Below are positions 1 to 64,000 of a stretch of DNA of 64,000 nt, piece by piece (position 1 is the stretch's first letter; each line of letters starts with the position of its first letter). Location of the stretch: contig OY969811.1 of NCBI GenBank assembly GCA_963703315.1, positions 1,536,001 through 1,600,000 of the forward strand, in the 5' to 3' direction. The translations under genes and the position numbers were made by a program. Source of the stretch: an uncultured cyanobacterium. Lineage in GTDB: Bacteria > Cyanobacteriota > Cyanobacteriia > Pseudanabaenales > Pseudanabaenaceae. A model generated the notes under the pieces. It was given only the letters and a program-made list of their open reading frames with translations. It did not search any database and was not told the origin of the DNA.

Positions 1-812
1 TTGCCTTTTTGTCGATTGGCTCTAAGGTGGCAGGTTTTGGTCTAGCGCTCAGATTTTTGATTACCGCGTTTCCTCTGGCTTCTCTACAATGGCATTACGT
101 GTTTGTCGTATTGACCGTTTTGAGTATGGTCTTGGGCAATGTGGTGGCGATCGCGCAAACCAGCATGAAGCGGATGTTGGCTTACTCCTCCATCGGTCAA
201 GCGGGTTTTGTAATGCTCGGTATGGCGATCGACTCCGAAGCGGGTTACGCCAGCATGGTGTTCTACCTGATCCTGTATCTGTTCATGAACATGGGCGCAT
301 TCGCCTGCATGATCCTGTTTGCATCCCGCACAGGAACCGACCAAATCAGTGAATACAGTGGTCTGTACCAAAAAGATCCTTTGCTGACCCTTGCCTTGAG
401 CGTATGCCTCCTCTCGCTCGGTGGTATTCCCCCTCTCGCTGGCTTCTTTGGTAAGCTCTACATTTTCTGGGCAGGTTGGCAAGCTCAAGCTTACGGCTTG
501 GTCTTACTAGCTCTAGTCATGAGTGTGGTTTCTCTCTATTACTACATCCGCGTCGTCAAGATGATGGTAGTTAAGGAACCTCAAGAAATGTCTGCTTCGG
601 TGAAGAATTATCCAGCGATCGCATGGACTCAAGTAGGTATGAAGCCTCTCCAAGCAGCGATCGTCTTTACGCTGATCTTCACAGCGATCGCAGGTATTGC
701 TTCTAACCCTCTGTTCTCCCTCTCCAATCAAGCTGTAAAAGAAACTAAGTTTCTCCAAGCTAAAGCACCGAATGCAAAATCAGTAGCAGTCTTACCCACA
801 ACTGCACAATAA
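1..812 (+). CDS. ndhB: NAD(P)H-quinone oxidoreductase subunit 2 (NdhB/NuoN), 5'-truncated by window edge
   Basis: Motifs [42 protein letters not shown]; frame open to the window start. Confidence 0.95.
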
Positions 813-827
813 AAACTAAATCATAAA

Positions 828-862
828 ATAAAAAAGGGGTGCAATGCGCCCCTTTTTTTATT
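828..862 (+). terminator. Intrinsic terminator-like hairpin after ndhB
   Basis: aaaaaaggggtgc-aat-gcgccccttttttt, GC stem flanked by A/T tracts. Confidence 0.75.
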
Positions 863-905
863 AAAATATCTTTTGTCATTAATTTTAGTAAGAAAGATTT
901 ATTTT

Positions 906-1634
906 ATGAGGGGAGAAGTTCAGTTCAGATCTGATAAATTAGCAGTATTGATTGATGCTGATAATACCAGTGCATCTGTTGTTGAGGTTTTACTAAAAGA
1001 AATAACTAAATTTGGAACTGCATACATTAAAAGAGTTTATGGTGATTGGACTAGTCCTCAAATGAATGCTTGGAAAAAAGTACTCAATGATTTCGCAATT
1101 GTTCCAGTACAACAGTTTGGTTATACAACAGGGAAAAACTCAACTGATAGCGCTCTAATTATTGATGCAATGGATTTGCTTTATACCGATAAACTAGACG
1201 GATTTTGCATAATTTCGAGTGATAGTGATTTTACAAGATTGGCTCATAGAATTAGGCAAGATGGTGTAGTTGTATATGGATTTGGCAAGAAGCAAACTCC
1301 TAAAGCTTTTGTAGCAGCTTGCGATCAATTTGTATATACCGAGTTGCTGGATGTACATATAGAAACTTCTTCCGATATTATCCAAGATAAATTGGTAAAG
1401 ATTGAATCGTCTGAAAAAAACGAAAAAAAAGATAGGCTAAATGAGTTGTTAAAGGAAGCTTTTGAATATGTCGCACGTGATGATGGGTTTGCTAATTTAG
1501 GAACTGTTGGTCAACAGTTATTAAAGCTTGATCCAGCTTTTGACGTTAGGGAATATGGCTATAAAAAACTAGGAGAATTACTTAAAGCAACAGAAATTTT
1601 TGAAGTCAAAGGCAATGATACGAAACTAAAATAA
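906..1634 (+). CDS. NYN (LabA/DUF88, PIN-like) domain protein with C-terminal OST-HTH/LOTUS domain
   Basis: LAVLIDADN, KRVYGDW, GKNSTDSALIIDAMDLL, SSDSDF; C-terminal FDVREYGYKKLGELL; ATG at 906 preferred over TTG at 873. Confidence 0.85.
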   Translation: MRGEVQFRSDKLAVLIDADNTSASVVEVLLKEITKFGTAYIKRVYGDWTSPQMNAWKKVLNDFAIVPVQQFGYTTGKNSTDSALIIDAMDLLYTDKLDGFCIISSDSDFTRLAHRIRQDGVVVYGFGKKQTPKAFVAACDQFVYTELLDVHIETSSDIIQDKLVKIESSEKNEKKDRLNELLKEAFEYVARDDGFANLGTVGQQLLKLDPAFDVREYGYKKLGELLKATEIFEVKGNDTKLK

Positions 1635-1727
1635 AGTTGATATTTGAAATAAGCTTCTAGCTTGAAAATAAGAGAATCTATGCTGTAGTTACCTGTCAAT
1701 TAATTAACGCAATTCACAATTTGTTAA

Positions 1728-2208
<481 letters not shown>

Positions 2209-2227
2209 AGGTCTTCTAAAACTATTG

Positions 2228-2340
2228 TCAAGAATGGTTTAAGAAAGAACTGTTAGAAGGGATCGTTAGGGTGCGATCGCATAGAAAACAGGTAAAAAAG
2301 AACTTTTACTCATTTCATGAAAATATATTTTTGACTTATC
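2228..2340 (+). repeat. Local degenerate repeat, intact copy A, HIP1 at its centre
   Basis: Left half matches 3221-3270 and 4153-4212; right half matches 4919-4980. Confidence 0.75.
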
Positions 2341-2409
2341 GATCGCATTAGGCGTTATCACAGTTTAATTGCCAAAAGCTATAATCAGTAATAGTTTGCG
2401 AAACAAGTT

Positions 2410-2751
2410 ATGCTTCTGCCTACAAATACAGCGATCGCTGAAGAAAAATTGACAAAATATCTCTTGGTGCTTTTGCCCAAAGATGACAAATCACAATTTC
2501 TTCAGAAAGCTGGTTACACATTAGAAAATTGGCAGCAGTTAGAAATTGACCTAAGAGCGCAAATTTTGACACAACCTGCCAAGTTTGTAGAAACAACGAT
2601 CTATGGAAGTAAGTATAGAATTGACGCAACCCTAAAAGGAGTTAATGGAGTAGAGCTTGAAATTACTACTATCTGGATGCTGACAAATCAACAAGCAAAG
2701 TTTGTTACCTTAGTTCCTAAATGTTCAAGCGATCGCGAAGTAAATACATGA
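2410..2751 (+). CDS. DUF6883-like putative toxin/nuclease domain protein
   Basis: A.IAEEKLTKYLL, KSQFL..AGY...NWQ.L..DL, YG.KY, TIW, FVTLVP. Confidence 0.7.
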   Translation: MLLPTNTAIAEEKLTKYLLVLLPKDDKSQFLQKAGYTLENWQQLEIDLRAQILTQPAKFVETTIYGSKYRIDATLKGVNGVELEITTIWMLTNQQAKFVTLVPKCSSDREVNT

Positions 2752-3077
2752 AACCTAAATTTCCTTTATTCTCTGAAGTTGTCTTGCTGCAAGATATACC
2801 CATGTATAACCTCAAACGTGGTTTAGTTGCTACGGTTGTAGAACATTATCCCATGACTGAATTGGCGCAAGATGGATATAGTCTTGAAGGGTTTGATATC
2901 CCAAATGTGACAGTCGAAGTTGCAGAATCACAAATTATCTCTGTTGAACAATGGCAAAAAGAGATGGAAATTCTAGAAAAACTGCATCGATTAAGCGTAG
3001 TAAAACTAGTTCATTTGGAGTCGTACATCGAGAAACTATTAAGCGAAGACAGTAGCGATCGGCTTAAAGCATCTTAA
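2748..3077 (+). CDS. DUF4926-like protein, probable partner of the upstream gene
   Basis: FPLFSEVVLLQDIP.YNLKRG.VATVVE.Y, GYSLE; ATGA overlap with upstream stop. Confidence 0.7.
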   Translation: MKPKFPLFSEVVLLQDIPMYNLKRGLVATVVEHYPMTELAQDGYSLEGFDIPNVTVEVAESQIISVEQWQKEMEILEKLHRLSVVKLVHLESYIEKLLSEDSSDRLKAS

Positions 3078-3079
3078 GC

Positions 3080-3262
3080 TGCTATAGTTCCGAAAAAATT
3101 TTAGAAAACCTGCCAAGCTTAAACCTAGAAAAAATCTATGCCACAATTACCTATTATTTGAGCGATCGAGCTCAAATTGATGAGTATATGTTCCGCCTAG
3201 AGCAGTCACAAGAACATCATTATCAAGAATGGTTAAAACAAGAACCGTCAGAAGCGATGTAA
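3080..3262 (+). pseudogene. 5'-truncated DUF433-family antitoxin-like remnant
   Basis: Manual translation YSSEKILENLPSLNLEKIYATITYYLSDRAQIDEYMFRLEQ...EAM*; no start or N-terminal part. Confidence 0.65.
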
Positions 3263-3273
3263 GGTGGCGATCT

Positions 3274-3936
3274 CTAACTGATTGGTCTCTCTGCTATCAA
3301 TTTTGTTACCGTTTGAAAACCATCCATCCACTCAGATGTTACTTTGTTTCGCCAAAAAATTATTTTAAGAATACTATCGTAGTCATCCCTTACACTACGC
3401 GAAAATATTGGCTCATGATGAGCGATTCTATTCCTTAATTCCCGTATTTCACGAATATCGTCATGAATACAAGACCTTATCTGTTTAACAGTCATTATAG
3501 TAGGGGCATTCGGGAACAAGGATTTTATGTGAGTATTCCAAACCCGTGAATCATGACGAGACGTAAACATTTTTTCCCAAAACACAAAATTCAGGTCAGC
3601 AACAACTTTTCCCATTGTGGTTTGTCTTCGCGCTACTTCAATAAGGTTTCTTCTAGGACTATAGCCAGATGGTTTGTCAGGCAAGCTAATTATGAAACCT
3701 TGATTCCACGGCCAAGTTGATGTATGAACATCTTCCAACGCTTCAACAACTGCATTACGGGTACTAACCTCCAAAATATGCAGTGGAATAATAAAAGCAG
3801 AAGATAACTGTAAATTCCATTGATAAAGCTTGAGAGCCTTTGTCCTGTCATTACCGCAATATCGAAGATAGGTGGCAAAACGTGGTTCTGAAATTATATG
3901 AGGAATATTTGACAGATGTTCATGGGAGAAAAGCAT
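3274..3936 (-). CDS. Abi-family (AbiD/AbiF-like) HEPN RNase protein
   Basis: ISEPRFATYL, ALKLYQWN, LEVSTRNA, LNFVFW, HEPN-type RNRIAHHEPI. Confidence 0.8.
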   Translation of the reverse strand: MLFSHEHLSNIPHIISEPRFATYLRYCGNDRTKALKLYQWNLQLSSAFIIPLHILEVSTRNAVVEALEDVHTSTWPWNQGFIISLPDKPSGYSPRRNLIEVARRQTTMGKVVADLNFVFWEKMFTSRHDSRVWNTHIKSLFPNAPTIMTVKQIRSCIHDDIREIRELRNRIAHHEPIFSRSVRDDYDSILKIIFWRNKVTSEWMDGFQTVTKLIAERPIS

Positions 3937-4005
3937 TGCAACAATGACTCTTAAATTTCTTTAAAAAATACTGATTTCTGTAGAAATTTTATAGTATAAT
4001 AGTAC

Positions 4006-4097
4006 GACATAGATGCCTTGAGGTCGCGGGTTCAAACCTCCCCTCTTAGCGAAACGATTATCTCAAAAGCTCACTCTGAAAGGTGGGCTTTTGTTTT
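4006..4097 (+). ncRNA. Candidate small RNA divergent from the Abi gene
   Basis: TATAAT at 3995-4000, hairpin gaggt...acctc (4020-4040), terminator caaaagctcac...gtgggcttttg plus T-run (4064-4097); no ORF. Confidence 0.4.
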
Positions 4098-4274
4098 GGG
4101 CTATTTCAAATAGCCTCATTGCCTACAGTAAAGGTCATCACAAGAACAGCGCTATTAAGAATGCTTAAAAAAGAACTGTCAGACGCGATTATTAGGGTGC
4201 GATCACAGAAAAACTCATACAAATTTTTTAGGCAACTTGTAGAATAGCAATACTGATTAGCTGAAAATACTCTT

Positions 4275-4910
4275 ATGGCTGTCACCCTACCTATTTCTAA
4301 AACTATTTTAGCGATCGCGGATGTTGAAGAAAAATTTCAACTGTTGCCATGTACCGCACCGACATTTTTTAGAGAGTGGCAAGATAATTTACCAGAACTA
4401 ACAGAGATTGAAAAAGCTGCACTTGATCGCCTATTGGTAAGATTTGCAGCCCATAGAAGACGTGGCATTTTAGCCGAAGGTGCTGTTGATAAGCTCATGA
4501 TCTCGCCACTTTTAGATTTGGTAGGATTTTATGAGCCTGAATACGAGGTGCGTACCGAAGAATCAGTTGAATTTGCGATAGAAGGTGATGAAGAAATTTT
4601 GCGCGGTAGAATTGATACCTTAATTGTGCGAGATTGCTTCTGGATATTAGTGATTGAGGCAAAACGCACGATTATGGCTTCGTTAGCAATGCCACAAGCT
4701 TTGTCATATATGATGTGTAACCCACAACCTGATAGTCCATCCTTCGGAATGATCACAAATGGTGATGAATTTATTTTTCTGAAGGCGATCGCTCAGCCAA
4801 AGCCCCTCTACAGTGCTTCGAGATCGTATTCCATATTTTTCCCTACTGGTAGTCAAGATTTAGTCGAAGTGTTCCGCGTCTTAAAAAAGATTAAGAATCT
4901 TCAGAAGTAA
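4275..4910 (+). CDS. PD-(D/E)XK restriction-endonuclease-like protein (HsdR N-terminal-like, common in cyanobacteria)
   Basis: ISPLLDLVGFY, LRGRIDTL, LVIEAKR, QALSYM, GMITNGDEFIF. Confidence 0.75.
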   Translation: MAVTLPISKTILAIADVEEKFQLLPCTAPTFFREWQDNLPELTEIEKAALDRLLVRFAAHRRRGILAEGAVDKLMISPLLDLVGFYEPEYEVRTEESVEFAIEGDEEILRGRIDTLIVRDCFWILVIEAKRTIMASLAMPQALSYMMCNPQPDSPSFGMITNGDEFIFLKAIAQPKPLYSASRSYSIFFPTGSQDLVEVFRVLKKIKNLQK

Positions 4911-4999
4911 TCGCAAGCTCGCATAGCGAACAGGGAAAAAAGAACTTTTACTTATTTCATAAAAATACGCTTTTTACTTAACAATTACATTTTGAGTTT

Positions 5000-5035
5000 T
5001 CCTCCAAGTAAGAGCAATTGCTCTTACTTGGAGGA
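5000..5035. repeat. Perfect 36-bp palindrome between convergent genes
   Basis: tcctccaagtaagagcaattgctcttacttggagga. Confidence 0.9.
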
Positions 5036-5037
5036 CT

Positions 5038-6284
5038 CTATAGAACCTTGCCGACGAGCGATCGCCCGATATAGTTACTATTCCGTGATTGCGAAGCGAT
5101 CGCCTGACCATTCACTAACCATTCCAAATTAGGGTCAAATAACGTTGCTAGCTTGGGTGTAGCGATGCCTAGACATTTGGCAGGATTAACACTTACAGCC
5201 TGCCACAGTTCACTAGCGGTTAATAATCCTGTAGTCACTAAATTCTGCCAAAGTACGGGAAGCGCAAACTCTAGACCGATCGCGCCGACAGGTGCAACTT
5301 CAAAGGGAACCACTTTTTCTTCGTAGGCACAAGGTGTATGGTCGATCGCGATACTATCAATTGCCCCTGATTTAATTCCTGCAACTAAGGCAAGGCGATC
5401 GCCTTCACTGCCGAGGGGGGGACTCAGGCGCAGGTTGGGATCATAAGTTTCTAAGTCGCGATCGCAGTGGCAGAGATGGAGCCAAGTCGTACTAGCGTTT
5501 ACAGGTAATCCATCATTTTTTGCTTGAGCAATTAGTTCCACACTTTGAGCAGTGGAAATCCTTATAAAATGCGTGGGGGCTTTGGTGAGACGGACTAATT
5601 CGATCAGGGCGGCAAGAGATGCAGTTTCGGCGGCGGCGGGATAGCCTGTCATGCCATATTGCAATGACCATTTGCCCTCACGGATGACACCACTACCTGC
5701 AAGATCAGGATTTTGGGGAACAGAGCGATCGGCTTGCCTAACGGTTTAATATATTCCATCGCTCGACGTACTAACAAGAGATTGGAGATCGCTTTGCCAT
5801 CGGTAAAGCCAATCACAGATTCGGCAAGTTCTGCCATATCAGTCAGTTGTTTGCCCTCCAAACCTTTCGTAATTGCGCCCCAAGGTTGGAGAATGTCACC
5901 ATGTTTTTGCTGAACATTACGCCAAAACTCTAGAGCCGCAATATCATCGATCACGGGTTGAGTATTGGGCAAGATGCCAACATGACTAAATCCACCATTT
6001 TTCGCAGCTTGGATTAGCTCTGTAATTGTTTCCCGTGACTCATGCCCCGGCTCACCACTGACGCTATGAAGATCAACTAGTCCAGTTCCTAAAATCAGTC
6101 CCGATCGCTCGTCAATATTTATATTTTCAGGAATTTGGCTAGCAGCAACATTAATCTGAGTTTGGCGATCGCTATCAATTAATACATCGGTAAAACTTTC
6201 AGCAATATTTAATGAGGAATCTACATTGAGAATTCGTACCTGCTTGAAGAGAACAGGATACGCGATAGAATTTTCTAAAGGCAT
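5038..6284 (-). pseudogene. pyrC: Dihydroorotase-like protein (cyanobacterial PyrC-like) split by a 1-nt frameshift near 5711-5718; true pseudogene or sequencing error
   Basis: Upstream ORF GLVDLH..SGEPGHESRET, GGF..V..LPNTQP; downstream ORF LSPPLG...DR, IAIDH.P, GAIGLE.ALP; adding one base in ccccaaaa restores ...ALFP-(Q/K)NPDLAGSGVIREG... Confidence 0.8.
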
Positions 6285-6362
6285 AGCAAAACGATTTTCT
6301 TTTTACTCTATAGCGTGATGTGCGCCAAAACCTAAAAAAAATGTTTATCGGTTTTACTAAAT

Positions 6363-7421
6363 ATGGATGCAGCACTCACTTCTCAAGATATTTTGCGCCG
6401 CTATGCTAAAGGCGATCGCGACTTTAGTGGCATCAACCTCAATGGCCTCAAACTTAGTGGGGCAAACCTCAGCCATACCGATTGGCTCGATGTCAACTTT
6501 TCTAAAGCATATTTAAACAGTACTGTCTTTACCTTTGCTTGCTTGACTCGTGCCAATATGCGCGGAGCTTTGATGGTGGGTGCAAATTTATGTGGTGCAA
6601 ACCTCAACCAAGCAAGTATGAGTAATGTCAATCTCTCTAATGCTGATCTGCATGGAGCGAGTCTGCAAGGGACAACGCTCTTTGGTGCAAACCTCAGTCT
6701 TGCCAATTTGATGGATGCAAATCTAATTGATGCAGATATGCGAACCGCTAATTTGAGTGGTGCGAACTTGATTGGAGCCTGTATGAAAGGTGCAAATCTT
6801 AGGCAGGAGAGAGCTGTTGGCGATCAGCATGAAATTGATGCTGGTAAAAAGAAACGGAGTACGGCGAGTCTTGTTGGGGCAAATCTGTCTGGGGCAGACC
6901 TACGTGGCGCAAATCTCTCTGGGGCTGATCTGTACAAAGCCGATCTTAGAGGTGCGAATCTGCAAGAAGCAACACTAAGTGGCGCGAATCTTAGCGAGGC
7001 AAAGCTCAATAAAGCGAATATGCAAGGCATATTTCTTAGTGAAGCTAATCTCAGTAATGCCACGCTCTCAGGTGCGATTTTAAATAATGCCAAATTAGAG
7101 CGAGCTATTTTAATCGATACAGACCTGAATGGAGTTTCACTGCGAGGTGCGATTATGGCTGATGTGAAAGCAAGCCGAGTCCAGATGCAGGGGGCTGATT
7201 TAACGGATGCCAAGTTCTCGCGTGCTGATTTGAGTCGTGCCGATCTTAGAGGTGCGATTATGATTCGTACCAACCTGATTGAAGCTTATCTTGCCCGTAC
7301 TAATCTTGCTAATGCAGATTTAACTGACGCGATTCTCAATCGTGCGGAGTTAAGTAGTGCCAATCTCGTCGGTGCAATTCTGCAAGGAGCTACGCTTCCA
7401 GATGGCAAAGTCCATAAATAG
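6363..7421 (+). CDS. Pentapeptide repeat protein
   Basis: Extensive A(N/D)L.. pentapeptide repeats; N-terminal ILRRYAKGDRDF; C-terminal ATLPDG. Confidence 0.95.
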   Translation: MDAALTSQDILRRYAKGDRDFSGINLNGLKLSGANLSHTDWLDVNFSKAYLNSTVFTFACLTRANMRGALMVGANLCGANLNQASMSNVNLSNADLHGASLQGTTLFGANLSLANLMDANLIDADMRTANLSGANLIGACMKGANLRQERAVGDQHEIDAGKKKRSTASLVGANLSGADLRGANLSGADLYKADLRGANLQEATLSGANLSEAKLNKANMQGIFLSEANLSNATLSGAILNNAKLERAILIDTDLNGVSLRGAIMADVKASRVQMQGADLTDAKFSRADLSRADLRGAIMIRTNLIEAYLARTNLANADLTDAILNRAELSSANLVGAILQGATLPDGKVHK

Positions 7422-7460
7422 AGAGATGCGGCGCTTCGCGCCGCATCTCTCTATTTATGG
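7412..7460. repeat. Perfect palindrome (23-bp arms, gc-TTC-gc loop) containing the stop codons of both convergent genes
   Basis: ccataaatagagagatgcggcgc-ttc-gcgccgcatctctctatttatgg. Confidence 0.9.
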
Positions 7461-9463
7461 GAGCTAAATTTACCTACAGAATAATTAATTGCATAGCTCC
7501 AACTTAGCAGCCGCAACCATAGACGAGGATTGGTAGGTTCTAGCCATGATTGACAACTACGCAACAGTTGTGGCAGCCATGCTCCTAAAAGAGCATTAAC
7601 TAGAGAATTGCGGGTAAAAGATCCGTAACTGGATAGCCATTTCAGTAAATCCTCTATACCTGCCATTTCTAAGATCCAGAGAATCAGTTTCTGATTCTTA
7701 AAAGCAGCAATCAGAGCGAGACGGTTAAACATCAACCAATTGAGGCGATCTTTGATAAAGCGATCGCTAACGGGTTGTGGCTCATCGGCTAGCAATCCAA
7801 AGAACGTATTCAGCATTGAGTTAACCCGCTCTGGTGGCAAGTGCATTCCCGTCGGAACCATCATTCCTTTTGAGAATAACCAAGTTACGGCAATATTACT
7901 TTGATAAGCATTAATTTGGCTAAGGTCATCGGCTTTCAGAAGATCATGCTTGAGGGCAGTATCGAGCAAGGTCGCTAAGCGTGGTAAGTTCCGAACTAAA
8001 GATCCAAATCCTGTAAATACAAGTGGAGATTGGAGAGAAGCAGCATCACCGATCGCCAAAATTCGATCAAAGGCACATTTTTTAGAATTCTCATTGAGGC
8101 TGTAATGTCCCGTGATATAACCAAAGGTCGCCTTCTTCCAAGTCAGCTTTTCCATATCACAACGGCGATATTCTGGCAAAATCGTGAAGAAGTCCTCATA
8201 CATTTCCAGCAATGATCCCGGATTTTCGGGATGCACTTGATGATAATGGAACAGATAAACCGTCAACTCATCTTTTTCGGCGGGAAACAATTCCCAAATT
8301 AGTTGCCGTCCCCGTGAGATATCCCCATGACTAAACAGGACATCGCCATATTGAGAATCCCAAACGTGCTTATCAATACCCTCTAAAACTGCACCCACCG
8401 TCGGACAGACGCTATCAAAGGCTTGTCCCGCATTCAGTTGTTGGGCGATCGCCGAAGCCGATCCCATCGCATCAATCACCAATCGCGAATTAAGAATTAC
8501 CTCCGCATCTGTTTCCAGATTTTTAGCAAAGATAGTCGCGCCATTTTCACCAATAACGACTTTTTGGAATTCGGTGCGATCGCAAATTACAGCACCATAC
8601 TGATGCAATTTCTTACTACAAATTTCCAACAAACGATGAGTATCGATCGCAATATTTAAAACTGTCGGCGTATGCAGCACCTTCGCCTTGAGATGCGGTG
8701 GATTATTGCTATCAAAAAACTTATTAAAGCCATCGACATATTCCGCCGTGATCATTGCTTCAAATTCTTCTTTGGTGAATAGCCCAAAGTCGATCAGATT
8801 CTGGAATTCTGCGCGAGAAATATTCCATTCCCGATTCATGCGCCCAAAGGGAATTCGCTCTACTAAGCAAACGCGATAGCCTAACTTCGCCATCATAGCC
8901 GCATGGATCGCGCCCAATGCGCCGCCCAGATACACAATGTCATAGATTAAATCTGGCTTTACAGAATTAGCTTGTGAATCCTCAAAAATTACTTGCTTGG
9001 GTGTTTCAGGATTCTTAACACTTTCCCGCCAGCGCTTTTCCCACCAATAGACGCGATTTAGGTCATATTCACCATTAGGAATACGTTGAAAGAACTTTAC
9101 CGTAAGCGGATACTCTTCGGCTAGTGCTTCAAAAATCGATTGATTCGAGGCGATCGCAGGTGGTTGTTTAAACTCGTAGGGAAAGGCAAGTCGCGCCGCC
9201 TTGGTCAAATGGTCAAGAAATTCCTTCTCACCATCCATAACCTCCTCTGACCATCGAAATACTTTGAGGTAAGTCGTGCGTTGTAATGTCCAGATAAATA
9301 CTGATAATTGCGCGATCGCTCCTGAACGATTTTGGCGATCGAGGATAAAGCCATGCTTAGCAACGGATTTTTTCCCAAAGGGTGGTTGATACTCAGACTG
9401 GAGCCATGTTTTCACGGCTGCAACCTGAGGTGTAGGGATCTCGATGTAAAGTAACTGCTGCAT
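7451..9463 (-). CDS. cruA: Flavin-dependent lycopene cyclase, CruA family
   Basis: YDIVYLGGALG, MNREWNISR, VCPTVG, GRQLIWELFP, IGDAASLQSPLVFTGFGSLVRNL; ~670 aa long form with N-terminal LYIEIPTP extension. Confidence 0.7.
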   Translation of the reverse strand: MQQLLYIEIPTPQVAAVKTWLQSEYQPPFGKKSVAKHGFILDRQNRSGAIAQLSVFIWTLQRTTYLKVFRWSEEVMDGEKEFLDHLTKAARLAFPYEFKQPPAIASNQSIFEALAEEYPLTVKFFQRIPNGEYDLNRVYWWEKRWRESVKNPETPKQVIFEDSQANSVKPDLIYDIVYLGGALGAIHAAMMAKLGYRVCLVERIPFGRMNREWNISRAEFQNLIDFGLFTKEEFEAMITAEYVDGFNKFFDSNNPPHLKAKVLHTPTVLNIAIDTHRLLEICSKKLHQYGAVICDRTEFQKVVIGENGATIFAKNLETDAEVILNSRLVIDAMGSASAIAQQLNAGQAFDSVCPTVGAVLEGIDKHVWDSQYGDVLFSHGDISRGRQLIWELFPAEKDELTVYLFHYHQVHPENPGSLLEMYEDFFTILPEYRRCDMEKLTWKKATFGYITGHYSLNENSKKCAFDRILAIGDAASLQSPLVFTGFGSLVRNLPRLATLLDTALKHDLLKADDLSQINAYQSNIAVTWLFSKGMMVPTGMHLPPERVNSMLNTFFGLLADEPQPVSDRFIKDRLNWLMFNRLALIAAFKNQKLILWILEMAGIEDLLKWLSSYGSFTRNSLVNALLGAWLPQLLRSCQSWLEPTNPRLWLRLLSWSYAINYSVGKFSSHK

Positions 9464-9526
9464 GGCTCAATAAAATAAAAATATTTTTCTTATATCCTCT
9501 AATTTTGGCATATATTGCGGTTTGGA

Positions 9527-10207
9527 TCAGGTTTGCAAGTTTTCCAACTGCGTAATCCATTGATCAAAATGTGGACATTTTTCTCTTATCTTTGCTAACC
9601 CAATCTTTTCAACTACTTGAGGCGCTAAGCTGGTTTTTAGTTTTTTATACTTTGGAATGACTTTTTCAAGTCTTTTAGAAGGAGCCGTAGTTACATCTTG
9701 GTTAATTAATTCTGGAGAAGAATATCTTTTACATTCTAATAACAGGCGATCAATATCTTTTTTGTAGTCATCATATTGGGGGAAGTCTTTATACAACTCT
9801 TCAAGATCAGTAAATATTAAAGCTTCAAATTCATGTAATTGAATATAGGGTATAAATCGATAATGATTAATATCTTTTGCAAAAGCAGATTCTAATAATT
9901 TAACTTTGAGATAAGGATCTAATGGTTTATTGGCTTGTTCAAATCCTGGAAAATCATTTGGTAATGCATATAGATCAAACATTGTTGTAAGTATTACTGG
10001 TTGACTATTTCTCTCTTTTAATAAACGATTAATTTCATTTTTAACTTTTGCATAGTTAGCTACTCCTCCTCCTATGCCCTTAGATCTATTTGTTGGTACT
10101 AAACTATATTTAATATTAATATTTAGCTGTTTTAAATGTGGACGCAAAATGTTTTTAACAAATGTTTCCTCTGTTGGTCCTTCTACAAGAATATTTAGAA
10201 TAACCAT
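9527..10207 (-). CDS. DUF4276 family protein (TOPRIM-like)
   Basis: ILVEGPTEETFV, TTMFDLYALP.DFPG, FIPYIQLHEFEAL, PELIN, APSKRL, CPHF..W. Confidence 0.85.
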   Translation of the reverse strand: MVILNILVEGPTEETFVKNILRPHLKQLNINIKYSLVPTNRSKGIGGGVANYAKVKNEINRLLKERNSQPVILTTMFDLYALPNDFPGFEQANKPLDPYLKVKLLESAFAKDINHYRFIPYIQLHEFEALIFTDLEELYKDFPQYDDYKKDIDRLLLECKRYSSPELINQDVTTAPSKRLEKVIPKYKKLKTSLAPQVVEKIGLAKIREKCPHFDQWITQLENLQT

Positions 10208-10210
10208 CAG

Positions 10211-11335
10211 CTATGGTCTCCCACCAATTACATTTTTATTCCATAGCTCAGACAATGAATATTCTTCTAGCCAATCTTCTAGATCTGCTTCAACTAATCT
10301 TTTAAAAGAAGATTCTCGGTCATTTCTTTCAACAACGATTACGTCTTCTGGTTCAAAACAATCTACTAATAATGGTGATTGAGTTGCTAAAATTACTTGA
10401 CAACGATTAGAAACACCATTAATTAGACTGCCGATGATATCAATAGCATAGGGATGTAATCCTAGTTCTGGCTCATCTAAAATCAAAATATTAGGCAAGG
10501 TGTCGGGCGGTTGTAATAAAAGCGTTACTAAAGCCATTGCTCTTAATGTTCCATCCGATGCTTGATGAGGACTAAAGACTAAATCAGTACCTATTTCCTG
10601 CCATTGTAAAATCACTGTGTTACCCATAGGGTTTAACACGAAATCAGCAAAAAATGGAGCAATTAGTCTAAGGGTTTCTACGATTCTTTGGTAATAACGA
10701 GGTTCATTTTCTCTAAGTCTTAAAAGAAATGGCGCTAAATTTCCAGCATCTTCTTTAAGACATTGATTGTCATCAGCGTTCCACTTTATTTTGAATCTAG
10801 AAGTAGGTGAAGTGTTAAAATTTTGTATCAGGCTAGTGTTAAAATCTTGTATCAGCCTATAGATTTTTTTTGGTGTGAACATTGTAAATTCAAGCAGCTT
10901 TGACTCTCTATGACCTGATAGTAATGTCATCCAATCTGACCAAACATTAAGATGCATGGCATCAAAACTACGATATTTCTCTTCGGCAAATACAAATGTG
11001 TCCAATGCGGCATGAGAAAGTTTAAATGAATAGTCAAATCTATCATTTTTAAAAGCATAGTCAAATTTATCTTTACTGACTTCAAATTCAAGTTTTGATT
11101 CAATTTGAGAAGTAATTTCTGCTCCATCAAATAACAAAGAATTTGCACCTCCTGATTGTGCAACAAAAAGTTGCAATTCACCTTGAGATTGCATCATCCG
11201 ATTCAATAACTTAAAAAAAGAAATAAAATTAGATTTACCTGAACCATTCGCGCCAATTAAAACGTTGATGGGAGATAAATCTAAATCTAGTTCTTTAATT
11301 GATTTAAAGCCTTTAATGCTGATGTGTTTAAGCAT
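10211..11335 (-). CDS. AAA family ATPase (AAA_21/AbiEii-like ABC ATPase)
   Basis: Walker A GANGSGKSN, SDGTLR, Walker B ILDEPELGLHP, QVILATQSP. Confidence 0.9.
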   Translation of the reverse strand: MLKHISIKGFKSIKELDLDLSPINVLIGANGSGKSNFISFFKLLNRMMQSQGELQLFVAQSGGANSLLFDGAEITSQIESKLEFEVSKDKFDYAFKNDRFDYSFKLSHAALDTFVFAEEKYRSFDAMHLNVWSDWMTLLSGHRESKLLEFTMFTPKKIYRLIQDFNTSLIQNFNTSPTSRFKIKWNADDNQCLKEDAGNLAPFLLRLRENEPRYYQRIVETLRLIAPFFADFVLNPMGNTVILQWQEIGTDLVFSPHQASDGTLRAMALVTLLLQPPDTLPNILILDEPELGLHPYAIDIIGSLINGVSNRCQVILATQSPLLVDCFEPEDVIVVERNDRESSFKRLVEADLEDWLEEYSLSELWNKNVIGGRP

Positions 11336-11356
11336 AGCGATCGCACAATTTCACAC

Positions 11357-12676
11357 TTAAGGTTTTACAATCAAAATACCATAAGCATCAGGATTGAGGT
11401 ATTTGCGAACGGCGGCTTGGATGTCCTCTTTGGTGATGGATTTAATTAAATCGGGATAAGTTAAGGCTGGCTCTAGGGAACCGACAATGCGATCGTAATA
11501 GCCATAAATACCAGCGCGTTCTTTCGGTGATTCATTGCCGAAGATAAATCGATTGGTAACTTGGGTACGAATCTTGGCGAGTTCCTCATCGGTGACAGGA
11601 GTTTCGTGCAAGTTGAGAATATGCTCGCGAATTGCTTGCTCAACGATCGCCACATCCTCCACATTCAACTTGGCAAATACTTGGAAATTACCCTGCCAAC
11701 GCATCGCCGAATTACTGACAGAAATGCGATCGACGATGCGCCGATTTTCGCGCAAGTCCTGCACCATCCGCGAAGTGCGCCCACTACCGAGAATATTGGC
11801 AAGAATACTTAAGGGATAGGTTTCCGATAGTTCGTTCAAGCCAGCAACGCGCCATGTCATGCTCAATCTAGCTTGCTTAAGGCTGGTATCGGTTACTTCA
11901 CGCCGCACAATATCTGTAAACGGCTTTTCGGGTGTGAAAGTCTTAGACTGAGGTTTATCAGCGATCGCCTCTCCTTCAAAGTAATTAGCAATCACGCTAA
12001 TCATCTCGCTCACGGGTAGATTGCCAACTACAGAGATCGTCATGTTTTGCGGCGCGTACCATTTGCGATGAAACGATCGCATTTGCTCGGAGGTGACATT
12101 CTCAATTACATCGACTGGTCCCAGCACCGCACGACGATAGGGCAGAGTTTCATAGACTAATTCCGAGATATGGCGATAAATGCGGCGATCGGGATTGTCT
12201 TCACTGCGGCGAATTTCCTCTAGTACTACATGGCGTTCGCGCTGAAACTCTTCATCGGGAATGCTTGCCTTCAGAACTATATCCAGTTGTAAAGGCGCAA
12301 GTTTGGCAAAATCTTTAGGCGCAACATTGATATAAAAATGCGTATAGTCCTGACTGGTAGCCGCATTGGTATTACCACCATGCGACTCGATCGCCTGTTC
12401 AAATTCTCCTAAGCCAAGGCGATCGCTACCCTTGAAAACCATGTGTTCCAAGAAATGCGCCATACCATTGATGTCATCACTCTCTACCGCCGAGCCAACG
12501 TCAACCCAAATACTGAGATTGACCGCATCGACAGGAACCTGTTCGGCAATAATTTTAATGCCGTTGGGCAGAATATGTTGAGTGGGTGCAGATACTGATG
12601 CTTTTGTAGCTAGATCATGGAGTGCATGATCGGTCGCAGATACATCTAACCGACGTGGAATGACGATCGCTGGCAT
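11357..12676 (-). CDS. M16 family (pitrilysin-like) zinc peptidase
   Basis: GMAHFLEHMVFKG (HxxEH), NAATSQDYT, ER.VVLEEIR. Confidence 0.92.
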   Translation of the reverse strand: MPAIVIPRRLDVSATDHALHDLATKASVSAPTQHILPNGIKIIAEQVPVDAVNLSIWVDVGSAVESDDINGMAHFLEHMVFKGSDRLGLGEFEQAIESHGGNTNAATSQDYTHFYINVAPKDFAKLAPLQLDIVLKASIPDEEFQRERHVVLEEIRRSEDNPDRRIYRHISELVYETLPYRRAVLGPVDVIENVTSEQMRSFHRKWYAPQNMTISVVGNLPVSEMISVIANYFEGEAIADKPQSKTFTPEKPFTDIVRREVTDTSLKQARLSMTWRVAGLNELSETYPLSILANILGSGRTSRMVQDLRENRRIVDRISVSNSAMRWQGNFQVFAKLNVEDVAIVEQAIREHILNLHETPVTDEELAKIRTQVTNRFIFGNESPKERAGIYGYYDRIVGSLEPALTYPDLIKSITKEDIQAAVRKYLNPDAYGILIVKP

Positions 12677-12790
12677 AACAGTATAAAATTTTACTAAGGT
12701 TTTTATTAAAAAAATTGAGATAAAGAAAATATAAATAAAAATTTTTGTTTTTTATTATATTAAAACTTGCTTAGCGAAATTTTTTGATGT

Positions 12791-13798
12791 TTACATCTGT
12801 TCTAATGCCCGCAGCTTATAATAAGCTTCTCGCAATGGCAAGCTAGAGTTATCTTCTAGCATAGCAGCAAAATCATAGGATTCTTGGTAAGCTGCGCGTG
12901 CTTTTGGCAAATTTCCAAAAGAAAGGTACAAATCCCCCAAATATCGCTGCACGATCGCCGCTGTTTCCTGATCACCCATCACCAAAGCTAAACTAGAACG
13001 ATTTTGCAATAAGTCTTCGATGCGATAAAAATTAGGAACTTCAAGATAAGCCGCAATAATGCGATCGCTAGCAACTGCCATCAGTTTGTAATTGCGATAT
13101 TGACGGGCGATCGTCAGCGCCATGCCATAGTCTGTGATTGCTGCTTTGTAATCATCTAGAGCCATCCGACTATCACCACTATTAATATGGACATAGCCTT
13201 CACCGATCGCTTCACGGATGGGATATCGTTTGATGGCGGCGTAATGTTGCTTGATCGCCTCTAAATGATCACCATAGCGTCCTGCAATCAAACCTTTGTT
13301 GTTTAAGGCGATCGCGGTGTTGAGTCCTTGATCATTTGCTAGGGACAAAGCAAGAGTGTCTTTGTTCAATTTTGCAGAGGATTCTAATTTGTTTTGGGCA
13401 ATCTCAAAACTGACTAAATTGTTTGAGCTTTCAATCTTTGCCCCATTATCGTGCAAGGTATTGGCATAGCGGATTCTTTGCCGCAGTGTGTCTTGAGCCG
13501 CATTGCTTGCCCCCAATAGTTCATAAGCATCGCTTATCCTTGCCAAAGTGTAGGAAATTGAGGCTTGGTCATTGACTCGACGGTAATAGCCGATCGCATA
13601 GAGCCACGTCTTAATTGCTTCACGAGGTTTACCATCCTTGAGTTGGTCGTAGCCAACATCCAGCAAGCGATCGGCTTCATCACGTACCGTCCGATTGTTT
13701 GGATTGACCGTTACTTGTTGGGACTGTACTGGTACTGGCACAACAATCGCCCCCACAAAGACAGCTAAGATGGTTGCTCCCAGATGGGCAATTGACAT
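12791..13798 (-). CDS. Secreted tetratricopeptide-repeat-like protein
   Basis: Signal-peptide-like N-terminus, EADRLL, TPR-like helices (ALNNKGL, LGDLYLSFGNL.KA...YQ); start uncertain (13849/13819/13798). Confidence 0.7.
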   Translation of the reverse strand: MSIAHLGATILAVFVGAIVVPVPVQSQQVTVNPNNRTVRDEADRLLDVGYDQLKDGKPREAIKTWLYAIGYYRRVNDQASISYTLARISDAYELLGASNAAQDTLRQRIRYANTLHDNGAKIESSNNLVSFEIAQNKLESSAKLNKDTLALSLANDQGLNTAIALNNKGLIAGRYGDHLEAIKQHYAAIKRYPIREAIGEGYVHINSGDSRMALDDYKAAITDYGMALTIARQYRNYKLMAVASDRIIAAYLEVPNFYRIEDLLQNRSSLALVMGDQETAAIVQRYLGDLYLSFGNLPKARAAYQESYDFAAMLEDNSSLPLREAYYKLRALEQM

Positions 13799-13928
13799 TT
13801 TCTGACGCTTTCTATACATATCCCTACATCCTCTGCAAAAGGTGCACACATTGTAGCGATATAAAAGCTGTTTTTTCTAGAAGTTTTCTGACATTTTCTG
13901 ACTTTTTAAGAATTATCCCAAAACTAAA

Positions 13929-14018
13929 CCAGAAGACGAGTTGCGCTGCAACTCGTCTTCTGAAACCCAAACCCGTAAAGTTGCGCCCCTGTGGGGCGCA
14001 ACTTTACGGGTTTGGGTT
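13929..14018. repeat. Two tandem palindromic hairpins
   Basis: cagaagacgagttgc-gct-gcaactcgtcttctg and aacccaaacccgtaaagttgcgcccc-tgt-ggggcgcaactttacgggtttgggtt; the second includes the stop of the ABC gene. Confidence 0.85.
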
Positions 14019-15164
14019 ATATGGATGATGCAAAGTAACGCCTGATTGAGCATCAAATCCATAGAGTTTTTTGAGGTCAAACTTCCAAAAACTGCGATCG
14101 CCAATTTGCCAATGATGCTCTAAACCTACATCAGCAGAAACTCGCGCTCTCAAATCTTGATCTTGCAGTTTTAACAACACAATTGTTTCTGAACCCAGCG
14201 CTTCGACTAGCTCTACCGTACCTTCAAGATGCGCCTCATCGATATTCGCAGGCTGCAAATCTTCAGGGCGAAATCCTAAAATAAATGGGGAATTACTCTC
14301 AATACTACTAATTGGTAAATCATGAAGGGCGATCGCCTTGAGCAAATTTTCACTCGATAAATCGCGATTACGATCAATCTGCACAGGCAAAAAATTCATC
14401 GGTGGTGAACCCATAAACCCTGCCACAAAAACATTTGCAGGTTTACGGTAAATATTCAGAGGCGTATCCACTTGCTGAATATCACCTTTATTTAAAACTA
14501 CAATCCGATCGCCCATTGTCATGGCTTCGACTTGATCATGCGTGACATAGATCGTAGTTACTTGCAACTGCTTTTGTAACTGCACAATTTGCGATCGCGT
14601 ATCACTGCGTAATTGAGCATCGAGATTCGATAAAGGCTCATCCATCAGAAACACTTGGGGATTACGAGCGATCGCCCGTCCGAGCGCAACTCGTTGCTTC
14701 TGCCCACCCGATAATTCCTTCGGCTTACGATTTAGTAAATGGGAAATTTGCAGAGAGTCCGCAACTTGCTGCACTCTTTGTTCGATTTCGCTACGTTGTT
14801 TTTGATTAGTCGGTGATAGCCAAGCTAGGGGTGATGAATTTGGCGATCGCTGCCTCCTCAATCCAAAAGCAATATTGTTGTAAACCGTCATGTGCGGATA
14901 CAGCGCATAACTTTGAAATACCATCGCAATATCGCGCACCTTAGGCGGCAGATGATTAATTTGGCGATCGCCTAGATATATAGAACCATCAGTTACTTCT
15001 TCTAAACCCGCAATTAGCCGCAGCAAAGTACTTTTGCCACATCCTGAAGGACCTACTAAAACCAGAAATTCGCGATCGGCAACCTCTAGATCAATTTCAT
15101 GCAGAACCGTATTTTGTCCAAATTTCTTAGTAACACTACACAACCGAACAGGAGCCATCGCCAA
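14004..15164 (-). CDS. Sugar ABC transporter ATP-binding protein (MalK/UgpC-like)
   Basis: GPSGCGKST, VFQSYALYPH, LSGGQKQRVALGRA, FLMDEPLSNLDA, YVTHDQVEAMT. Confidence 0.93.
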   Translation of the reverse strand: MAMAPVRLCSVTKKFGQNTVLHEIDLEVADREFLVLVGPSGCGKSTLLRLIAGLEEVTDGSIYLGDRQINHLPPKVRDIAMVFQSYALYPHMTVYNNIAFGLRRQRSPNSSPLAWLSPTNQKQRSEIEQRVQQVADSLQISHLLNRKPKELSGGQKQRVALGRAIARNPQVFLMDEPLSNLDAQLRSDTRSQIVQLQKQLQVTTIYVTHDQVEAMTMGDRIVVLNKGDIQQVDTPLNIYRKPANVFVAGFMGSPPMNFLPVQIDRNRDLSSENLLKAIALHDLPISSIESNSPFILGFRPEDLQPANIDEAHLEGTVELVEALGSETIVLLKLQDQDLRARVSADVGLEHHWQIGDRSFWKFDLKKLYGFDAQSGVTLHHPYNPNP

Positions 15165-15235
15165 ATATCCTAAAGATAAACCCTAAAATCAACCTGACTG
15201 ATTTTAGCTCTAAATCCTACTTCCTTCCCAGTGAA

Positions 15236-15415
15236 TATAGCGCTTTTCAAGGAAGCGAGGTATGGAGGATTGTTTCCCCGCCAAAGGCGGGGAAACAATT
15301 CCGTATTGCACTTTTTCCTATTAACACATAAACCCCAAAAGAGAGTTGCGGTGCGAAGCACCGCAACTCTCTTTTGGGGTTTGGTTTTGTCCTAACATAA
15401 CTGACTCCAGCTATA
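15236..15415. mobile_element. MITE-like composite element, TATAGC...GCTATA ends, two internal hairpins
   Basis: Left part matches 32859-32926 in inverted orientation; hairpins ggattgtttccccgcc-aaa-ggcggggaaacaattcc and 15330-15382. Confidence 0.55.
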
Positions 15416-15471
15416 TGTGTCATTGAGTCCGAAAATATGGCAAATTAAAGAATCAGATCAGAATTGTAAAC

Positions 15472-15586
15472 TATAGCTGTTGCCAGTCTGGTTAGAACCT
15501 AAACCCAGAAGACGAGTAGCGACACAACGCGCCGCCACTCGCTTCTTAGGTTTTGATTTGTTCTAATGCAAATAACGACAGCTATA
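15472..15586. mobile_element. MITE-like element with terminal inverted repeats tatagctgt...acagctata
   Basis: Internal hairpin aaacccagaagacgagt...actcgcttcttaggttt similar to 16661-16715 and 13929-13963. Confidence 0.55.
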
Positions 15587-15614
15587 CCTATAGTGATAAA
15601 CGAAGTTAAACTTA

Positions 15615-16598
15615 ATGACATTAAAAGTTGGAATTTTAGGATTTGGTGGATTAGGGCAGGCGGCAGCGAAGTTGCTTAGTGCTAAGCAAGAAATGCAGCT
15701 AGTTGTAGCGGCGGACAAAGAAGGCTTTGCCTATGACCCACAAGGGCTAAATGCGACTGAAGCGATCGCCGCTTACCAAAGTAAAGGCTCACTGGGTTAT
15801 CTCAAAGGATCAGGCATTCTTACCCAAGACAGTATCGCTGAGGCGATCGCAAAGGCAAAAGATGTTGATGGTTATTTCTTAGCATTGCCTAACTTGCCTA
15901 ATACTTTCATGGCAAGCGTTGCTAAGCAATTCATCACTTCAGGTTGGAAAGGTGTGCTAGTTGATGCGATCAAACGTACTAGCGCCGTTGAACAGATGAT
16001 TACCCTTGCTCCAGAACTAGAAGCCGCAGGGATTACCTATATGTCTGGTTGTGGCGCAACTCCCGGTTTGTTGACGGCGGCGGCAGCGATCGCGGCTCAG
16101 AGCTTTGCGGAAGTTCACAAGGTGGAAATTACTTTCGGAGTCGGTATTGCCAACTGGAATGCTTACCGAGCAACTATCCGTGAAGATATCGCGCATATGT
16201 CAGGTTATACCGTTGATATGGCGCAAGCGATGACCGATGCAGAAGTAGAAGCATTACTGGAAAAGACCAATGGTTTAATCTCGTTGGAAAATATGGAACA
16301 CGCTGATGACATCATGCTCGAACGTGTAGGTATTTGCGATCGCGATCGCGTTACTGTTGGTGGTGTCGTCGATACTCGCAATCCCAAGAAGCCTCTTAGC
16401 ACGAATATGAAGCTGACAGGGCGCACTTTTGAGGGCAAAATTTCGACACACACCTTCACCCTCGGCGATGAAACCAGCATGGCAGCGAATGTTTGTGGTC
16501 CTGCCTTTGGCTATCTCAAAGCTGGCAAGCAATTCCATCAACGCGGTATTTATGGTCTGATGACCGCCGCCGAAGTGATGCCTGCTTTCGTTCGTTAA
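15615..16598 (+). CDS. bioU: (S)-8-amino-7-oxononanoate synthase BioU (biotin synthesis)
   Basis: Rossmann [67 protein letters not shown]. Confidence 0.8.
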
Positions 16599-16605
16599 GC
16601 AAGAT

Positions 16606-16633
16606 GTAGGGGCAATTCATGAGTTGACCTTAC
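16606..16633. repeat. GTAG-type REP-like palindrome
   Basis: gtaggggcaattcatgagttgaccttac; related copies at 31861-31888 and ~62561-62584. Confidence 0.6.
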
Positions 16634-16660
16634 ATTTGTTCTTAGAATTGGTGGCTATGT

Positions 16661-16752
16661 AAACCCAAGAAGACGAGTGACGGCGCGAAGCGCCGTCACT
16701 CGTCTTCTTGGGTTTTGATTTTTCCTAATGAAGGCAAATGGCGATCGCTATA
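16661..16752. repeat. Palindromic MITE-like element (gc-GAA-gc core)
   Basis: aaacccaagaagacgagtgacggcgc-gaa-gcgccgtcactcgtcttcttgggttt followed by a tail ending gctata. Confidence 0.7.
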
Positions 16753-16835
16753 TGATGGAAAACTAAATTATGTTAGATTGCCAAGAAATTTTTGATAGTC
16801 TGACATAATTAGTTTAATTATTCATCTTGTCAATA

Positions 16836-18017
16836 ATGCGATTGTATAAATTTTTCAAGATTCTATCTCTGCTATCTACAATTTATTTGTCTATAAGTAG
16901 CTCAGCAGCTTTGGCAAGAGCGCAAGATAAAAAGATAAAAGTATTGCAAGAACAAAGAGAACAGAAAAATGACTTTCCAGTTCTAGATGATTCGCAATTT
17001 GTACCATTGCAAGATCTTGAAAAATTATTAAATAGAGAACAAAGCATTATTTTAGCTTCGCCTAGTAAACTTAATCCTAGTTTACGAATACCAGATCCTG
17101 AACCTATACCTATTGAGAAGCCGACGATAGCGCCAAAAAAAGAATCTGCGATGATAGATTATGCAGTTCTTGATAGTATGACTACAAACTTCCAAAATGA
17201 TGATGATGGGAATGGACAACGTAGCCAAATTATAGAACCAGATTGGAAATGGCGTTTTAAAGATGGAACTATAATTGGTTTTCAAACAGGATTTAATTCT
17301 TTTGACTTAGCAGGCAAAAAATCAATATACAATTTTCCATTACAGTTTAGTGTCGAGAAAAAGCTGGGTTCTCTTAATCTCAATGTGCGTGGGGGAATCG
17401 ATGTTTACGATCGCTTGCCAACGACAGCAAACTTTGAACTTAATGCGAGTCTGCCTGTGTTCGATGGGGTGACATTATTTGGTGTTTTAGAGCAGAAACC
17501 CTATAAAGCAAATGTAGATACCATTGAGAGTCAACTTAAAACTCGTAGATTTGGTCCGAATATTTATTGGCAAATTGATCCAGATACTAGTTTATTTTCG
17601 TTATATCGTTGGGGTAACTATAGCGATGGAAATAACGATCAATTGTCTTTTAGTCGTTTAGAGCGCAAATTTGGTCAGTTTGCGATCGCTGCAAATTTAT
17701 TTACTTGGTTTTATGATCGCGAATCCCAGCCCAATATTTACTTTTCGCCTAGAGATTTTCTGGTATATACTGGCGAACTATCTTGGCAGGGCGATATATT
17801 TGATTTTTTAAACTGTAAATTAGCGATTAGTGCAGGAGAGCAACGACTTAATAGTAGTTTTACCCCTGCAAATAGTTATCAAGCAAAATGTACAGTCAAA
17901 GTATTGCCTAATATTGAGATGGATTTAGGGTACTTGTCCAGTAATGTCCAGAAATCTACTGGTGGTCTGAGTTATCAGAATGCAACAATCTCTGGACAGT
18001 TAAGAATGAAATTTTAA
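16836..18017 (+). CDS. Putative outer-membrane beta-barrel protein (polysaccharide export porin-like)
   Basis: Signal peptide, amphipathic beta-strand pattern, YFSP motif reminiscent of BcsC/PgaA barrels, C-terminal Phe (GQLRMKF). Confidence 0.55.
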   Translation: MRLYKFFKILSLLSTIYLSISSSAALARAQDKKIKVLQEQREQKNDFPVLDDSQFVPLQDLEKLLNREQSIILASPSKLNPSLRIPDPEPIPIEKPTIAPKKESAMIDYAVLDSMTTNFQNDDDGNGQRSQIIEPDWKWRFKDGTIIGFQTGFNSFDLAGKKSIYNFPLQFSVEKKLGSLNLNVRGGIDVYDRLPTTANFELNASLPVFDGVTLFGVLEQKPYKANVDTIESQLKTRRFGPNIYWQIDPDTSLFSLYRWGNYSDGNNDQLSFSRLERKFGQFAIAANLFTWFYDRESQPNIYFSPRDFLVYTGELSWQGDIFDFLNCKLAISAGEQRLNSSFTPANSYQAKCTVKVLPNIEMDLGYLSSNVQKSTGGLSYQNATISGQLRMKF

Positions 18018-18031
18018 CCAAGAAATGATAA

Positions 18032-19165
18032 ATGTTACAAATTTTAGTAATTGATGATGATCTCGTCATGCGGATGGTTCTAAAAAATACCCTTCAAGAG
18101 CAGGGCTATGGAGTAATCGTTGCTAAAAATGGTAAGGAAGGAATTGAACTTGCTCAAAAACATCATCCTGCTTTAGTTATATGTGATTGGTTGATGCCTG
18201 ATGTTGATGGGTTAGAGGTCTGCTCTCAAATCAAGCAAGAATCTAGTCTTTCTTCCACTTTCTTTATCTTATTGACTTCACGGAGTGCCGTAGAAGATAA
18301 AGTTAAGGCACTCGATAGTGGAGCCGATGACTTTCTCTCAAAACCGATTGAAAAAATTGAATTGATTGCTAGTGTGCGGGCAGGTTTGAGGTTATACCAA
18401 CTCAATCAAGATTTGCAATTACAAAAGCAGTTATTAGAATCAGAACTCAATGAAGCCAGTGAATATGTCAAATCACTTCTGCCCGTAAGTTTAGAAGGAG
18501 ATGTAAATATTCTCACTCAGTTCATTCCTTCTAGTCAATTAGGAGGCGATTGCTATGATTTCTATTGGCTTGATCCTGATCATTTAGTGATTTATTTAAT
18601 TGATACCTCTGGGCATGGTGTGGGATCGGCTTTGCTGTCGATTTCGATTTTGAATCTATTACGATCGCAGTCCTTTGGCAAAGAGAAACTCTACGATCCC
18701 AGTGCTGTGATGACTGAACTCAATCATTCTTTTCAGATGAGTCAGCAAGGGGGGCGTTATTTTACGATGTGGTATGGGGTCTACCAGCGATCGCAACGTC
18801 AATTAGTTTATGCCAATGCAGGACATCCCCCAGCCTTGTTAGCTGTTGGTAATGATAATTCGCAATTACAGCAATTACCGAGCCTGAGTATGCCGATTGG
18901 GTTTTTTCCTGATATTGAATATGCAAGTGCGGAATTAGCGATCGCGCCCAATAGTAGCCTTTATGTTTTTAGTGATGGTATTTTTGAGGTGATGCAAGCA
19001 GAGCACAAAATTTGGGGACTACCAAAATTTATTGATTTGCTAACCCATGAGCTTCCAACTAATACGGCGATTAGTGCAAATTGGGTACGACAATGTATTC
19101 GTAGGGAGACCCCCGATGCTGATTTTGAAGATGATGTTTCGCTCTTGCAAATTAATTTTAGCTAG
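18032..19165 (+). CDS. Response regulator with SpoIIE/PP2C phosphatase output (RsbU/RsbP-like)
   Basis: REC ILVIDDD..VICDWLMP..KP; PP2C LGGDCYD, DTSGHG, NAGHPP, FSDGIFE, EDDVSLL. Confidence 0.92.
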   Translation: MLQILVIDDDLVMRMVLKNTLQEQGYGVIVAKNGKEGIELAQKHHPALVICDWLMPDVDGLEVCSQIKQESSLSSTFFILLTSRSAVEDKVKALDSGADDFLSKPIEKIELIASVRAGLRLYQLNQDLQLQKQLLESELNEASEYVKSLLPVSLEGDVNILTQFIPSSQLGGDCYDFYWLDPDHLVIYLIDTSGHGVGSALLSISILNLLRSQSFGKEKLYDPSAVMTELNHSFQMSQQGGRYFTMWYGVYQRSQRQLVYANAGHPPALLAVGNDNSQLQQLPSLSMPIGFFPDIEYASAELAIAPNSSLYVFSDGIFEVMQAEHKIWGLPKFIDLLTHELPTNTAISANWVRQCIRRETPDADFEDDVSLLQINFS

Positions 19166-19482
19166 TCTTGAATAGCTAAATCGAAGGCAGCGCGGTCAGG
19201 TAAGATATCGAAAATTTTATCCATTTTAGTTAATTCTAAAATGATGCTGACCTGATCATTGAGAGAACAAAGATAAAGCTGTGCTTCTTGTTTGCGGACT
19301 TGTTGCAGGGTGGCAACCAGCGCTCCCAGTCCTGAACTATCCATAAAAGTAATATTGCTGAAATCAATCAAGATTGCCTCTACGCCTAAGTTAAGCAGAT
19401 CACTAATCTCACGGCGGAGTTGTGTGCCACCTGCACTATCGATCAAGCCTTCAGGTGCTAATACTTTTGATGATTTAGTCAT
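19162..19482 (-). CDS. STAS-domain anti-sigma-factor antagonist
   Basis: IDFSNITFMDSSGLGALV, LELTKMDKIF. Confidence 0.92.
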   Translation of the reverse strand: MTKSSKVLAPEGLIDSAGGTQLRREISDLLNLGVEAILIDFSNITFMDSSGLGALVATLQQVRKQEAQLYLCSLNDQVSIILELTKMDKIFDILPDRAAFDLAIQD

Positions 19483-19539
19483 GATTGATTTCCTTGAAAT
19501 TGATGATTGATGAGATCCAGTACTTTATACTGCATTTTG

Positions 19540-21528
19540 TTAGATTTTAGATTCCTTAGGTTGCCATACTGCCGCTCGAATGATGACCGATAGTAGACAG
19601 ATATTATAAATTGCCCAGCTACTATTAATTAAATAAATCCAAGGATCGGGGAGAGTTCCCATCGCAAACCGAATTAGACTCCATGCCATACCGACGATGG
19701 TAAGGATCACAATCGTTAATTGGGGAATCACTAAATTAAGATATTTGCCTGACTGTCTTTGCTTGGGGGTCACTTGGAAGTTTAGGGGAGTGCGTGAAAA
19801 TACACTCCAAACTGCTTGAATGAAAAGTGGGAATAAGGCGATCGCATATTGCTCTGATCGCCACAGTTCACCCGCAGGGATACCCCATGTTGCCGCTAAG
19901 AAGGTTAATCGATTAATAATAAAGGCGGGGAAGAAATGAATAGCAAAGTCCGTACCAAAAGCTTTAACGGGAATAATCCCTGTGAAGAAAAAGATGATTG
20001 GACAGAGAATAAAGATTAAGGTGGTAAAACCAGAAAAATAGCTATACATGGTTTGGAAGTATTGCAAACGCTGCCAAAAACTCAAGCCAGATTTAGTTAA
20101 GGGATTTTCTTGTACTAGCACCTGAATCGTTCCCTGCGCCCAGCGTAAGCGTTGCTTGAGAGTAGAAACTAAATCATCGGGGGCAAGACCTTCGGCTAAA
20201 AGTTCATTGTGATAGGCAGATTGCCAACCAGCGCCATGCAAGCGCATCGCCGTATTCATGTCTTCCGTAATGCTGCTACTGGACATTCCCCCAATTAAGT
20301 CGAACTCAAAAATCCTTGTCGCATCCTTATCCAAAGCATCGGAGAAGTATTGCAAGCCCACATTAAGTAAGGCTTCGCGTCTTAGTACTGCATTCGTACC
20401 AGTGTAAAAAGCCGAGTTTAAGCCATCTTTGCCCTGTTGAATCGGACCATAGAAGAGATGGGCAGAATGTCCGTAGGGATCGCCTTCAGGAAGATTATAA
20501 AAATCCTGTGGTGTTTGCACAAAGGCAATCCGATTACCTTCATACTTGCCTGTCCATTGGTTATAGCTGAAGAAGTATGGCAGAACGCGATTCAGAAATT
20601 GGGGTTTAGGAATGTGATCGGCATCGAGGGTGAGAATAAACGAACCATTGGTATCACCTGAGAAGATGGCATGATTAATATTACCAGCCTTGGCATGATG
20701 GGGCTTACCCGCAATTTTGGTTCGGGCAATATAGCGACAACGGATCAAATCGCTCGATTCTGCCTCCTGTTGACGAATCTCGTTTTCTAGACATTTTTGT
20801 TCGTCTAAAAGGCGATCGCTGACGCTAATCCCAGTTGTTGACTTACCGCCAATAATTACAAAGGCATCGCGCAGGGTTTCTAAGAATCTCACCGCAGGAT
20901 GGGATTCCGTAGCATTTCTGAGAAAATCATCAGCTTCTCTAGCGGTGGGAAACAGTTCTTGTAATTGTTTTAATCTTGTTTCTAATTCAGCCCGTTCGTT
21001 TTCAATGCGTGCCGCTTCTGCTTGAATTTTAGGCGATCGCAAATCTTCTATGGCTAATCTCTGTGACATAGAGCGCATATCCAATGAGTTGCCATCGTCG
21101 AGAATATAGACGCGCAGCTTATTAGCAGGATAGTCGATCGCTAGAGCCGCCCGCACTGTCTCTTCCACCATCTCCACAGGTTCGTTATAGCAGGTGACAA
21201 ATACATCGACTGTCGGATAGTCGGCAATAGGCAAAACTGGACGCATTTGGTCTAGCGATCGCACTTCCCGTTCTAGGGGTCGCCACAGTCCGATCGTAAA
21301 CATCGCACCCCCGACAAAGCTATAAATTTCCGCCAGTAGCAAAGGAATCGATAGCCATAGCGCATCAAGATTGATCGAACCTGTAATCCGCCAGACTAAG
21401 TACCATGCACCGAGGATCAAATTAATCTCGGCGAGATAGCGAAATAGAAGGGTGCGCTTTTTGAGGCGCGATCGCATATTGATAACAAAGCTGGGCGCAT
21501 TCTCAAGAATCGCGGTGGGTGAAGCCAT
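19540..21528 (-). CDS. Cellulose-synthase-like processive GT2 glycosyltransferase without PilZ domain
   Basis: VDVFVTCYNEP, LDDG, HAKAGNIN, LDADH, FVQTPQDF, TED, QRLRW, FQVTPK; ends right after the last TM helix. Confidence 0.9.
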   Translation of the reverse strand: MASPTAILENAPSFVINMRSRLKKRTLLFRYLAEINLILGAWYLVWRITGSINLDALWLSIPLLLAEIYSFVGGAMFTIGLWRPLEREVRSLDQMRPVLPIADYPTVDVFVTCYNEPVEMVEETVRAALAIDYPANKLRVYILDDGNSLDMRSMSQRLAIEDLRSPKIQAEAARIENERAELETRLKQLQELFPTAREADDFLRNATESHPAVRFLETLRDAFVIIGGKSTTGISVSDRLLDEQKCLENEIRQQEAESSDLIRCRYIARTKIAGKPHHAKAGNINHAIFSGDTNGSFILTLDADHIPKPQFLNRVLPYFFSYNQWTGKYEGNRIAFVQTPQDFYNLPEGDPYGHSAHLFYGPIQQGKDGLNSAFYTGTNAVLRREALLNVGLQYFSDALDKDATRIFEFDLIGGMSSSSITEDMNTAMRLHGAGWQSAYHNELLAEGLAPDDLVSTLKQRLRWAQGTIQVLVQENPLTKSGLSFWQRLQYFQTMYSYFSGFTTLIFILCPIIFFFTGIIPVKAFGTDFAIHFFPAFIINRLTFLAATWGIPAGELWRSEQYAIALFPLFIQAVWSVFSRTPLNFQVTPKQRQSGKYLNLVIPQLTIVILTIVGMAWSLIRFAMGTLPDPWIYLINSSWAIYNICLLSVIIRAAVWQPKESKI

Positions 21529-21577
21529 AAACTACCTACAAGAGCTAAAGACTAAGTTAAAAGAATTCAGGAAAAAG

Positions 21578-24500
21578 TTAAAACTTGATCGGTGCATTAA
21601 ACAACTGCTGCATATTTCGAGGCTCTACATAGCCAAATTTAGGATCAGCAATACTCTCTTGATATTTTCCATTTGGATTTTGCATATTTAAAGCCCAATC
21701 ACATTCTTTTTGGATATTGAAATAGATAACGGCTTGGACTGCTTGAGTATTGGCGAAATATTTAAAAGTGTTAGATAACCACTCATCTTTAGCATTCTGA
21801 TCTTGAGTTTGCGGTCTAACATAGCTACTAGATGCCGTTTGAGTAATAAAGATGGGCTTGTTCGGAGCAAGTTTTTGCATTCTCGAAATATAGGGAGCAT
21901 AGGCAAGTTCGGGGGAATCCCAGAGTTTTCTTTGATTGATTGGGTTAGGACAATAGCCCCAGTTATAGCCACTAAAGCCAACGATATCAACTTGAGCATC
22001 TTTAGGATAATAGTTCTCAAAGTCGTGTTCCCTAGCAGGACTAAAGCCATTAGGTGCAAAGACCCAAAGTACTGATTTGGCAGGAATACTAAATTCGGCA
22101 AAAATTTGCTGCAATCTTTGATATGCGATTTTGAAGTTGATCGGATCGAGGCTGTAGGTTTCTGCGTTAATATTCATTTCCTGCATGGGTGCAATAAACA
22201 TCATGCGCCCTTCCCCTTTGCCTGTCCAATCGGCAACTGCTTTAGCAACTCTTCGCAAATCCTTGTCTAAATCGCCTCTAGCAATTTCGGCGGCAGTGCG
22301 AGTTGACTTGAGATTAATAAAGGCGGTGTAGCCATTTTCACGCAAGAGTTCCAATCGACGACCAATATTGTAGTCAGGATTTTCATCTTGAATATCCATA
22401 AATATGCCAGCGATCGCGTGTTTTTTACCTGTCCATTGATCGACTGGCTTCAACTCGCGATCAATCGTACTTTGTTCACCGATATAGCCACTGGTGTAGA
22501 GTCCCAGTAATAGTGGTGGTCTAGGGTTGATGGAGTCTTTGGGCAATACTGGCTCAGGCTTTTGAGCAATTGGATTAGATGGCTGATTTGCAAGTTTCAC
22601 AGGTAAAGCTTGTACAGCATTGGAGCTACTTAAAAGCGGCACATTGCCTCTGGCTTTATACAATAAACTTTCTAAAACAATGCCGTTTGTGTTTACATCC
22701 ATGACATTGTTTACACCTAAGTTGGGGTTCTCATATTTACCTGACAAATAGCCGCGATCTCGATCGGCAACCGAGTTCATAGTGTCGCGTAACTTCGAGG
22801 CATACTCATCGGATTGGAGAACGCTCCAACCAAAGGCTGCTTTAGTACTCACAAATTTTAGTTCGGGATAGGCTTTGCCACGACTATCGATCGCTTGCCA
22901 AGGTTGTCCATTGACATAGGCGCTGTAATAGAGAAAGTAAGGCGATCGGTTAATCGAATCTTCATTAATCGAAGTCACAATTTGGGTACGTTCAAAGCGT
23001 TGTTTTTGTAATTGATAGAGCGTTTCGGCTTGACGCTTGCCCATGTCATTCCAGCCGATTTCTAAGCCCCATAGAACATAAGGATCATTAGTCAGATGAT
23101 TGCTTGCGCCAGAATTCTGAAGATCGCGACGATCGACTTCTAAATCAATGCCATCAACTTTTACGGTCTGGATTGGTGGATTGTTGAGGGCATTTGCGGC
23201 TTCTATTCCCCATAGTTTGAGAGAGTGGGCGGCATATTGTTCATAGCCGAGTCTGCCCTCTTGGAGATATTGAAAGCGATCGCTAGAGTCGGGATGTCCA
23301 CCATAGAGCCAGCCATCTTTGACGAGTTTGGTCAGTTGCCAGCGATTGACAATGTTGTTAATGCGATCGCGATAAGCGGGATGATTTACACGGATGACGT
23401 GCATTGCTCCCAAGAATCTCGCTGTATCGAGGGTTGACCAGCCACTGATGCCATCAGGATCGGGCGTGTTGTCAAGCTGATACATCGCGGCGTTGGTGGT
23501 GCTATATGCCTTGTTGGGTAAGCCGTGTTTTGGTAATGGCAACTTCTCAAGAGTGTTAAGTAATGCGGTCAGTCTTTGTTGAAAAACTTCAGGCGAAATG
23601 ATCCCTAGCTGTTGAGCAGAATGTAAACCAAGTAAAGCGCTGCCTTGATCCCATAGGGTTGTCCAAGCATAGCGATCTACTGCATTGACCATTCCCGTTT
23701 GCGGATTGAAATTATTCTCAAAATATTTCCATGCTAGTTTTGCCGCGATCGCATCGGTTTCTGATAGAGATATTTGAGAGATGGGCGCGATCGGTTGAGG
23801 TTGAGGTGTTGATGGATTAACTACGGGTACTTGAGGTTTTGGACTAATTGCGATCGGAGGCTGTTTTGGTTCTGGAGAAGCTATTGGTTTTATAGGTATA
23901 ACTACAGGCAGCTTAAATGGTTGTTTAGATTCTGGCGTAACTGGTCGGAGTTTCGTAGGTTGAGTTCTATCAATTATTAAAGGAATATCGGCAGTGAGAT
24001 TTGGTGTTTTTTCAGAAGTTATCGTATTAGAATTTGCTGACACCCAATAGCTATCGGCTCCATTCGTAATAAATTTTGCAGTTGGAGCTTTATTCGATGG
24101 TAGACCTCGGCTCAAGTCTTCAGAAGCGATCGCTTGCCACCAAGCAGAATTAGCAGATGTGGGACGAATCAAAGGCTGCTGATCCGTGGCGCGATAGAGA
24201 ATTGATTGCAAAATCAAGCTGTTGGTACTAGCGGTTTGATTGTTTTCACGATTACCTGAATTTTCATAGAAACCTTCATAAAATCCCAATTGGGGATTAT
24301 AGAGGTCAGTGACCGCTTGCCAAAGTTCGCGGGTGTATGGCTCATTAGGAAAGAGCGCATACATCGCAAAGGCTGTACCTGTACTAACAATGCGATCGCC
24401 TTTTGCAGATTGCCCCTGATCATCAAGGTTCGCCCAGCCCTGTCCATTGCCAACGATGCTGCTATGCAGAATATAGGGCGGCGTATTAATTGCCGATGTA

Positions 24501-26854
24501 TTTGCGGCGGTGAGTAGCTTAGTACGACGATAGCGTTCTGCTTGTGCTTTAATTATCGGCTCAGTCAAAGCTCGCATTTGCGGATCGAGTCCGAAGTCTA
24601 AGCCATACATTAAAAATGGTTCGCTTACAGTAACTTCGAGTTCACTAGATTTGGGAGCATCCATCCGCCGTATGGGAATTTCAAAACCTTCTACATTTGC
24701 TTTAGCATATTGATTGCCGACTACGGAGCGATCGACATCAAATCCCCATAACTGAAAGGCTCTAGCGGCATATTCGCTATAACCAAGACGCGACTCTGGT
24801 GTTACCCGTGATAGATTGCGTCCTGAGCCGTCCTTGGTGACAATGCCATTTAAGAGAATGCGATCGCGGACTACCCGCAAATAAGACCAATCTAAGAGCG
24901 TGCGATCGACAGCATCAGTATATTCAGGATGACAGGATTTGAGACTATATAAAGCCGATAAAAATCTACCGATATCCGCAGCCGACCAACCCGTTCCGTT
25001 GATCGCAGAATTACCACCATAGTCTACAGGCTGCAATGACGCAGGATCGTAGGCGCGACTCGGTAACTCGCCACCGACAAGGGGCAATTGTCGCACTGTG
25101 CCAATCAACTGTCGTACCCTTTGATCGAATTCGCTCCAAGTAATGATATCTAGAGCCTTGGCTGCGCGTAGAGCGATCAAATAATCCCCCAATCCCCACA
25201 GCGTTACCCCCTTGAAATCACGGCGATCATTAGTTAAGCCTGATGCTGGAGAATTAGTCCGAAAATATTGCCATGCAGCTTGGGCATAACGGCGATCGCT
25301 GACCGATAATGGCTGATTGAGCTTTGGGCAAGGGCTAGATTCCTCAGTGACGGGTGAGATCGGTGGTGGGACAGCAACTGCTTTAGCGATCGCAGTTGGC
25401 TTAGTGGAAGTAGAACTAGATTGAGAACTTGGAGCCGTATTAGTATTTGCTGTTGGAGAGGAACTCGTGGTAGGAGTTGAGGCTATAGGAGCAGAAGTAT
25501 TAGAAGCTGCTGTCGTAGTGACTACACCTGCACGGTCGATGATCGGACGATTGCCTCTGGCTTTGTAATAGAGAATTTCAAGAATCAGCCCATTGGTATT
25601 GCCAGTTAAAGACTTATTCGGAATTTTGGAGGATTCGTATAGCCCCGCATAAAAACCTTCATCTTTTTCACTGCGTAGTCCCTTAACAGCATCAAAGATC
25701 TTTTTGGCATAATCATTGGTCGGGTAGAGATAGCGCCAACCAAAGGCTGCCTTAGTACTGATGCTCCGAAATTGCGGGATCGGCTTATTTTCATCGGTAA
25801 TTGCCGCAAAATCGACACCGTTTGAATAAACTGTATTGTAAATAAAGTAGGGTGGCGCATCGAGGTTATCTTCGGTCACCGCCGTCAGTTGTCCAGTCTG
25901 CTCAAAACGGCGTTTCTGTACTTCTAAAACTCTATTAGCATAATCGGCTAACTCTGATTCCCAACCAAACTCAATACCATCGAGAATGTAGGACTCGCTC
26001 ACCACATAGTTATTAGCATTGGTAGTTTGGTAATCTCGCGTATCTACAGGTATCTGCACCCCATAAATATCTACAAACTTAAAAGGATCAAAAGATTTAG
26101 CTTTGTCAGCTTTAAATCCCCACAATTCATAACCGCGTACTGCATATTCCTCATAGCCGAGCCTTCCCTCTTGGACAAGCATCGTGGAGCCATCACCCGT
26201 AACTGTTGCGCCATAAAGTTGATCGTCCTTTAGCGATCGCGTTAATTGCCAACGAGCGAGAATACCCTTCATCCAATCGTTATATTGGGGATGGCAAGTA
26301 CGAATGATATGAAACGCCGCGAGGATTCTGCCAATGTCTAGGGCTGACCATCCGATCCCGCGTGCGCTGGGGTTGTTGCCATAGTCCACCATCGCCAAAG
26401 TTGCTGTGTTATAAACCTTGTTGGGTAGTGAGTCTTCAAACAGCTTGAGCGAACCGAGAGAAGTCAAAAACTTGTTCAACTTATCGTCAAATTCCTTTTG
26501 TGGAACTAGATCTAACGACCGCGCCGTATTCAGCGCCACTAAGTAATTGCCGATATCCCAAAGTGTTGCCGATGGATACCCCCCCGTTGCATTCACAAAC
26601 CCCGTCGCTGGTTGATAGTTCTTCGCAAAATATTGCCATGCTGCTTTGGCATAGTCCTTCTCTTCATTAGTGAGGGAAGTCGGCATAATCGCACAGGTTG
26701 CGCCCGAACTTTTGTCATTTTGTTTAGAGTTTTGGGCGATCGCGGTTGCAATCTGCACCTGTGACAACAAAATTGCCAGCATTACCCCAACAATAAACCC
26801 CGATATGAATCTGATCCAGCGTGGATAGCTACTTAAGGAGAAATTCCTGCCCAT
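21578..26854 (-). CDS. Large exported protein: three tandem DUF3131 (glucoamylase-like, beta-1,2-glucanase-clan-like) domains plus C-terminal GH26-like domain
   Basis: Three repeats of AW.YF..N, TLW(D/G), LP.(K/R).Y, GWS..D, RLGY..YA, T.G..L..L.Y separated by S/T/P-rich linkers; C-terminal APMQEMN, WVFAPN, YYP....VDIVGFSGYN, KPIFITQ. Confidence 0.75.
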   Translation of the reverse strand: MGRNFSLSSYPRWIRFISGFIVGVMLAILLSQVQIATAIAQNSKQNDKSSGATCAIMPTSLTNEEKDYAKAAWQYFAKNYQPATGFVNATGGYPSATLWDIGNYLVALNTARSLDLVPQKEFDDKLNKFLTSLGSLKLFEDSLPNKVYNTATLAMVDYGNNPSARGIGWSALDIGRILAAFHIIRTCHPQYNDWMKGILARWQLTRSLKDDQLYGATVTGDGSTMLVQEGRLGYEEYAVRGYELWGFKADKAKSFDPFKFVDIYGVQIPVDTRDYQTTNANNYVVSESYILDGIEFGWESELADYANRVLEVQKRRFEQTGQLTAVTEDNLDAPPYFIYNTVYSNGVDFAAITDENKPIPQFRSISTKAAFGWRYLYPTNDYAKKIFDAVKGLRSEKDEGFYAGLYESSKIPNKSLTGNTNGLILEILYYKARGNRPIIDRAGVVTTTAASNTSAPIASTPTTSSSPTANTNTAPSSQSSSTSTKPTAIAKAVAVPPPISPVTEESSPCPKLNQPLSVSDRRYAQAAWQYFRTNSPASGLTNDRRDFKGVTLWGLGDYLIALRAAKALDIITWSEFDQRVRQLIGTVRQLPLVGGELPSRAYDPASLQPVDYGGNSAINGTGWSAADIGRFLSALYSLKSCHPEYTDAVDRTLLDWSYLRVVRDRILLNGIVTKDGSGRNLSRVTPESRLGYSEYAARAFQLWGFDVDRSVVGNQYAKANVEGFEIPIRRMDAPKSSELEVTVSEPFLMYGLDFGLDPQMRALTEPIIKAQAERYRRTKLLTAANTSAINTPPYILHSSIVGNGQGWANLDDQGQSAKGDRIVSTGTAFAMYALFPNEPYTRELWQAVTDLYNPQLGFYEGFYENSGNRENNQTASTNSLILQSILYRATDQQPLIRPTSANSAWWQAIASEDLSRGLPSNKAPTAKFITNGADSYWVSANSNTITSEKTPNLTADIPLIIDRTQPTKLRPVTPESKQPFKLPVVIPIKPIASPEPKQPPIAISPKPQVPVVNPSTPQPQPIAPISQISLSETDAIAAKLAWKYFENNFNPQTGMVNAVDRYAWTTLWDQGSALLGLHSAQQLGIISPEVFQQRLTALLNTLEKLPLPKHGLPNKAYSTTNAAMYQLDNTPDPDGISGWSTLDTARFLGAMHVIRVNHPAYRDRINNIVNRWQLTKLVKDGWLYGGHPDSSDRFQYLQEGRLGYEQYAAHSLKLWGIEAANALNNPPIQTVKVDGIDLEVDRRDLQNSGASNHLTNDPYVLWGLEIGWNDMGKRQAETLYQLQKQRFERTQIVTSINEDSINRSPYFLYYSAYVNGQPWQAIDSRGKAYPELKFVSTKAAFGWSVLQSDEYASKLRDTMNSVADRDRGYLSGKYENPNLGVNNVMDVNTNGIVLESLLYKARGNVPLLSSSNAVQALPVKLANQPSNPIAQKPEPVLPKDSINPRPPLLLGLYTSGYIGEQSTIDRELKPVDQWTGKKHAIAGIFMDIQDENPDYNIGRRLELLRENGYTAFINLKSTRTAAEIARGDLDKDLRRVAKAVADWTGKGEGRMMFIAPMQEMNINAETYSLDPINFKIAYQRLQQIFAEFSIPAKSVLWVFAPNGFSPAREHDFENYYPKDAQVDIVGFSGYNWGYCPNPINQRKLWDSPELAYAPYISRMQKLAPNKPIFITQTASSSYVRPQTQDQNAKDEWLSNTFKYFANTQAVQAVIYFNIQKECDWALNMQNPNGKYQESIADPKFGYVEPRNMQQLFNAPIKF

Positions 26855-28308
26855 ATAGTTAATGGCTGTCCTACTTTTTTATAGAGTAAACTTTCTAAAA
26901 TTACGCCGTTGTTATTGGCAGTCAGTGACTTATTTGGTTCCCCCAAGGTTTCATAAAAACCGTTATACCATCCTAAATCTGCTTTGAGATTAGCTGTCAC
27001 AAAACCAAACAATTTTTGAGTGTAATCGTTGTTAAACAACACATACCAACCGATCGCCGCCTTAGCACTGAGAAAGCGTAAATCGTTACGCAGTTCGCGA
27101 GTATCCGTAATCGTTGCCCATGCGTTCCCATTCACAAATAAAGTGCTGTACACAAAATAGGGAGCGCGATCTAAGTTGTCTTCGGTAACGGCGGTGAGTT
27201 GTTTTGTGGCTTGATACCGTCCTTCCTGTGCCGCTAAGACGCGATCGGCATAGGCTTTAGGCAAAGACTGAAAGCCTGTTTCAATACCATCGAGAATGAA
27301 TGGCTCACTCAATACATAGTTATTCGCCTCCGAGTTTTGGAAGTCCCGCTTGTCGTAGGGAACTCCCTGTCCATAGAGATCCACAAAAGCAACTTGAGAC
27401 TTCACATCTAGCGCCTTAGCGACATCCAGCCCCCACAGCTTCAGCCCATAAGCCGCATAGTTCTCATAGCCCAATCGTCCTTCTTGATTGTAGGATTCTT
27501 TCCCTTTACTAACACTAGTTCCATACATTTGTCCGTCTTTAGTGAGGCGTTCCACTTTCCAGCTTTTCCAGACGTTATTCGCATCTTCCGTAAGATTAGG
27601 ATACTTTGTCGAAATAATCTTCAGCCAAATCGCCATTCTGCCAATGTCGATCGCTGACCAACCAATCTCTTCGCGCTGATCAAGTTTTCCATAATTGACA
27701 GGAATTAGCGTTTTAGAGTTATAGACTTTATTCGGTAGTTCTCCTTTGTATAGTTGCAATTTGGCGAGAGTTTGCAGTGACTTCCGCATCTTCTTCTCAA
27801 AGTCCACCTCAGTGACTAAACCCAATTCCTTGGCACTGACCAAAGCCGCGATCGCCGCCGCTTGATCCCATAAGGTCACCGCCGCAAAGCCATCGGCAGA
27901 ATTTACCAAACCTGTATCTTCATTCCAATTCTTCTCAAAGTAGCGCCATGCTTGCTTGGCAGTGGCTAACTCTTCAGCAGTGAGTTGCCCCACTTGAGGA
28001 GCAATGTAAGGCGGGTTGCTAGTACTTTGCTGATCCACAGGTACGGCTTGACCCGACAGTTTCACCGATTCACGATCCAGCTTAGCGATCGCCTGAATTT
28101 CTTCACTTGATAATGTTTTTGACAATGGCTTAGCGGCGATCGCAGGTTTTTGGCTTGCTGTGGCGATCGCAGGTGCATTAGATCCAGACTGTTTTAGGTT
28201 ACTCGAAAGTTGTTCCATTCCAAGAATTATGGCGATCGCCGTAGCAACTCCCCCAAAAGTTGCCAAGCAAACCCATTTGAAAGATGGTGGCTCAAAATCA
28301 GAATTCAT
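26833..28308 (-). CDS. Single-domain DUF3131 protein with N-terminal membrane anchor
   Basis: AWRYFEKN, TLWDQ, ELPNKVYN, GWSAIDIGR, QEGRLGYENYA, AVTEDNLD; probable start MNSDFEPP at 28308. Confidence 0.8.
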   Translation of the reverse strand: MNSDFEPPSFKWVCLATFGGVATAIAIILGMEQLSSNLKQSGSNAPAIATASQKPAIAAKPLSKTLSSEEIQAIAKLDRESVKLSGQAVPVDQQSTSNPPYIAPQVGQLTAEELATAKQAWRYFEKNWNEDTGLVNSADGFAAVTLWDQAAAIAALVSAKELGLVTEVDFEKKMRKSLQTLAKLQLYKGELPNKVYNSKTLIPVNYGKLDQREEIGWSAIDIGRMAIWLKIISTKYPNLTEDANNVWKSWKVERLTKDGQMYGTSVSKGKESYNQEGRLGYENYAAYGLKLWGLDVAKALDVKSQVAFVDLYGQGVPYDKRDFQNSEANNYVLSEPFILDGIETGFQSLPKAYADRVLAAQEGRYQATKQLTAVTEDNLDRAPYFVYSTLFVNGNAWATITDTRELRNDLRFLSAKAAIGWYVLFNNDYTQKLFGFVTANLKADLGWYNGFYETLGEPNKSLTANNNGVILESLLYKKVGQPLTIWAGISP

Positions 28309-28384
28309 AGGATTTGCTCTCGCATACAGAAACTTTCCATCAATGGTTATGAATAAGTAATGCTTAGGACTCTGGAGAATAATC

Positions 28385-28567
28385 TCAAATATACCCCATT
28401 CGCTCATTTAATATTTCAGGTGTTAGACCTCGCTTTTCAGCACGATCGCCAATTTCTCGCATCACCTCAACCAGATTCTTACTAGCCCATCTATCCTTAA
28501 AAAATGAATTAATCAAAGCACCTAAAGCTTGCCTCTCCTCATCATTAGCTTGACTAGGCTCTAGCAT
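28385..28567 (-). pseudogene. Orphan antitoxin-like remnant
   Basis: ...QANDEERQAL...L.EVMREI...AEKRGLTPEILNE resembles the antitoxin at 60321-60542; no toxin follows. Confidence 0.45.
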
Positions 28568-28690
28568 AACCATCGCTAAACCTATTCGATCTATGATCGA
28601 GAAATAATTATGACTTTGATTAACCGCAGATCCAAATATAGCGATCGCCAATCCGTAAAATAAAGCTAAAGCCTCACAGGAATAAATGCT

Positions 28691-29572
28691 ATGTTCAAAC
28701 GCTACCTTAAATTGCCATTACTAATTGGCTTGAGTTTACTAGCAGCGATCGCCTCAATAATTTTCAGCGTATCTAAGGCAGATGCATTGCAAGCGATGCT
28801 CAGACCCAATGCACCGAAACTTGGTGATACGGTGTCCGTCTGGATTGCGACTAATCAGAATACAGAGATACCACCAACGGTATCGGTTGATCGCAAGCAA
28901 TTTGCCGCCTTTCCAATGTCTCCTAATCGTTGGCGTGCCTTCATTCCTACGACACCGCTTGATAAGGCTGGGCTAAAACAAGTAGTGGTGACGGCGGAAG
29001 GTTTGCAGCAAACTTTGCCAATGCAATTAGGCGATCGTCAATTTCCTACACAAAGTATTTGGATTGATGAATCAGGGGGCGGATCGGAGCCGACGGATTA
29101 TGAGTGGGACAAGGTTTCCGCTTTTAAAAAATTAGTTACGTCCCAGAAGTTCTGGAATGGTGCATTTCTCAGACCTAATGAGGGCGAAATTACGACAGGT
29201 TTTGGGGTGCAGCGCTATTACAATGGCGTGTTTGCTGATGACTATTACCATCGTGGTGTGGACTATGCAGGAGGCACTGGTTCCCCTGTGATTGCACCAG
29301 CATCTGGCTATATTCGTTTAGTGGGTACTGTCGCGCAGGGCTTTCTTTTGCATGGCAATACGATTGGACTTGATCACGGTCAAGGTGTGGCAAGTATTTT
29401 TTTACATCTCAGCAAAATCTATGTCAAAGAAGGTGATTTTGTGAAAGCTGGTCAAGTAATTGGTGCAGTTGGGGCAACGGGTGCGGTAACAGGTCCTCAT
29501 TTACATTGGGGGCTGTATGTGAATGGTGAGGCGATCGATCCTGTAGCATGGCGATATGAAGGATTAGAATAA
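28691..29572 (+). CDS. M23 family metallopeptidase
   Basis: YHRGVDYA, LDHGQG..SIFLHLS, TGPHLHWGL. Confidence 0.92.
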   Translation: MFKRYLKLPLLIGLSLLAAIASIIFSVSKADALQAMLRPNAPKLGDTVSVWIATNQNTEIPPTVSVDRKQFAAFPMSPNRWRAFIPTTPLDKAGLKQVVVTAEGLQQTLPMQLGDRQFPTQSIWIDESGGGSEPTDYEWDKVSAFKKLVTSQKFWNGAFLRPNEGEITTGFGVQRYYNGVFADDYYHRGVDYAGGTGSPVIAPASGYIRLVGTVAQGFLLHGNTIGLDHGQGVASIFLHLSKIYVKEGDFVKAGQVIGAVGATGAVTGPHLHWGLYVNGEAIDPVAWRYEGLE

Positions 29573-29602
29573 TCAAAAACCTCGCTCAGCGAGGTTTTTG
29601 AT

Positions 29603-30427
29603 TTAAATTTTCTTAATAGTCTCATAGGATAAACCAGTCGATTCAGCAATAATTTCTATAGCTACATTTTGTTCTTTCAAAGCTTTAGCAACTTTCTCAA
29701 TGCCAGATCTTTTCCCCTCCTCAAAGGCAGTATCAAATACATTTCTTACTTCTAGATACTGAACTAAACTCTTTTTATATTGTTCGTATTGTTCCACATT
29801 TAAGTGCGATATTTCTGCGATTTCAAAGCCTTTCTTAAAGATTGGTTCATTCAATATTGCGGGTATGTGATTAAAGTTTTCTAGATTTTTCAAAAAGTAT
29901 AGCCATTTATCGAAATGCGTTACTAATTCATTTTCTTGTTTGTTGAATAAGGGCATTTGTAAAAATTTAAAATTTAATTTATCAAAGAAAATATCCCCAT
30001 CTTGATCTTTCAAACATACATCTCTCCTAAATTTAGGTGTTGTATGCTCATCGTACTCGAAATCTAATATGGCAATAAAATAGATCGGTAGTAAATGAAA
30101 ATTCCAATCGCCTTTTTCAGATTGTTCTCTAATCGGAAATGTGGAGTAGAACAAGGCTCGATCTTTGAAATATTTAATTTTTGCTTTCTGCATTTCCACA
30201 ATAAACTTATCACCAGTCTTGCTTTCGCAGTAAATATCAAAAATGGCTTTACGCTCTAATATGGTGTCAGCAAGATTTTCTGGATTTTTAAAGGTTAATT
30301 GTTGAATTTGATGATGTATCGGTAGAAGTTGATTGAGAAAATCGATGAGTAAATCTTTACTACCTTCTTCACCAAATAGTTTTTTAAATCCGAAATCAGT
30401 ATAAGGATTAAAGTATTTCGCAATCAT
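29603..30427 (-). CDS. Rpn family recombination-promoting nuclease / PD-(D/E)XK putative transposase
   Basis: NPYTDFGFKKLFG, AIFDIYC, FIVEMQ, DRALFY, DKWLYFLKN. Confidence 0.9.
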   Translation of the reverse strand: MIAKYFNPYTDFGFKKLFGEEGSKDLLIDFLNQLLPIHHQIQQLTFKNPENLADTILERKAIFDIYCESKTGDKFIVEMQKAKIKYFKDRALFYSTFPIREQSEKGDWNFHLLPIYFIAILDFEYDEHTTPKFRRDVCLKDQDGDIFFDKLNFKFLQMPLFNKQENELVTHFDKWLYFLKNLENFNHIPAILNEPIFKKGFEIAEISHLNVEQYEQYKKSLVQYLEVRNVFDTAFEEGKRSGIEKVAKALKEQNVAIEIIAESTGLSYETIKKI

Positions 30428-30451
30428 GATTTTTTATTGTTTTAAATTATT

Positions 30452-31279
30452 TTAAGTTAAACCATACCATCCCAGATAGGTTGAAATAATTGCATTTCCA
30501 AAGAATAGGGATAAGGCTCCACCGATCGCTAAAAAAGGTCCAAAGGGAATTGGTTGCTGTTTGTCTAAACTTTTAGTCAGCATGGCGATCGCACCAGCTA
30601 TAGTGCCGATCGCTGAAGCAATCAAAATTGTGAGGAGAATATTTTGCCAACCGAGCCACATTCCCATCATCGCCGCAAGTTTTGGATCGCCGCCTCCCAT
30701 TGCTTCCTTGTGTAAAAAAATTCTTCCCGCAATTCTCATAATGTCTAAAAGCCATATTCCGAGAACAGCGCCACCAATACCAAACAAAATAAGACTAGGA
30801 AAGGCTAAGCGATCGCCGCTAGGTATTAAAGCTAGACTCGCTTGATAAACTAATCCTAAAACTAATCCTGATTGCGTTAAAGAATTTGGCAAAGTCATCG
30901 TATCAAGATCAATCATTGATAATGCTAGGAGCCAACTGAGAAATGCCGCATAAAAGCATAAAATTGGAATTGGTAATGAAGTTCCAAAATAGGCAGCCAC
31001 GCACCAAAATAGAAAGGCAGTGAGAGCTTCGATCGCAGGATATCGCCATGATACAGGTGTATGACAATAACGGCATTTGCCTTTGATCAAAAACCAGCCA
31101 ATGATCGGAATATTATCGCGTGGTGCAAGTTGGCGCAGACAATGGGGACAGCGCGAAGGTGGATGTAGGATCGATAAACCCGCAGGAACACGATAAATCA
31201 CCACGTTCAGGAAGCTGCCAATACAGGCTCCGAGCGTGACTGCCAAACATTGTAAAAATAGAGACTCAATTAGTAGCAA
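30452..31279 (-). CDS. pilD: Prepilin peptidase / N-methyltransferase
   Basis: GSFLNVVIYRVP, SRCPHC, GKCRYC, IDLDT, MGGGDPKLAA, PFGPFL. Confidence 0.93.
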   Translation of the reverse strand: MLLIESLFLQCLAVTLGACIGSFLNVVIYRVPAGLSILHPPSRCPHCLRQLAPRDNIPIIGWFLIKGKCRYCHTPVSWRYPAIEALTAFLFWCVAAYFGTSLPIPILCFYAAFLSWLLALSMIDLDTMTLPNSLTQSGLVLGLVYQASLALIPSGDRLAFPSLILFGIGGAVLGIWLLDIMRIAGRIFLHKEAMGGGDPKLAAMMGMWLGWQNILLTILIASAIGTIAGAIAMLTKSLDKQQPIPFGPFLAIGGALSLFFGNAIISTYLGWYGLT

Positions 31280-31338
31280 AGAGTTAGGGAACTAATAAAT
31301 CAATTTAATGATTGCCAGTATATAGCGTTTGACAGTCT

Positions 31339-31383
31339 GTAGAGGCTTATTTCTCCGCCGAAGGCGGAGAAATAAGCCTCTAC
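31339..31383. repeat. Perfect palindrome (cc-GAA-gg loop)
   Basis: gtagaggcttatttctccgcc-gaa-ggcggagaaataagcctctac. Confidence 0.9.
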
Positions 31384-31779
31384 TTAGTATGGTAAGCAAA
31401 TGGTACGGGTGATTGAGCAGTTTCTACCACCGTAATCACGGCAAACTTGCCGAGCAGTTCTTTCCGCTTGATACTCACTAGTTGCCCAAGCCGTTCCTGC
31501 TGCACCATTACTACCTTCAGAGATCGACATACAGGCATCCCTAGCCCAGACCATAACCTCACAGTCGCCTGGGGCAGACATACTTTCACATTCACTTATA
31601 GCTCGGTTTTCCGCCGCAGAACGCGAACGATAATTCCAAGAATAGCCTTTTTCTTGAGTTGAAGAAGAGCGTGCGATCGCTCCATAGCTTTGGGCGACGG
31701 CTTCTAATGCCCCTATTGAGATTGTCGGAATTAAAACCGCAGCCGCGATCGCTACAGAGTTCCAAAAGTTCTTAGACAT
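31384..31779 (-). CDS. Secreted DUF4189-like protein
   Basis: Signal peptide, YGAIA, GYSWNY.SRS.AE..A...C, six Cys; probable start MSKNF. Confidence 0.75.
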   Translation of the reverse strand: MSKNFWNSVAIAAAVLIPTISIGALEAVAQSYGAIARSSSTQEKGYSWNYRSRSAAENRAISECESMSAPGDCEVMVWARDACMSISEGSNGAAGTAWATSEYQAERTARQVCRDYGGRNCSITRTICLPY

Positions 31780-32030
31780 AATACGATCCTCCCTCTGAAG
31801 GTGAAACCCTACATTAATCTTAGGATTTACACAAAAATGACTTAAAACCCGCATTTTATCGTAGGGAGAAATTCATGAATTGCTCCTACATTTCATTTTT
31901 TGCGTAAGACCTATATATATTGTAATATTTCAATTAGGGAAAGTCTAATTTGTTTGCAAATTCTTAATTTCAACGCTTCGCGATCTGATTGACTGATAAA
32001 AGTAACTGACAAAAGTATAGGAGTTAAAAG

Positions 32031-32822
32031 TTGCTCACTAGCACAAAAAATCCATTAGTAAGGCAACTAAGATCGCTTGGTGAAAGTGCCAAGGATCGCA
32101 AAGAGCAAGGTCTCTTTTTAGTGGAAGGAACCCATGCGCTTACTGAAGCGATCGCTACGGCTTATCCACTCTCCATTGTTTGCTGTACCGAAAAATGGAT
32201 TGCGGCTAATCCTGATTTATATGATCAAATTGAAGCCGCTACGGATGAAATTGAAAGATTAGAAATAGTATCTGAAGAAGTTCTCCAAGCGATCGCCACT
32301 ACTAAAAACCCTGATGGCGTAATTGCGGCAGCGCCCCTGCCATCGCAGGAAGTAGCCAAAATCACAACTTTGGGCTTAGCCCTCGAAACAATTCAAGATC
32401 CCGGAAATATCGGTTCAATTGTGCGATCGGCAGTTGCGGTAGGCATTGATGGCATTTTGGTAAGCAGTGATAGTGTGGATTTGACCAATCCCAAAATTAT
32501 TCGTGCTACCGCGGGGCAATGGTTTCGATGCACCATGCAAACCTCTACCAATATTGCTGATGATATTCGCAAATTACAATCACAAGGTGTGAAAGTGATT
32601 GCGACTTTAGCCAATGCTCAGAAAACCTATTGGGATTATGACTTTACGCAACCAACGGTGATTTTGTTAGGTAATGAAGGGAACGGACTATCGGCAGAAT
32701 TAATTGAACTAGCCGATGAAGCGATATCGATTCCTCAGAGCGATCGGGTGGAATCTTTAAATGTGTCTATTTGTGCAGCATTATTGCTTTACGAAGCAAA
32801 ACGTCAAAGATCAATCCAATAG
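32031..32822 (+). CDS. TrmH/SpoU family RNA methyltransferase
   Basis: IQDPGNIGSIVRSA, LLGNEGNGL, VESLNVS. Confidence 0.92.
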   Translation: MLTSTKNPLVRQLRSLGESAKDRKEQGLFLVEGTHALTEAIATAYPLSIVCCTEKWIAANPDLYDQIEAATDEIERLEIVSEEVLQAIATTKNPDGVIAAAPLPSQEVAKITTLGLALETIQDPGNIGSIVRSAVAVGIDGILVSSDSVDLTNPKIIRATAGQWFRCTMQTSTNIADDIRKLQSQGVKVIATLANAQKTYWDYDFTQPTVILLGNEGNGLSAELIELADEAISIPQSDRVESLNVSICAALLLYEAKRQRSIQ

Positions 32823-32926
32823 TAGCGTTGTGGCGCTTTGCGCCACAACGCTACTATTGGATTGTTTCCCCTGCCGAAGGCGGGGGAAACAATCCTCTGT
32901 AACTCGCTTGCTTGAAAAGCGCTATA
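32812..32926. repeat. Palindrome (25-bp arms) overlapping the SpoU stop, fused to a MITE-like hairpin element
   Basis: caatccaatagtagcgttgtggcgc-ttt-gcgccacaacgctactattggattg, then ggattgtttcccc...aaagcgctata. Confidence 0.8.
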
Positions 32927-32932
32927 TTGAAT

Positions 32933-34243
32933 TTAGTCACTTCTAAGGGCTTGAATGGGATCTAACTTGGCGGCGCTACGCGCAGGAATTACTCCCGCCA
33001 CTAATCCCACAATCATTGATAAACCAAAACCTGCGCCCACAGCCCAGATTGATACCAAAAAGGGAAATTGAAAAATAGTCGCCGAAGTATAGGCGATCGC
33101 TACTCCAAATCCAATCCCCACAATCCCCCCCAGTCCCGACACTAAAATCGCTTCCGTGAGAAATTGATTGAGAATTGCCGCTCGCGTTGCACCTAATGCT
33201 TTACGCACCCCAATTTCGCGAGTACGTTCCACCACTGACACCAGCATAATATTAGCGATACCAATACCACCAACGATTAAGGATATGGCAGCGATCGCCC
33301 CGACCATCAAAGTTAACAGACCAACAATGTTAGAAAAAGCATTAACGATATCAGTCTGATTGACAATCCGAAAGTCATCAGGCTGCGGCGGATAAATCTT
33401 ATGGCGCAATCGCAACAGATTGGTTAATTGGAACTGAGCCGCTTCAATTTCTGCTTCATCTAAAGCCTGTACCCAAAATCCATTGACCGCAATACCTTGC
33501 AAAGCATTATTACCCACCTGTCGCGCTGACATATTTTTTAACGGGATATATACGCGATCATCCTGATCGGCTCCACCCGCAGCCCCCTTAGTTTCCATGA
33601 CACCGATGACTTGATACTGCTCACCCTGTATCCGAATCCGTTCACCGATCGCATTAGCCCGACCAAATAAATCAGACCGAACTTTGGAGCCAAGTACCAC
33701 TACTGATTTTGCTTCATCAATATCTTCTTGTTCAAAATATCTTCCTTCCGTTGGAAAGGTATTGCGAATTGGCGAATAGTTAACATCCGTACCAATTACT
33801 GTTGTCGAAGTATTTTGACCACCATAAGAAACTTGGCGACTACGTTGCAAATATGCCGATACTAATTTTACCGCAGGTGCTTTTGCCACAGCCTGAGCAT
33901 CTTCTAACGTCAAAGTAGAAGCGGAGCCACCACCCTGATTAATGCCGCCCGTCCTTGCAGAACCTGTCAAGACATTAATCGAATTTGTGCCAAGTGCCTG
34001 TAGCTGATTTTCGGTTGACTTTTGGATACCTTGCCCAATGGAGGTAATCGCAATTACTGCCGCAATCCCAATCACCACGCCCAGCATCGTTAGAGCCGTT
34101 CGTAGGCGATTATTCCATAAGGATTCCGAAGCCATTGTCAGGATCTCGGAAAAAGGAACTTTCGCTACTTGAATCCGCGACTTAGCTAAGGGTTTGGCTG
34201 GCGATCGGGCTATAGGCTGTGACTTGGGGATGATTTTTTGCAT
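32933..34243 (-). CDS. MacB/FtsX-type ABC transporter permease
   Basis: LRTALTMLGVVIG, GGIGIANIMLVSV.ERTREIG.RKALGA, PAR.AAKLDPI.ALR. Confidence 0.93.
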   Translation of the reverse strand: MQKIIPKSQPIARSPAKPLAKSRIQVAKVPFSEILTMASESLWNNRLRTALTMLGVVIGIAAVIAITSIGQGIQKSTENQLQALGTNSINVLTGSARTGGINQGGGSASTLTLEDAQAVAKAPAVKLVSAYLQRSRQVSYGGQNTSTTVIGTDVNYSPIRNTFPTEGRYFEQEDIDEAKSVVVLGSKVRSDLFGRANAIGERIRIQGEQYQVIGVMETKGAAGGADQDDRVYIPLKNMSARQVGNNALQGIAVNGFWVQALDEAEIEAAQFQLTNLLRLRHKIYPPQPDDFRIVNQTDIVNAFSNIVGLLTLMVGAIAAISLIVGGIGIANIMLVSVVERTREIGVRKALGATRAAILNQFLTEAILVSGLGGIVGIGFGVAIAYTSATIFQFPFLVSIWAVGAGFGLSMIVGLVAGVIPARSAAKLDPIQALRSD

Positions 34244-34284
34244 AATTCTTTTGCATAGTTCTTTTGCATAGTATTTATCTTGGA

Positions 34285-35694
34285 CTAACCACGTTGTCTT
34301 TGTGGTGAAGGCGATAACCCCGGAATCCCTCTAGGCTCAGTGCGTGGACGTGAACCTTCAGGGAAAGAAACAAAGATTTTCTCATCACCTGTTAAGCCAG
34401 ATTTAACTTCTGTCTTATCATCAACGGTGATCCCTGTTTCAATTTGGGTAAATATCGGCGTAGCGCTTTGATCAGTCTTGACATACACGCCTGTACCGCC
34501 CTGCTGACGCACGATCGCCACAGTGGGTACAACTAGCACATCCTTTAATGCACCAGCTTTAAACTCTAGACTGGCATTCATCCCTGCCCGCAACATTTGC
34601 TTTTCTTTTGAAGTAATTTCTGCTTTGACTTCAAAACTGGTGACATTTTGATTAACGATCGCCTGTGGTGAGATCGATACGACACGACCTGTAAATTTTT
34701 TGTTGGGATAAGCATCTACTTGCAACGTGACTTCTTGACCGACTGCAATCTGAGCAATATTTGCCTCCGCAACGTTTGCCACAACTTGATTATTGCTAGC
34801 AAGGGCGAGAATCGAAGATGCTGTTGCAGAACTCACCGCACTGCCTGAAGTTGTCGGTGTCACAAAGGCTCCGGGATCAGCATATTTCCTGACCACGATG
34901 CCATCAAAGGGCGCACGGATAATCGTATCTTCTAATTGTGATTGCACACTTTGCAGAGAACCCGCCGCCGCCACCACCTGAGCCTGTGCGCGATCGATTT
35001 CTTCAGGACGTGAGCCTTCCTGTTGCAAGGATAAGGCTGCTTGTGCCTGTGTGACTCTAGCTCGATTGGCTTCCATCGTGGTTCTGGCAGCATCGAGATC
35101 CCGCGAGGCGATCGCCCCTTCTTTATAAAGCTGTTGGTTTTGTTTAAATACGATTTCTGATTGTTCGAGCGTGGCTTGGGCATTGGTCAGATTGGCACGA
35201 GCTTGGGCAATATCCTGAGAACGATTACCTGCTCTTAATAAATCTAAACTTGCTTGGGCGGCGGCAAGTTGACCATCAGCCTGCGTAATCTGTCCTAAAG
35301 TATTGGACTCATCCATATAGGCAAGGATTTGCCCTGTCGTGACATTCTGTCCTTCTTTGACTAAAAGGCTTTTGAGTCTGCCAGAGCTTTTGGGGCTAAC
35401 GTTAATGGATTTTTCAGGTTGAATTGTGCCATTAGCCGTGACAATAATTGGTAAGTCGGTACGTCTGATCGCAATTACGCGATCGCGTTTACGGCTGGCT
35501 TGATTATTAGCTGGTGCAGTTAGTTGAGTATAAGCATAGTAGCCACCACCACCAACTGCCATCAAGATAAAGACAATGGCAATCCGCCATCTCCAACGCC
35601 CGATGAACGTTTTCTTAGGTTGATCCAAATCAACAGGTTCCCGATCTTCGGGCAAATCCACTTCCTTGGGTTCTAGCTGTTTCTCTGTTTGCAT
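34285..35694 (-). CDS. Efflux periplasmic adaptor subunit (MacA/HlyD family)
   Basis: TM helix, VSPKSSGRL..L.V.EG, coiled coil, IRAPFDG, LRAGM; probable start MQTEKQ. Confidence 0.9.
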   Translation of the reverse strand: MQTEKQLEPKEVDLPEDREPVDLDQPKKTFIGRWRWRIAIVFILMAVGGGGYYAYTQLTAPANNQASRKRDRVIAIRRTDLPIIVTANGTIQPEKSINVSPKSSGRLKSLLVKEGQNVTTGQILAYMDESNTLGQITQADGQLAAAQASLDLLRAGNRSQDIAQARANLTNAQATLEQSEIVFKQNQQLYKEGAIASRDLDAARTTMEANRARVTQAQAALSLQQEGSRPEEIDRAQAQVVAAAGSLQSVQSQLEDTIIRAPFDGIVVRKYADPGAFVTPTTSGSAVSSATASSILALASNNQVVANVAEANIAQIAVGQEVTLQVDAYPNKKFTGRVVSISPQAIVNQNVTSFEVKAEITSKEKQMLRAGMNASLEFKAGALKDVLVVPTVAIVRQQGGTGVYVKTDQSATPIFTQIETGITVDDKTEVKSGLTGDEKIFVSFPEGSRPRTEPRGIPGLSPSPQRQRG

Positions 35695-35843
35695 AAGAGT
35701 CGCGTCAATGGTTAATGGCTTTAGACACTTATACTCGATCAAACGTTCACTTTGCTAAAAAACGATTTTTGGTGGCGAGGCTACACCCCGTTACCAAAAA
35801 TCGAATTCTTTGTTAAATCGCATAACCCTTATAGCTTTGCAAT

Positions 35844-36737
35844 ATGCAAAATAAATCCGCCCGTTTCTACGCATTTCTCTCAATTGGAGCCGCACTATTA
35901 ACGATCGCCTTGAAATTAGGCGCTTACTTTTTAACTAATTCCGTTGGTTTTTTATCCGATGCGATGGAATCAGGTGTGAATCTAGTCGCAGCGCTTGGTG
36001 CAGTATGGGCGATCACTTATGCCGCTAAGCCTCCAGACGAAGAACACACCTTTGGGCATTCTAAAGCTGAATATTTTTCTAGTGGATTTGAAGGTGGATT
36101 AATTTTAGTGGCGGCTGTGAGTATTGCGATCGCCGCAATTCCCCGACTATTTAATCCTCAGCCATTGGAGCAAATTAGTTTAGGCTTAGTCTTGTCGTTA
36201 GCTGCATCAGCGATTAATGGAGGACTGGCGCTGATATTACTAAAAGCAGGAAAACGTCTGCACTCAATTACTTTACGAGCCGATGCCCATCACTTACTCA
36301 CCGATGTCTGGACTTCCGTAGGGGTAATTTTAGGCATCCTCTTAGTATCTGCAACTGGTTGGTTAATTCTCGATCCTATAATTGCCTTACTAGTCGCTGC
36401 CAATATTGTTTGGACTGGAGTTAAGCTAATCCAAGAAAGTGGTTCTGCACTATTAGATGCTTCTATTCCTTTGCTAGAGAGACAAATGATCGATGAAATT
36501 TTATCTCCTTACGATCGCCACAAAATCCAGTTTCACGCGATTCGTACCCGCATTGCAGGCACAAGAAGATTTGTATATTTTCATATTTTAGTGCCTGGAG
36601 CTTGGACTGTGCAAGAAGGTCATGATTTATGCGAAGAAATTGAGTCGAAGATTAGCGCCTCTCTTCCCAATATCAAAGTTTTTACGCATTTAGAACCTTT
36701 AGAAGATCCAAAATCATGGACTGATCAGGACTTATAA
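35844..36737 (+). CDS. Cation diffusion facilitator (FieF-like) transporter
   Basis: LSDAMES, PPDEEHTFGHSKAEY, ADAHHLLTDVWTS, HLEP. Confidence 0.92.
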   Translation: MQNKSARFYAFLSIGAALLTIALKLGAYFLTNSVGFLSDAMESGVNLVAALGAVWAITYAAKPPDEEHTFGHSKAEYFSSGFEGGLILVAAVSIAIAAIPRLFNPQPLEQISLGLVLSLAASAINGGLALILLKAGKRLHSITLRADAHHLLTDVWTSVGVILGILLVSATGWLILDPIIALLVAANIVWTGVKLIQESGSALLDASIPLLERQMIDEILSPYDRHKIQFHAIRTRIAGTRRFVYFHILVPGAWTVQEGHDLCEEIESKISASLPNIKVFTHLEPLEDPKSWTDQDL

Positions 36738-36779
36738 AAAAAGAAGCTATCAGTTTTTTCGGATCTTTCGCATCTTTTT

Positions 36780-37670
36780 TTAGAGTTGATTCGTAGTGAA
36801 GGTATCACACTGATCGATCTTGCCAGTTTCTAAACCTTTCTTAAACCAAGTTACCCTCTGTTGGGAAGTGCCATGCGTGAAAGATTCTGGAGTAACATGA
36901 CCACCCTTAGATTGTTTTTGTAAATAGTCATCACCAATTTGAGTGGCAGTGTTAAGAGCCTTGGTAATGTCCTGATCACTGATCAAACCACGTTGAGCCG
37001 TGAAATGTCCCCAAATCCCTGCCAAACAATCTGCTTGCAGTTCTTGGCGTACCGACAGTTCATTAGCCTTAGCTTTGCTAGAACTAGCTTTTAACTGCCT
37101 GACTTTACTGGATGTACCGCGCAAAGTTTGGATATGATGTCCGACCTCATGGGCGATCGCATAAGCTCTGGCAAAGTCAGCATCATTACCTGCTGTAGCT
37201 TCAAGATATTTAAAAAATCCCATATCTAAATACACCTTCTTATCCGCAGGACAATAAAAAGGACCTGACGAAGTACTAGCCGCGCCACAGGCTGATTTTA
37301 CCGAGCCATCAAATAAGACCAATTTTGGGGCTTGATAGTTAGTTTTTAGCTGTTCTTTAAAGATTTTCGCCCAAGTATCCTCTGTATCGCCAAGAACTGA
37401 TTTGACAAAGGCAGAGTCACGATCTTTAGCGGGTTGTTTGACTAAGCCTTGGGGTGCAGGTTGCTGCGTATTCGAGAGAAAACCTAAAAGCTGAGCAGGA
37501 TTCACCTTGAACAATAGCCCCAGAACTACGGCGATCGCTACACCGCCAGCCCCTAATCCTCCTAAGCCTCCTAGCATTCCCAGAGGTGATGAAGATGGGC
37601 TAGACGAACTAGACGAGCCATCACGTTCATCCTCTACGTTATCACTCTCACGCATTTCATCCCATTTCAT
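36780..37670 (-). CDS. Neutral zinc metallopeptidase (YpfJ-like)
   Basis: RESDNVED.R, GPFYCPAD.KVY.D, AHEVGHHIQ, ELQADCLAG, FTHGTSQQR. Confidence 0.92.
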   Translation of the reverse strand: MKWDEMRESDNVEDERDGSSSSSSPSSSPLGMLGGLGGLGAGGVAIAVVLGLLFKVNPAQLLGFLSNTQQPAPQGLVKQPAKDRDSAFVKSVLGDTEDTWAKIFKEQLKTNYQAPKLVLFDGSVKSACGAASTSSGPFYCPADKKVYLDMGFFKYLEATAGNDADFARAYAIAHEVGHHIQTLRGTSSKVRQLKASSSKAKANELSVRQELQADCLAGIWGHFTAQRGLISDQDITKALNTATQIGDDYLQKQSKGGHVTPESFTHGTSQQRVTWFKKGLETGKIDQCDTFTTNQL

Positions 37671-37700
37671 AGTTCTTCATCCTGTAGGTATGCCAATTTT

Positions 37701-37753
37701 ATATTATCGAAGAGAGATGCGCCGCGAAGCGGCGCATCTCTCTTCGATAATAT
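37701..37753. repeat. Perfect palindrome (25-bp arms, gc-GAA-gc)
   Basis: atattatcgaagagagatgcgccgc-gaa-gcggcgcatctctcttcgataatat. Confidence 0.9.
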
Positions 37754-37754
37754 T

Positions 37755-38555
37755 CTAAGCGCCCATGCCCGAATATTGCTTGATGCCTTTACGCCATAGC
37801 CAGCGATTGATCACAAAGGCAAGTCCCATCCATGCTGTCATTACGCCTAGTCCTTGCCAAATATTCACGGCTTTACCCACCAAGATCGCCGCAGGAAAGT
37901 ACACCATATAAGGAAATGGTGTAAACATCACAATCTCTCTTACTAAGGGGGGAAATACTTCTAAAGGTGCAATGATGCCTGATAGGAATATGTAGCATAG
38001 GAACCAAAGCTGCTCGATCGCACTAGCCCGTTCTGTCCAAAAGCACAGCAGCCCAAAATCATACTGAATCAAAAAGCGCAACATAAAGGCGATCGCTACG
38101 AGTAATGTCGCTATTAGTCCTGTAGACAATGAGGGAATCCAGAAGGATTGGGGGTAGAGAACAAAAAAGAGCGCAATCAACACCACCAACATCGGTAATC
38201 TCGCAACTCGCTCCGCAATGTGGTTCATCAAATGATGCCAAAAGGGATCGAGGGGTTGCAATAAACGGTGCGAAAGTTGTCCTGAAACAAGTTCCTTCTC
38301 AAAGTCCCAAATCACCCACACAATATTAAACTGACGGACTACAAATACTGCTAAGAAGTAACGGATAAATTCTAAAGCTGTAAAGCCGAAGTTAGCAGTT
38401 TCTGACGCTTTGAGCCATGCTCCCATCAAAATAAATGGCAAAGAATTTGACAATAACCAAATAAAAAGCTCTGCCCGATATTCGAGCATATAGGCATAGT
38501 AGGTGACAAATAATGTCTTGGTGACGCGGAGTATGTATCTAAGCTGAAGCTGCAT
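37755..38555 (-). CDS. ABC-2 family transporter permease
   Basis: MLEYRAE, G.LS.RLLQP, FWTERA, SG..APL..FP, W.KG.KQYSGMG. Confidence 0.85.
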   Translation of the reverse strand: MQLQLRYILRVTKTLFVTYYAYMLEYRAELFIWLLSNSLPFILMGAWLKASETANFGFTALEFIRYFLAVFVVRQFNIVWVIWDFEKELVSGQLSHRLLQPLDPFWHHLMNHIAERVARLPMLVVLIALFFVLYPQSFWIPSLSTGLIATLLVAIAFMLRFLIQYDFGLLCFWTERASAIEQLWFLCYIFLSGIIAPLEVFPPLVREIVMFTPFPYMVYFPAAILVGKAVNIWQGLGVMTAWMGLAFVINRWLWRKGIKQYSGMGA

Positions 38556-38602
38556 AGGTTTATCAGTTTAGAGAGTTGCGCTTACTTTGCAGCGCAACTC
38601 TC

Positions 38603-39106
38603 CTATGAGTTAATAATGGAAGAAGATGCTTCTGATAAATGATGCGAATATTGATTGATTAGTTCAATATCAGTCGTTTGCCAGACTTTACAATCTTGAC
38701 AGTGATGGGCAACCAGCAAACCCCATAATTTGCCCTTAGTCAACACTGGAGCAACTAAATTTGAGCGTACTTGCAATGTTCTCAAAAAATCTCGATGACA
38801 AGCATTAATCGGTGCTGTCTCGATATCTTCGGTAGAATAGATGCGTCCTGCTAAATAAAGCGATGCATATTCAACATTGAAGCAATCATCAGCCCCTGTT
38901 GAACCAATAATCGAATATTTATGATCACTAATTGCTTCAAAGGTGACTTGTCCTTTCCATTGTGTGTAGAAATAATACAAAACCACGCGATCGACATTAA
39001 GCTGATCTCTAAGTTGGTGCAGCGTATCACTAACAACTTGATCTTGTTGTAGTTTATTAGTAATCCGACTTAAAACTGAACTCAAATCACGATTGGCATT
39101 ATTCAT
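38603..39106 (-). CDS. Stand-alone GAF domain, cyanobacteriochrome of DXCF type
   Basis: L.VDRVVLY.F, DDCF motif, CH motif (NACHRDFL), QVRSNLVAP, LWGLLVAHHC. Confidence 0.75.
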   Translation of the reverse strand: MNNANRDLSSVLSRITNKLQQDQVVSDTLHQLRDQLNVDRVVLYYFYTQWKGQVTFEAISDHKYSIIGSTGADDCFNVEYASLYLAGRIYSTEDIETAPINACHRDFLRTLQVRSNLVAPVLTKGKLWGLLVAHHCQDCKVWQTTDIELINQYSHHLSEASSSIINS

Positions 39107-39267
39107 TGTGGCAATAGAAATGATTAAGTCTGGGAAATTCAGTAAAATTAAGTCTGTACAAAGCAGTCAAAATGCTAAAGCATGGTCTGATTTGACTTAA
39201 AACAGTCGATGATGACCGATCAAGAGATTGCTATTCTAGTTCATATTATCTAGCTAAGAGTCTCCAA

Positions 39268-40113
39268 TTGCCTAAAGAATATCGCACCACAGGAATAAAT
39301 CTTAAGGGGATGCCGTTAGGTGAAAGCGATCGCCTATTAACGATCCTGACTAAAGAGCATGGCTTGATCCGAGCCGTTGTCGCTGGAGCCAGAAAACATC
39401 GCTCGGCAATGGCAGGGCGATCGGGCTTATTTGTGGTTAATGATTTGCAGATTTCAGTGGGGCGGACGATGGAGCGCGTTAAAAATGCCGAAATGTTACA
39501 ATCCTTTGTCGGTTTAGGGAAAACTTTAGCTAAGCTTACTGCTGCCCAATATCTATGCGAACTTGCCCTGATGCAAGCATTAACGGCTCAGCCCCAAGAG
39601 GAATTATTTTTGTTGTTAGTCGAGCATCTGGAGCGCATTCAGGAAGCTGAAAATCAAAACGTGTTAGCGCATTTAAATCATGGGATCTATCACCTATTGG
39701 CGATCGCAGGTTTTGCCCCTCAAGTACATAGCTGTTGCCTGAGCCAAAGTCCCGTGATTGCCGATCGCGAAAACCAAAAGTGGAAAGCAGGATTTAGCAT
39801 TGTCGGTGGTGGGGTGATTAACCTCGAAATAACCGATCTTGCCAGTGACGGTAATCCGAACGGCGATCGCCCTGATCAGGCTGAAACAATCACTAGTGAA
39901 GCGATGCATAACCGCATTAGTCACTACCTCAATGCACCTGAACTTATTGCTATGCAAGAACTCGCACAAACAGATTTAGCAGATAATATTTTAGAAGCAC
40001 CCGTAACTAATTGGCTAACAGTTGAAAGATTGTTACGAGCCTATGCACAGTATCATTTTGATAGACCAATCCAGTCATCTGCCTTGATTGACAACTGTTT
40101 TTTTAATATATGA
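39268..40113 (+). CDS. recO: DNA repair protein RecO
   Basis: TGINLK.MPLGESDRLLTILT.E.GLI..V..GARK, AAQYL.E, GFAPQ. Confidence 0.9.
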   Translation: MPKEYRTTGINLKGMPLGESDRLLTILTKEHGLIRAVVAGARKHRSAMAGRSGLFVVNDLQISVGRTMERVKNAEMLQSFVGLGKTLAKLTAAQYLCELALMQALTAQPQEELFLLLVEHLERIQEAENQNVLAHLNHGIYHLLAIAGFAPQVHSCCLSQSPVIADRENQKWKAGFSIVGGGVINLEITDLASDGNPNGDRPDQAETITSEAMHNRISHYLNAPELIAMQELAQTDLADNILEAPVTNWLTVERLLRAYAQYHFDRPIQSSALIDNCFFNI

Positions 40114-41507
40114 CCCATTTATTCGATCCACCTACCCCCAATCTGCCAGAACACTCCGATCATCACGCTACTGCCCACAAAGAAAATGGTAAAGAAAACG
40201 GTGATGCCGTAGTCACTACAGATTCAGAAATCAATGTAGAAGTCGATTCTAAATCTGTTCTTCGCAATCCTAACTTTTTATCACTGTGGAGTGGGCAGGT
40301 TTTTTCCCAGATTGCGGACAAGATTTTTTTAGTACTCGTGATTGCGATCGTGTCTACACAATTTCAGCAGGAGGGCGAAACGATTAGCGGTTGGGTCTCC
40401 GCAGTCATGGTGTCATTCACAATTCCCGCGATTTTATTTGGGTCGATCGCTGGTGTATATGTTGATCGTTGGAATAAAAAAACAGTTCTAGTTAGTTCCA
40501 ATATCCTGCGCGGAGTCTTGGTTCTCAGTATTCCCTTACTACTGTGGGTCACCAAAAACAGTGTCTTGCCTTGGGGCGCACCGACAGGATTTTGGGGCTT
40601 ATTATGTATCACCTTTCTCGTCTCTACCTTTACGCAGTTCTTTACCCCTGCCGAACAGTCCGCGATTACCCTTGTAGTTGAAAAACCTAAGCTATTAGCC
40701 GCCAATTCCCTCTACACGACCACGATTATGGCGGCGTTGATTTTAGGCTTTGCTCTCGGTGAGCCACTTTTAGCTTTGGCTGATCATCTTTGGCATAATT
40801 TCGGTCAGGAAATTTTAGTAGGTGGTAGTTATTTATTAGCAGGAATCATCTTAATTTTATTGAAAACAGGTGAAACCAAAGAGGATTTACATCGTGATAG
40901 TTTTCATCTCTGGAATGACATCAAAGAGGGCTTGCAATATCTCAATCACAAAAAGACTTCCCTATCAGCGCTAATCCAATTAATTTGTACCTTTTCGATC
41001 ATCGCGGCGCTCACAGTATTGGCAGTCCGTCTAGCGGAAGTGATGCCCGAAATCAAATCGGAGCAGTTTGGCTTTTTGTTAGCAGTAGCCAGTTTAGGAA
41101 TGGCGATCGGGGCGGTGATTGTTGCTAAAATTGGGCATATTTTTAGTCGTCAAACCCTTGCTCTGATTGGCTCGGTTGGGATGTGTTTGTTTTTAGTGAT
41201 GTTGGCAGTTTTTAGCGATCGCTTTTGGTTGGGACTGACTGCGATCGCGGGTACTGGCATTTTTGCAGGTTTATGCGTAATTCCGATGCAGACCGTGATT
41301 CAAGAAGAAACTCCTGAAGATGTGCGTGGTAAAGTTTTTGGTTTACAAAATAATGCGGTGAATATTGCCCTCAGTCTGCCACTATCCGTAGCGGGAATTG
41401 CAGAATCGTATTTTGGCTTACAAGAAGTAATTTTTTCCCTCAGTGCGATCGCGCTGATTACGGGAATACTTACTTGGTACATTGCTCGTCAATTAGTCGA
41501 GCCGTAA
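40110..41507 (+). CDS. MFS transporter
   Basis: LWSGQVFSQIADK, AGVYVDRW, TQFF.PAEQ, RGKVFGLQNN; many TM helices. Confidence 0.88.
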   Translation: MTHLFDPPTPNLPEHSDHHATAHKENGKENGDAVVTTDSEINVEVDSKSVLRNPNFLSLWSGQVFSQIADKIFLVLVIAIVSTQFQQEGETISGWVSAVMVSFTIPAILFGSIAGVYVDRWNKKTVLVSSNILRGVLVLSIPLLLWVTKNSVLPWGAPTGFWGLLCITFLVSTFTQFFTPAEQSAITLVVEKPKLLAANSLYTTTIMAALILGFALGEPLLALADHLWHNFGQEILVGGSYLLAGIILILLKTGETKEDLHRDSFHLWNDIKEGLQYLNHKKTSLSALIQLICTFSIIAALTVLAVRLAEVMPEIKSEQFGFLLAVASLGMAIGAVIVAKIGHIFSRQTLALIGSVGMCLFLVMLAVFSDRFWLGLTAIAGTGIFAGLCVIPMQTVIQEETPEDVRGKVFGLQNNAVNIALSLPLSVAGIAESYFGLQEVIFSLSAIALITGILTWYIARQLVEP

Positions 41508-41511
41508 ATAT

Positions 41512-41558
41512 AAAACCAAAAACCTGTGGCGCATACTGCGCCACAGGTTTTTGGTTTT
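41512..41558. terminator. Bidirectional terminator-like palindrome
   Basis: aaaaccaaaaacctgtggcgca-tac-tgcgccacaggtttttggtttt between convergent genes. Confidence 0.75.
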
Positions 41559-41595
41559 TATCTAAGCTACTTAACAATTTCTGCAATCCTAAAGC

Positions 41596-43107
41596 TCAAC
41601 CTAAAAATAGCTTATAGGCAGGATTTTGGCTTTCATCCCAATAACGATAACCGAGCGTTTCCAGAAATGCTTGCCACTCTTCCATCTCTGTGGGTGGAAC
41701 TTGTACACCGACGACAATTCTGCCGTAGTCAGCGCCATTATTACGATAATGGAATAAGCTAATATTCCAATTAGGACTCATCGAACCGACAAACTTCATT
41801 AAGGCTCCTGGACGCTCAGGAAACTCAAAGCGATAGAGTAACTCATGATCAGCAAGAGGCGATCGCCCACCAACCATGTGACGCAAATGCAGTTTAGTGA
41901 GTTCATCATCAGTTAACTCGATCGCCATAAATCCATTTTCAGCAAACGACTTCGATAGGTTTGCCGCATCTGCACGATTGATAATTTGAATACCAGTAAA
42001 GATATGAGCAATTTCTTGATCAGCGATGCGATAGCTAAATTCAGTGAGGTTACGCTTACCCAAAAGTTCACAGAACTTCCGTAAGCTTCCTGCCTGTTCA
42101 GGAATCGTGACTGCAAAAATGGCTTCACGATGTTCGCCGAGTTCTGCCCGTTCTGCCACAAAGCGCAAACGGTCAAAGTTCATATTTGCACCACAGGCGA
42201 TCGCAACAAGGGTTTGACCTTCGATACCTTCCCTTTCGACATAAGCTTTTGCACCAGCGATCGCTAAAGCCCCAGCAGGTTCTAAAATTGAGCGCGTATC
42301 TTCAAAAACATCCTTAATTGCTGCACAGGTATCATCCGTATCAACAAGTAAAATTTCATCGACATATTGCTGACAAAGGCGGAATGTTTCTTGTCCAACT
42401 TCGCGCACGGCTACACCATCGGCAAACAATCCTACTTGATCGAGGCGTACCCGATGTCCTGCTTGCAGCGATCGCGACATTCCATCAGAATCCACTGGTT
42501 CTACACCAATAATTTTAATCTCAGGACGCAAGCGCTTCACATAGGCAGCCACGCCCGAAATCAGTCCACCACCACCGATCGCTACAAAAATCGCATGAAT
42601 CGGTTTCTGACATTGTCGCAAAATCTCCATCCCAATCGTTCCCTGACCTGCAATCACATCGGGATCATCAAAGGGATGGATAAAGGTTAAATTCTTTTCA
42701 GCTTCCAATTGACGCGCGTAGGTATATGCATCATCATAGGTATCACCATGCAGAACGACTTCCCCCCCACGCATTTTGACAGCGTTTACTTTCACCAGTG
42801 GCGTAGTTACGGGCATGACGATAATCGCCTTTGTGCCTAATTCACGAGCGCTGAGAGCAACCCCTTGAGCATGGTTGCCTGCGGATGCAGCAATCACTCC
42901 ATTAGCCAGCAAATCGGGTGGAAGTTGCGCCATTTTGTTATAAGCACCGCGCAATTTAAAAGAGAAAACCGACTGCATATCTTCTCTTTTTAGCAATAGT
43001 CGATTATTTAATCGTGCCGATAAATTGGGAGCAAATTCTAATGGTGTTTCTTGCGCGACATCATACACGCGAGCTTTGAGGATTCGTTCTAAATAGTCAG
43101 ATTGCAT
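41596..43107 (-). CDS. ilvA: Threonine ammonia-lyase, biosynthetic
   Basis: KREDMQSVFSFKLRGAYN, ASAGNHAQGVA, GANMNFDRLRFV, FEFPERPGAL, SLFHYRN. Confidence 0.97.
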   Translation of the reverse strand: MQSDYLERILKARVYDVAQETPLEFAPNLSARLNNRLLLKREDMQSVFSFKLRGAYNKMAQLPPDLLANGVIAASAGNHAQGVALSARELGTKAIIVMPVTTPLVKVNAVKMRGGEVVLHGDTYDDAYTYARQLEAEKNLTFIHPFDDPDVIAGQGTIGMEILRQCQKPIHAIFVAIGGGGLISGVAAYVKRLRPEIKIIGVEPVDSDGMSRSLQAGHRVRLDQVGLFADGVAVREVGQETFRLCQQYVDEILLVDTDDTCAAIKDVFEDTRSILEPAGALAIAGAKAYVEREGIEGQTLVAIACGANMNFDRLRFVAERAELGEHREAIFAVTIPEQAGSLRKFCELLGKRNLTEFSYRIADQEIAHIFTGIQIINRADAANLSKSFAENGFMAIELTDDELTKLHLRHMVGGRSPLADHELLYRFEFPERPGALMKFVGSMSPNWNISLFHYRNNGADYGRIVVGVQVPPTEMEEWQAFLETLGYRYWDESQNPAYKLFLG

Positions 43108-43317
43108 ACAGGTCGCACAGTGCCGTCAGCTTAGTCATCAATTTGGCAAGCTATAATCTTACTCTCTTTTCCATGCTTTTGTATTTTCGCTAATAATTCG
43201 GTAATCTTAAAGGATGGGCGGCGATTCGCGCCGCCCATCCTTTAGGACGATCCTAGAGATCGCTCCATTATGTATGCTTCGCGTTAAACTTGAGCTAGAA
43301 AAAATTTTTAAAGGCTT

Positions 43318-44796
43318 ATGCACGGCAAATTCCCATTGCATCCCCCCATACGCTTTGGTACTGACGGTTGGAGAGGTATCATTGCTGACGACTTTACCTT
43401 CGATCGCCTAGCCGCAGTTGCTCCCATCGCTGCCCATATCCTGCGCGAAACCTTTGGTTCATCGGGTAGTAACACAATAATTGTGGGGTACGATCGCCGA
43501 TTTATGTCGGATGCTTTTGCCAAAAAGACTGCGGAAGTTGTGGCAGCGATCGGATTTGATGTGTTACTTGCTGATGATTTTGCACCGACACCTGCTTTTA
43601 GTTGGGCAGCTTATGATCGCAAGGCTTTAGGTGCGTTGGTAATTACCGCTAGTCACAACCCTGCTAACTATTCAGGCTTAAAAATCAAAGGTGCATTTGG
43701 TGGATCAGTATCGCCAGATATCACTGCTAAGGTTGAAGCAATTCTTGAACGTGGCGATTTTGTCTATGAAAGCGCTCAGAAAGGCAAAATAGAAACCTTT
43801 GATGCATGGGCAAGCTATAGTCAAGCCTTGCGCGGTAAGGTGAATATCGAGGCGATCAAAGAGGCGATCGCTACAGGAAAGTTGACTGTATTTGCGGATG
43901 TGATGCATGGAGCCGCCGCAGGTGGTTTAGCGAGAATTTTAGAATTGCCAGCCGATGCTGAAGCTAATTTGATTGAAATCAATAGCAATACCGATCCTCT
44001 CTTTGGTGGTGGCGCACCTGAACCTCTACCTCGCTATATTGCTGAACTCTTTCGCCAAGTCAAAACCTATCACCATGAGTATCCCGAAAAAACTTTAGTG
44101 GGATTTGTGTTTGATGGTGATGCCGATCGCATTGCTGCAACTGATAGCGAAGGTAATTTCCTGAGTTCCCAAATTCTAATTCCCATCTTATTGGAACATC
44201 TCGCCAAACATCGCGGCTTTAAAGGCGAATTGATTAAAACCATCAGTGGTTCCGATCTCATGCCCAAGGTTGCCGCCCTATTTGATTTGCCAGTTTATGA
44301 AACTCCCGTTGGTTACAAATATATTGCGGAGAGAATGCTGTCGGGAGTCCCTTGTCTCTTAGGTGGTGAAGAGTCGGGCGGTGTGGGCTATGGCAATCAT
44401 ATTCCTGAACGTGATGCATTACTGTCGGCTTTGTATGTGTTGGAGGCGATCGCGCAATCAGGTAAGGATTTGAGCGTACTTTACAGCGATCTGCAAAAGC
44501 AAACTAATTTCTTCTCTCATTACGATCGCATCGATAAGAAGCTTTCAGGTCTAGCGGCTCGTGAGAAGTTAGTATCTACGCTTCAGCAGTTTTCGCTTAC
44601 CGAAATCGCAGGACGTAAAGTCATTGATACTACATCCCCTGATGGCTTCAAGTTTCGTTTAGCCGATGGCAGTTGGCTATTAATTCGCTTTAGTGGTACT
44701 GAGCCATTATTAAGACTCTATTGTGAAGCGGCTACTCCTGAACTTGTCCATAAAACTCTAAATTGGATTTCCAATTGGGCAGAGCAGTTTAACTAA
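43318..44796 (+). CDS. Phosphoglucomutase/phosphomannomutase family protein
   Basis: FGTDGWRG, ITASHNP, FDGDADR, GGEESGG, RFSGTEP. Confidence 0.95.
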   Translation: MHGKFPLHPPIRFGTDGWRGIIADDFTFDRLAAVAPIAAHILRETFGSSGSNTIIVGYDRRFMSDAFAKKTAEVVAAIGFDVLLADDFAPTPAFSWAAYDRKALGALVITASHNPANYSGLKIKGAFGGSVSPDITAKVEAILERGDFVYESAQKGKIETFDAWASYSQALRGKVNIEAIKEAIATGKLTVFADVMHGAAAGGLARILELPADAEANLIEINSNTDPLFGGGAPEPLPRYIAELFRQVKTYHHEYPEKTLVGFVFDGDADRIAATDSEGNFLSSQILIPILLEHLAKHRGFKGELIKTISGSDLMPKVAALFDLPVYETPVGYKYIAERMLSGVPCLLGGEESGGVGYGNHIPERDALLSALYVLEAIAQSGKDLSVLYSDLQKQTNFFSHYDRIDKKLSGLAAREKLVSTLQQFSLTEIAGRKVIDTTSPDGFKFRLADGSWLLIRFSGTEPLLRLYCEAATPELVHKTLNWISNWAEQFN

Positions 44797-44838
44797 AAGA
44801 GAAGTGCGCCGCTTTGCGGCGCACTTCTCTTTTAGTTA
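44790..44838. repeat. Perfect palindrome (23-bp arms) containing the stop codons of both convergent genes
   Basis: taactaaaagagaagtgcgccgc-ttt-gcggcgcacttctcttttagtta. Confidence 0.9.
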
Positions 44839-46127
44839 CCGACAGAAGCAATGTCTTTCAAATCAGGACGGGGCGCATGGGTAAAAAATAGAGTCTCAAA
44901 GGAAGCATCACGATTTCCTAAAGTCTCATAAAAGAAGAACGAGAAGCCATCAAAGACAAGCTCACGACCAATCTTGACCTGACCTTTGATTTGTCGCATA
45001 TCGACATTTTGGACTCTTAAGCCTGTCAAAATACCAATCGCTACAGGAATTCTTCTACGGATTTCCTGTAGTTCTGGACGTTCTAACTCTACTTTGAAAT
45101 TATTAATATCATCGCGATATACCTGCACAATCAACTCATCGATAAGTCCCATATAAACCCAGTTATACCAATCCTGTAAGTGTTTGCGATAGGCAAATTC
45201 TCTAGGGTTAGGGGATAGCGAAATTAGACAGTTAGGCTTGATTGCTTTAACTGACTTGTGGATTTTTCGCATTAAGCTGGTGATGTACTTAGCACGCCAT
45301 TGCATCCATGCAGGATCATTAATATCTTCAGGTGGCAGCCTTCCAAAATGATCTTTCTTATATAAGGCGATCGTGTAATCATCGTAACCAAGCTCGGCGG
45401 GCATGGCAAAATGATCATCAAGTTGAATGCCATCGACATTGTATTTAGTAACAACCTCAACGATGAGATCGATTAGTAATTTTTGAACTTCGGGGCGGGC
45501 AGGGTTTAGCCAAGCAAGGCGATGCTCATTATTTTCTCCATGAAAAAAGAGGTGAGAGCCATCTTTACGTTGGGTAACCCAATCGGGATGTTGGCGCATG
45601 AGAGGCGAACCTTCCTCAGTCATTAAGCCATATTCAAACCAAGGAATCACCGCAAAACCTTGCTCATGACCGCGTTCAATGGTTTCGGCTAGCATATCTC
45701 GATCTTTGAGTTCAGGGATAGGCTCGATCTCTACACCAAAAGACTTTTTCGCAACTTTACTCGGATAGAGTGTGTACCCACCATTCCAAACTGTTGGATA
45801 AATCGTATTAAACTTTAAGCGCTTTAACCTTTGAATCGCTTTTTGAAGGCTCTGGGGTGACAATAAAACATCACTATCAACATTAGTTAGCCAAACTCCT
45901 CGCAATTCTCGGTTATTGGTTGGTCTAATTATTGGTTGGTTAGGTGCTTGCTTGTCTGCTTGATCATTAGTTGATTGATCAATTACGTTACTGGCAGTAT
46001 TAACGTTAGGAGTTTGTGCGATCGCCCAAAAAGGGAAATTGATCATTAGCGCGATCGCCAATCCTAAAAAGGTTAAAACTAGGAAGCGAAAACGCGCTTG
46101 CCAAGATCTGATGTTATTTTGCCCCAT
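44832..46127 (-). CDS. Glycoside hydrolase-like 10 (GHL10/DUF187) protein
   Basis: ELRGVWLTNVD, NTIYP.VW, IPWFEYG, WLNPA.PEVQ, YNVDGIQLDDHF, QDW..W, VQVYR. Confidence 0.88.
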   Translation of the reverse strand: MGQNNIRSWQARFRFLVLTFLGLAIALMINFPFWAIAQTPNVNTASNVIDQSTNDQADKQAPNQPIIRPTNNRELRGVWLTNVDSDVLLSPQSLQKAIQRLKRLKFNTIYPTVWNGGYTLYPSKVAKKSFGVEIEPIPELKDRDMLAETIERGHEQGFAVIPWFEYGLMTEEGSPLMRQHPDWVTQRKDGSHLFFHGENNEHRLAWLNPARPEVQKLLIDLIVEVVTKYNVDGIQLDDHFAMPAELGYDDYTIALYKKDHFGRLPPEDINDPAWMQWRAKYITSLMRKIHKSVKAIKPNCLISLSPNPREFAYRKHLQDWYNWVYMGLIDELIVQVYRDDINNFKVELERPELQEIRRRIPVAIGILTGLRVQNVDMRQIKGQVKIGRELVFDGFSFFFYETLGNRDASFETLFFTHAPRPDLKDIASVGN

Positions 46128-46287
46128 AACAAACGAGCTAGGTTAGCTCTAACTCCTCACATTTAGACTTCAAACGATTTCGTAAAATAATTGTATAACA
46201 ATGCAAAAACATATAAAAGAAAGCTGATCCTTAACACCTCATTCTAAAAAAATTCTTGTAGTTTATTCGCACTCATTGAATAGAACT

Positions 46288-46469
46288 ATAGGGGCAGAGC
46301 ATCCGCAAAACAATCTCTAATTTTTTGGATAATCTTCTTTTGGGAATGCTCTGCCCTCAATCTCGCAACGCAGGGACAAATTATCTATAAAAGCACAGAG
46401 GGCTTAGCATTTGCGGATCAAGATTTCGGTGATGGTTTTAAAATTGTGGCGCAAATGCTAAGCCCCTAC
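46288..46469. repeat. Two REP-like inverted-repeat pairs
   Basis: ggggcagagcat...atgctctgccct and gggcttagcatttgcg...cgcaaatgctaagcccctac. Confidence 0.6.
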
Positions 46470-46542
46470 AGTCTTGCTTTGCTATACATTGCTGTGAAAA
46501 GAGATTGACGGCGCTTTGCACCGTTAATCTCTTTTAGGTTAA

Positions 46543-47028
46543 TTATGAATTTTTGGATTGCGATCCCAACAGATTACGATTTATTTCTAAGATGGGACAT
46601 AACAAATCGGCAATATCTCTGGGTAGAAGCTCTTTGACAACATCTTGCATCACCAGATAAGTAATATTACAGGCTTCTTGTGCGCCAAAGGCTTGCATGA
46701 TTGTCTGAAACCAATATAAAAACTGCTGCCGTAAAAGTTCTGGGTCATCTAATAAAACCGTCATCGCTGAGTGACGGAGAACCCTTAAGGTATCTTGTTT
46801 CCATTTAGCTTGCATATCTTCACCTTTTGGGAAAAGCAAGTTGGGATAGGATGTTTGTAATCTGACCAAAACCGTATCTACAATTTTTTTCTCCACTTCT
46901 TTGATACGGCGATAAGCCTCAATGCGTGAGTCAAAAGAGTTGATATAGGTATCCATAAATTGCAATTCAGCATCGCTAGCATAGCGACCATCAGCATTGG
47001 TTCCTAGTTGTTGCAACTTACTTAACAT
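46543..47028 (-). CDS. Phycobiliprotein-like (globin fold) protein lacking the canonical bilin-binding Cys
   Basis: ADGRYASD.EL..M..Y..S...R; KWKQD...VLR aligns with CLRD...YLR; L.WF.TI..AF. Confidence 0.7.
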   Translation of the reverse strand: MLSKLQQLGTNADGRYASDAELQFMDTYINSFDSRIEAYRRIKEVEKKIVDTVLVRLQTSYPNLLFPKGEDMQAKWKQDTLRVLRHSAMTVLLDDPELLRQQFLYWFQTIMQAFGAQEACNITYLVMQDVVKELLPRDIADLLCPILEINRNLLGSQSKNS

Positions 47029-47237
47029 AGTTAAACGGCACTCAATTTAATATTGTTTGTGTCTCTGCCGAAGGCAGAGACACAAACGTTTGACGTATAC
47101 ATGATTTTATATGGGTCTGAGCTTGAAACTATCAGCCACTTCAAGCATTATCTCTAGCGATCGCCGATTTTTTGTTACGATTCAGATAAATAATTCACGA
47201 TACACACCTATGCGATCGCTCGCCACCATATTCTGTC

Positions 47238-48899
47238 ATGCTGTCTGACAATGATCACATAGAAGAGCTGTTTCCCGAAGCTGCCCAAAATTGGGATTTA
47301 AATCGGCTGTATGCAGATTTACAAACTGCTAGTGGCAAGGAAATTAAGCCCTTTGAAAAGGCTTGCTTGCGGGGATTACTCTGTCGATATCGTCCGGGGC
47401 AACTTGCCTTTAAATTAGCTTGGACTTCGGGGGCGTTGCGGGTAGAACTCAATAAAAGCTTGTATCGATCGCTAGAGGCGATCGCCGATCAGCCATTGAA
47501 TACTTTGCGGTGGGAAAAAGTACCTGAATGGCTAGAGGCTAAGGGCTATAAGGCTCAGCGTCAAAGTTTGCATGATCCAACGGCTAATTCCCCAGCTAAG
47601 GCCGGGGCAAATTTGGCAGACTGGGGTGAGGCTCCCAATATTCAGACTTTTTATGGACGAACGGAGGAGCTTGCCAAACTAGAGCAATGGATTTTGCGCG
47701 ATCGCTGTCATCTGTTAGCCATTTGTGGTATGGGCGGCATTGGCAAGACGGCTTTGGCGGTGAAACTAGTGGAAAAGATCCAATCACAGTTTGATTGCTT
47801 TATTTGGCGATCGCTAAAGGGGGCGCAACCAACTGCTCAATTAATTGCCGATCTATTGCAATTTCTGAATAATTCTCAACAAACGGGCTGTAGTATTTCC
47901 GTTTCCGATCTCTTAGAAGTTTTGCGGCAAAAGCGTTGTTTGATCGTGCTAGATGACTTTGAGGCAACGCTCCAAGATGGCGAACTGGTGGGAGCCTATC
48001 GTCAAGGCTGCGAATCCCATGCCGAACTATTGCAGCGTGTTGGTTCTGAACGTCATCAAAGTACGTTGATTTTGATTGGGCGCGAACAACCAAAAGAAAT
48101 TTCGATGCATCAAGGGGAAGATCAACCGATTCGCTATTACAAGGTCAATGGATTACAACGTCAAGAGGCTTTTGAATTACTGAGAGCGCGAGGATTTACG
48201 GGTTCTGAAAATGGATTAGATGCATTGGTGCAGCAATATCGAGGTAATCCTTCCGCTTTACGGATTGTGGCGGGGACAATTCAAGAATTATTTAATGGCA
48301 ATGTTTCAGAATTCCTCAAGCAGACGGCGCTGGCACTAGGTGACGTATTACGCACGCTGCTCTATCAACAGTTTGAACGCCTCTCGAAATTAGAAAAAGA
48401 TGTGTTGTATTGGCTAGCGATCAAGCATCGTCCTGTATCCCTCTCCACTTTGCGCTCGGAAATGAATTTACAAGCCTCTGGTTCGGAATTAATTGATGCT
48501 CTGGAGTCATTGCGCTGGCGATCGCTGATCGAGAAAATTTCAGAACAGGATGAGGTGATGTTTTTGCTAGAGCCTGTGGTGTTGAAATATGTGAATCGTC
48601 AGTTTGTCGATGAGATCAGCAAAGAAATTACGGCGATCGCTACCCAACAAAATCTGAAATCAATTAATTTATTACAAAGTCATGTCCTTGTGGAAGATCA
48701 CGCTCCTGACTCGATTCGAGCGATGCAGATTCGGTTAGTTCTCAAACCAATTAAGGATAAGCTGCATAAAGCGATCGCTCAGAATAATATCGAACTAGAA
48801 TCTCTCAGAGAAAGTTTAGCTAGTCAACACCAAGGACAATCAACGGAAGGCAATAGCTACACTGAAGTTAACCTCGCCCTAATCGGTTTATGGTGGTAG
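47238..48899 (+). CDS. NB-ARC (STAND) NTPase protein without C-terminal WD40/TPR repeats
   Basis: DWGEAP...FYGR.EEL..L.QWI, GMGGIGKT, CLIVLDD, Y.GNP.AL, QQF.RLS.LE. Confidence 0.85.
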   Translation: MLSDNDHIEELFPEAAQNWDLNRLYADLQTASGKEIKPFEKACLRGLLCRYRPGQLAFKLAWTSGALRVELNKSLYRSLEAIADQPLNTLRWEKVPEWLEAKGYKAQRQSLHDPTANSPAKAGANLADWGEAPNIQTFYGRTEELAKLEQWILRDRCHLLAICGMGGIGKTALAVKLVEKIQSQFDCFIWRSLKGAQPTAQLIADLLQFLNNSQQTGCSISVSDLLEVLRQKRCLIVLDDFEATLQDGELVGAYRQGCESHAELLQRVGSERHQSTLILIGREQPKEISMHQGEDQPIRYYKVNGLQRQEAFELLRARGFTGSENGLDALVQQYRGNPSALRIVAGTIQELFNGNVSEFLKQTALALGDVLRTLLYQQFERLSKLEKDVLYWLAIKHRPVSLSTLRSEMNLQASGSELIDALESLRWRSLIEKISEQDEVMFLLEPVVLKYVNRQFVDEISKEITAIATQQNLKSINLLQSHVLVEDHAPDSIRAMQIRLVLKPIKDKLHKAIAQNNIELESLRESLASQHQGQSTEGNSYTEVNLALIGLWW

Positions 48900-48919
48900 A
48901 TTACAGCGCAAAGCCCTAT

Positions 48920-48965
48920 AATCATAAAAAAGAAAAGCATGATCATGCTTTTCTTTTTTATGATT
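48920..48965. repeat. Perfect 46-bp palindrome
   Basis: aatcataaaaaagaaaagcatgatcatgcttttcttttttatgatt. Confidence 0.9.
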
Positions 48966-48971
48966 TCACCT

Positions 48972-50626
48972 ATGCCACGATTTCAGAGCCGACTTTTTAA
49001 TTGGATTGATCAATCATTGCCTGCTCAAATAGGACGCAGTGCAAGGAGATTTCTCGATCAAAAATTTGGGCAACTGTCAGGACTACCGATCCAAGAGCTA
49101 CCACGTTTGCTTGCGTATCAAGCTGCGAAGGCAATGCTCTATCCTGTGTACTTGATTGCATCGACCGCAAAACGGGTTTTCCCCATACTTTCTGGTAGCA
49201 AGACAGAAATTAGTAATCAATTGCGATCGCAGCCAGACGTAACTGGGCTTTTGCCAGAGTTTACTCAGGAGGCTGAGAATCTAAACAATGCATTTGAGCA
49301 AGCGATTGATCAGGTAATTGAGAAAACATCTGAGCAAACTAGTGATCTACCTAAGCCAGAAATTCCATTACTTTTACGCCCCTTAGCCAAATTTTTGAAC
49401 TGGCTTGATCGCACTAAGATTCATTTAGATCAAAGTATTTCCGCCATCATTAAGCGACCATCAACTCAAATCACAAATCCATCCCTTTCGGAATTAGAGA
49501 CAAAGCTGATTGCAAATCGGATTTTTGCAGAAATTTGGCAGCAACAGGTTGAGCAAAATTCTATTAAAGAAAGTAATGGTTTATCGGAAAGCATCTCTCT
49601 TGGTAAAAATAATAGATTAGAGCAACTACGGAGATTAATCGAAGCCGCGATCTCCTATTTCTTTGGTAATCAGGTTGGCAATCAATCTAGTCATCAATTT
49701 GAGAACTCTCATACTCAAGATGAGAGTTTACCTAATGATGCTGATCTTTCAGAACTATCAGGAACAGCATCTCCTGATGACAAGACTTTGCCTAGTCGCC
49801 CCAAATTAAGTCGAAAACCAAGATCAACGAGTTCCATCAAGGAAAATGCTCCCTTGACGAAAACCGTTAATCTAGATCGATTGCGTGAAATCATTGCGGC
49901 AGCGATCGCCTATTTCATTGGTAAGCGATCGCTTGATGGCGATGTCCAAGATATAGATATAAATAATGCTCTAAATAATGTAAAGGGCAATCAGACAGAT
50001 TCGCTGACAGGTGAAGTTGCTACTAAAATCCAAAAAAATTCTGCGGGGGATCCCCAAAATGCTAATTCTAATTCGCTCAAAAATGATGATCAATTGGAAC
50101 GGCTCCAAAAACTGATTGAACAAGCGATCGCCTATTTCTTTGGACAACAGTTAAAGAAGCCAACTCTAGAAGAAGTCACAGATATCTCTCCAAGTGAAGA
50201 AGCTTGGCTGACAATGGAAGATGTATTTGGTGATGATAATGGTCCTGGCCTCTGCCCCTAGAATATGAGTCAGTTGCCTTCACGCAGTCATCAAATTCCA
50301 ATGCAATCCATTCATCAGGGGAGTTACAGAATTTTGAAACTACGACCTCGCAAATTTCTCAAGATCGTCTAGAAGAGAGTCTCGTTTTTGAGGAAGACTT
50401 ATTAACATATCAACAGCAAAACTCAGATCCAGATTGCGATCGCCCTCTCAAGGCATGGATTGAGGCAAATGCGACTATTCTAGGCTATGCTTACAATCCT
50501 GTGATGACTGTAATTCTTTGGATTGATGCGATCGTGCTTAAAATTGAAGATCTAATTATTGCGATTTGGAAAGGATTAATTAACTTCCCCAAACGAGTAC
50601 TTCATTTTATTCGCTACGGTAAATGA
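48972..50626 (+). pseudogene. Cyanobacterial hypothetical protein with a 1-nt frameshift near 50243-50248; possibly a sequencing error
   Basis: N-terminal FQSRLFN and LYPVY; after ...DDNG the shifted frame reads WPLPLEY...WIEANATILGY..NP....ILWID...W to TGA at 50624-50626. Confidence 0.65.
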
Positions 50627-50680
50627 CAGGAATATAGCAGTTAGCGCAAAGCGCTGAGAGTCTTGTGACACCTTAACTGC

Positions 50681-51547
50681 TTATTCCCACGACGTTAAGC
50701 ATTCTTTCATGGCACGATCCATAATTTGACGATCTGCGTGATAGCGGCGACCATGCCCAGGTAAAACCCATTCAAACGAATAGGTTGCTAATTTTTGCAT
50801 TGATCGCCCTAGCTCTTCCCACGAATACCAACAAGCATTCTCAAATGCAATCAACCGATTGAGCCGATGAGACCATGCCAGATGATCGCCTGAAAACAAA
50901 TATTTCTGCTTATAAAGTAAAACCGTATGCCCCTTAGTATGTCCAGCCACAGGAATAATTAGCAGATCGTCGGCGATCGCAATGGGATCTGTGCCAGTTA
51001 ATTGCATTTCAATATTTTTTGTACCAATACCAATGTCATCTTGATGCAAAATGCGATCGCATCCAAAATGGTCGTGAAATTTCTGATGGTCAGCGACATC
51101 ATCACGATGGGTCAGGTACAAATAACGTATTCCTCCCATTGCTTCTAGTTGTTTTACCAATGGTGTGTTAAAACGTGGCGAATCGATCAAAATATTGCCT
51201 TCAGGATGCACAATTAAATAACTTGCCGCACCATAGGATGATTCCGCGTGATAGCCACAATGGAATACATTTTGCTCGATCTCAATAGGAAAACTTTGCT
51301 GCGCCGCTTGGATATCATGGGGCTTTTCGACTGTGGCAATAGAAGCAGTTGGGCATGATAGCAACGCTTGTAAGGCTTTCAGTCTTTCGATTTCATTTAT
51401 GGGTTGATGATAAACGACGGATTGAGATGAGATTTGATGAAATATTTCTGGAGCCATCCATCGACAGGTATCACAATCAATACAGGTGCTATCAACATAA
51501 AAATCACCACTGACATTGTGAGGTAGTCGTCGTTCAATTTTTGCCAT
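50681..51547 (-). CDS. MBL-fold metallo-hydrolase with N-terminal ferredoxin-like domain
   Basis: YVDSTCIDCDTCR..AP, CPTASI, LTHRDDVADH, GHTKGH, FSGDH, LPGHG. Confidence 0.88.
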   Translation of the reverse strand: MAKIERRLPHNVSGDFYVDSTCIDCDTCRWMAPEIFHQISSQSVVYHQPINEIERLKALQALLSCPTASIATVEKPHDIQAAQQSFPIEIEQNVFHCGYHAESSYGAASYLIVHPEGNILIDSPRFNTPLVKQLEAMGGIRYLYLTHRDDVADHQKFHDHFGCDRILHQDDIGIGTKNIEMQLTGTDPIAIADDLLIIPVAGHTKGHTVLLYKQKYLFSGDHLAWSHRLNRLIAFENACWYSWEELGRSMQKLATYSFEWVLPGHGRRYHADRQIMDRAMKECLTSWE

Positions 51548-51577
51548 AACAATATTGATTGTGCATTGTGCCTATAG

Positions 51578-51603
51578 TAAACTTAGTCTATAAACTTAGT
51601 CTA
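51578..51603 (+). promoter_or_regulatory. Tandem 13-bp direct repeat upstream of the TA operon, putative operator
   Basis: taaacttagtcta x2, 10 bp before the antitoxin ATG. Confidence 0.5.
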
Positions 51604-51613
51604 GTATATTTAT

Positions 51614-51859
51614 ATGGAAACTGTTAATATTCATCAGGCTAAAACCAATCTTTCTCGTCTTTTGTCAAGGGTAGAACTTGGAGAAGAGATTGTTATTTCT
51701 AACCGAGGTGTTCCCGTTGCTAAGCTAGTTCCATTTTGTACTTCTGCTAATCGCAAAGCTAGTTTAGGAATAGATCGGGGACGCTTTATCGTGCCTGAAG
51801 ACTTTAACGCTCCTTTGCCAGAAGAGATTTTGTCAGCATTTGAGGGGTGTGAAGGGTGA
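51614..51859 (+). CDS. Phd/YefM family antitoxin
   Basis: VNIHQAKTNLSRLL..V..GEEIVI...G.PVAKLVP, PEDFNAPLP. Confidence 0.92.
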   Translation: METVNIHQAKTNLSRLLSRVELGEEIVISNRGVPVAKLVPFCTSANRKASLGIDRGRFIVPEDFNAPLPEEILSAFEGCEG

Positions 51860-52257
51860 AACTTTTAATGGATACTCATTGCTGGTTGTGGTGGTTTGCC
51901 CAGCCAGAGCGTTTGAGTGAGGAGGCGATCGCTTGCATAGTCGATGAAGCTAATGAAGTGTGGTTTTCAGTGGCAAGTGTCTGGGAAATGGGTATCAAAG
52001 TGGCAATCGGCAAGTTGCCATTACCAGAACCAGTAGATAGCTATGTATCAAGTCGCATGGTGCAATTGGGGGCGCGATCGCTCGATATTTCAGTCAGTCA
52101 TGCCTTACAAGCTGCGGCTTTGCCTTTACATCATCGCGATCCATTCGACAGAATGTTGATTGCACAGGCTCAACTAGAAAATATGACGATTGTGACGGCT
52201 GATAATATGTTTAGTCAATATCAAGACGTTTCTATTCTTTGGGCAGCAAATTCATAA
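51856..52257 (+). CDS. VapC family PIN toxin
   Basis: LLMDTHC.LW, SVASVWEM.IK, HRDPFDRMLIAQA, TAD; GTGA overlap. Confidence 0.92.
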   Translation: MKLLMDTHCWLWWFAQPERLSEEAIACIVDEANEVWFSVASVWEMGIKVAIGKLPLPEPVDSYVSSRMVQLGARSLDISVSHALQAAALPLHHRDPFDRMLIAQAQLENMTIVTADNMFSQYQDVSILWAANS

Positions 52258-52261
52258 AGCA

Positions 52262-53092
52262 TCATAGTCTAGGAGGTGCTGAATCAGAAATCTCTGGTGG
52301 TCGGTTCTGATTCATGTTGTGAAGCGTGACAGGATCTGACCCACGAAATCCAATGAGACGATATTTCTTTGTGTAGGTGGGTGCAATCTCTGGGGCTTCT
52401 ACCCATTCATTGGTAGCCACAAAATCTTGTGAAGAATTTCCGCTTAAGCCTGTGCCAACAGGCTTAGACCGACTTGCACCAGCAGCCGATTTAGAATCTT
52501 CCTCTCTAGCCTGAGATGATGCAGGAGCATTTGGAGTTTTAGGTAAAGTATTTAGCGCGATCGCATCTCTACGTTTGATTGGCATAAACTTTACTTCGAT
52601 TAAACCTAGATCAGGGTTATTGACTCCGCCATTTTGATCTAGTCCAAGATTACCTTCTTCTAAAACGATAAATTGTTTGGCGATCGCGTATGGTCTTTCT
52701 AAGGTGACAGAGCGATCGCAGATCAATCCATCAATAATCGAGACACCATCGATTTTGACGCTAACCGCACTGGCATAGCTAGGCGAGTTAATTTCAATTT
52801 TATAGGTTTCGCGAATACCGACATTGATATAGCCTCTGGCATCGGCTCGGCGAATATTCCCATTTTGATTAATGGCGATCGATACAGGCGAATTTTGAGA
52901 AGTATAAGTTATTGAAGGCACAGAGGCTAGAGTCTCTGGATTACCTGTGTTGTTTCTATTCTCGATCTTCTCATCACTTACACGATTGGAAATCGCTGAT
53001 GAGTTATTCCCACGAGCATAACCAACAATAAAAATACCACCAACCAATACAGAACAAATTGCCAAGATTCGCAGCTTTGATGAGGTAAACAT
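52262..53092 (-). CDS. Hypothetical exported protein
   Basis: Long ORF with N-terminal hydrophobic segment; SVKIDG and GLIEVKF motifs; no family recognised. Confidence 0.6.
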   Translation of the reverse strand: MFTSSKLRILAICSVLVGGIFIVGYARGNNSSAISNRVSDEKIENRNNTGNPETLASVPSITYTSQNSPVSIAINQNGNIRRADARGYINVGIRETYKIEINSPSYASAVSVKIDGVSIIDGLICDRSVTLERPYAIAKQFIVLEEGNLGLDQNGGVNNPDLGLIEVKFMPIKRRDAIALNTLPKTPNAPASSQAREEDSKSAAGASRSKPVGTGLSGNSSQDFVATNEWVEAPEIAPTYTKKYRLIGFRGSDPVTLHNMNQNRPPEISDSAPPRL

Positions 53093-53280
53093 ATAAGAAG
53101 CCTCAGATTTCGATTACCTTTAATTTACGCTAATTAGCCTTGAGATCTTTCGTGGTTACAAATTTAGTAACGAAATAGCTAAGTTGCTAGGTGCAATTAA
53201 ATATAAAACCCCAAAAGCTGTGGCGCACGCGCAGTGTGCGCCACAGCTTTTGGCTCTGTTTTTTAATTATGCCCCACTAC

Positions 53281-53856
53281 TTATGGATTAACTTCCTGCT
53301 CTGTCCAGTTGCCTTGCTCGTCCCGTATATATATCCAGCGATTTTGAGGTGTACCGCGCAGTTCAAGGCGATCGACTTCGACAGGTTCTAGCAATAGCAA
53401 GCAAAAATAAGGCAAAGGTTGATCGGCACTCGGTGGAGCGACTTCAGGAAAATCAATACGTGGTTCTCTGGGATGCGCCCATGCAAATTGCAGCCACGCA
53501 GGTTCTGATAATGCTTGCCATGCAGACTTTCGGGCAGATTGCAACTCTAAATCTGGACATTCCTGATCAATTAACGTGAGTTTGCCTAAAATCCGAAATT
53601 GCGATCGCGTTTTTGGAAAATACCAACTTATTTCCGCCCAAGGATTTGCTGCAATTTGAGCCGCTTTTTGACTACGAATATCCGTAACGATTTTGAGACA
53701 ATCTTGGTAGCGATCGCTATTTTCTAAAAATCCTCTAAATACAACTGTGCGATTGCGAGGACGATGATCTAAACCAATTGTGGCTAATTGAAAAAACCTT
53801 GCTTCGGGTTGATTACGGTGCTGATGTAAACTTCGAGCTAGATGCGATCGCCACAT
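53281..53856 (-). CDS. Pyridoxamine 5'-phosphate oxidase-like FMN-binding protein (Npun_F5749 family)
   Basis: FQLAT, PRNRTVVFRGF, TD.RSQK, WYFPKTR.QFRI.G, VD.LELRG.PQNR. Confidence 0.88.
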   Translation of the reverse strand: MWRSHLARSLHQHRNQPEARFFQLATIGLDHRPRNRTVVFRGFLENSDRYQDCLKIVTDIRSQKAAQIAANPWAEISWYFPKTRSQFRILGKLTLIDQECPDLELQSARKSAWQALSEPAWLQFAWAHPREPRIDFPEVAPPSADQPLPYFCLLLLEPVEVDRLELRGTPQNRWIYIRDEQGNWTEQEVNP

Positions 53857-53912
53857 AAAACCATTTAGAATAGAACTGTGCTTAGCACAGTTCTATTCTA
53901 AATGGTTTTATG
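53854..53912. repeat. Perfect 59-bp palindrome forming the whole divergent intergenic region including both ATGs
   Basis: cataaaaccatttagaatagaactgtgc-tta-gcacagttctattctaaatggttttatg. Confidence 0.92.
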
Positions 53913-55961
53913 GCGAATTTGTGGATTGAGGGTGGTAGTCGTAGTGGCAAGACTGAACGAGTGGTTCAGCAGTTTTGTGACTGGGCAGAAACTGACTTTG
54001 CCAAAAAAGCTAATCCTCAAGCAGCTTCCCAAAAGGTTTTAGTTTTAACCGTTGATTCTGAGCAAAGACGCAAACTGAGCGATCACCTGATTGTCACCAC
54101 GCATGGGCGCTATCCTGTCACTGCGGTTACACCCTTGAGCTTTTTTCGCGATGAAGTGCGTTTATTTTGGACATTATTAGTCAAAAACCTTAACTTAAAG
54201 GCTCAGTTTCCTCTGCTTCTAAGAGTTGAAAATGAGCAGGAACTCACCAATCAAGTCTGGAAAGATCGCCTTGAAATGGGAACTCTGCAAAGGTCGGGAA
54301 TTGGACAGGAAAGGCTGGTACGCAGATTGTTAGATTTATTTTTGTTAGCCGCCTATAGTGGTCGAGAGATTACCGAAATTCCGACAATTCTCAATGCAGG
54401 TATTGAAACTAATCCCTTAGAATCTGCTCTTGATAATGGAGAACAAAATTCTCTATCCACAAGTTCCGTATTAGAGCAATGGCAAGAAATCGGGGAAGCT
54501 TTGCAAGAATGGCGGGACTATTGCTGGGAAAGAGGCTTGCTGACCTATGGCATTATTACCGATTTATTTGCCCATCATTTACTTCCAAATCTTCAATATC
54601 AACGAAGACTCAAGCAACGATTTCAATATATGATCGTTGACCGTGCCGATGAAATGCCAGCGATCACTTGTGATTTGTGCAAGTTTCTATTACAAAATGG
54701 CGCTCAAGGAATGGTTACGTTTAATCCTGATGGATCGGCAAGACTAGGACTAGGTGGTGATCCTGAATATTGGCAAGAAATTAAATCTGAATGTGAAGTA
54801 ATCAAGTTACCCCATGCCCAAAACACGTTAGGCGATGAAATTGGAGCATCAGTTTTAGAAGTTGTCCGCGAACCAATTTTACAGTTTATCGAACCCTATC
54901 CACAGGTTTATGCGATTGAATCAGTTTCTCGCGCCAAACTGTTCCGTAATGTTGCGGAAACGATCGCCTCAGCGATCGCTTCAGGTGAGATAAAAGCCAA
55001 CGAAATCGCCATTATTGCCCCCGGATTAGATAACATCGCCAAATATGCGATCGCCGAAATTCTCCGTAAAAAAGAAATCAATGTTAATCCCCTTAACGAT
55101 CAACGCCCCTTATCCTATTCTGCCCAAGTGCGATCGCTGCTTACTCTGATCACATTGGTCTATCCCAATCTTGGTAAATTAGTAAGTCGCGATCACATTG
55201 CCGAAATGTTGGTTGTGCTGATCGAGGCGATCGATCCAGTTCGGGCAGGAATGCTAGCTGACTATTGCTTTGCACCACATCCAGAGCATCCACAACTACT
55301 AGCATCAGAAACCTATAACCAATGGAATCGCCTCGGTTATGAAGCAACACAAGCCTATGCTCAATTACGAAAATGGATTGAACAACAATCACCTAAAGAC
55401 ACACCACTTCTATTCATAGATCGGGCAATTCAAGCCTTTTTTAAACCCCGTAAACTCAGCTATGAAAGTACTTCCACCTTACAATCATTAATCGAAACTG
55501 CTCAATATTATTGGCAGCTTGGCTATCGCCTCGATCAAGAAGATCCCATTATTCTCGAAAATTTTATTCAACTGATTCGACAAGGCACTGTCACTGCTAA
55601 TCCTTATGCCCCCAATCTCCCCCAAGATAGCGTTGTCCTTGCTACGATCTTCCAATACCGCATGGCAAGACTTTCCCACCGTTGGCAATTTTGGCTAGAT
55701 GCTAGTTCTGACCTTTGGCTACAGGGTGGAGCCGCATCTCTATTTGGTGCGCCACTCTTTCTCAAAGGTTGGCATGGAAAACTATGGACGACTGAGGATC
55801 AAAGCAAAGCCGATATGCAACGCTTAGAGAAGTTAATCAGAGATTTGCTCGATCGCACTGATGAGCGTCTATATCTCTGTCACAGCGAACTTAGTACTAA
55901 TGGTCAAATCCAAAATGGAGTCTTGAGTCCATTAATTGAGGTTAGTAGCACAAATTCATGA
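53910..55961 (+). CDS. Cyanobacterial protein with degenerate UvrD/SF1-helicase-like P-loop
   Basis: WIEGGSRSGKT, GLLTYG, IVDRADE, IAIIAPGLD, IDPVRA, TIFQYR, WQFWLD, LYLCHSEL. Confidence 0.65.
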   Translation: MANLWIEGGSRSGKTERVVQQFCDWAETDFAKKANPQAASQKVLVLTVDSEQRRKLSDHLIVTTHGRYPVTAVTPLSFFRDEVRLFWTLLVKNLNLKAQFPLLLRVENEQELTNQVWKDRLEMGTLQRSGIGQERLVRRLLDLFLLAAYSGREITEIPTILNAGIETNPLESALDNGEQNSLSTSSVLEQWQEIGEALQEWRDYCWERGLLTYGIITDLFAHHLLPNLQYQRRLKQRFQYMIVDRADEMPAITCDLCKFLLQNGAQGMVTFNPDGSARLGLGGDPEYWQEIKSECEVIKLPHAQNTLGDEIGASVLEVVREPILQFIEPYPQVYAIESVSRAKLFRNVAETIASAIASGEIKANEIAIIAPGLDNIAKYAIAEILRKKEINVNPLNDQRPLSYSAQVRSLLTLITLVYPNLGKLVSRDHIAEMLVVLIEAIDPVRAGMLADYCFAPHPEHPQLLASETYNQWNRLGYEATQAYAQLRKWIEQQSPKDTPLLFIDRAIQAFFKPRKLSYESTSTLQSLIETAQYYWQLGYRLDQEDPIILENFIQLIRQGTVTANPYAPNLPQDSVVLATIFQYRMARLSHRWQFWLDASSDLWLQGGAASLFGAPLFLKGWHGKLWTTEDQSKADMQRLEKLIRDLLDRTDERLYLCHSELSTNGQIQNGVLSPLIEVSSTNS

Positions 55962-55967
55962 AAAAAG

Positions 55968-56198
55968 ATGCATTTTGGAAGCCCGAATGCTCGCTATTTA
56001 AAAAAGGCGATTAAGTCAGCCGATCGGGTTGTTGTTGCTTGGGGAAATAACGGGAAGTTAATGCAACGCGATCGCCTTGTTTTAGAGTTGCTATCTAAAC
56101 AAAATATTCAACCTCACTGTTTAGGAATCACAAAATCAGGCTATTCGCGTCATTCGCTATACATTCTGTGTAGTAAGCAATTGAGGGTTTGCAGGTGA
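55968..56198 (+). pseudogene. DUF1643-family C-terminal remnant
   Basis: VVVAWGNNG, CLGITKSG..RH.LY; N-terminal half absent. Confidence 0.6.
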
Positions 56199-56287
56199 TT
56201 TGCTAAACGAAACTCACTCCATGCTTCATAACACAAAATTTCATTTATACTAGGGTTTGGGATCAATATGTATCGTAGTAATCTAGT

Positions 56288-58402
56288 ATGCATTTCAAAT
56301 TTTCTCCAAGTATCCTTAGCAGACTAGGAGAAGAACTAATTCCTAATCCTGATCAGGGTATTTTGGAGCTAGTCAAAAACTCTTATGATGCAGATGCTAC
56401 AGTGTGTGAGATCGAGTTACTAAATACCGAGGAGATCGGTGGCAGTATTGTGATCTCCGATAACGGTATGGGGATGGATCTTGAAACTCTTCAAAGTGGC
56501 TGGTTAGTTATTGGAAAATCTGAAAAAGAGGCGGCTAGTGATCGCACATCTCTTAATAGATTGAGAGTAGGATCTAAAGGTTTAGGGAGGCTTGCCGCAT
56601 TACGACTAGGAACTCATGTAGAACTCACCACACGACCAAAAAGTGAATCAAACATAGAATATTCCGTTAGTATGTGCTGGGATGATTTTAACAATGTTGA
56701 TTCTGTGGAAAAAGTAATTTTTTCTCCCACAACTAAGCCAACAGAGTGTAGACATGGAACAAAAATTGTAGTTAGTAATTTGAACGTAAAAATAGGTAAG
56801 CGAGAGGTTAATAGACTTGCAAGAGAGTTATTACTACTAGCCGATCCTTTTGACACTAACACATCGTTTCGACCTAAGTTAATTGGAACTGGATTTACGG
56901 ACTTAGAAAAGCAAGTCAATGAACAATTTTTTGAAGATGCCGAATTCTTTCTTAAAGCATCTCTTGACAAGAATGGATATGCTTCTGCTCAGTTAGTGGA
57001 TTGGAAAGGTTCTACTGTCGCTATAGCTTCACATTCTGATATTAGTAAATATCGACAACAATTAGATATAAATGAGGGATTACCAGATGGAACAAATTTA
57101 TCTATGGATAGTCCTTATCAAAACTCTGTACCTGCTAACTTTGAACTGTGGATTTTTCAACTTAATCCACAAAGCTTTTCCACTAAAAATCGTGAAGATA
57201 ATTCTCGGCAAATCCGCAGATGGTTGGCAGAAGTTGGTGGTGTACATCTGTATCATCGAGGATTGAGAGTTGCTCCTTATGGAGATAAGGGTGATGATTG
57301 GCTAAAAATCAATTTGTCGAGATCTCGGAATCCTCAAGTCCGCCCTTCAACAAGCACCGTCATTGGTAGGGTTATTGCAGAAGATGCAAATAGTCTCTTG
57401 TTACAAAAAACAAATCGTCTGGGATTTCTAGAAAATGAAACTTTTCTTAATCTGCAACAATTTGCAATGAATACACTTGAATGGATTGCAAATTTTCGTT
57501 TGCAAACAGTAGAAGTAAAACAGGAACAGGTAAAAAGACAAATAAAACCTAAGATTGCTGAAGCTAAGAAAAACATAGAAGATATTATTACTACTTATAT
57601 TCCAGAACCAAAACCTAGAGAAAAAACACTATTAGCAGTAGAAGATTATGACAAGGTCAGAGAAGAAGAGGTGGAAGTCTTAAATGTTGAACTACAACTA
57701 TATCGTAGCTTAGCAACAGCAGGGACTACTGCTGCTATCTTTGCTCATGAATCTGGCAGAGAAATTAACACCTTAAAAGGTCAAGTTGGTATTTTAAATG
57801 CAAAAATGCAGAAATATGTAGAAACCGAAATATATCTCAAGTATTTTGCAAAAACCTTTACAAATATTCAAAAACTAGCTGGTTCGGTTCAAGGCTTTGC
57901 TAAATATCCAATTTATCTATTAAAAAAAGAAAAGCGATCACAAGGAAAAGTTGAAATACATCAAGTGATAAATGATGTAATCAGCTTGTTTGATCCTTTT
58001 CTCGAAAGTTCTAATACTACTATTGAGTTAGATAGAGTAAATGCTGAACTTAATTTGCGAGGAAGTACGGCTCTCGTAGAGGCAATTTTAATTAATCTAA
58101 TTACTAATGCAATTAATGCTTTTAATACTAAAGATGCACCTATTCAAAATCGCAAGATTGTAATCCGAACTGAATCAAATGAAGACTTTATTTGGCTAAG
58201 AGTTATGGATAATGCTTTGGGTATTCAAGGGCTTACAATAGATGAAATCTGGCTGGCTGGCAAAACCACCACGAGATCGGGTACTGGGTTAGGATTGAAA
58301 ATAGCAAAAGACTCAGTTATAGATTTGGGAGGACAAATTAGTGCCGTTGCCAATGGTCAACTAGGTGGGGCAGAGTTTATCGTTCAGTTACCTTTAAAGT
58401 AG
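56288..58402 (+). CDS. GHKL (MORC/MutL/Hsp90-like) ATPase fused to a C-terminal histidine kinase
   Basis: N-terminal ELVKNSYDADA, ISDNGMGM, GSKGLGRLA; S5-like GVHLY..G.RV.PYG..GDDWL; C-terminal H-box FAHE, NLITNA, DNALG, GTGLGL, GGAEF; no TM segment. Confidence 0.85.
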   Translation: MHFKFSPSILSRLGEELIPNPDQGILELVKNSYDADATVCEIELLNTEEIGGSIVISDNGMGMDLETLQSGWLVIGKSEKEAASDRTSLNRLRVGSKGLGRLAALRLGTHVELTTRPKSESNIEYSVSMCWDDFNNVDSVEKVIFSPTTKPTECRHGTKIVVSNLNVKIGKREVNRLARELLLLADPFDTNTSFRPKLIGTGFTDLEKQVNEQFFEDAEFFLKASLDKNGYASAQLVDWKGSTVAIASHSDISKYRQQLDINEGLPDGTNLSMDSPYQNSVPANFELWIFQLNPQSFSTKNREDNSRQIRRWLAEVGGVHLYHRGLRVAPYGDKGDDWLKINLSRSRNPQVRPSTSTVIGRVIAEDANSLLLQKTNRLGFLENETFLNLQQFAMNTLEWIANFRLQTVEVKQEQVKRQIKPKIAEAKKNIEDIITTYIPEPKPREKTLLAVEDYDKVREEEVEVLNVELQLYRSLATAGTTAAIFAHESGREINTLKGQVGILNAKMQKYVETEIYLKYFAKTFTNIQKLAGSVQGFAKYPIYLLKKEKRSQGKVEIHQVINDVISLFDPFLESSNTTIELDRVNAELNLRGSTALVEAILINLITNAINAFNTKDAPIQNRKIVIRTESNEDFIWLRVMDNALGIQGLTIDEIWLAGKTTTRSGTGLGLKIAKDSVIDLGGQISAVANGQLGGAEFIVQLPLK

Positions 58403-58412
58403 GATAATTTAT

Positions 58413-59132
58413 ATGCAAATTCAGCAAATTCGTAAAGTCGCGATCGTAGATGACACACAGAGTGCTAGGGAAGAGCTAGCTGAAACTCTTGAAATAGTCG
58501 GGTTTGAACCTTTTATAGTTGAAAATTCTTGGACTGAAATTAATTCTTTAGTAGAACATATCCAAGCAAATTCTCAGGCGGTTATTTGCGATCATCGGCT
58601 TTCTGATAGTGGGTTAGCTTCATTTACAGGGGCTGAATTAATGCCTTCACTTTATAAAAACAAATTTCCATTTCTCCTAATAACTCAATACACTGATCAG
58701 GATATTAATGATTCTATTCGTAAATATAGAGATAAAATTCCTATCGTCTTGAAACGAGAGGAGCTAATTGATTTATATGATATAAATACTATTGGTAATA
58801 AAATCAAAAAAGGACTTGAAACTTGTTCTCAAGAGTTTCAAAATATCATGTCGTCAACACGCCGACCTCATAGAACGTTTATCCATATCGTTAACATTAA
58901 TAATGGTCTTGTAGAGGCATTTGTTCCAAGCTGGAATCCTTACCATGCAGTGAGCTTCCCACTATCACTAATATCAGAAGAGTTTTCCTCTAATATAGAG
59001 TCTCGTCTTAAACAAAAAGAAGATACTTGGTTAATTGCTTGCGTTAATACAGGAGCAGAAAAAGCAGATGACCTTTACTTTACAAAATTTGAAGTCGCAC
59101 CAGAGTTAGATGAAAATGATGGACTTGCCTAG
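58413..59132 (+). CDS. Response-regulator receiver domain fused to an unknown C-terminal domain
   Basis: VAIVDD, VICDHRL (phospho-Asp position), LLITQY, LKR; C-terminal VPSWNP...VN.GAE...DLYF. Confidence 0.75.
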   Translation: MQIQQIRKVAIVDDTQSAREELAETLEIVGFEPFIVENSWTEINSLVEHIQANSQAVICDHRLSDSGLASFTGAELMPSLYKNKFPFLLITQYTDQDINDSIRKYRDKIPIVLKREELIDLYDINTIGNKIKKGLETCSQEFQNIMSSTRRPHRTFIHIVNINNGLVEAFVPSWNPYHAVSFPLSLISEEFSSNIESRLKQKEDTWLIACVNTGAEKADDLYFTKFEVAPELDENDGLA

Positions 59133-60108
59133 ATTAATAGTTTTAGATGTCGCTCATGGTAACTGCTCAATTCTTCAGGATACCGAAGGTACTATTGTCA
59201 TTGACTGCGCTCATGGTGATACGTTGATTGAAACCCTTCGGCATCTTAAGATTTCGCAAGTTGATCGCATCATGATTTCTCATGCCGATCAAGATCACTT
59301 CAAGGGATTTATCGATTTACTTGCAGATGAATCAATAACCGTAAAATATGTTCATCTCAATCCTGACCCAAAGAAAGAAACTCTGGTTTTTAGAGCTTTA
59401 CGTCGAGCCATTGGAGAGGCAAAGGAACGGAATGGTACAACTCATGAATTACTACATACAGGAATGATGGGTAAACTAGATATTGGAGAAGTTAGGATTG
59501 AAATTCTCTCTCCAAGTATAGATATCATGGGCTATTCAGGTGGTCAAGATTTACAAGGAAGAAACTTAACATCTAATTCTGTGTCAGCAGTTATTCGGCT
59601 TGTTTATAAATCTCGCGGAGTAGCACTTCTTGCAGGAGATATTGATCAGGTAGGTTTAGATAATTTACTCAATAATAGATATGAAGTTGAATCTGACATT
59701 CTTGTTTTCCCTCATCATGGAGGTAATACAGGTACAGGTAAAAGCACAGAAAACCATGAATTTACTATCAAATTGTGCCAACAAGTAAAACCAAATTTAG
59801 TGATCTTCTCAACTGGTAGAAGGGATAAAGAACCACATTATCCTCGCCAAGAAATTGTACAATCTTTACTTGCTATACTTCCCGATGTACATATTATGTG
59901 TACTCAGCTTGCTAAAACTTGCTCTGCCGAGATATTAACAATTCCTGCTCACTTAAACAAACTTCCATCAAGAGGGCAAGACGATAATCACTGCTGTGGT
60001 GGAACAGTTGTCATCAATTTAAGTGAAACTGAAACAACTTATGCTCCAAACAGTGATCATCGTCAATTTGTCAAAGAAAATATAGTTTCTGCTTTGTGTA
60101 TGCGTTGA
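59110..60108 (+). CDS. ComEC/Rec2-like MBL-fold metallo-hydrolase (putative nuclease), soluble
   Basis: LDVAHGNC, IDC, ISHADQDH, N..S.V, LLAGD, FPHHG, FSTG; overlaps upstream stop. Confidence 0.85.
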   Translation: MKMMDLPRLIVLDVAHGNCSILQDTEGTIVIDCAHGDTLIETLRHLKISQVDRIMISHADQDHFKGFIDLLADESITVKYVHLNPDPKKETLVFRALRRAIGEAKERNGTTHELLHTGMMGKLDIGEVRIEILSPSIDIMGYSGGQDLQGRNLTSNSVSAVIRLVYKSRGVALLAGDIDQVGLDNLLNNRYEVESDILVFPHHGGNTGTGKSTENHEFTIKLCQQVKPNLVIFSTGRRDKEPHYPRQEIVQSLLAILPDVHIMCTQLAKTCSAEILTIPAHLNKLPSRGQDDNHCCGGTVVINLSETETTYAPNSDHRQFVKENIVSALCMR

Positions 60109-60232
60109 GAACAGCGATCGCATTTAAGAGCAACGGCAAACCCTCCCTAGAATGAATTATGGAACGCGATCGCCTCACCCGCGACAAACATAAAACATAG
60201 CGGAATTACCAACAATCCCAACGACCAATCAA

Positions 60233-60302
60233 GCGATCGCGCTACATCCTCGACCTCGTTAAGTGCGAGTCGGTTAAAATCGTGAATACCTTACCACCAT
60301 TA
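60233..60302 (+). repeat. TA-cassette boundary repeat, copy 1 (internally shortened)
   Basis: gcgatcgcgctacatcctcgacctcgttaagtgcga-gtcggttaaaatcgtgaataccttaccaccatt. Confidence 0.85.
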
Positions 60303-60320
60303 CAGGAGAACAGACACACC

Positions 60321-60542
60321 ATGCTTAAACCGATCACCCTTCAAGTCGAAGCCCCCATCGCCGAGGCATATCAAAATATAACCCCAGAAAATCGTCAAGC
60401 CTTGCAAACACTTGTCAGCATCTTTTTACAATGTATTTCCCCACCAACCCCACTACAAAAAGTAGTCCAAGAGATTCGTTTAGAAGCACAACAAAATGGA
60501 CTTACTCCCGAAATCTTAGAGGAAATCCTCAAGGATGACTAA
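60321..60542 (+). CDS. Antitoxin-like protein
   Basis: AGGAG RBS; ITLQVE..IAEAYQ, EI..EAQQNGLTPEILEEIL; overlaps the PIN gene. Confidence 0.7.
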   Translation: MLKPITLQVEAPIAEAYQNITPENRQALQTLVSIFLQCISPPTPLQKVVQEIRLEAQQNGLTPEILEEILKDD

Positions 60543-60966
60543 ACTAAGATTAGTAATCGATACCAACATCTTGATCAGTGGCTTAATGTCTGTAAATTCT
60601 TTGCCCCAGCAGGTTTTCGACTATGCCACATCTCAAGCAATACTCCTGATATCAGATGAAGTTCAATCAGAAATAGAAAACGTCATCAGCCGCCCAAAAC
60701 TCCAAAAATACATCACCTTAGAAAGACGTACTACATTTTTAAGTGAGTTAAGTCAGCAGGTCGAAAGAGTCACAATCAACCAGCAAATTCGAGCCTGTCG
60801 AGATCCCAAAGATGACAAGTTCCTAGAGTTAGCTGTCTGCGGTGAAGCTAACTACATCATTACAGGCGATGCCGATCTTTTAGATTTACATCCATTCCAA
60901 AATATTTCTATCCTTAAAGCCGCTAGTTTTTTAACTGCGATCGCGCTACATCCTCGACCTCGTTAA
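60535..60966 (+). CDS. PIN-family toxin (putative TA toxin component)
   Basis: LVIDTNILISGL, CRDPKDDKFLELA..G.A.YIITGD.DLL.L.PF; stop codon lies inside repeat copy 2. Confidence 0.9.
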   Translation: MTKLRLVIDTNILISGLMSVNSLPQQVFDYATSQAILLISDEVQSEIENVISRPKLQKYITLERRTTFLSELSQQVERVTINQQIRACRDPKDDKFLELAVCGEANYIITGDADLLDLHPFQNISILKAASFLTAIALHPRPR

Positions 60967-61025
60967 GTGCGATCGCGAGTGTCAGCATCGAGTCAGTTAA
61001 AATAATTAATAGCTTGCCCCCATTG
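60937..61025 (+). repeat. TA-cassette boundary repeat, copy 2
   Basis: gcgatcgcgctacatcctcgacctcgttaagtgcgatcgc...gagtcagttaaaat...aatagcttgcccccattg. Confidence 0.85.
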
Positions 61026-61080
61026 CAGAAAAAGTAAACTCAACCTTGCATAATCTAGAATTTATTTGAGGTAAACCATT

Positions 61081-61395
61081 ATGTTGCAACTAGAAATCAA
61101 ATCCGATGCACCCGATCTCGAAATCGTCCAAAACCTAGTCAGAGCCGCGATTGATGCAGAAATCAAAAACTTACAGCGATCGCTAGATAAAACTAATAAA
61201 TTTTTAAAAGAATTTGAAACCAAATATCAAATCTCCTCCGACCTTTTTCTCAGTGATTGGACTGCTGAAGACCTCAAAGGTGGTGACGAAGAATATGTGA
61301 GTTGGGCAGGTGAAGCCAAAATCAAGAAGAGACTAACTAGTTCTCTACAAAAGTTACAAGCGATCGAATATGTTACTCAACAACTATCAATCTAA
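61081..61395 (+). CDS. Antitoxin-like protein, partner of a DUF6516-type toxin
   Basis: LKEFETKYQISS..F...W, D.EY..WAGE; overlaps the downstream toxin remnant. Confidence 0.65.
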   Translation: MLQLEIKSDAPDLEIVQNLVRAAIDAEIKNLQRSLDKTNKFLKEFETKYQISSDLFLSDWTAEDLKGGDEEYVSWAGEAKIKKRLTSSLQKLQAIEYVTQQLSI

Positions 61396-61559
61396 CATCA
61401 TCTCCATTATTCAAAAATATGTAAATGATGGATGGATTCTATCCTTTAACTTTTCTGTTGATCCTAGATCATAAACATATCAAAGATAAAATCATTTCCT
61501 CTGAAATTCCAGATATTGAGCAAGTGATCCTAGAAATTATTACCGATTATTTAAGTTAA
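61370..61559 (+). pseudogene. Internally deleted DUF6516-like toxin remnant
   Basis: MLLNNYQ...FSVDPRS* then, in another frame, HKHIKDKIISSEIPDIEQVILEI...*; central part missing. Confidence 0.55.
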
Positions 61560-61596
61560 ATCCCTTATAGAAAGCGATCGCCTCACCCGTGATAAA

Positions 61597-61683
61597 GATC
61601 GCACTACATCCTCGACCTCGTTAAGTGCGATCGTCCGCGTAAGTGTCGAGTCCGTTAAAATTGTGAATAGCTTGCCACCATTG
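61597..61683 (+). repeat. TA-cassette boundary repeat, copy 3
   Basis: gatcgcactacatcctcgacctcgttaagtgcgatcg...gagtccgttaaaattgtgaatagcttgccaccattg. Confidence 0.85.
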
Positions 61684-61771
61684 AATGAACGCATATAATC
61701 GCCATGATATAGAGCAAACTTATAGTTACGCTATACTAGCTAATGATTCCAACTTTCGCAGGATTGGGAAA

Positions 61772-62029
61772 ATGAACATTGCTTTAAAGCCAGAACAGGA
61801 AAATTTTATTCTCGCCAAACTTCAAGATGGCAAGTATCAGAGTGTTGACTCTCTCCTAGCTTTTGCATTTCAACTACTAGAAGAACATGAAGCCAAACAA
61901 CAAAAGTTGAGCGAACTAAGAAAAAAAATTGCTGAAGGAATGGAGCAAATCAAACAAGGCGATGTCGTTGATGGTGAATTAGTATTTCAACAATTACAGG
62001 TCAAACTAGAGCAGATGAGTCAAAAATAA
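61772..62029 (+). CDS. ParD-like antitoxin
   Basis: MNIALKPEQE.FI...L..GKY.S, AFQLLEE, LRKKIAEG.EQ...G.VVDGE.VF. Confidence 0.85.
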   Translation: MNIALKPEQENFILAKLQDGKYQSVDSLLAFAFQLLEEHEAKQQKLSELRKKIAEGMEQIKQGDVVDGELVFQQLQVKLEQMSQK

Positions 62030-62041
62030 AAAAGATTCATT

Positions 62042-62353
62042 ATGTCTAGCTACTCCTTCTCAAAAATAGCCATCAAAGATCTAGACGATATCTGCACATT
62101 TATTGGACAGATCAATCCAAAAGCTGCGAGTAATCTATTTGATAATATTCGTCAAAAATGTAAGCTCGTTGCTAGTTTCCCCAACATGGGCAAAAACTAC
62201 ACTTGGATTGCTGCCAATTTGCGTGGTTTCACAATAGATGATTACATCGTCTTTTACTATCCTCGTAACGATGGCATTGATATCATTCGAGTGATATCTG
62301 GGAAACGAGATCTTGAGTCCATATTTGAAGAATTTACTGATGAAAATAATTAG
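62042..62353 (+). CDS. RelE/ParE family toxin
   Basis: A.KDL.DI..FI...NP.AA, FPNMG, LRGF....YIVFY, IDIIRVISG.RD. Confidence 0.9.
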   Translation: MSSYSFSKIAIKDLDDICTFIGQINPKAASNLFDNIRQKCKLVASFPNMGKNYTWIAANLRGFTIDDYIVFYYPRNDGIDIIRVISGKRDLESIFEEFTDENN

Positions 62354-62363
62354 TATCTTTTTA

Positions 62364-62523
62364 CGATGCCGATCTTTTAGATTTACATCCATTTCAAAAT
62401 ATTTCTATCATTAAAGCCGCTAGTTTTTTAACTGTGATCGCGCTACATTCTTGACCTCGTTAAGTGCGATCGCGCGAGTAAGTGTGGAGTCCGTTAAAAT
62501 TGTGAATAGCTTACTACCATTGA
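62364..62523 (+). repeat. Duplicate of the PIN gene 3' end plus boundary repeat copy 4
   Basis: cgatgccgatcttttagatttacatcc...gccgctagttttttaact nearly identical to 60867-60936, followed by the boundary repeat (62434-62523). Confidence 0.88.
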
Positions 62524-62608
62524 ATGAGAGATAGAAAATTTTGCTATAATTCACCATAATGGCACTTCATGAATTGCCCCTTACCATTACTAAAAACATC
62601 AACCCACC

Positions 62609-62767
62609 ATGAAAGCCTCTTTAATCAAGATCAAAAAACCTAGCAAAGAAGACCTCCTTGCTTTCCGCCGTTCTTCTCAAAAAATGGCTGAATTATTAAA
62701 AGCTCACGGCATTAGCGAAGACGACATCATTGCCGAATTTAACGCTCTGCGTAAACAAGCAAGATGA
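62609..62767 (+). CDS. Small antitoxin-like protein (52 aa, below ORF-track cutoff)
   Basis: Manual translation MKASLIKIKKPSKEDLLAFRRSSQKMAELLKAHGISEDDIIAEFNALRKQAR*. Confidence 0.55.
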   Translation: MKASLIKIKKPSKEDLLAFRRSSQKMAELLKAHGISEDDIIAEFNALRKQAR

Positions 62768-62927
62768 AGCGCAAAGACGCATTAAAGCAAGAGATCCTAA
62801 CGATTGGGAAGTGGTTGCCTTAGCCATGCACTTTGATTGTCCAATTTGGACAGAAGACAAAGACTTTTTTGGAATTGGCATCGCCACATGGAACAGCCAA
62901 AACGTAGAAATTTATCTTATGCAATGA
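62760..62927 (+). pseudogene. PIN-domain toxin C-terminal remnant
   Basis: EAQRRI..RDPNDW.VVALA....CPIWTEDKDFFG.GIATW; N-terminal acidic motif missing. Confidence 0.7.
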
Positions 62928-62978
62928 TTAGTAATCGATACCAATCACTGAGATTAGCGATCGCTATTACAAAAACAA

Positions 62979-63455
62979 CTAACCTTCAGGCAAAAAATCC
63001 TCATCTAGCGTTTGCTCAGGAGTAAAGGGAGACTCAATTGGGAAAGTGGCGATCGCTAATCCTGTTTCGGCACTAGCTAACTTCCTTGCACTTAGATAGC
63101 ACTCAGCAAACTCCTGCAAAAAATATCGCTTCAAGCTAGGACTATATTTAAAGGCTTTGTGCAATCTGAGGCGATGTTCGATAATCGTATAACGCCAACT
63201 ATTAGAGCGCTTAGCAGGCTGATATTTATATTTGAGAAGATGCATCAGCAAAACTTCTAAATTACTTTCGATCGCTTGTTTTTGACTGCCACCCATTCCT
63301 TCAAGTTCTGTAACTAAATTCTCAATATCTATCCCTGCAAAATTTTGCGATCGCAACAAATCAACTGCTTGATCTAACCAAAGAGCATAGTCTTGCTCAT
63401 ACAACGCTCCATGATTAGCCGCATCTGTAACTGTATTAGAGAAAGTAACAGTCAT
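62979..63455 (-). CDS. DUF29 family protein
   Basis: LYEQDY..W, D.ENL..ELE.MG.S, LL.HLLK..YQ, SW..TI...R, SPSL, P...PF..EQ.LD.DFLP. Confidence 0.92.
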   Translation of the reverse strand: MTVTFSNTVTDAANHGALYEQDYALWLDQAVDLLRSQNFAGIDIENLVTELEGMGGSQKQAIESNLEVLLMHLLKYKYQPAKRSNSWRYTIIEHRLRLHKAFKYSPSLKRYFLQEFAECYLSARKLASAETGLAIATFPIESPFTPEQTLDEDFLPEG

Positions 63456-63511
63456 ATATATGGTTTAGGCAAATCTTACTGAAAGTATAGCAAATACAAA
63501 TCCCTGTGATT

Positions 63512-64000
63512 CTACGCAAGTGATAGTTCACCCACTGCTTCTAATCGGCTATATTTGCCCACAGAAAGAAAAGACTCTTCTAAAGTCTGAGCAACGGTAG
63601 GATTAATCCATCCTAATTGTTTTAATAAATGGATAGAAGCCGCAATTTTGGCTCTTTTAGATCCATCCATCACCTTGATTGCTAACCCCAAACCTTCACC
63701 AATGCGCCCAATACATTGCACACCTTCTGCACCCGATTTACTGACAATTTCGCCATTAGTGAGACGCATTAGTTCTGTATCAAACTGACCATCTCCAGAA
63801 ACCATTTCAGGATGACGAGTCATAGCGCGAGTGATTCTCTCTAGATGCAATTGATCATGGTTAGAAAGTAACGCATAGAGTCGTGCTAGTTGGCTAATTT
63901 CTAATAGATACGTTGGCACACCGCAATCATCATGGGCGCAGATAAACTCAGCAGCAGGCATATGCAAGAGATCTGCCATTGTACTCAAAATCAGTTTCTG
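63512..64000 (-). CDS. L-asparaginase II family protein, 5'-truncated by window edge
   Basis: DDCGVPT, AM..HPEMV.G...FDT.LM, SKSGAEGV, GLAIKV.DG..RA. Confidence 0.88.
   Translation of the reverse strand, partial: QKLILSTMADLLHMPAAEFICAHDDCGVPTYLLEISQLARLYALLSNHDQLHLERITRAMTRHPEMVSGDGQFDTELMRLTNGEIVSKSGAEGVQCIGRIGEGLGLAIKVMDGSKRAKIAASIHLLKQLGWINPTVAQTLEESFLSVGKYSRLEAVGELSLA

Follow-up and report, generated by a model that had tools for sequence, protein, structure and literature searches.

The window, that is, the whole stretch of 64,000 nucleotides analysed here, carries a three-gene operon encoding a MORC-type ATPase/histidine kinase, a receiver protein with a predicted OB-fold tail and a ComEC-type MBL hydrolase (Table 1). 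We conclude that this operon is a real, mobile cyanobacterial unit and, judged by sequence comparison, is a nuclease-swapped sister of the layout of Ambrosia (AbrR-AbrA-AbrB-AbrC-AbrD), which blocks phages in Pseudomonas aeruginosa according to the available part of its report (10.1101/2025.09.30.679545). Our preferred reading, to which we give even chances, is that the trio forms a mobile defence against phages or plasmids in which a phosphorelay gates an OB-bound MBL enzyme and from which a methylase has been lost. Probably, a small docking domain couples a DNA-clamp-like kinase to a DNA-cutting enzyme, which the kinase turns on; the defence role, substrate and trigger of the trio are what we infer.

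Table 1. Features of the three-gene operon and its flanks (positions in the window)
Feature	Position	Strand	Remarks
Gene 1: MORC-type GHKL ATPase/histidine kinase	56288..58402	+	704 aa ORF
Gene 2: receiver + OB protein	58413-59132	+	239 aa ORF
Gene 2, N-terminal receiver domain	58413..58841	+	fold model + conservation
Gene 2, C-terminal OB-fold domain (predicted), residues 144-239	58842..59132	+	fold model
Gene 3: ComEC-type MBL hydrolase	59110-60108	+	332 aa ORF; homologues favour start 59119
DUF1643 C-terminal remnant	55968..56198	+	Pfam E 6e-12
HIP1 site upstream, within DUF1643 remnant	56068..56075	.	
HIP1 site 5 bp 3' of gene 3	60114..60121	.	

Consistent with the tight linkage originally predicted, the ORF calls leave a gap of 10 bp between genes 1 and 2, and genes 2 and 3 overlap by 14-23 nt. 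The position assigned to the operon, between a DUF1643 remnant and a toxin-antitoxin array, was likewise borne out by Pfam, which recognised the remnant and, downstream, a PIN gene of the PIN toxin-antitoxin array that adjoins the operon. The DUF1643 remnant is the only ORF of 60 aa or more that separates gene 1 from the next gene upstream, and no XRE gene lies there. Gene order is conserved, as the synteny proposal had it: of the 32 GTDB loci that the receiver profile retrieved, 30 have gene 1 upstream, and in all 30 of these gene 3, or at minimum its beginning, follows downstream. The trio is patchily distributed (7/401 genomes of the cyanobacterial phylum), full-length copies occur in 5/36 genomes of the same genus, the insertion site differs in each of the five relatives checked, and there are also plasmid and prophage copies. 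These signs of mobility are joined by low GC (36.4% in the operon versus 42.2% in the genome) and low HIP1. The operon lacks HIP1, as had been noticed by eye, and the nearest sites are those in Table 1; at a genome density of 1.80 sites/kb, only 32/8230 gaps are this long. Across 35 loci, the operons hold 12 sites in 132 kb compared with 497 in 475 kb of flanks, a poverty explicable by mobility alone.

The idea that the two bracketing HIP1 sites are insertion ends was not supported, because the DNA common with relatives spans the upstream site, starting at ~55965-56250 on either side of 56068, and because dense HIP1 makes close sites frequent. In L013/L225 and L224 the common DNA begins at ~55965-55986; L013 has the DUF1643 remnant, which accompanies some copies of the operon within the genus. 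An insertion hotspot common with Nostoc was discarded, as the upstream gene there is EF-G and not the helicase-like gene. No repeats flanking the operon ends were found, and promoter-like matches were fewer than expected by chance (7 versus 14.6). Six metatranscriptome runs contain 7-12% of the sampled words, and contigs of related strains span most of the operon in the four runs that were compared with it; contigs from RNA libraries do not equal transcription and were not counted.

In agreement with the original prediction, no methylase lies beside the operon. An N6-adenine methylase adjoins the kinase in 13/14 non-cyanobacterial loci and in 0/39 loci of the cyanobacterial clade, so the methylase was probably lost once; its absence is limited to this clade, bar one broken prophage copy. 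Searches of the source genome for the family methylase gave a best tblastn E of 0.003 and nothing at E<=1e-8 by profile, and the target sequence of the methylase was not inferable from PADLOC, NCBIfam or PDB matches. The methylase of the non-cyanobacterial loci is 32-42% identical to that of a set of HNH-type loci, which encode a methylase, a kinase, a ~210-aa receiver with Asp at 59-61 and an HNH protein, with no XRE gene recognised upstream. Alignment of the HNH-type kinases to gene 1 spans its full length at 27% identity (prob 100), and these kinases are the sister clade of the gene 1 family. Overall, the trio probably descends from a four-gene methylase-kinase-receiver-nuclease cassette of which the cyanobacterial branch lost the methylase.

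The product of gene 1 consists of an N-terminal MORC/paraMORC-type GHKL ATPase (HATPase_c_3, residues 24-135, Pfam E 2e-21), a middle domain that we read, by analogy, as S5-like, a linker and a C-terminal histidine kinase (Pfam HATPase_c catalytic domain, residues 597-703). PDB kinase matches cover profile positions ~440-687, and NCBIfam matches are partial. Both ATP-binding modules and the intact H-box of the original prediction were thus recovered, and E27, N31, D58, G60 and G62, as well as H487 (FAHE, 57746), N603, N607, D641 and G645, are invariant in 42/42 aligned homologues. No TM segment was detected (hydrophobic 19-mers never above 1.48), in line with the claimed lack of a membrane sensor. 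Together, the H-box His and N/G boxes of gene 1 and the receiver DD/D/T of gene 2 match those of a canonical two-component system.

The receiver of gene 2, modelled with a pLDDT of 92.7, matches receiver folds up to Z 12.9 (rmsd 2.7 over 124 residues). The DD/D/T/K residues first read from it hold except for the last: D13, D14, D60 and T/S91 occur in 42/42 homologues, and K114 in only 2/42. The conserved basic residue is R115 (36/42), and Arg appears from the alignment to replace the canonical receiver Lys in this family; HNH-type receivers, by eye, have Lys at the matching position. The C-terminal domain was modelled (pLDDT 83.5) as a five-strand beta barrel with one helix, whose best matches are OB folds (EF-P, Z 6.5, rmsd 2.4 over 63 residues; the Unr CSD has an rmsd of 3.9 over 77 residues); an OB fold is predicted on a Z of only 6.5. 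Foldseek gave no match to this model at E<=0.001, and the ESM Atlas gave no usable match. We counted the receiver Arg, this Z and the housekeeping neighbours of many copies against our main reading.

The OB domain also occurs outside the trio: 86 of the 120 homologues listed carry it fused C-terminally to an N6 methylase of 890 aa. This OB-methylase is paired with an MBL in a Chloroflexota family, an MBL gene or stub lying 3' of the OB-bearing methylase in 8/10 genomes, and no kinase was detected nearby in the 10 genomes. Because the same pair occurs on a methylase without a detected kinase, OB plus MBL can be regarded as a portable effector module, and the pair marks a further candidate system, made up of methylase-OB and MBL and lacking a kinase, of which we found no description in the literature searched. 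No unlinked homologue of the 890-aa methylase was found in the source genome. One OB-less homologue of the 890-aa methylase (L311), a weak indication as a single case, has a PIN-like ORF downstream by eye, and no OB or MBL match near it.

Structure prediction of the receiver-MBL complex, proposed as a check, docked the two proteins via the OB domain only, with a score of 0.90 in three runs compared with 0.64 for the best of three controls; the mark used for this score is attained by 116/157 solved complexes and 2/215 mismatched pairs. Contacts agreed 100%, partner pLDDT was at least 88, and every contact named on the receiver protein fell within 147-239. The score may partly reflect likeness, because ComEC OB+MBL structures exist. 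The model predicts that the OB domain of gene 2 holds the MBL enzyme.

What such docking would do can be read in two ways. In an alternative that we consider unlikely, the trio would still serve defence, and the receiver-OB protein would be an antitoxin-like inhibitor capping a toxic MBL, which would be freed by altered phosphorylation or by interference of a phage protein with the kinase, leading to abortive infection. The predicted interface on the MBL (residues 58-71 and 80-109) directly follows the HADQDH metal motif and takes in the acidic C-terminal tail of the OB, as would suit a cap. The OB domain as a whole is acidic (pI 4.9; <=5.9 in 38/40 family members), unlike the DNA-binding OB of ComEC, and may therefore inhibit rather than activate. 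L123 and L275, in which the receiver gene is split and the MBL intact, still encode the OB part, and the abutting PIN array fits the same picture. However, the OB on a DNA methylase is more easily understood as tethering a nuclease to DNA, and in the available part of the Ambrosia report defence proceeded without host toxicity and a receiver D60A mutation abolished protection (10.1101/2025.09.30.679545).

Gene 3 proved to be the soluble MBL hydrolase that had been predicted: it is Lactamase_B by Pfam, lacks a TM segment in its 332 aa and, counted from start 59119, has the motif-set residues H55, D57, D59, H60, N153, D174, H199 and H200 in 32/32 homologues. A family-specific C-terminal Cys/His set (C261, C268, C293 and H314 invariant; C327 in 30/32) is likely a structural zinc site. 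The closest PDB matches are ComEC (E 5e-15), and the ComEC model TIGR00361 scores 40.8 bits (cut-off 190). The MBL domain of ComEC is described, in the part of the source available, as a DNA endo- and 5'-exonuclease boosted by an OB domain that binds DNA electrostatically (PMC12455585). Gene 3 is a probable nuclease. Quite unlikely, in our estimate, is that the MBL acts not on DNA but on RNA, a nucleotide signal or a phosphoester, or that the trio is a general stress-signalling module. Phosphorylcholine esterases are the next PDB relatives after ComEC, the top structure matches of the OB are RNA-related (CSD, S1, EF-P), and numerous GTDB copies adjoin housekeeping genes (EF-G, ribosomal proteins, PutA, P450); in the scan of clustered neighbours, a recognisable CBASS adjoins L020 alone. 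Against these readings stand the regular presence of a methylase in the loci outside cyanobacteria, the HNH nuclease that occupies the position of the MBL in the sister clade, and the patchy, mobile distribution.

We propose that the MORC-type ATPase would clamp onto DNA, bare or in complex with protein, in the manner put forward for paraMORCs of restriction systems, and that foreign or abnormal DNA would lead it to drive autophosphorylation of H487. The phosphate would then move to D60, and the phosphorylated receiver would deliver or activate the OB-bound MBL, which would cut DNA like the ComEC MBL domain. Because the relay would gate the nuclease, no protective methylase would be needed; that the methylase-free form works alone is not guaranteed, since Ambrosia requires every gene, methylase included, according to the accessible part of its report (10.1101/2025.09.30.679545). 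In a version that we hold to be improbable, the MORC-clamp kinase would read the housekeeping GATC/CGATCG methylation marks of the host, located in the very abundant HIP1 repeat, as self, and mark-poor DNA would fire the relay and free the nuclease. This idea is based on the confinement of methylase loss, one broken prophage copy apart, to the cyanobacterial clade, on the Dam-type methylase of the source genome and on GATC and CGATCG methylases generally accompanying HIP1, as stated in the part of PMC4390886 available. If true, it would amount to phosphorelay-switched restriction without a methylase of its own, and HIP1 methylation would have a part in immunity.

Control in our preferred reading would act at the protein level and not on transcription; the docking of OB with MBL and the presence of the pair on a methylase make it likely that the relay controls the enzyme directly. 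It is highly improbable that the phosphorylated receiver is instead a transcription regulator that induces the nuclease gene on infection, its OB binding DNA or RNA. OB folds often bind nucleic acid, and Ambrosia reporters are induced upon infection, its authors proposing transcriptional control, in the text available (10.1101/2025.09.30.679545), but the fold models of gene 2 contain no winged helix, its OB is acidic, is predicted to bind the MBL and moves with it onto the methylase, and the receiver and MBL genes overlap in one operon. Scarcely credible is a non-functional leftover decaying after methylase loss, which the selection data have largely refuted already. Three cyanobacterial copies are indeed damaged, the MBL being split in L029 and interrupted by IS982 in L198, and both kinase and MBL being broken in L042, and the stand-alone OB genes of L040 and L041 look like remnants by their sequence and neighbours. 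Yet dN/dS is 0.11-0.36 in 32/33 gene pairs (one saturated), a sign of purifying selection, catalytic residues are invariant, and the methylase-free copies form a clade that extends over many cyanobacterial families, has kinases down to ~50% identity and shows no methylase remnant.

Overall, the original proposal of a phosphorelay-gated MBL defence gains from conserved synteny, from the predicted OB-MBL docking and from the need of Ambrosia for its receiver Asp, and needs changing in that the Ambrosia layout is a described relative. The trio is a three-gene minimal version with predicted direct receiver-nuclease contact, so that purifying its three soluble proteins would suffice to test His-Asp switching of an immune nuclease. 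As a natural methylase knockout still under selection, the cyanobacterial clade also bears on the role of the methylase in the four- and five-gene systems, a role left unexplained in the available part of the Ambrosia report (10.1101/2025.09.30.679545).

Finally, we compared the trio with known systems. PADLOC and NCBIfam gave no system-level match, and the claim that the trio is not a named system stands in that respect and falls short in that Ambrosia is a described relative. No description of the kinase-receiver-MBL combination was found in the literature searched, which included few subscription papers, nor in the available parts of PMC11090510, PMC7159879 and PMC12839542; the >500 candidate clusters of Ambrosia may include it. 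PDC-M48B, RTasMBL, LmuA, 6A-MBL and Avs1a share with gene 3 an MBL fold used in defence, but gene 3 matches the defence MBL models only weakly (best E 4e-10; 6A-MBL 27 bits, cut-off 220), and genes 1 and 2 do not match the partner models of these systems. As in the trio, prediction puts the nuclease of Type 1F Shedu under the control of a receiver domain and a neighbouring histidine kinase, and activation by phosphorylation was proposed; the nuclease differs, being DUF4263 fused directly to the receiver (10.1101/2023.08.10.552793, in part). ComEC and gene 3 have the same HxDxDH, D and H ligands, and OB and MBL cooperate in ComEC. Unlike ComEC with its membrane competence channel, gene 3 lacks a channel and bears the extra Cys/His C-terminal motif, and the OB of the trio is acidic and lies on a separate, receiver-bearing chain (PMC12455585, in part).

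The paraMORC-like HEF_HK/Response_reg_2 systems resemble the trio in a double-HATPase protein adjoining a divergent receiver, and the trio family in their linkage to restriction-modification genes, mostly C5 methylases and Vsr/HNH, as far as the available parts of PMC8011034 and PMC2292703 go. Neither HEF_HK (PF19191) in gene 1 nor Response_reg_2 (PF19192) in gene 2 was listed at E<=0.1, and the word 'lactamase' is absent from the main text available for both papers. Closest is Ambrosia, which, as described in the available part of its report, likewise combines an HSP90-like ATPase/histidine kinase, a receiver and a nuclease in one operon; the HNH-type loci are Ambrosia-like by this reported layout and have kinases and methylases homologous to those of the trio family. 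Gene 1 is the counterpart of AbrB, known by description, in architecture and catalytic residues, the invariant D60 in the receiver fold of gene 2 corresponds to the phospho-acceptor Asp of AbrC (D60), and the non-cyanobacterial relatives of the trio carry an N6 methylase as Ambrosia does. In contrast to Ambrosia, the trio itself lacks the HipB-like XRE regulator (AbrR) and the N6-adenine methylase (AbrA), its receiver has an OB domain in place of the reported winged helix, its third gene encodes an MBL hydrolase and not an HNH endonuclease (AbrD), and its control, proposed to be transcriptional in Ambrosia, is probably direct.

As the original prediction held, the operon comprises three tightly linked genes, with a 10-bp gap between genes 1 and 2 and an overlap of genes 2 and 3, and gene 1 carries two ATP-binding modules and an intact H-box: His487, the kinase N and G boxes and the ATPase residues E27, N31, D58, G60 and G62 are invariant in 42/42 aligned homologues. 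The proposed lack of a membrane sensor agrees with a search of gene 1 for membrane segments, which found none. The receiver signature was borne out in part, because D13, D14, D60 and T/S91 are present in 42/42 homologues of gene 2 but K114 in 2/42, the conserved basic residue being R115 (36/42). In gene 3, to which ComEC nuclease domains are the closest of the known structures (E 5e-15), the MBL motifs noticed at the outset recur as HxDxDH, D and HH ligands in 32/32 homologues; C261, C268, C293 and H314 are also invariant (n = 32) and, we infer, form a zinc site. HIP1 sites flank an operon free of them, as first described; the genome-wide density is 1.80 sites/kb, and 32 of 8230 gaps are as long as the operon's. 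The boldest reading, and an improbable one, is that the trio reads host HIP1-linked methylation as a self mark. The GC content of the operon is 36.4%, against 42.2% for the genome. Named close homologues point to a Pseudanabaena-like host.

Coordinates of the operon and other features (L-handles are homologous loci from other genomes)
Feature	Location	Description
UvrD-like gene	window 53910-55961	683-aa protein; family matches weak (Pfam E 0.08; GajB partial)
HIP1 sites	window 56068 and 60114	
Gene 1	window 56288-58402	two Bergerat-fold modules
Gene 2	window 58413-59132	receiver + C-terminal domain (residues 144-239)
Gene 3	window 59110-60108	MBL; residue numbering from ATG at 59119
Toxin-antitoxin array	window 60157-62527	36-92 nt HIP1-containing repeat, 3-4 times between toxin-antitoxin pairs (60233, 60937, 61595, 62434)
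CBASS-like cluster	L020:11782-15089	SMODS, Cap17-like/TIR; after trio
Stand-alone OB genes	L040:8506-8781, L041:10001-10279	91-92 aa
Hymenobacter plasmid region	L196:2437-8246	four-gene copy adjoined by patatin and ThiF genes
Methylase-OB + MBL pair	L274:7159-10870	candidate two-gene system; also L296, L299, L300, L303; broken in L297, L298, L301, L302

The C-terminal domain of gene 2, at first unassigned, is probably an OB fold. Modelled alone (pLDDT 83.5), it matches OB folds, including EF-P (Z 6.5, rmsd 2.4 over 63 residues) and a cold-shock domain (rmsd 3.9 over 77 residues), and OB-type domains occupy the top of the structural-match list, at modest Z scores (<8); Foldseek returned no significant match with this model. 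The domain is acidic. A structure prediction of the receiver-MBL complex, suggested originally as a check, scored 0.90 for genes 2 and 3 in three runs (best control, 0.64), a mark met by 116/157 solved complexes and 2/215 mismatched pairs, with 100% contact agreement and partner pLDDT of at least 88. All named gene 2 contacts lie within the OB domain; on the MBL side they map to residues 58-71 and 80-109, in helices that follow the metal motif, and to residues 32-38 and 283-288. The MBL is thus predicted to bind the OB domain; the score expresses model confidence, part of which may derive from ComEC structures already solved. Stand-alone OB genes also occur, that of L040 adjoining an N4/N6 methylase and a BamHI-like nuclease.

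Further, in a Chloroflexota genome an 890-aa N6 methylase, MmeI-like at its N terminus, terminates in a gene 2-type OB domain, and a gene of the gene 3 MBL family lies directly downstream of it. Among 120 listed homologues of this methylase (238 found; labelled Ktedonobacteraceae), 86 carry the OB domain. The methylase is present in 10/112 genomes of the Chloroflexota family, followed by an MBL gene or stub in eight of the ten, by none in one and by a contig edge in one; a search for a kinase in the regions surrounding methylase and MBL gave no match. The MBLs after methylase-OB form one clade beside the cyanobacterial MBLs. The methylase-OB + MBL arrangement offers independent genomic support for the putative OB-MBL association, and because the two are linked on receivers and on 890-aa methylases alike, they travel as one portable unit, joined to either.

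We tallied methylases beside the kinase in 53 loci (55 with a close gene 1 match, less 2 duplicates). A 440-490 aa N6-adenine methylase adjoins the kinase in 13 of the 14 loci outside the cyanobacterial clade, among them Chloroflexota, Acidobacteriota, Bacteroidota and Burkholderia (divergently oriented in one), and the remaining locus is a broken prophage copy. Neither the methylase nor a remnant of it was found in any of the 39 cyanobacterial-clade loci (one labelled Obscuribacterales; <1.7 kb of upstream DNA in five). A whole-genome profile search of 44 genome entries, some of the same genome, gave E ~1e-182 in two non-cyanobacterial genomes only, the best match in the other 42 entries being partial (2.5e-11). 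The trio-family methylase shares 32-42% identity with its counterpart in HNH-type loci, which encode methylase, kinase, a ~210-aa receiver with a helical tail, and HNH, and whose kinases align full length with the gene 1 family. The cyanobacterial kinases fall into a single clade (FastTree SH 100, 108 rows; IQ-TREE 94/100, 25 rows) nested in the MBL-type clade (100/100), sister to the HNH-type clade, in midpoint-rooted trees that do not resolve the branching at the base of the MBL clade. Because the HNH-type sister clade carries this methylase too, the simplest reading would be that the cyanobacterial branch lost it once.

Distant kinase homologues (loci L045-L195) occur with varied methylases (C5, N6/N4, Eco57I-like), Vsr and HNH, and also pair with uncharacterised downstream proteins of 340-610 aa. 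Prophage loci L240, L245, L248, L250, L259, L264 and L266 carry the trio-family methylase (~430 aa), often without a kinase; there it faces a gene for a HEPN protein (MAE_28990/RiboL-PSP). A GmrSD_N gene is usually present too, and its product in L240 matches PADLOC NsnA (E 8e-55).

Full-length gene 1 is present in 5/36 same-genus genomes (7 copies, all with genes 2 and 3 next; two further genomes have distant matches only), and the receiver profile matched 7/401 genomes of the phylum, the window's own included. The anticipated three-gene synteny is conserved: 32 GTDB loci match the receiver alignment, and in 30 of these gene 1 precedes the receiver gene and at least the beginning of gene 3 comes after it; the other two (L040, L041) are OB-only remnants. 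In 5/5 relatives the DNA beyond the orthologue of the operon's upstream gene is unrelated, and copies also lie on plasmids and viral contigs. Neighbours (123 proteins, a single representative per cluster) include integrases, ParAB, toxin-antitoxin genes and one CBASS-like cluster, together with many housekeeping genes. The operon is real, intact and mobile.

The UvrD-like gene is a core gene, found in 5/5 same-genus genomes checked. The repeats suggest that the toxin-antitoxin array was built by repeat-mediated insertion, and DNA downstream of the trio in L013 resembles this region. Genomes G013, G028 and G144 hold two divergent trio copies apiece. When window 56288-60108 was compared with L011, L224, L225 and L226, synonymous divergence was 0.58 for gene 1 and 1.20 and 1.27 for genes 2 and 3 against L011, and 0.72, 0.48 and 0.70 against L226; genes 2 and 3 covary apart from gene 1, hinting that the receiver-MBL pair may be swapped as a unit.

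A defence role of some kind, all readings pooled, is probable, and we give an even chance to the operon encoding a defence nuclease under kinase control. On this reading the GHKL module of gene 1 would clamp or sense DNA, a role put forward for paraMORC modules in restriction operons (PMC2292703), and would drive phosphorylation of H487 and then D60; the receiver would deliver or activate the OB-bound MBL, which would cut DNA as the ComEC MBL domain does (PMC12455585). The predicted OB-MBL contact could instead cap a toxic MBL until release, which we consider unlikely. It is less likely still that the MBL acts on another substrate or that the trio has a non-defence role. A transcriptional receiver output, as proposed for the Ambrosia system, is very improbable. 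Three cyanobacterial copies are visibly broken; dN/dS of the three genes is 0.11-0.36 in 32/33 comparisons (one saturated), they remain under purifying selection, and a decaying remnant is scarcely credible.

Ambrosia, as described in 10.1101/2025.09.30.679545, is made up of an XRE gene, an N6 methylase, a HATPase kinase, a receiver that bears a winged helix, and an HNH gene; it confers phage resistance that depends on all of its genes and on D60 of the receiver, and its methylation gave phage no protection. The original view that the combination is no named system stands in that, by this description, the trio lacks the XRE and the methylase and has an OB domain for the winged helix and an MBL for the HNH, but its layout is akin to Ambrosia's. 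The double-ATPase-plus-receiver design is shared with HEF_HK/Response_reg_2 systems (PMC8011034), whose Pfam models do not match the trio proteins. Type 1F Shedu (10.1101/2023.08.10.552793) is also a predicted receiver-gated nuclease, but of another fold. No description of a kinase-receiver-MBL combination was found in the literature searched, a scope outside which lie subscription papers and the Ambrosia supplements. Overall, beside these systems the trio is a minimal version, made of soluble proteins and free of a methylase, in which receiver and nuclease are predicted to touch directly; it further offers a portable OB+MBL module.
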